A stretch of 17,360 bases of DNA from Tolypothrix carrinoi HA7290-LM1 (GTDB taxonomy: Bacteria; Cyanobacteriota; Cyanobacteriia; Cyanobacteriales; Nostocaceae): contig JAHHIK010000144.1 of assembly GCA_019358935.1 (NCBI GenBank), positions 1-17,360 on the forward strand, given 5' to 3'. Position numbers and translations under genes: made by a program. Positions within the stretch are counted from its first letter, which is position 1. Each line of letters begins with the position of its first letter. Below, piece after piece: positions 1 through 17,360 of this stretch. The notes beneath the pieces were generated by a model that ran no database searches, had not been told where the DNA came from, and saw only the letters and a program-made list of their open reading frames with translations.

Positions 1-72
1 AAGCGGATAGGCGGGACTTTGGATAAGTTTACAAAAATGCATTCACAGGACGGATACAGTTATGGATTCTGA
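1..72 (+). CDS. Probable C-terminal end of a second IscB/RRXRR-family protein (partial, runs in from the left edge)
   Basis: Frame +1 reads KRIGGTLDKFTKMHSQDGYSYGF*. The H-x-x-DGYxY-x-F ending matches the end of the IscB in this window (IHRNDGYMYAF) and the usual IscB C-terminus. Only 23 codons are visible. Confidence 0.6.
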   Translation, partial: KRIGGTLDKFTKMHSQDGYSYGF

Positions 73-152
73 TTTATATCGAAATATTCCGATTTATCCC
101 ACTACTTTAGGACTTAGTTAAATGGCGTAGCGTAATGCGATCCACTTGTGAT

Positions 153-218
153 GCGGGAGCAATTGCCATTTCGGGAGTCGCTGAAATAGATTTTCAGAGG
201 GCAATTACTATTTCGGCG
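153..218. repeat. Solo copy of the 63-bp repeat unit found in the 4008-4331 array
   Basis: 65 of 66 bases identical to 4140-4205. Confidence 0.95.
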
Positions 219-329
219 GTTGATTGTCTTTCTTTTGTTGTTATGCAGCAACAAGGTTTAATCGATGCTGTTACATCAGATCAACATTTTATTCAGACGG
301 GTTTTCGAGCTTTATTACTTGAAACTTAG
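213..329 (+). pseudogene. C-terminal remnant of a PIN-domain (VapC-like) toxin
   Basis: SAVDCLSFVVMQQQGLIDAVTSDQHFIQTGFRALL matches the PIN C-terminal pattern S-x-x-D-C-x-SF...T-x-D-x-HF-x-Q-x-GF. The N-terminal part is replaced by the repeat unit. Confidence 0.8.
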
Positions 330-331
330 AT

Positions 332-355
332 GGTGCGTTAACGAAGTAACGCACC
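332..355. terminator. REP-like hairpin between convergent genes; possible terminator
   Basis: GGTGCGTTA-acgaag-TAACGCACC, a 9-bp perfect stem. One arm (GGTGCGTTAC) recurs near 5967-5976. Confidence 0.5.
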
Positions 356-406
356 CTACGATGATGGGCGATCGCACTCCCACATTCTCGTGATCGCAAA
401 ACTAGA

Positions 407-1753
407 TTAGGGATTCAGACGAATTACCCGACTCTCTGCATTTCCATCTACAGTCAACCTATAAATAAAGTTTCCAGGTGTTAAAGTTTCCCCTGCATCA
501 TTCTTACCGTCCCAGGCAACTGATTTTTGACCAGCACTAGGATTACTTTCATCAACCAGTTGGCGAACATAAACACCAAACTGATTCCAAATATCGATTC
601 TGATTTTTTGGGTATTCTCCGGTAACGTATATTCGATAGTAACTGATTTCTCAAACTGCGCTGGCGCATTTGTTGTTAGAAAGCTTAGAGGTGCAACTCT
701 TTCCACTAGAGGAGCTATTACTGGTGCAGCAGAATACTTGTAAACAGTCTTGCCTGAAGCATAACCGACAGTCACGGGATTACCAAAAAATCGGAATCGA
801 TTGATAAATTGTCCGATTTGGTTTGCATCTTCCCAGTTTTTACCCCCATCTTTTGTTTCGCTGCTGAAACCAGTGGGGTCTTGTGGGAAGTTATAGCCCC
901 AGCCACCAACCCAGCCGTGGTTCTCATCAACAAATCCAACCCCTTCAAGATTTACATTCTCTTGAGGATCGTTTATCCGGAGTCTTTTCCAAGTTTTTCC
1001 GCCATCAGTTGTTTTCAGGATTGCACCTTTAGTAAAGTTCTCCAGAGAGACAAAACCAATATTCTCATTCAGGAAAAAGATTTTCCAACCCCATTCTCCT
1101 AGCGGAAAAGAATCACTAATATCGGCGACTCGGTTTACCCAAGTTTTTCCCCCATCTTCTGTATAGAGAACCACTGGAATTACATCATCGCGAGTGGGTT
1201 TGGGAATACTATTGTCAGCTTTGCCACCGACAACCCAACCAAAATCTTCATTAATGAAATAGTTATCAATCAAAATTGTGGCATATTCGCTCATATCCCA
1301 GGCAGTCCAAGTTGTCCCACCATCGACAGTTTTCATCATGCGGGCAGGGATATCAGCAGGATCATTGGTGCCAGAAGCGTAAATGACCGATTCGTTGACC
1401 ACCGAAAGTCCGCAAATCTTTACCGGAGCGTTTTCAGGGAGATTCTCTACAATAGCCCAAGTCTCTCCTCCATCAGTTGTGTGATACAGGCGTTGCTCCT
1501 CAGATACTGTTCCAACCCAACCATTTAAGGGGGTCGAAAAACCAACACACCTCAAATAAACTGGTCGATTGTTAACGATAGGTGTTTGGAATTGCTTCTC
1601 CCAAATATCGCCGCCATCGGTGGTTTTGATAATTTGACCATTACTATTAACTGCCCAACCTACCATCGGATCGATAAACCAAATATCATCAGTTCTCGAA
1701 CTAGCGATCGGTGCATTTGTAGGAAACCATTGTAAGTTTGTAGAATTTGTCAT
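407..1753 (-). CDS. YCF48-like/BNR-repeat beta-propeller protein with a C-terminal FlgD-type Ig domain
   Basis: Repeated F-x-D/N-x-x-x-GW and T-x-DGG-x-TW (Asp-box) motifs. C-terminal IEYTLP...IDIWNQFGVYVRQLV...WDGKNDAG...GNFIYRL is FlgD-Ig-like. AGAGG lies upstream of the ATG. Confidence 0.85.
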   Translation of the reverse strand: MTNSTNLQWFPTNAPIASSRTDDIWFIDPMVGWAVNSNGQIIKTTDGGDIWEKQFQTPIVNNRPVYLRCVGFSTPLNGWVGTVSEEQRLYHTTDGGETWAIVENLPENAPVKICGLSVVNESVIYASGTNDPADIPARMMKTVDGGTTWTAWDMSEYATILIDNYFINEDFGWVVGGKADNSIPKPTRDDVIPVVLYTEDGGKTWVNRVADISDSFPLGEWGWKIFFLNENIGFVSLENFTKGAILKTTDGGKTWKRLRINDPQENVNLEGVGFVDENHGWVGGWGYNFPQDPTGFSSETKDGGKNWEDANQIGQFINRFRFFGNPVTVGYASGKTVYKYSAAPVIAPLVERVAPLSFLTTNAPAQFEKSVTIEYTLPENTQKIRIDIWNQFGVYVRQLVDESNPSAGQKSVAWDGKNDAGETLTPGNFIYRLTVDGNAESRVIRLNP

Positions 1754-1832
1754 GACAAGTATTTCCTCTTACTTATGGATTTGCGGTTTTGGATTATGGA
1801 CTGTACCCAAGAATAAATTCAATATTCTCTTA

Positions 1833-2180
1833 GAGGTTGTTTGAAAAGTGTTTCGCTGTGACTTTAGGCACTTTTAGATCCCCCCTAACCCCCCGCAAAT
1901 TGGGAGGAACCGGAATCAAAGTCCCCCTTTTTAAGGGGAGCCACAGAGGAAGGGGAGGCAGTGCGTTGGGGAGGACACCTGCGTGGGCGGCTTTGCCGAC
2001 TTGAGCAGCGTGTCCGTTGAGGCAGTGCGTTGGACGGGTTTCCCGGCAGACGCGCACCTGCCGTCGGCTCTGCCGACAGACGCGCAACTGCCGTCGGCGA
2101 GCCACTCTTGTTGCACGTGGCGTGGATTTAGAGGGATCTAGAACTTTTGATACCGACAAGAGGACTTTTCAAACATCCTC
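1833..2180. mobile_element. MITE, 348 bp, with IS5/IS1031-like ends and TTA target duplication
   Basis: TIRs GAGGTTGTTTGAAAAGT (1833-1849) and reverse-complement GAGGATGTTTGAAAAGT (2164-2180) match at 16/17. TTA at 1830-1832 and 2181-2183. No transposase. Confidence 0.85.
1938..2123. repeat. Nested cluster of four small GC-rich dispersed repeat elements (GAG...CGT) inside the MITE
   Basis: Outer element 1938-2123 (GAGCCAC...GTGGCGT); second element 1955-2094 (GAGGCAG...CTGCCGT); two inner elements at 1971-2018 and 2019-2064. Confidence 0.75.
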
Positions 2181-2184
2181 TTAA

Positions 2185-3696
2185 TTACTGAGGAAAATTA
2201 TTATCTTTCCACTGATTGAAAAGGCTAATTCTTGCGTCTGTCCAGGGACCTTCGGGAAATCGAGGTGGCATATTTTTGGAGGATACCTGATTTAAAATTT
2301 CATCTGCACTATTCTTCACAGCATTATAATCATCAAGTATGGAACCACGAGGTTTCATATGAGCTATATCCATCGGTGAGAATAATTGGGAAATCCCGTT
2401 TGTCCAAGTTCCTCCATTGGGTTCGAGGGAAATGGTATGGGCGATGTTTTTTAGTGCCGCCGATACTTCTGTTAAAGCTTGCTGCAACTGTTGATATGGT
2501 TCAGTTCTAGAATCGTTAATCAGCGCGTCACACGCTTCGCCAATTTCTTGCAGTCTCTCTTGGAAAAAGATCCAAGCACTGCTCCGATGCGGGAGTAATT
2601 GAACATCTGCATAAACTTCAAAACTCGGTGCTGCATTCATGCCTGGAAATCCCTCACCTACTGGCAATAGAGTAATTGCTTTAGCTAAGGGAGAAACACC
2701 AAAAGGCATAAGATTAATAAACGCGCTCTTGAGAACATACATCTGCTCCTCATTTTCCTCAGTGTGTGCAAAGAAACGCAGGAGTATTTGCAGCATGACT
2801 TCATAAAGGGCAACGAATATCTCGACTACATCCCGGCTCAAGGGATCGGTAATGATATTGGCACCAGGAGTTGTATTATCTTGTTGAAGACTTAACAGTG
2901 GATTTTCAATGACCGGACGAGTAGGTCGAAAATTGCGATCGCTCTGCAATTCTGCTAAATACTCCTCGCGAATTTTTGTGAATTTAGCAAAATGACTGTC
3001 ATCTCTTTGGGCAGGAGAGCCTTCACCCTGTACGATAATCAAATCGATCGCTTTTATTGCTGAATCCAAGTCTTTAACCTGGATCATCTCTTTAAAAATT
3101 CCAGTTGCTTGAGCTTCGAGCGGACCAATAAACAGTTTTTGACCGATAGTTTGAAAGCCTTGGTGGATTAGTCCGTAGAGTTCTCCAATGGTGTTATACT
3201 CAAGTTTTCTAGGAAGTAATGGTTGTGGTAGCGCCGCCAGAAGTCTTAGCAATTCTTCGTCTCTGATTCTCTGACAAAACTGATTCCAAGATGCTTTTTG
3301 TTCCTCAGTATCAAAGTTATTTGGCAATTCAAAACAAATATAGCGATTCAGCGTAGTTTCATTGAAAGGCGCTAGTTTGAATGAGAGTTTTAAAGAAGTA
3401 TAGGTTTTAGCCTGCGGAAAATTCGCACGTCGGAAATATGGCGCTCCTCCTATAGCAGTGAGCAGATTACTAGCTAGTGCTAGATGCAGCATTTCCTGTA
3501 CTGCAATTTCATTAATTTTCCGCCGCCACCTATTAATTTTAGTTAATTGAGCTTGAGAAACTCCCTCATCTGTGGATTCTTTTAAGCTGAAGGCAGTAAA
3601 AAGATACTGGCAAGCAAGGGAATGTTCCAATTCTGCTGCTTGGGAGAGAAGATAAAGTAAATCTTCTCTGGTTCTGACTTGATTGTCTGAACTCAT
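2185..3696 (-). CDS. Ferritin-like protein (VioB/PF12902-type) with a small C-terminal MPP..W domain
   Basis: Motifs AAELEHSLACQYLFTAFSL, IAVQEMLHLALASNLLTAIGG, FELP, TIGELY, QGEG and SHFAKF. I prefer the in-frame ATG at 3696 to the TTG at 3750. Confidence 0.85.
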   Translation of the reverse strand: MSSDNQVRTREDLLYLLSQAAELEHSLACQYLFTAFSLKESTDEGVSQAQLTKINRWRRKINEIAVQEMLHLALASNLLTAIGGAPYFRRANFPQAKTYTSLKLSFKLAPFNETTLNRYICFELPNNFDTEEQKASWNQFCQRIRDEELLRLLAALPQPLLPRKLEYNTIGELYGLIHQGFQTIGQKLFIGPLEAQATGIFKEMIQVKDLDSAIKAIDLIIVQGEGSPAQRDDSHFAKFTKIREEYLAELQSDRNFRPTRPVIENPLLSLQQDNTTPGANIITDPLSRDVVEIFVALYEVMLQILLRFFAHTEENEEQMYVLKSAFINLMPFGVSPLAKAITLLPVGEGFPGMNAAPSFEVYADVQLLPHRSSAWIFFQERLQEIGEACDALINDSRTEPYQQLQQALTEVSAALKNIAHTISLEPNGGTWTNGISQLFSPMDIAHMKPRGSILDDYNAVKNSADEILNQVSSKNMPPRFPEGPWTDARISLFNQWKDNNFPQ

Positions 3697-3813
3697 CTTG
3701 GGTAATAGTTTAAGAAGGTGTTTATCTTGAACGTTAGTAAAATTTAACAAAAAAGCAAAAGTTTTTGAGAAACAATGACGTTGCGTCTTGATTAGACCAT
3801 CTATACTGCTCTA

Positions 3814-4005
3814 AAGACGATTCCAGTGGTCAATTTTTGAATTTTGCGATCGCCTTAGAAGCTTTTTTTTCCTAACTCGATGCCTCCTATCAAACCAGCC
3901 TCAAACACGAAAACCCTTTCCCTGACTCGTTTATCTCCCCCCTGGGTTTTTCCAGTTGTCTCAACTCTGCTGTCCAATTAAGGGATGATTTTGGTTATGA
4001 GGTAG
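3814..4005 (-). promoter_or_regulatory. Copy 2 of a 192-bp duplicated upstream region with a candidate ECF promoter
   Basis: Ungapped alignment to 9607-9798 with about 14 mismatches by manual count. The minus strand ends TTCAAAAATTGACCACTGGAATCGTCTT. Confidence 0.7.
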
Positions 4006-4007
4006 AA

Positions 4008-4331
4008 TTTTCGGCGAGAGCAATTGCTATTTCGGGAGTCGCAGAAATAGATATTGAGACAGCAATTGCTATTTCGGCGAGAGCAATTACCATTTCCGGA
4101 GTCGCTGAAATAGATATTCAGAGAGCAATTACTATTTCGGCGGGAGCAATTGCCATTTCCGGAGTCGCTGAAATAGATTTTCAGAGGGCAATTACTATTT
4201 CGGCGAAAGCAATTGCCATTTCCGGAGTCGCTGAAATAGATATTGAGAGAGCAATTACTATTTCGGCGGGAGCAAAAGCCATTTCCGGAGTCGCTGAAAT
4301 AGATTTTTAGAGGGCAATTACTATTTCGGCG
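4008..4331. repeat. Tandem array of five 63-bp units, each built from three 21-bp subunits, ending in a HIP1 site
   Basis: Units start at 4020, 4083, 4146, 4209 and 4272, consensus GCAATTGCCATTTCCGGAGTC-GCTGAAATAGATATTCAGAGA-GCAATTACTATTTCGGCGGGA. GCGATCGC at 4329-4336. Confidence 0.95.
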
Positions 4332-4382
4332 ATCGCTTGACTTTTAAGACAGTCGCTACGATCATGGGCGATCGGTAATCCT

Positions 4383-5687
4383 CTAATCGTTCATTTGTTT
4401 GACAAAAGTGGAAAATGCATACATATACCCATCGTTACGGTGGATTGATTTGCAATATTTATGGCGCACCGGGCTAACCTTGCCTTTTGGTGTTCTCATT
4501 TCAAAAACTCCGCTTTCTCGAACGGTTAATCTGCCAACATGAGTCCCTGCGAATTTTCCAGATGGAAGAATTGCGCGTACCATCTCACCAGTCTGAAATC
4601 CAAAGAAAGTCTTGCACCGAGTTCTGTGTTTGGTGGGGAAGCCATATTTATTAGGTGTACACATCTGACGGTTCCCCCAACCTTTAGCAGTAATTAACAA
4701 CGGCTGCAATGTTAGAACTTGCAAGCTTTCTACTACCCCCACTGACGCCGCATCTAGCCAGTGAGTTTTAGGAAGTCCAAACCGAACGCGGTTGTACTTT
4801 GTTCTGCCCCCCGTGCCTGTTTCTACTGGCAATCCTGTCTCTTTGAGTTTTCTAGATAATGCCCAACGACTTGAATTTACTGCGGCTACGTCCTTTAACG
4901 GTTGTTTTGCCTGCCTCAAAATACGGGATAGCACATCAGGCTTTTTGGCTAGAAAATCTTTAATATCTCTATTACCCTTGGCTTGGTTACATGAATGGCA
5001 AGCAAGAGTGAGGTTAGAAACGCGATCGCTACCCCCTTTTGATTTCGGGTAAATGTGTTCTACCTCAAAAGGCACGTTTTCAGCACCACAGTAAGCGCAC
5101 TTTCTGCTCCATTTCTCAAGCAAATATTCCCTGACTTCATAGCCTGCAAGTTCACCCCGCTGATATTCCTTGCCTGATATTTCCGGATTTTGCATTGCTT
5201 GGAGGTCAAATTTAACTAACTCTTGAGATATCCCTGTAATCGGGACATATCGAGTTATTCGCCTTACCCAAGTAAGGATATTTTCAACCCTAGATTCTAA
5301 ACTTGGTGGCAACCATCCTTCTTTTCGAGTACGGTTCAAAAAACGCGGTTTGCGGTAACGGGTTTTGCGATTACGACGGTTGCGACGAATAGCACAACGA
5401 GATTCTAAATCATTCTTGATTTGCTGTCCTCGGTGGATCAACTCAGCACCCCAAATAACTTTATCATCCTGCACAATCGCCAACCCAGTAGTCTTAGAGC
5501 CTGGGTCAATCTTTAGTTGACGGGGCTGTGTTTTGGGATCAAAAACTGCGTATTTTAATATGATTGTGAATGGGTAGCGCCGATACACCGCAGCTTGTTG
5601 TAAATTCAACAGTCGTCTTGCTTGCCCTGGATGGACTGGACTTAACGGTTGTTTATTGGTATCAAGCACGAATACAAAGTTAGACAT
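4383..5687 (-). CDS. iscB: IscB RNA-guided endonuclease (IS200/IS605 OMEGA; PLMP/RRXRR, split RuvC, HNH)
   Basis: N-terminal VFVLD...PLSP; RuvC-I IDPGSKTTG; Arg-rich bridge helix RRNRRNRKTRYRKPRF; RuvC-II QELVKFD; HNH CAYC...EHIYPKSKGGSD...NL...CHSCN; RuvC-III HWLDA; terminal DGYMY. GAGGA RBS upstream. Confidence 0.95.
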   Translation of the reverse strand: MSNFVFVLDTNKQPLSPVHPGQARRLLNLQQAAVYRRYPFTIILKYAVFDPKTQPRQLKIDPGSKTTGLAIVQDDKVIWGAELIHRGQQIKNDLESRCAIRRNRRNRKTRYRKPRFLNRTRKEGWLPPSLESRVENILTWVRRITRYVPITGISQELVKFDLQAMQNPEISGKEYQRGELAGYEVREYLLEKWSRKCAYCGAENVPFEVEHIYPKSKGGSDRVSNLTLACHSCNQAKGNRDIKDFLAKKPDVLSRILRQAKQPLKDVAAVNSSRWALSRKLKETGLPVETGTGGRTKYNRVRFGLPKTHWLDAASVGVVESLQVLTLQPLLITAKGWGNRQMCTPNKYGFPTKHRTRCKTFFGFQTGEMVRAILPSGKFAGTHVGRLTVRESGVFEMRTPKGKVSPVRHKYCKSIHRNDGYMYAFSTFVKQMND

Positions 5688-5689
5688 TT

Positions 5690-5950
5690 TGTCCTCTGAT
5701 TTCTCAGGTTATGTTTTCCTCTCCCAAAGGGAGACGCTTCGCGAACGCCAATGTTAAAAAGGCTTGTTGGGATTAACTCACTTCCTTAGCTAAATACGGA
5801 TGTTTAAAGTTAATCGACAGAGCTAAAAGCTGGAAAGCACTCTTAGGTGTCTTGACCTTCTTAACGTAGCCATTTAAGGCTTAGGAACTGGCTATCTGTC
5901 CAGTAAGAGGGCTGGTTATCCAACCCTGTCCACTGTTTAGCGGATAGCAC
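5690..5950 (-). ncRNA. omegaRNA (HEARO-type) scaffold for IscB
   Basis: Non-coding 260 nt directly 5' of iscB. HEARO-like words appear in order: CCAG..CTAAG, CTACGTT, GACACC, GTGC..CCAGC..CTCTG, TAAACA, AACATTGGCG..AGG.AAACATAACC. Long 5' hairpin at 5891-5948. Ends are approximate. Confidence 0.8.
5721..5745. repeat. 25-bp small dispersed repeat inserted in the omegaRNA
   Basis: Minus-strand TTCGCGAAGCGTCTCCCTTTGGGAG splits the motif AACATTGGCG|AGGAAAACATAACC and contains two mini-palindromes. Confidence 0.6.
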
Positions 5951-5999
5951 TAAGTCAATAAATCAAGGTGCGTTACGCTACGAAAGCTGAGACCAAAGC

Positions 6000-7655
6000 C
6001 TATTGGGAGTACCTTCTTGTTGGTAACTCAACAGGAGCAGAAACAGTTATGGATTGCACCACCTTTTCAACAGGGCTGACTTCTGCCATTGCTGGTACGG
6101 TAGGAACTGTAGTTCTACTAAGTGTACCTGGTGAAACAACCCTCAACAAACCATAGGCGGCAGGACCGTGAGAGCCATCAGATTTTGTCAGGAGGATAGA
6201 ACGATTACCTAATGGGGCATCAGAGGCAGCAGTGATGGTAAGGATAAAAATTTGTGCGCCTTGTATGTCCTGAAACCCAGTTTTTTCAACGGTAATTCCT
6301 GTTCCACCAGTAACCTCAATAGAAGTATTGCGATCGCTATCAAATGCCTCAAGTCCCACATTCTGAACCGTAGTTCCTTGTTCGATCTGCATATTCAGAC
6401 CAGAACGCTCTGCTACTGCCAACATCTCCGATTCTCTCAATATATACGGTCGGGGTAACGGCTTGGTTGCATTACCTGCACAAAGAAATGATTCTGAAGC
6501 GGTCACTTGAGGTAAGCCCCAACCCGCAAGAACAATGTTGAAGGTTTGGGTAATCTGTGATCCGAATTCAATATTTGCTGTCCCGATTCTAATATCGCCA
6601 ACCGTAAAACCAAGCTCTTCAGGCACTTCGTACACTGCATGGATAATGTAATCCATCCGTTCACCACCCTGACGCTGACGACCCCGAATCACCTTCCAAT
6701 AGTCTGATGGTCGAGCATCTGAGGGCGCATTTGAGGGCAGTCGATACGTACCAAAATTAGGCGTTTGAATGTAAAGACCAACTGGATTTTCGAGAGAAAT
6801 CCGTAAGCCAGATTTAGGTTCTCCAGTTCCAAGTACTAATTCATTAACCGTTGCTCCAATGGTAGGATCGCTGTTACGGTTTGCGGTACCATAACGACTG
6901 CAATTAATCAGCGCGTTTTGGTCTGTAATCGGATTACCATTTGTATCTTTACGAAGGACAGTTGCTTGTCCGGCGAGAAATATCTGGGCACTGAGCGTGT
7001 TGGGGTTGCTAATCAGGTGAACAGCCCCGTTAGTTGTTGTGCTATTCCAAGGATTGCGATCGTCATAAGCTGGTCGTCCCGTTGCCGGATCAACGACCAA
7101 ATTGCCCTGGCTATCTCGCAGGTAAAGATCCTCAAGCTTGACCTGTGAACCAACTAATTGTTGATAAAGACGCAACACAACATTCGGATCAATATCCCAC
7201 AATGTATACCAATACTCTCGATTCTCACAGGTAAACATTACTTTGGTGATCTTGCCTTCTGCATTACGGGTAACGCTCCATTCGCAATACTCATCTTGCC
7301 AACCCCGTGGACCAGACGGGGTATAGTTATCAGCAGCTGGCGGGCCCTCATCAGCATATTGCCATTGAGTACGCTGTCCTACACTGGGATACCGAATTAA
7401 GATTCGATTAGGAAATGCTGTCCATGGGATAGGTACGCCTTCTATTCCAACAGGAATATCAGTATTAAGCGGGTTGTAATACTGGGTCAGTGGTGGCTGA
7501 TTCTCTGAACTCCACGGATCGTTTTGTAGGGTCTGTTCCGTAAACCGATTTATGTTGTCATTCCAGCGAGTACGGAATGCTTTTTCTTTTTCTTCTTCGC
7601 CGGGATGAAAATCGTTTTGGTTGGCTGGTGGGTCAAATTGAGGTAGTTTAGGCAT
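6000..7655 (-). CDS. Conserved hypothetical protein (QDEYCEW motif) with a probable C-terminal Ig-like domain
   Basis: 551-aa ORF with AAGGA RBS. Trp-rich core W-x-AFP, QDEYCEWSV, FTCENREYW, NSDP-x-IG. Beta-rich tail ITAASDAPLGNRSILLT. Function not recognised. Confidence 0.8.
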   Translation of the reverse strand: MPKLPQFDPPANQNDFHPGEEEKEKAFRTRWNDNINRFTEQTLQNDPWSSENQPPLTQYYNPLNTDIPVGIEGVPIPWTAFPNRILIRYPSVGQRTQWQYADEGPPAADNYTPSGPRGWQDEYCEWSVTRNAEGKITKVMFTCENREYWYTLWDIDPNVVLRLYQQLVGSQVKLEDLYLRDSQGNLVVDPATGRPAYDDRNPWNSTTTNGAVHLISNPNTLSAQIFLAGQATVLRKDTNGNPITDQNALINCSRYGTANRNSDPTIGATVNELVLGTGEPKSGLRISLENPVGLYIQTPNFGTYRLPSNAPSDARPSDYWKVIRGRQRQGGERMDYIIHAVYEVPEELGFTVGDIRIGTANIEFGSQITQTFNIVLAGWGLPQVTASESFLCAGNATKPLPRPYILRESEMLAVAERSGLNMQIEQGTTVQNVGLEAFDSDRNTSIEVTGGTGITVEKTGFQDIQGAQIFILTITAASDAPLGNRSILLTKSDGSHGPAAYGLLRVVSPGTLSRTTVPTVPAMAEVSPVEKVVQSITVSAPVELPTRRYSQ

Positions 7656-7699
7656 CTTTTTTTCCTTATATTTGGGGAAGTTTTTCTTTGAATATTTCC

Positions 7700-9550
7700 C
7701 TAGGGGGATATGTCTGTCTGGGGTAGTAATAGACTAAATTCGTTCAAATTACGAATTTTGGGCCAGGATTGAAACTGATCCCGACGCTTCACACTTAATC
7801 TCATCAGTCGATCTAACTTACCCTGATCAGTCATCGTCTGAAATTCATTTAAATAAGACTGAATTTGCATTTGGACAACGTTTTTCCACTGATCGTCGCG
7901 AAGATCCCACGTTTTGAGAAACTGTTGTTCAGCAGTACATTGGTCGAAGTTATTTTCATCGCAGGTCGGCTGACCACCAGCGGCGTTTCTGACTTTAGCA
8001 GCAAAGTCGGTCGGGACACTACTAACTCCACTCGTAATCGTACCAGTGGAAATCTGATCAGCATATTTTTGTAGGCTAGATCGCTTTTCAGAGAAGACTG
8101 GATTTTTAAAGTCCACCATCAGTACAGCAGCGATAAATTTCTCGGTCATAATATTTTTAGACCGCATCTCTGCCAGCATAAAAAGGTCTTCTGCCGCTGG
8201 AACTGGTATGAAGAACGAAAAGTGGGTTGAGCCTTTTTGTTCATAAAGCGGAGAACCATCCGGCTTAGTAAAGTCAGACTGAACTAATTTGAAGTTGTGT
8301 GTATTGAGGTAATTGTCATAATCTTGTCGCTTGAAAGCGATCGCTGGAATATTATATGTGAGACCCAATGCTTTTCTAAGTGCTGAATCCCACAGGAAAA
8401 AATCAGAAGGAATACCAGAAATATCCCTGTTTAGTGGGCTAGTATTGGCTCCATTGCTTTGAATCTGAGTTGAAGTCAGATTAACAGTTGTGTTGGTGAT
8501 AATGTGGCGCAACATCTGGTTGACATCGCTAAGTTGAGTGATGTCTCCCTCAGTTTTCAAGCGATCTGTCAACCAATTTTTATAATACATGTGGAAGCCA
8601 TCATTAACAGCCTTCTCCAAATTCTCAGCGCCATTTCTACGCTGAAAGAATGTTTCTTGGGCTACAGCTAATGGCACAACCAGTGGTGAAATTCTTGTCA
8701 ATTGAGAGTGCCAATTGTTCCATGGGATGTCTAGTTCTTTCATAATCACCACACCGTTGTGGTGACAGTCAAAACATCCATGCCCCATACTTGGTTCTGT
8801 TTGTGCCATTGCAGAATCCCCCGCCCAACTCCAAACTTTAGTAGGGGCTGAGGCACTGCTGGTTTCTCCTACTTGTTGTCCAAATTGGTACTTGCTGGTT
8901 CCTCCTACTTGTTCTCGAAATTCGTAAAAGTTGTATTTATTAGCCTTGCCGTTCCATGCGATCACTTGCAGAAAGCTAGAGTTTCCACCGGGTGCTGCAC
9001 TCAGGAAAATTTGATCCTCGGTTATGTTTAGTCCCCAAGTGATAACATAGCGAAGATTACGGGGTTCCTCACGAGAAGCAATCGTAGTTGGAATTTGGCT
9101 GCCTTCCCCAACTAGGAAACTCGCTTGTTGTAGTTGTAGTCCACTACCTGAAATCGCAGTAGAAATGGCATCGACACTATCTGGAAAAGATCCTTTGCGG
9201 AGAATCTCAGTCGCAAATGGATCGTCAAGATTTGTGGTAATATCGTCATCCGTCATGGGTGTGACACATTGATCTATCCCAGCAATGTGACGATAAATTT
9301 TGCCACCAACCACTGGCTCACAGTTTGGCTCTGACATGCTAGAGAAGCGCATTCCTTCAGGACTACCCAAAAACCTGGGGTGAGTTACTCTTAGATAACT
9401 GCGCAATCGGAAATCTCCTGTCGGAAATTGTGCGTGTTCAGCAGCAATCGCATGATTCTGGAATATGTCAGATAGCAGGCATGAGCCGCCTAACAAAAAG
9501 ATGAGTAAAACTAAAAGAGTACCAAATTTTGCGAAACCAAGCCTGGGCAT
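7700..9550 (-). CDS. Exported protein with one CxxCH motif (putative mono-heme c-type cytochrome domain)
   Basis: 616 aa. Basic plus hydrophobic N-terminus (MPRLGFAKFGTLLVLLIFLLGGSC...AIA). GCFDCHHNG followed by MKEL..PWNNW. AGGA RBS. Confidence 0.75.
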   Translation of the reverse strand: MPRLGFAKFGTLLVLLIFLLGGSCLLSDIFQNHAIAAEHAQFPTGDFRLRSYLRVTHPRFLGSPEGMRFSSMSEPNCEPVVGGKIYRHIAGIDQCVTPMTDDDITTNLDDPFATEILRKGSFPDSVDAISTAISGSGLQLQQASFLVGEGSQIPTTIASREEPRNLRYVITWGLNITEDQIFLSAAPGGNSSFLQVIAWNGKANKYNFYEFREQVGGTSKYQFGQQVGETSSASAPTKVWSWAGDSAMAQTEPSMGHGCFDCHHNGVVIMKELDIPWNNWHSQLTRISPLVVPLAVAQETFFQRRNGAENLEKAVNDGFHMYYKNWLTDRLKTEGDITQLSDVNQMLRHIITNTTVNLTSTQIQSNGANTSPLNRDISGIPSDFFLWDSALRKALGLTYNIPAIAFKRQDYDNYLNTHNFKLVQSDFTKPDGSPLYEQKGSTHFSFFIPVPAAEDLFMLAEMRSKNIMTEKFIAAVLMVDFKNPVFSEKRSSLQKYADQISTGTITSGVSSVPTDFAAKVRNAAGGQPTCDENNFDQCTAEQQFLKTWDLRDDQWKNVVQMQIQSYLNEFQTMTDQGKLDRLMRLSVKRRDQFQSWPKIRNLNEFSLLLPQTDISP

Positions 9551-9606
9551 TATTCTTGTTCCTATGAGTAAGAGTAACCTCTTTGCAACAGAATGATTCC
9601 AGTTAT

Positions 9607-9798
9607 AAGACGATTCCAGTGGTCAATTTCTGAATTTTGCGATCGCCTTACAAGCTTTTGTTGCCTAACTCGATGCCTCCTATCAAACCAGCCTCAAACA
9701 CGAAAACCCTTTCCCTGCCTCGTTTACCTCCCCCCTGGATTTTTCCAATCATCTCAATTCTGCTGTACAATCAAGGGATGATTTTGGTTATGAAGTAG
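9607..9798 (-). promoter_or_regulatory. Copy 1 of the 192-bp duplicated upstream region with a candidate ECF promoter
   Basis: About 93% identical to 3814-4005. Overlaps the last codons of the sigma gene. The minus strand ends TTCAGAAATTGACCACTGGAATCGTCTT. Confidence 0.7.
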
Positions 9799-10771
9799 CC
9801 TCCTGTCTTACCCAATTGATGACAGTGTTGTGGCTAACCCCAGTTTCCCGCCCGATCGCTCGATATCCCATCCCATCGGCATACAGCTTGAGGCAATGCT
9901 CCCGCACCTTTGAGGGATAGCGTTTGGAAGAATAGGAATTGATAAACTGGCGATCGCATTTTTTGCAGACGTAATTTTGCTTCCCTTTTTTGTGACCATT
10001 TTTACATATGTGCGTAGACTGACAATAGAGACATTGCATCCCTCGATTGTGCAAAGCTTCACCACCAGCCTTTGCTTGAGTTAAGCAAGTTGGCGGCAAC
10101 CTTTGTTGTATCTCTTTGTTTAAATTAGCCTTTGTTGGTTTCTGCTTTTTTATCGATGGGAGGGGAATTTCTAAGAAGGCAGAATCATCCTCTTCTAAAA
10201 GATACTTGTTCATCTGCTGTTTCAGAATTGCTCGTGCCTGTGAAATCCTTTTATAGACGTTATCTATGGAAATACCGAGTTTTTGGGCAATATCTAGGTA
10301 AGACATATCTTGCTCAAAACGCATAATAAAAGGCGATCGCAGTCGGGGAGGCAGTGCCTTAATAGCACAGCGGATGTTTATTTCTATCTCACTGTCGAGA
10401 ATGGCTGATTCAGATGACTCAACTGGAAACGTTACAACTTCTACTTGCCCAGCTATTTCTTCAAAATTATCTGTCCCTATTGCCCTTCTGCCCGGGTCTC
10501 GGTGTATGTCCATACAAACATTATGAGTAAAGCGCGTCAGCCAAGCTTTAAGATTAGTGATTTTGTCAGCATAGTGGGGTAATTTATCCCAGGCTTTGAG
10601 AGTCGCTTGAGAGAGGGCATCTTGGGCATCTGTAACATTTCCATCCATCCAAGTTAAACAGCAATGATAAAGATAATCTTGGTATGGCATCCATAGTTGC
10701 CAAAAAAAAGTGTAATCTCTTTGAGATAAGCTTTTTAATAGAAACTTTTTATCTGATGGTGATGCTTGCAT
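9788..10771 (-). CDS. ECF-type sigma-70 factor fused to a C-terminal IS1 InsA-like zinc-ribbon + HTH domain
   Basis: Region 2: DAQDALSQATLKAW...KAWLTRFTHNVCMD. Region 4: LPPRLR...SYLDIAQKLGISIDNVYKRISQAR. From 10039: MQCLYC...KNG...GKQNYVCKKCDRQF...GMGYRAIGRETGVSHNTVINWVR. Confidence 0.9.
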   Translation of the reverse strand: MQASPSDKKFLLKSLSQRDYTFFWQLWMPYQDYLYHCCLTWMDGNVTDAQDALSQATLKAWDKLPHYADKITNLKAWLTRFTHNVCMDIHRDPGRRAIGTDNFEEIAGQVEVVTFPVESSESAILDSEIEINIRCAIKALPPRLRSPFIMRFEQDMSYLDIAQKLGISIDNVYKRISQARAILKQQMNKYLLEEDDSAFLEIPLPSIKKQKPTKANLNKEIQQRLPPTCLTQAKAGGEALHNRGMQCLYCQSTHICKNGHKKGKQNYVCKKCDRQFINSYSSKRYPSKVREHCLKLYADGMGYRAIGRETGVSHNTVINWVRQEATS

Positions 10772-10949
10772 GGCGGTTCTGTTGCAAGCAACGCTTTATG
10801 TGATTAGCACTTACTTGCTTTCTTTTTTATATGGGCGCCAGCAAAATTAATTTATGCACCTCTGACTATACTTTTGCAGAAATTGACCCATAAATTAAGC
10901 TCCTGAGCTGACCGATCAAAAAATTGCAACTGTCGGTTTCAGCAGCCAA

Positions 10950-11062
10950 CCTTCAGACTGAAGTCTGAGGCTATACGAACTGAGCTTACCTGCGTGGGCT
11001 TTTAAATACGAAGTCCACCTAGACGGACTTTGTTTGTTTAGCCGCGACTTTAGTCGTCGGGC
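10950..11062. repeat. REP/BIME-like cluster of short palindromes
   Basis: CCTTCAGACTGAAGTCTGAGG, AAGTCC...GGACTT and CGACTTTAGTCG hairpins, in an arrangement typical of cyanobacterial intergenic repeats, just downstream of the TPR gene. Confidence 0.6.
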
Positions 11063-11070
11063 AATAAGTG

Positions 11071-12150
11071 TTATCGATGTTTTGATTGTTTTAGCATTTG
11101 CGTCAGTCTATCTAGCAATAGAACTTCACGCTTGCTGTCTTCCAGTGTCCGCGCTAGTATGATTGCTCTTTCATAAAAATTGCGAGCGGTGGGATAGTTA
11201 CCTAGTTGCTCGTACAATAAAGCATAAGACTCAAAAGATTTTAATTTCTCGCCTAAATTTTCTGATTCTGTAGCCAGTGTTAAACGCTGTTCTAGTAAGT
11301 CGAAAGCGCGTTCATATCTTCCTACAGAACGGTGAGCTGTAACTAAACCGTCAATTGCTCGTAATTCGTTGGTGCGATCGCGTGTAACTTTTGCGATTCG
11401 CAGTGCTGAACCATATGTACCAATAGTATCTTGATAATTGCCGGCAGCTAGGTAAGCATCGCCTAAATTATTCAAGGTATTCGCTTCGGCGATCGCATCC
11501 GGTGTTCGACGCCGGAAAATTAAAGCAGTTTCCAACAGCTTAATTGCTTTGTTATAATCTCCTAGCCTGACTGTCGCTAAACCCAGATTACTTAAAGACA
11601 GTCCTTGTCCTTCAATATTTTTGACTTCGCGGGCTATTGAAGCTGCTTCTGTAAAGGTTTCAGCCGCTGCGGTGAATTCTCCTTTTTGCAGTAGTAACGT
11701 GCCAATGTTATTTAGTCCAAAAATCTGTCCTTGAAAGTCTTGAGTATCACGGGCGATCGCTAACCGACGACGCATTGGATCTTCAGCTTCTTTTAATCGA
11801 TTCAGCTGCACGTAACCTCTACCAATTAAATCGTAAACTAAACCTTGCGCCTTTAAGTCGCCAATCAAATGATAAATATTCAGTGCTTGTAACCAAGACT
11901 CAATTGCTTTATCGGATTTTCCTGAGGCTAATTGTTGTTCACCTTGACGCACCAACATATCAGCCTCGTCTCTTGATTCTCGCGCTGCTGAATGGTTTAA
12001 AGGACGATGGAGTTGTTGAGTAATATCTACCGCACCCGCTGCCATTGGATTCAGCAAAACAGTCAACAGTAAAGATGTGACAGCACAAAATTTAGATTTT
12101 AGCAATAGCCTATCAGAAAAATTATTTAAAAAAAAATGCTTTTGCTTCAT
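11071..12150 (-). CDS. Tetratricopeptide-repeat protein, probably exported
   Basis: Repeated LNNLG/LSNLG...G-x-Y-x-x-A motifs and a hydrophobic N-terminal segment. Start uncertain (ATG 12150 or TTG 12195). Confidence 0.85.
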   Translation of the reverse strand: MKQKHFFLNNFSDRLLLKSKFCAVTSLLLTVLLNPMAAGAVDITQQLHRPLNHSAARESRDEADMLVRQGEQQLASGKSDKAIESWLQALNIYHLIGDLKAQGLVYDLIGRGYVQLNRLKEAEDPMRRRLAIARDTQDFQGQIFGLNNIGTLLLQKGEFTAAAETFTEAASIAREVKNIEGQGLSLSNLGLATVRLGDYNKAIKLLETALIFRRRTPDAIAEANTLNNLGDAYLAAGNYQDTIGTYGSALRIAKVTRDRTNELRAIDGLVTAHRSVGRYERAFDLLEQRLTLATESENLGEKLKSFESYALLYEQLGNYPTARNFYERAIILARTLEDSKREVLLLDRLTQMLKQSKHR

Positions 12151-12233
12151 AAAGATTAGCCGTAAATTTACGGTCTTAAATAAAAGAATTTGCAACCATT
12201 TTTTAGTTTTTTAGAGAACACATAGTATTAGCG

Positions 12234-12875
12234 TTAATACTTAAGTTCCGATTGAGGTAAATCTTCACCCAAGTAGATGGCGCGGACATCAGCAGGTAAT
12301 TTGTCCTCTAGCATAAGATAGCCTTCCTGGAGAAAATTGGCTACTTCTGCTGGAGCGATCGCTTCACCTTCAGCTTGCAGGTAAGCAGCAATGCGAGTTT
12401 CGCTCCAGTGAAAGGTTTGAGCCATTAAAACCATCAATCGCAAAACTGGGGGCATTTGTTCCAAAGCTTGTTCGATATAACACCATAAAGGTGGTGAAGT
12501 TGCTTGCAGAGAATAATGAATTGCTTCTGTGGGTGGTAATTCAAGATCGTTGATACAAAAAGCCGTCATATTGATCAGCCAATTTTGCAAAGTTAAAGTT
12601 TCTTTGCTTGATTCAGGGTTGGTTAAATCAAGTCCACCGAGTTCGTAGTATATATGTCGCCAAGTGAGAGCAAATAGGTAATCTGCTTGTACAGGCGATC
12701 GCGCTGAATGGCGAATTAACGTGTACACTATCGGGCTATAACGGCAAAACATCGCCGTAAAGTATTTTCCAGCTTCCGGATGGGACTGAAATAAATCCAA
12801 AAGTTCCTGATCGCTGTAATGAAACAGCGATTTAACTAGCGGGTGATTAGCTTCGGGGAAATGTGGTATTTGCAC
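12234..12875 (-). CDS. Conserved cyanobacterial sigma-70-like (region 2/4) protein
   Basis: F...RYSPIVY...QADYLFALTW and ALEQMPPVLRLMVLM...WSETRIAAYL resemble degenerate sigma regions 2 and 4. GTG start. Confidence 0.7.
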   Translation of the reverse strand: MQIPHFPEANHPLVKSLFHYSDQELLDLFQSHPEAGKYFTAMFCRYSPIVYTLIRHSARSPVQADYLFALTWRHIYYELGGLDLTNPESSKETLTLQNWLINMTAFCINDLELPPTEAIHYSLQATSPPLWCYIEQALEQMPPVLRLMVLMAQTFHWSETRIAAYLQAEGEAIAPAEVANFLQEGYLMLEDKLPADVRAIYLGEDLPQSELKY

Positions 12876-13095
12876 AATCCAAATAAATGTATGTTGTTAG
12901 AATGAAAGTTATTAGAAATGAATATTTCCTGGTCTACACTTAAATTGTTCATCAAGTGTCGTCTTTACTAATCGCGATCGTCTCTGTTTGTGAGTAACAT
13001 CAAGACTAGTTCGTTATTGATACACTAGAAATACGGACTTTATTTTAGTCTGTACCCTTGAATAATAAAAGCTATTCCTCAATAAAATCCTAGAT

Positions 13096-13701
13096 GTGTT
13101 CATGGTTATAGCAGTTAGTGTGACACCGTTGTTGATTCAACCTTATACTTTAGGCTCTTTCTTGCCTTCCCTGCCGTTAGATAGCTTATTTTCCACCCAA
13201 GGCATTATGGTGATGCTGCTAGCAGCTTACGCCGGTGCCATGTGGATGTTCCTTACCAGTGCGCCAAAAGTACACACCGTTATGGTGTCAGATTTGGAAA
13301 TTGCCCGCCAGTTGTACGAAGGGCTGCTAGATTTGCCAGCAGCAGAAGTACCTTTGCACTACTATTACAACTACGAGCAAAGTATAGGCGCAGCCGGAAT
13401 CGATCCGCTTTACATGTCAGCTAGCCCGACATTTTCCGGCAGCAGAATGATGAATAATGCTAGCGAAGGGCTTTGGTATCAGTTAAAGAAAAACACCCAG
13501 CTACACGTCATTACTGGAGCTAGTTTAGGCAGCAAAAGTCAGCAACGTCACGTTTGCTTTGATCGTGATTGCCTGGATATGATTTTAATGCGTGTGGAAA
13601 TGCGCGGCTTGAAGTTCAAGATTCGCAATCGCAAACCCCTGAATTTTTTGGTTAAGGATTATGAAGGGCGCGTGATTGAATTGGCGGAAGTGGCGAATTA
13701 G
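13096..13701 (+). CDS. Glyoxalase/VOC-like domain protein with an N-terminal membrane segment
   Basis: HTVMVSDLEIARQLYEGLL, WYQL...QLHVI, RHVCF and LVKDYEGRVIELAE are VOC-fold motifs. The true start may be ATG 13102. Confidence 0.85.
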   Translation: MFMVIAVSVTPLLIQPYTLGSFLPSLPLDSLFSTQGIMVMLLAAYAGAMWMFLTSAPKVHTVMVSDLEIARQLYEGLLDLPAAEVPLHYYYNYEQSIGAAGIDPLYMSASPTFSGSRMMNNASEGLWYQLKKNTQLHVITGASLGSKSQQRHVCFDRDCLDMILMRVEMRGLKFKIRNRKPLNFLVKDYEGRVIELAEVAN

Positions 13702-13750
13702 TTATTGGTCATTGGTCATTGGTCATTGGTCATTGGTCATTGGTCATTGG
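13702..13750. repeat. STRR2-type heptamer tandem repeat (TCATTGG)x6 plus one variant
   Basis: Read directly. It is a permutation of TTGGTCA, typical of heterocystous cyanobacteria. Confidence 0.95.
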
Positions 13751-13844
13751 TTATGGTTAATTAAATTCTTGATTGGGTTTACCACGACGAGACCCAATCA
13801 TAATTTTTTTTAGATGCGTGGGCAAAAAACTTGCCTTATCAAGG

Positions 13845-14288
13845 ATGTATAAATCTCACCTATATAAAACAGATTTTTCTGCTTGGACTCAAGAGCAGGT
13901 GAGCTTGCTGACAACTCAACAGTGGGATCAATTAGACACGATCAACCTGATTGAAGAAATTGAAACTTTGGGTAGAAAAGAACGGCAAGAATTAAGAAAT
14001 CGGCTGGGAATCTTGCTGGGACATTTATTGAAATGGCAGTTTGAAGCTGATAAACGTAGCAATAGTTGGTTAGGTACAATTCGAGAGCAACGTATTCAAA
14101 TTAAGCTGCTTTTGTCAGATAGCCCTAGTTTGAAAGCTTACTTAGAGGAAGTTTTTCTCACTGCTTATGAATTAGGTTTAGCTTTTGCGATTCGAGAGAC
14201 GCAATTAGGTGAACAGGTTTTTCCAGAAATATGTCCTTACACTTGGGAGCAAGCGCTGAATTCTGAATTTTTACCAGAATCGAATTGA
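13845..14288 (+). CDS. DUF29 family protein
   Basis: LYKTDFSAW..EQ, LD..NLIEEIETLGRKE, HLLKWQF, SW..TI.EQR, SPSLK, FPEICPY. ATG 13845 preferred to the TTG at 13773. Confidence 0.9.
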   Translation: MYKSHLYKTDFSAWTQEQVSLLTTQQWDQLDTINLIEEIETLGRKERQELRNRLGILLGHLLKWQFEADKRSNSWLGTIREQRIQIKLLLSDSPSLKAYLEEVFLTAYELGLAFAIRETQLGEQVFPEICPYTWEQALNSEFLPESN

Positions 14289-14480
14289 GTTGATGATGGG
14301 GGCGATCGCTTCACGCGGTCAAATTAGAGAAAGTGTCAGTAAGTAGCAAGTAGTTAGGCGATCGCATATCCCCTCTACTCATACAACATTTATTAACATT
14401 CTTGGCAACTTGCGAACAATTTTACACACCTGTGATTTACTCATTATTAGTGTAATGAAGTAAACAGCGTAATACTTGGG

Positions 14481-14579
14481 GAGGGTTGGGTGATTAATGA
14501 TAAAGGGGAAGTAACGCTTATTTCCTCTGCACCTAGCGCTAGTAGTTCGGTGTCTCCTCCTACCTGCGTTCAACAGTAA
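14481..14579 (+). pseudogene. C-terminal remnant of a cyanobacterial filamentous-haemagglutinin-family (TpsA-like) protein
   Basis: EGWVINDKGEVTLISSAPSASSSVSPPTCVQQ* matches the characteristic GWVIN-x-KGEV-x-L...C terminus. No upstream gene body. Confidence 0.65.
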
Positions 14580-14598
14580 AGACGCGAAATTCGCGTCT
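14580..14598. terminator. REP-like hairpin downstream of lysS
   Basis: AGACGCGA-aat-TCGCGTCT. Confidence 0.5.
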
Positions 14599-14612
14599 CT
14601 ACATATTTATAA

Positions 14613-16133
14613 TTAAGTTGCTGATTCAGATTCTGATTTTTCTGGCTTGAGTAACGGGAAAGCGATCGCATCCCGAATACTCGCACAATCAGTTAACAAC
14701 ATCACCAATCTGTCAATCCCAATACCTAAACCACCCGTCGGCGGCATTCCGTATTCCAACGCAGTCAGAAAGTCTTCGTCTACACCTTGCGCTTTTAAGT
14801 CACCGGCGGCTTTGCGTGCAGCTTGTTGTTCCAGGCGATCGCGTTGTTCAATCGGATCGGTTAATTCTGAGAAGCTATTAGCTGTCTCTCTCCCGACGAT
14901 AAATAACTCAAATCGCTCTACCAAACCAGCTTTAGAACGATGCGGCTTTGCCAGTGGCGAAATTTCTACCGGGTAATCAACCACAAACGTAGGCTGAATT
15001 AACTTTTCTTCAACCTTTTGCTCAAAAGCTTCATTTAAAAGTTTGCCAATTGATGAGCAATCTTCTATACCTTCAAGCCCAGCGTTTTTACTTGCAGTTT
15101 TCGCTTCTTCCAAGCTTTGGAAAGCGTTAAAATCCAAACCTGTATGTTCCTTAACTAAATCGTGCATTGTTACCCGACGCCAAGGAGGAGTCAAATCAAT
15201 TGCCGTATCTTGATAAGTAATTTGCAGCGTACCCAGAACCTCTTGAGCGACAGTGGTAATAATTCCCTCCGTCAGCGCCATCATGTCGTTGTAGTCGGCG
15301 TAAGCTTGGTAAACTTCAATTAAGGTAAATTCGGGATTGTGGCGGGTAGAAACTCCTTCATTACGAAAATTCCGCCCTAATTCAAACACCTTTTCAAAAC
15401 CACCGACAATCAACCGCTTGAGATGAAGTTCTGTAGCAATTCGCAGATACAATTCCATTTCCAGCGTGTTGTGATAAGTGACGAAAGGACGCGCATCCGC
15501 ACCGCCGGCTTCACTTAACAATACAGGCGTTTCAATTTCCAGAAAATCCCGTTGTTCTAGGTAGCGACGAATACCCGCAGTAATTTGGGCGCGACGGCGG
15601 AAAGTTTGCCGCACTTCCGGGTTCACAATCAAATCAAGATACCGCTGACGGTAGCGCTTGGCAACATCCGTTAAGCCATGCTGTTTATCAGGCAAGGGTA
15701 ACAGAGATTTGGTCAAAATAGTGTATTGTTTGACGTAAACAGATAACTCGCCCTTTTCAGTCCGTTTGATAGTGCCTTTAACGCCCAAGATGTCGCCGAT
15801 ATCTGTGAGTTTATCGAGTTGTTTGAAAGCATTGTCAACAACATCTGCCATGCCTTCTTCAATGCGTTTTTTCTCTAGATAAAGCTGAATTGTGCCAGTT
15901 TCATCTTGCAAGGTGACGAAGGCTAGTTTACCCATAAAGCGACGTAACTTGATGCGTCCGGCGATCGCTACTTCTAAATCGACTTCTTCACCGTTGGGTA
16001 AATCCGCATATTTTTCTTGCAATTCAGCCGCATGATGGGTAGATTCCCAACGATAGGCGTAGGGATTCATACCTAGTTGCTTTAGCTGTTCTACTTTTTC
16101 TAGCCGCGTGGCACGAATATCTTCTTCAGACAT
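14613..16133 (-). CDS. lysS: Lysine--tRNA ligase (class II)
   Basis: OB-fold N-terminus, [61 protein letters not shown] 16133 (MSEEDIR) preferred to the TTG at 16157. Confidence 0.98.
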
Positions 16134-16191
16134 GGTTAACGAACTTTCATAGGGCAAGATTAATTATAGATGCTGTCATGAAGTGGCGCGA

Positions 16192-16389
16192 TTACCCGCA
16201 ATCTTCACACTCAGATTTTACATCGCCATCAAATACGACTAAAAACTTGCCGTCGGGAATTAAGCGCCGAATAACGTGCAAATAACCATCGGCATTTGAT
16301 TGTGTGCGGAAACGAGCCACAACAACTCGTTGCATATCAGAAAGCAAACGCACAACTAACCACCTATTGAGGTCATCTCGATAGGGCAT
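16192..16389 (-). CDS. Small cyanobacterial hypothetical protein (65 aa)
   Basis: ATG with a GGAG RBS. The pattern W-x-x-VRLL..MQR.VVARFR....A..YL...RRLIP is one I recall from multi-copy small Nostocales proteins. Confidence 0.7.
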   Translation of the reverse strand: MPYRDDLNRWLVVRLLSDMQRVVVARFRTQSNADGYLHVIRRLIPDGKFLVVFDGDVKSECEDCG

Positions 16390-16400
16390 AATAGATTAGT

Positions 16401-16460
16401 CTCCATTGAGTTTGGAGCAACAGCCAGTGCCGAACTTTCCACGGGACGCACTGGCTTTTT
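16401..16460. promoter_or_regulatory. Structured leader of the 65-aa gene: RBS-occluding hairpin plus a plus-strand terminator-like hairpin
   Basis: CTCCA-ttgagtt-TGGAG (16401-16417). AGCCAGTGC-N17-GCACTGGCT followed by TTTT (16422-16460). Confidence 0.55.
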
Positions 16461-16560
16461 GCTGTAATCAAATCTTATCAGAAATTTGGTTAAAAGTGAA
16501 ACTCATATTTACAAAATTGAAACAAATTAGCTTCATAAGTTAAATATTTTGAAACAAAAG

Positions 16561-16821
16561 ATGCCAAAGCGATTTCCCATAGGTCCATTAGGTGAACATG
16601 ATGATGACTGGCTCACCATTTGGGCTTGGCTTAATAATCGCAGCAAGTCAGTTCAAGCAGCTTTGCTTATCGGCTTTGGAATTGCTGAAAAAAAGCCCGA
16701 AATTGAAAGAATGCTGGAATATATGGCGAAAAAGCGGGGGATGACTCCTGACGAACTGTTCAAAAGCATCCTAGATGGAACTGCTGACAGCAGTGGTAAT
16801 GAGCTAGGTAGTGAGGAATGA
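16561..16821 (+). CDS. Small hypothetical protein, possibly DNA-binding
   Basis: 86 aa from ATG 16561, helical and protein-like composition, divergent from the 65-aa gene. Confidence 0.65.
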   Translation: MPKRFPIGPLGEHDDDWLTIWAWLNNRSKSVQAALLIGFGIAEKKPEIERMLEYMAKKRGMTPDELFKSILDGTADSSGNELGSEE

Positions 16822-16843
16822 TGGGGGGTCGAATTACAGCTTC

Positions 16844-16876
16844 AGATCCCCGACTTCTCTAAGAAGTCGGGGATCT
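16844..16876. repeat. Perfect 15-bp inverted repeat; dispersed repeat or bidirectional terminator
   Basis: AGATCCCCGACTTCT-cta-AGAAGTCGGGGATCT, between convergent genes. Confidence 0.85.
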
Positions 16877-16941
16877 TATTTTTCACGATTGAGAATGGGA
16901 ATGCTATTAAGTGAGCTGCTGCCTCTGACATTTAATCACTT

Positions 16942-17241
16942 TCAAACATCAACAAAACTGCGTAAAATACCCAAAAGTTTCCCAATATCTTGAATAAAAT
17001 ACTCATCTAAATCAACTTCAATTCTTTGTTCAATTAATCTCATAAATTTCCAGACGCTGCCTGTGGTGACAACGCCATAAATAATTTCAATTTTATTTTC
17101 TTTACGTTGATTAAATAATTTTGCGGCAATCATTTCGGCGATACATTGCCCTAATCCAGATTGAATATTATCGTTTTTGGCTTCAACGATTGTAACTACA
17201 GGCGCTTGAATAAATAGCTGTTCTGGAGATAAACTTATTAA
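16942..17241 (-). pseudogene. 5'-truncated PD-(D/E)XK / HsdR-N-like cyanobacterial protein
   Basis: The frame extends upstream of the listed ORF as LISLSPEQLFIQAPVVTIVEAKNDNIQSGLGQCIAEMIAA...YGVVTTGSVWKF. In-frame TGA at 17278-17280 and no start codon for the extended part, so the N-terminal half is missing. Confidence 0.75.
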
Positions 17242-17360
17242 CCCAAGTTGCGGGTTATCGATTGATACGGCTTGTGATCACTCAATTCATGCGATCGCGT
17301 ACAACAAAGTGGCGTTGGTGCGTAGCGCCAACGTGCCGATGCCGTTGTTACCAGTATTCA

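Follow-up and report, generated by a model that had tools for sequence, protein, structure and literature searches.

The window (the whole 17,360-nucleotide stretch analysed here, which is an entire contig) is best explained as an array in which a cyanobacterial ECF sigma gene precedes two leader copies, the probable target promoters of that sigma factor, each heading its own, separately conserved gene pair. The first pair would comprise an exported c-type heme enzyme and its near-obligate partner, the QDEYCEW protein, and the second a ferritin-like oxidase of the di-iron type paired with a propeller protein. We assign this reading as a whole a probability of about 0.55.

The five co-oriented genes reported in an earlier note on this DNA are confirmed as minus-strand open reading frames (ORFs) of 327 aa (the sigma factor, 9788-10771), 616 aa (a signal-peptide-bearing CxxCH protein, 7700-9550), 551 aa (the QDEYCEW protein, 6000-7655), 521 aa (a PF12902 ferritin-like protein, 2185-3750) and 448 aa (a YCF48/BNR-type propeller with a FlgD Ig domain, 407-1753). 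As also claimed, the cluster could not be mapped to a named pathway. PADLOC models of known anti-phage defence systems gave no match among these four cargo proteins and just a weak HTH match for the sigma factor, and searches found neither a viral homologue nor a PHROG match. A scan for sigma-70 promoters and terminators stayed at chance level (15 against 20.2 and 9 against 9.6).

The two-pair layout holds insofar as both pairs are headed by the repeated leader, but the pairs are parted by an element that had been overlooked. It consists of a sixth co-oriented gene for an IscB RNA-guided endonuclease (4383-5687, minus strand; NF040563, 472 bits against a cut-off of 175) with its HEARO (omega) RNA (5708-5948, minus strand), next to five 63-bp tandem repeats (4009-4331) at the end of the first cassette. 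The repeats contain no convincing ORF; a single extra copy (153-231) lies at the end of the second cassette, and others follow the QDEYCEW gene in L001 and occur in the array of genome G194. The IscB element is absent at the corresponding place in L001, and a contig from RNA run X8, derived from a relative about 97% alike, joins position 4066 straight to 5943. Judged by these comparisons, the element is a strain-level insertion between the pairs, a passenger.

A leader that follows the sigma gene

Domain searches found regions 2 and 4 but no region 3 in the sigma protein (PF04542, PF08281 and TIGR02937, all above cut-off), the composition that defines an ECF factor, together with a C-terminal IS1 InsA-like zinc-ribbon/HTH region. 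The family occurs in 74 of 300 genomes of the order. Downstream, the near-identical 192-bp upstream regions described earlier are borne out: two minus-strand copies (9607-9798, starting inside the sigma reading frame a few codons before its end, and 3814-4005) are 93% identical, far beyond chance, and are the only ones in the 7.96-Mb genome. Sixteen of the 300 genomes carry the leader, all of them among the 74 with the sigma family, and in 12 of the 16 the sigma gene precedes it by 0.4-6.5 kb in the same orientation. Within these 300 related genomes the leader thus tracks the sigma family and not the oxidase genes; no leader was found upstream of the ferritin-like orthologues in G154 and G051.

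The conserved core of the leader (9607-9640 and 3814-3847 in the window) reads AAAAATTCAGAAA, a variable 13-nt spacer and TCGTCT, after which similarity stops; its two blocks resemble ECF -35 and -10 boxes. We counted 29 core copies across 15 genomes, with tandem runs of two to four in nine genomes. An ORF starts 32-98 nt downstream in 17 of the 29, while 11 have no ORF of at least 45 aa within 250 nt. The cargo behind the copies is unrelated, and includes crystallin, patatin, lipoxygenase, M35 and S8 proteases and Vps62 proteins. The G194 sigma orthologue, 88% identical and followed by the same leader, likewise heads unrelated genes. An RT/IscB insertion parts sigma gene from leader in L001, and no core copy accompanies a sigma paralogue on contig C50 even when 7 mismatches are allowed.

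Sequence comparison yields a conserved bipartite motif linked to a sigma gene, as expected of an ECF target promoter. The leader is likely the target promoter of the adjacent sigma factor, itself the likely driver of the array. Because the upstream region common to both pairs goes with the sigma family, local co-regulation of both cassettes is a reasonable prediction, and we consider it fairly probable that the sigma factor switches both of them on.

Alternatively, the 192-bp element could be a recombination or duplication scar, such as an IS1-derived end or a cassette site, with the pairs merely placed beside the sigma gene. The G194 copies do accompany duplicated 3' sigma fragments, the InsA tail resembles IS1, the 63-bp repeats mark unit ends, and the IscB and RT insertions indicate a mobile hotspot. 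However, the two blocks, the free spacer, the end at TCGTCT and the frequent downstream ORFs fit a promoter, as does the co-orientation with the sigma gene in 12 genomes. We regard the scar explanation as unlikely, and the two roles are not mutually exclusive.

The QDEYCEW protein and its probable heme partners

The 616-aa protein carries the motif C259-x-x-C262-H263, plus M270. In a redundant set of 309 family members, His263 is present in all, Met270 in 305 and the complete CxxCH in 208. A hydrophobic N-terminus was found in 133 of 158 CxxCH members and in none of 66 members without the motif. The earlier description as an exported CxxCH protein is sustained, both by the signal-like segment and by the invariant motif histidine, and a CxxCH with a conserved histidine in an exported protein qualifies it as a predicted c-type cytochrome. 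We consider it probable that His263 is the residue by which the protein binds heme, with exported members attaching the cofactor covalently and signal-less ones non-covalently; the CxxC of exported members could form a disulfide instead.

Searches with the Pfam and NCBIfam sets used here assigned neither the 616-aa nor the 551-aa protein to a family; PF26676, the precomputed label on 551-aa homologues, is not part of these sets. The 616-aa model gave no Foldseek match at E<=0.001, no VIA match at Z>=5 (the VIA rows cover the N-terminal helix alone) and none in PDB or BFVD; the search used the undivided 616-residue model, and a new fold is not thereby proven. ESM Atlas returned unnamed clusters or TIG and nothing else. 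Sequence searches of solved structures found nothing significant for the 551-aa, 616-aa and ferritin-like proteins or for a second CxxCH family introduced below. Cytochrome P460/c'-beta also has beta-strands ahead of a single CxxCH, as the 616-aa model does, but the profile comparison was negative (hhalign against PF16694, 6%), no Pfam match appeared in 50 scanned members, and this identity was rejected. The second CxxCH family fared no better as a P460 (12-15%, with CxxCH alone aligned), and homology between the two CxxCH families is undetectable (6%).

The 551-aa protein comprises an acidic and aromatic conserved core (residues ~1-395) followed by an IPT/TIG domain (397-510), to which its fold match is restricted (EBF3 IPT/TIG, best Z 8.2, rmsd 2.5, 87 residues aligned) in a search with the undivided model. 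W31, W78, W126, Y123, Y148, D121, E122, E125 and E144 are invariant and C124 is conserved in 101 of 120 homologues, none of which (0/120) has a signal-like segment. Accessory lectin or Ig domains occur in the family.

The 616-aa and 551-aa genes lie together at 73 of 75 GTDB loci, across phyla, and at both remaining loci the contig stops no more than 0.7 kb away. The two are fused in seven of the representatives listed and on one Azospirillum plasmid; of the fusions examined, just one has a signal. Among 80 metagenome loci, QDEYCEW is accompanied by the 616-aa family in 22 and by the second CxxCH family in 51, the other seven being cut by contig ends; the 13 cyanobacterial loci divide into seven with the 616-aa family, five with a DyP peroxidase and one at a contig end. 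All eight loci inspected from 30 plasmid matches stand beside one of these three likely heme families, which together make up the partner slot. DyP fills it at eight inspected loci outside the 75-locus set, and Paracoccus denitrificans PD1222 has an operon of tyrosinase, QDEYCEW and the second CxxCH family. These associations make it highly probable that QDEYCEW is functionally coupled to the neighbouring predicted heme oxidant. Since QDEYCEW has no signal-like segment while its partner here has one, the two proteins may nevertheless not meet.

Evidence from RNA runs consists of assembled contigs. Those of X8 cover the 551-aa and 616-aa genes, one spanning their junction, and gaps over the ferritin-like and sigma genes in this run carry no weight. 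In the biocrust runs X2 and X11, contigs cover the sigma gene and the first pair only. Separately, depth in X1, which may be the source sample, is even over all five genes, and no contig crosses the repeats.

For the 616-aa protein, we see even odds of peroxidase-type oxidation fed with H2O2 by oxidases like the galactose-oxidase-like and LodA neighbours of many of its homologues; the window itself contains no H2O2-generating oxidase. QDEYCEW would work with the oxidant directly, either in product handling or through its own modification. More speculatively, QDEYCEW may be a new enzyme class served or activated by an interchangeable heme oxidant, be it a His/CxxCH protein with a new fold, the second CxxCH family or DyP, for instance by way of a new protein-derived Trp/Tyr cofactor; it would be an enzyme that partners a subset of DyP peroxidases and is deployed by filamentous cyanobacteria from integron-like arrays; we hold this to be possible, with the odds clearly against it.

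A competing account takes the 616-aa protein for an electron-transfer or ligand-binding cytochrome (NO, heme storage) and QDEYCEW for an independent hydrolase or scaffold that is merely co-regulated with this cytochrome, with no peroxidase chemistry. Met270 could act as a sixth ligand, and the invariant Glu, Asp, Trp and Tyr residues with lectin and Ig accessories recall carbohydrate-active enzymes. Yet DyP, a known peroxidase family, takes the same partner slot, and the profile probability for P460/c'-beta is very low; we find this account improbable.

The ferritin-like pair and oxidase-rich islands

For the 521-aa ORF the probable start is the ATG at 3696, where 23 of its 24 closest homologues begin. 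Its PF12902 match is strong (137 bits against a gathering threshold of 22.3), and E42, H43, E86, H89, E141, E243 and H253 are conserved in at least 98% of 121 sequences, residues from which a di-iron oxidase is predicted. No solved homologue was found by phmmer. The C-terminal small domain also occurs fused to tyrosinases and propellers. The label 'VioB-like' is justified for the ferritin-like domain only: VioB, RebD and StaD iminophenyl-pyruvate dimer synthases share PF12902, but full-length TIGR04492 scores 102 bits against 1250, and the match covers model positions 580-947 of 1003, leaving the first ~580 residues of the VioB model without a counterpart. The earlier statement that the window has no tryptophan oxidase stands, with neither this enzyme nor a vioA-type gene among nine scanned proteins and other ORFs judged by eye. 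A dimer synthase was rejected, as the score falls below cut-off and the nine scanned proteins include no flavin tryptophan oxidase.

The propeller gene adjoins the ferritin-like gene in five of six other cyanobacterial genomes and is fused to it on two rhizobial plasmids, so that the two form a separately conserved pair. The earlier note had proposed one co-regulated unit, and in its strongest form the sigma factor and four genes would be one conserved heme plus di-iron pathway making or detoxifying one product. All four families do co-occur within ~12 kb in L048 and on the B. barranii plasmid pBb323S2c, a triple fusion (P0392/P0281) joins ferritin-like, His-heme and QDEYCEW parts, a Nostoc UHCC 0302 plasmid bears a 90%-identical ferritin-like gene co-oriented with QDEYCEW-DyP, and QDEYCEW occurs in 3 of 6 propeller-bearing genomes against 13 of 300 overall, though kin are not independent in this count. 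Such co-occurrence is rare, however. Within ~10 kb at the 75 loci we found the ferritin-like family four times, the propeller once and sigma-InsA once, and neither ferritin nor propeller at the 80 metagenome loci. The closest relative lacks the second pair at the corresponding locus, no further physical linkage of the pairs was found in the 300 genomes, and the triple fusion is confined to one lineage, with a different, signal-less subfamily. A conserved five-gene unit is not upheld, and we consider the single-pathway explanation unlikely.

Only now and then do the two pairs meet, in islands rich in oxidases such as LodA, tyrosinase and galactose oxidase. Redox neighbours at the 75 loci include galactose-oxidase-like proteins (9), tyrosinases (5), LodA/LodB (4) and DyP (2); 48 loci have no neighbour from this panel, which was derived from the same loci with background uncontrolled. 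Passages of a study of LodA/GoxA clusters place PF12902 and tyrosinase genes beside lodA-like and lodB-like genes (PMC4417212), a setting shared by homologues of both pairs; unlike those clusters, the window is without lodA and lodB, and His-heme, QDEYCEW and the sigma/leader array are absent from those passages. Rather than feeding a pathway of the violacein type, the array would deliver oxidative chemistry that serves antagonism or cross-linking.

Significance and comparison with known systems

QDEYCEW emerges as a widespread family whose gene nearly always has a likely heme protein next to it. Among these neighbours are DyP peroxidases, a group with natural roles that are still largely open; if the new-enzyme proposal is true, QDEYCEW would be the physiological partner of some of them. 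Natural fusions and the PD1222 operon make the system tractable, and the 616-aa partner, a predicted heme protein of 60 kDa with a confident model, has no solved-fold match in our searches. The candidate ECF promoter, with its 29 natural copies, has seemingly been duplicated to bring new genes under one cyanobacterial regulon, which would be a simple route of regulon growth and a handle for mining co-regulated antagonism genes. On the new-enzyme proposal, arrays would expand by duplicating the ECF promoter behind their own sigma gene and carry other antagonism proteins too. The literature searched, with the promoter array, subscription journals and supplements outside its scope, held nothing on the PF26676 family or the sigma-InsA system.

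In the maturation systems MauG/pre-MADH, LodB/LodA and QHNDH, the gene of a heme or flavin protein that acts as oxidant adjoins that of a partner with many conserved Trp, Tyr, Cys and Asp residues. The first pair would share this arrangement, and propellers, Ig domains, radical SAM proteins and FAD monooxygenases lie nearby in related islands. In contrast to these systems, one CxxCH is present here and not two, the partner slot is taken by three families, and no sequence or fold match extends beyond the generic IPT/TIG domain.

ECF sigma factors control adjacent promoters, and the window conforms to this scheme in having regions 2 and 4 only and a nearby bipartite motif that ends in CGTC with ECF-like spacing. 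It departs from the scheme in that no anti-sigma factor was identified, the sigma factor bears an InsA-like C-terminal tail, and tandem copies of the promoter-like leader stand in front of cargo that can be exchanged.

Layout of the locus

The window is contig C144 end to end, part of a cyanobacterial assembly of 7.96 Mb, and its closest named counterpart is L001, a locus of [Scytonema hofmanni] UTEX 2349 with 91–97% DNA identity. All five ORFs listed in the earlier note were found as described, and so was the near-identical 192-bp region before both gene pairs: its copies at 3814–4005 and 9607–9798 (minus strand) are 93% identical and are the only two in the assembly. What that gene list had passed over, between the pairs, is an IscB gene (4383–5687, minus strand) with its HEARO RNA, and five 63-bp repeats. 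The minus-strand order is sigma-InsA (9788–10771), leader, 616-aa protein (7700–9550), 551-aa QDEYCEW protein (6000–7655), IscB, 63-bp repeats, leader, ferritin-like protein (2185–3750), YCF48-like propeller (407–1753) and a further 63-bp repeat.

The RNA-side flank of the IscB/HEARO element (4383–5948) is 97% identical to a copy on contig C42, which suggests recent movement. Upstream of the sigma gene and in the same orientation lie a TPR protein (11071–12195) and a second sigma-region-4-like protein (12234–12875), a synteny kept in L001; a sigma paralogue on contig C50 also has an apparent TPR protein after it.

Conservation of the two pairs

A GTDB scan with the 616-aa alignment as query gave 192 confirmed stretches, the best 80 of which yielded 75 loci spanning Cyanobacteria, Myxococcota, Planctomycetota, Acidobacteriota, Proteobacteria, Chloroflexota and Actinomycetota. 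In 73 of the 75, the 616-aa family comes with the 551-aa gene, and both misses are at most 0.7 kb from a contig end. The proposal that all five genes form one conserved unit does not hold: the ferritin-like gene turns up in the ~10-kb flanks of 3 of these loci with phmmer and of 4 with HMM, the propeller and sigma-InsA in one case each, and the ferritin-like and propeller genes were found near the 551-aa family in none of 80 metagenome loci (the best 80 of 474, many of them short). Of 300 same-order genomes, 6 carry the propeller, 7 the 616-aa family and 12 the 551-aa family (13 once G216 was inspected), with no further case of physical linkage between the pairs; L001 itself keeps pair 1 and the 63-bp repeats and is missing pair 2 at this locus. 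Some loci speak against dismissing the link altogether: the four families of the earlier note all fall inside ~12 kb in L048 and in the B. barranii plasmid pBb323S2c, and a single lineage, found in more than one source, encodes a 1312-aa fusion of ferritin, His-heme and QDEYCEW parts. On a Nostoc plasmid, a 90%-identical ferritin-like gene is co-oriented with a QDEYCEW–DyP pair. Both pairs are members of a common toolkit, and a fixed operon is rejected.

Pair 2 is itself recurrent, as the propeller adjoins the ferritin-like gene in 5/6 other cyanobacterial genomes, and on two rhizobial plasmids the two are fused. The ferritin-like protein, which had been called VioB-like and is not VioB, conserves the Glu/His set expected for a di-iron site and is predicted to bind iron; its homologues are often fused to CDGSH or Rieske Fe-S domains, as identified by Pfam accession and source name. 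Its C-terminal domain of ~75 aa (2188–2412), ending MPP...W...F..W, has no family match; elsewhere it either stands alone or is fused to a ferritin-like protein, tyrosinase or propeller (L006, L048, L089, L218, L219). At L214/L216, L217, L218 and L208, a small LodA_C-motif protein, a radical SAM protein and an FAD monooxygenase stand beside ferritin-like/propeller genes, a recurrent cassette that calls quinohemoprotein maturation to mind.

The leader and its sigma factor

It is the sigma factor, and not the oxidase gene pairs, with which the 192-bp element goes. It was not found before the ferritin orthologues of two same-order genomes (G154, G051), and its core has no copy in the other pair loci scanned. 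Genome G194 has no match to pair 1 and encodes a sigma orthologue (88% identical) followed by three full leader copies and more fragments, each before unrelated genes. The element is present in 16/300 same-order genomes (DNA search, two candidates scored per genome); all 16 have this sigma family, compared with 74/300 overall, and in 12 it lies 0.4–6.5 kb downstream of the sigma gene in the same orientation, kin not being independent in either count.

Fetched loci gave 29 copies of the core in 15 genomes, with tandem runs of 2–4 in nine. The core reads AAAAATTCAGAAA, then a 13-nt variable spacer, then TCGTCT. ECF promoters typically have a conserved −35 block and, ~16 nt on, a −10 box containing CGT. 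We take the leader to be a putative sigma-dependent promoter, duplicated before new cargo. An ORF lies within 250 nt of 18 of the 29 copies and is absent from 11; 8 of the 18 ORFs have no Pfam match, and among the cargo are beta/gamma-crystallin, patatin, lipoxygenase, proteases of families M35 and S8, and Vps62 proteins. At L226, L228, L229, L231 and L232, near-identical leader copies have no ORF of at least 45 aa behind them; such copies may precede genes for small RNAs or short peptides. Two Vps62 proteins behind leaders (L235:1659–3101, L245:261–1439) show weak matches to ETX/MTX2 and Toxin_10, under cut-off.

A predicted heme partner for the QDEYCEW protein

Clustered at 50%, the relatives of the 616-aa protein number 1150, and it has no family match in Pfam or NCBIfam; its confident model (pLDDT 91.9), searched whole, matched nothing in PDB or BFVD. 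Homology to P460 was tested and not found. Across 309 partly redundant family sequences His263 is invariant and 305 have Met270; 208 have CxxCH, and most of the others PFDSH or CFDSH at that site. By a crude hydropathy rule, a signal-like N-terminus occurs in 133/158 CxxCH members and in 0/66 Cys-lacking members. Covalent heme attachment outside the cytoplasm predicts CxxCH and an export signal together, and the association fits it, although a disulfide is also compatible. A conserved FPTRxYPYR or RRRATAW segment often opens the signal-less members of the family (P0278–P0334), and the database source of P0361, a His-heme/QDEYCEW fusion, is the fungus Funneliformis geosporum.

The 551-aa protein (confident model, pLDDT 91.5) has an optional C-terminal IPT/TIG domain, and its core contains invariant acidic and aromatic residues. 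With striking regularity its gene neighbours the 616-aa family, a second, uncharacterised CxxCH family or DyP: 22, 51 and 0 of 80 metagenome loci, respectively, with seven contig ends (800-nt neighbour rule; 3/73 lay beyond it and were added on inspection); 7, 0 and 5 of 13 cyanobacterial loci, with one contig end; and 4, 1 and 3 of the 8 inspected among 30 plasmid hits. The second family, which also adjoins QDEYCEW at L006:5513–7258, L030:8064–9671 and L209:8706–10214, has a C-terminal CxxCH in 33/33 aligned members, no match in Pfam or PDB and no detectable homology to the 616-aa family; it is probably exported. A signal-like segment is present in 0/120 QDEYCEW homologues, whereas the 616-aa partner here has one, and this mismatch in location remains a problem for physical partnership; in the fusion P0250, both parts lie behind one signal.

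We favour peroxidase-type heme chemistry, presumably using H2O2, by a 616-aa protein that would be coupled to the QDEYCEW protein, with the adjacent sigma switching on pair 1 together with pair 2 here. What the analysis shows is the architecture, its conservation and the gene linkage; promoter function, binding of heme and iron, use of H2O2 and a physical partnership are inferences from these. The chemistry and coupling are favoured because at least one redox neighbour occurs in 27/75 loci (a panel drawn from these same loci, without background control), namely galactose-oxidase-like (9), HalD (6), tyrosinase (5), LodA/LodB (4), DyP (2) and others, and because PMC4417212 already notes that lodA-like genes have PF12902 and tyrosinase genes as neighbours. 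The HalD halogenase adjoins pair 1 at L012, L015, L031, L033, L035 and L037, mostly with a heme-oxygenase-like di-iron enzyme and at some loci with an amidinotransferase-like gene, a methyltransferase, EamA or arginase. This may be an unassigned biosynthetic cluster.

Literature on these families or their arrangement was not found in a search of open journals' main texts that was directed at the families. A categorically new enzyme system seems unlikely. ECF-controlled neighbour genes and LodA-type oxidase islands are already known kinds; the tandem array of the putative promoter and the rule that QDEYCEW has a likely heme partner appear undescribed so far.
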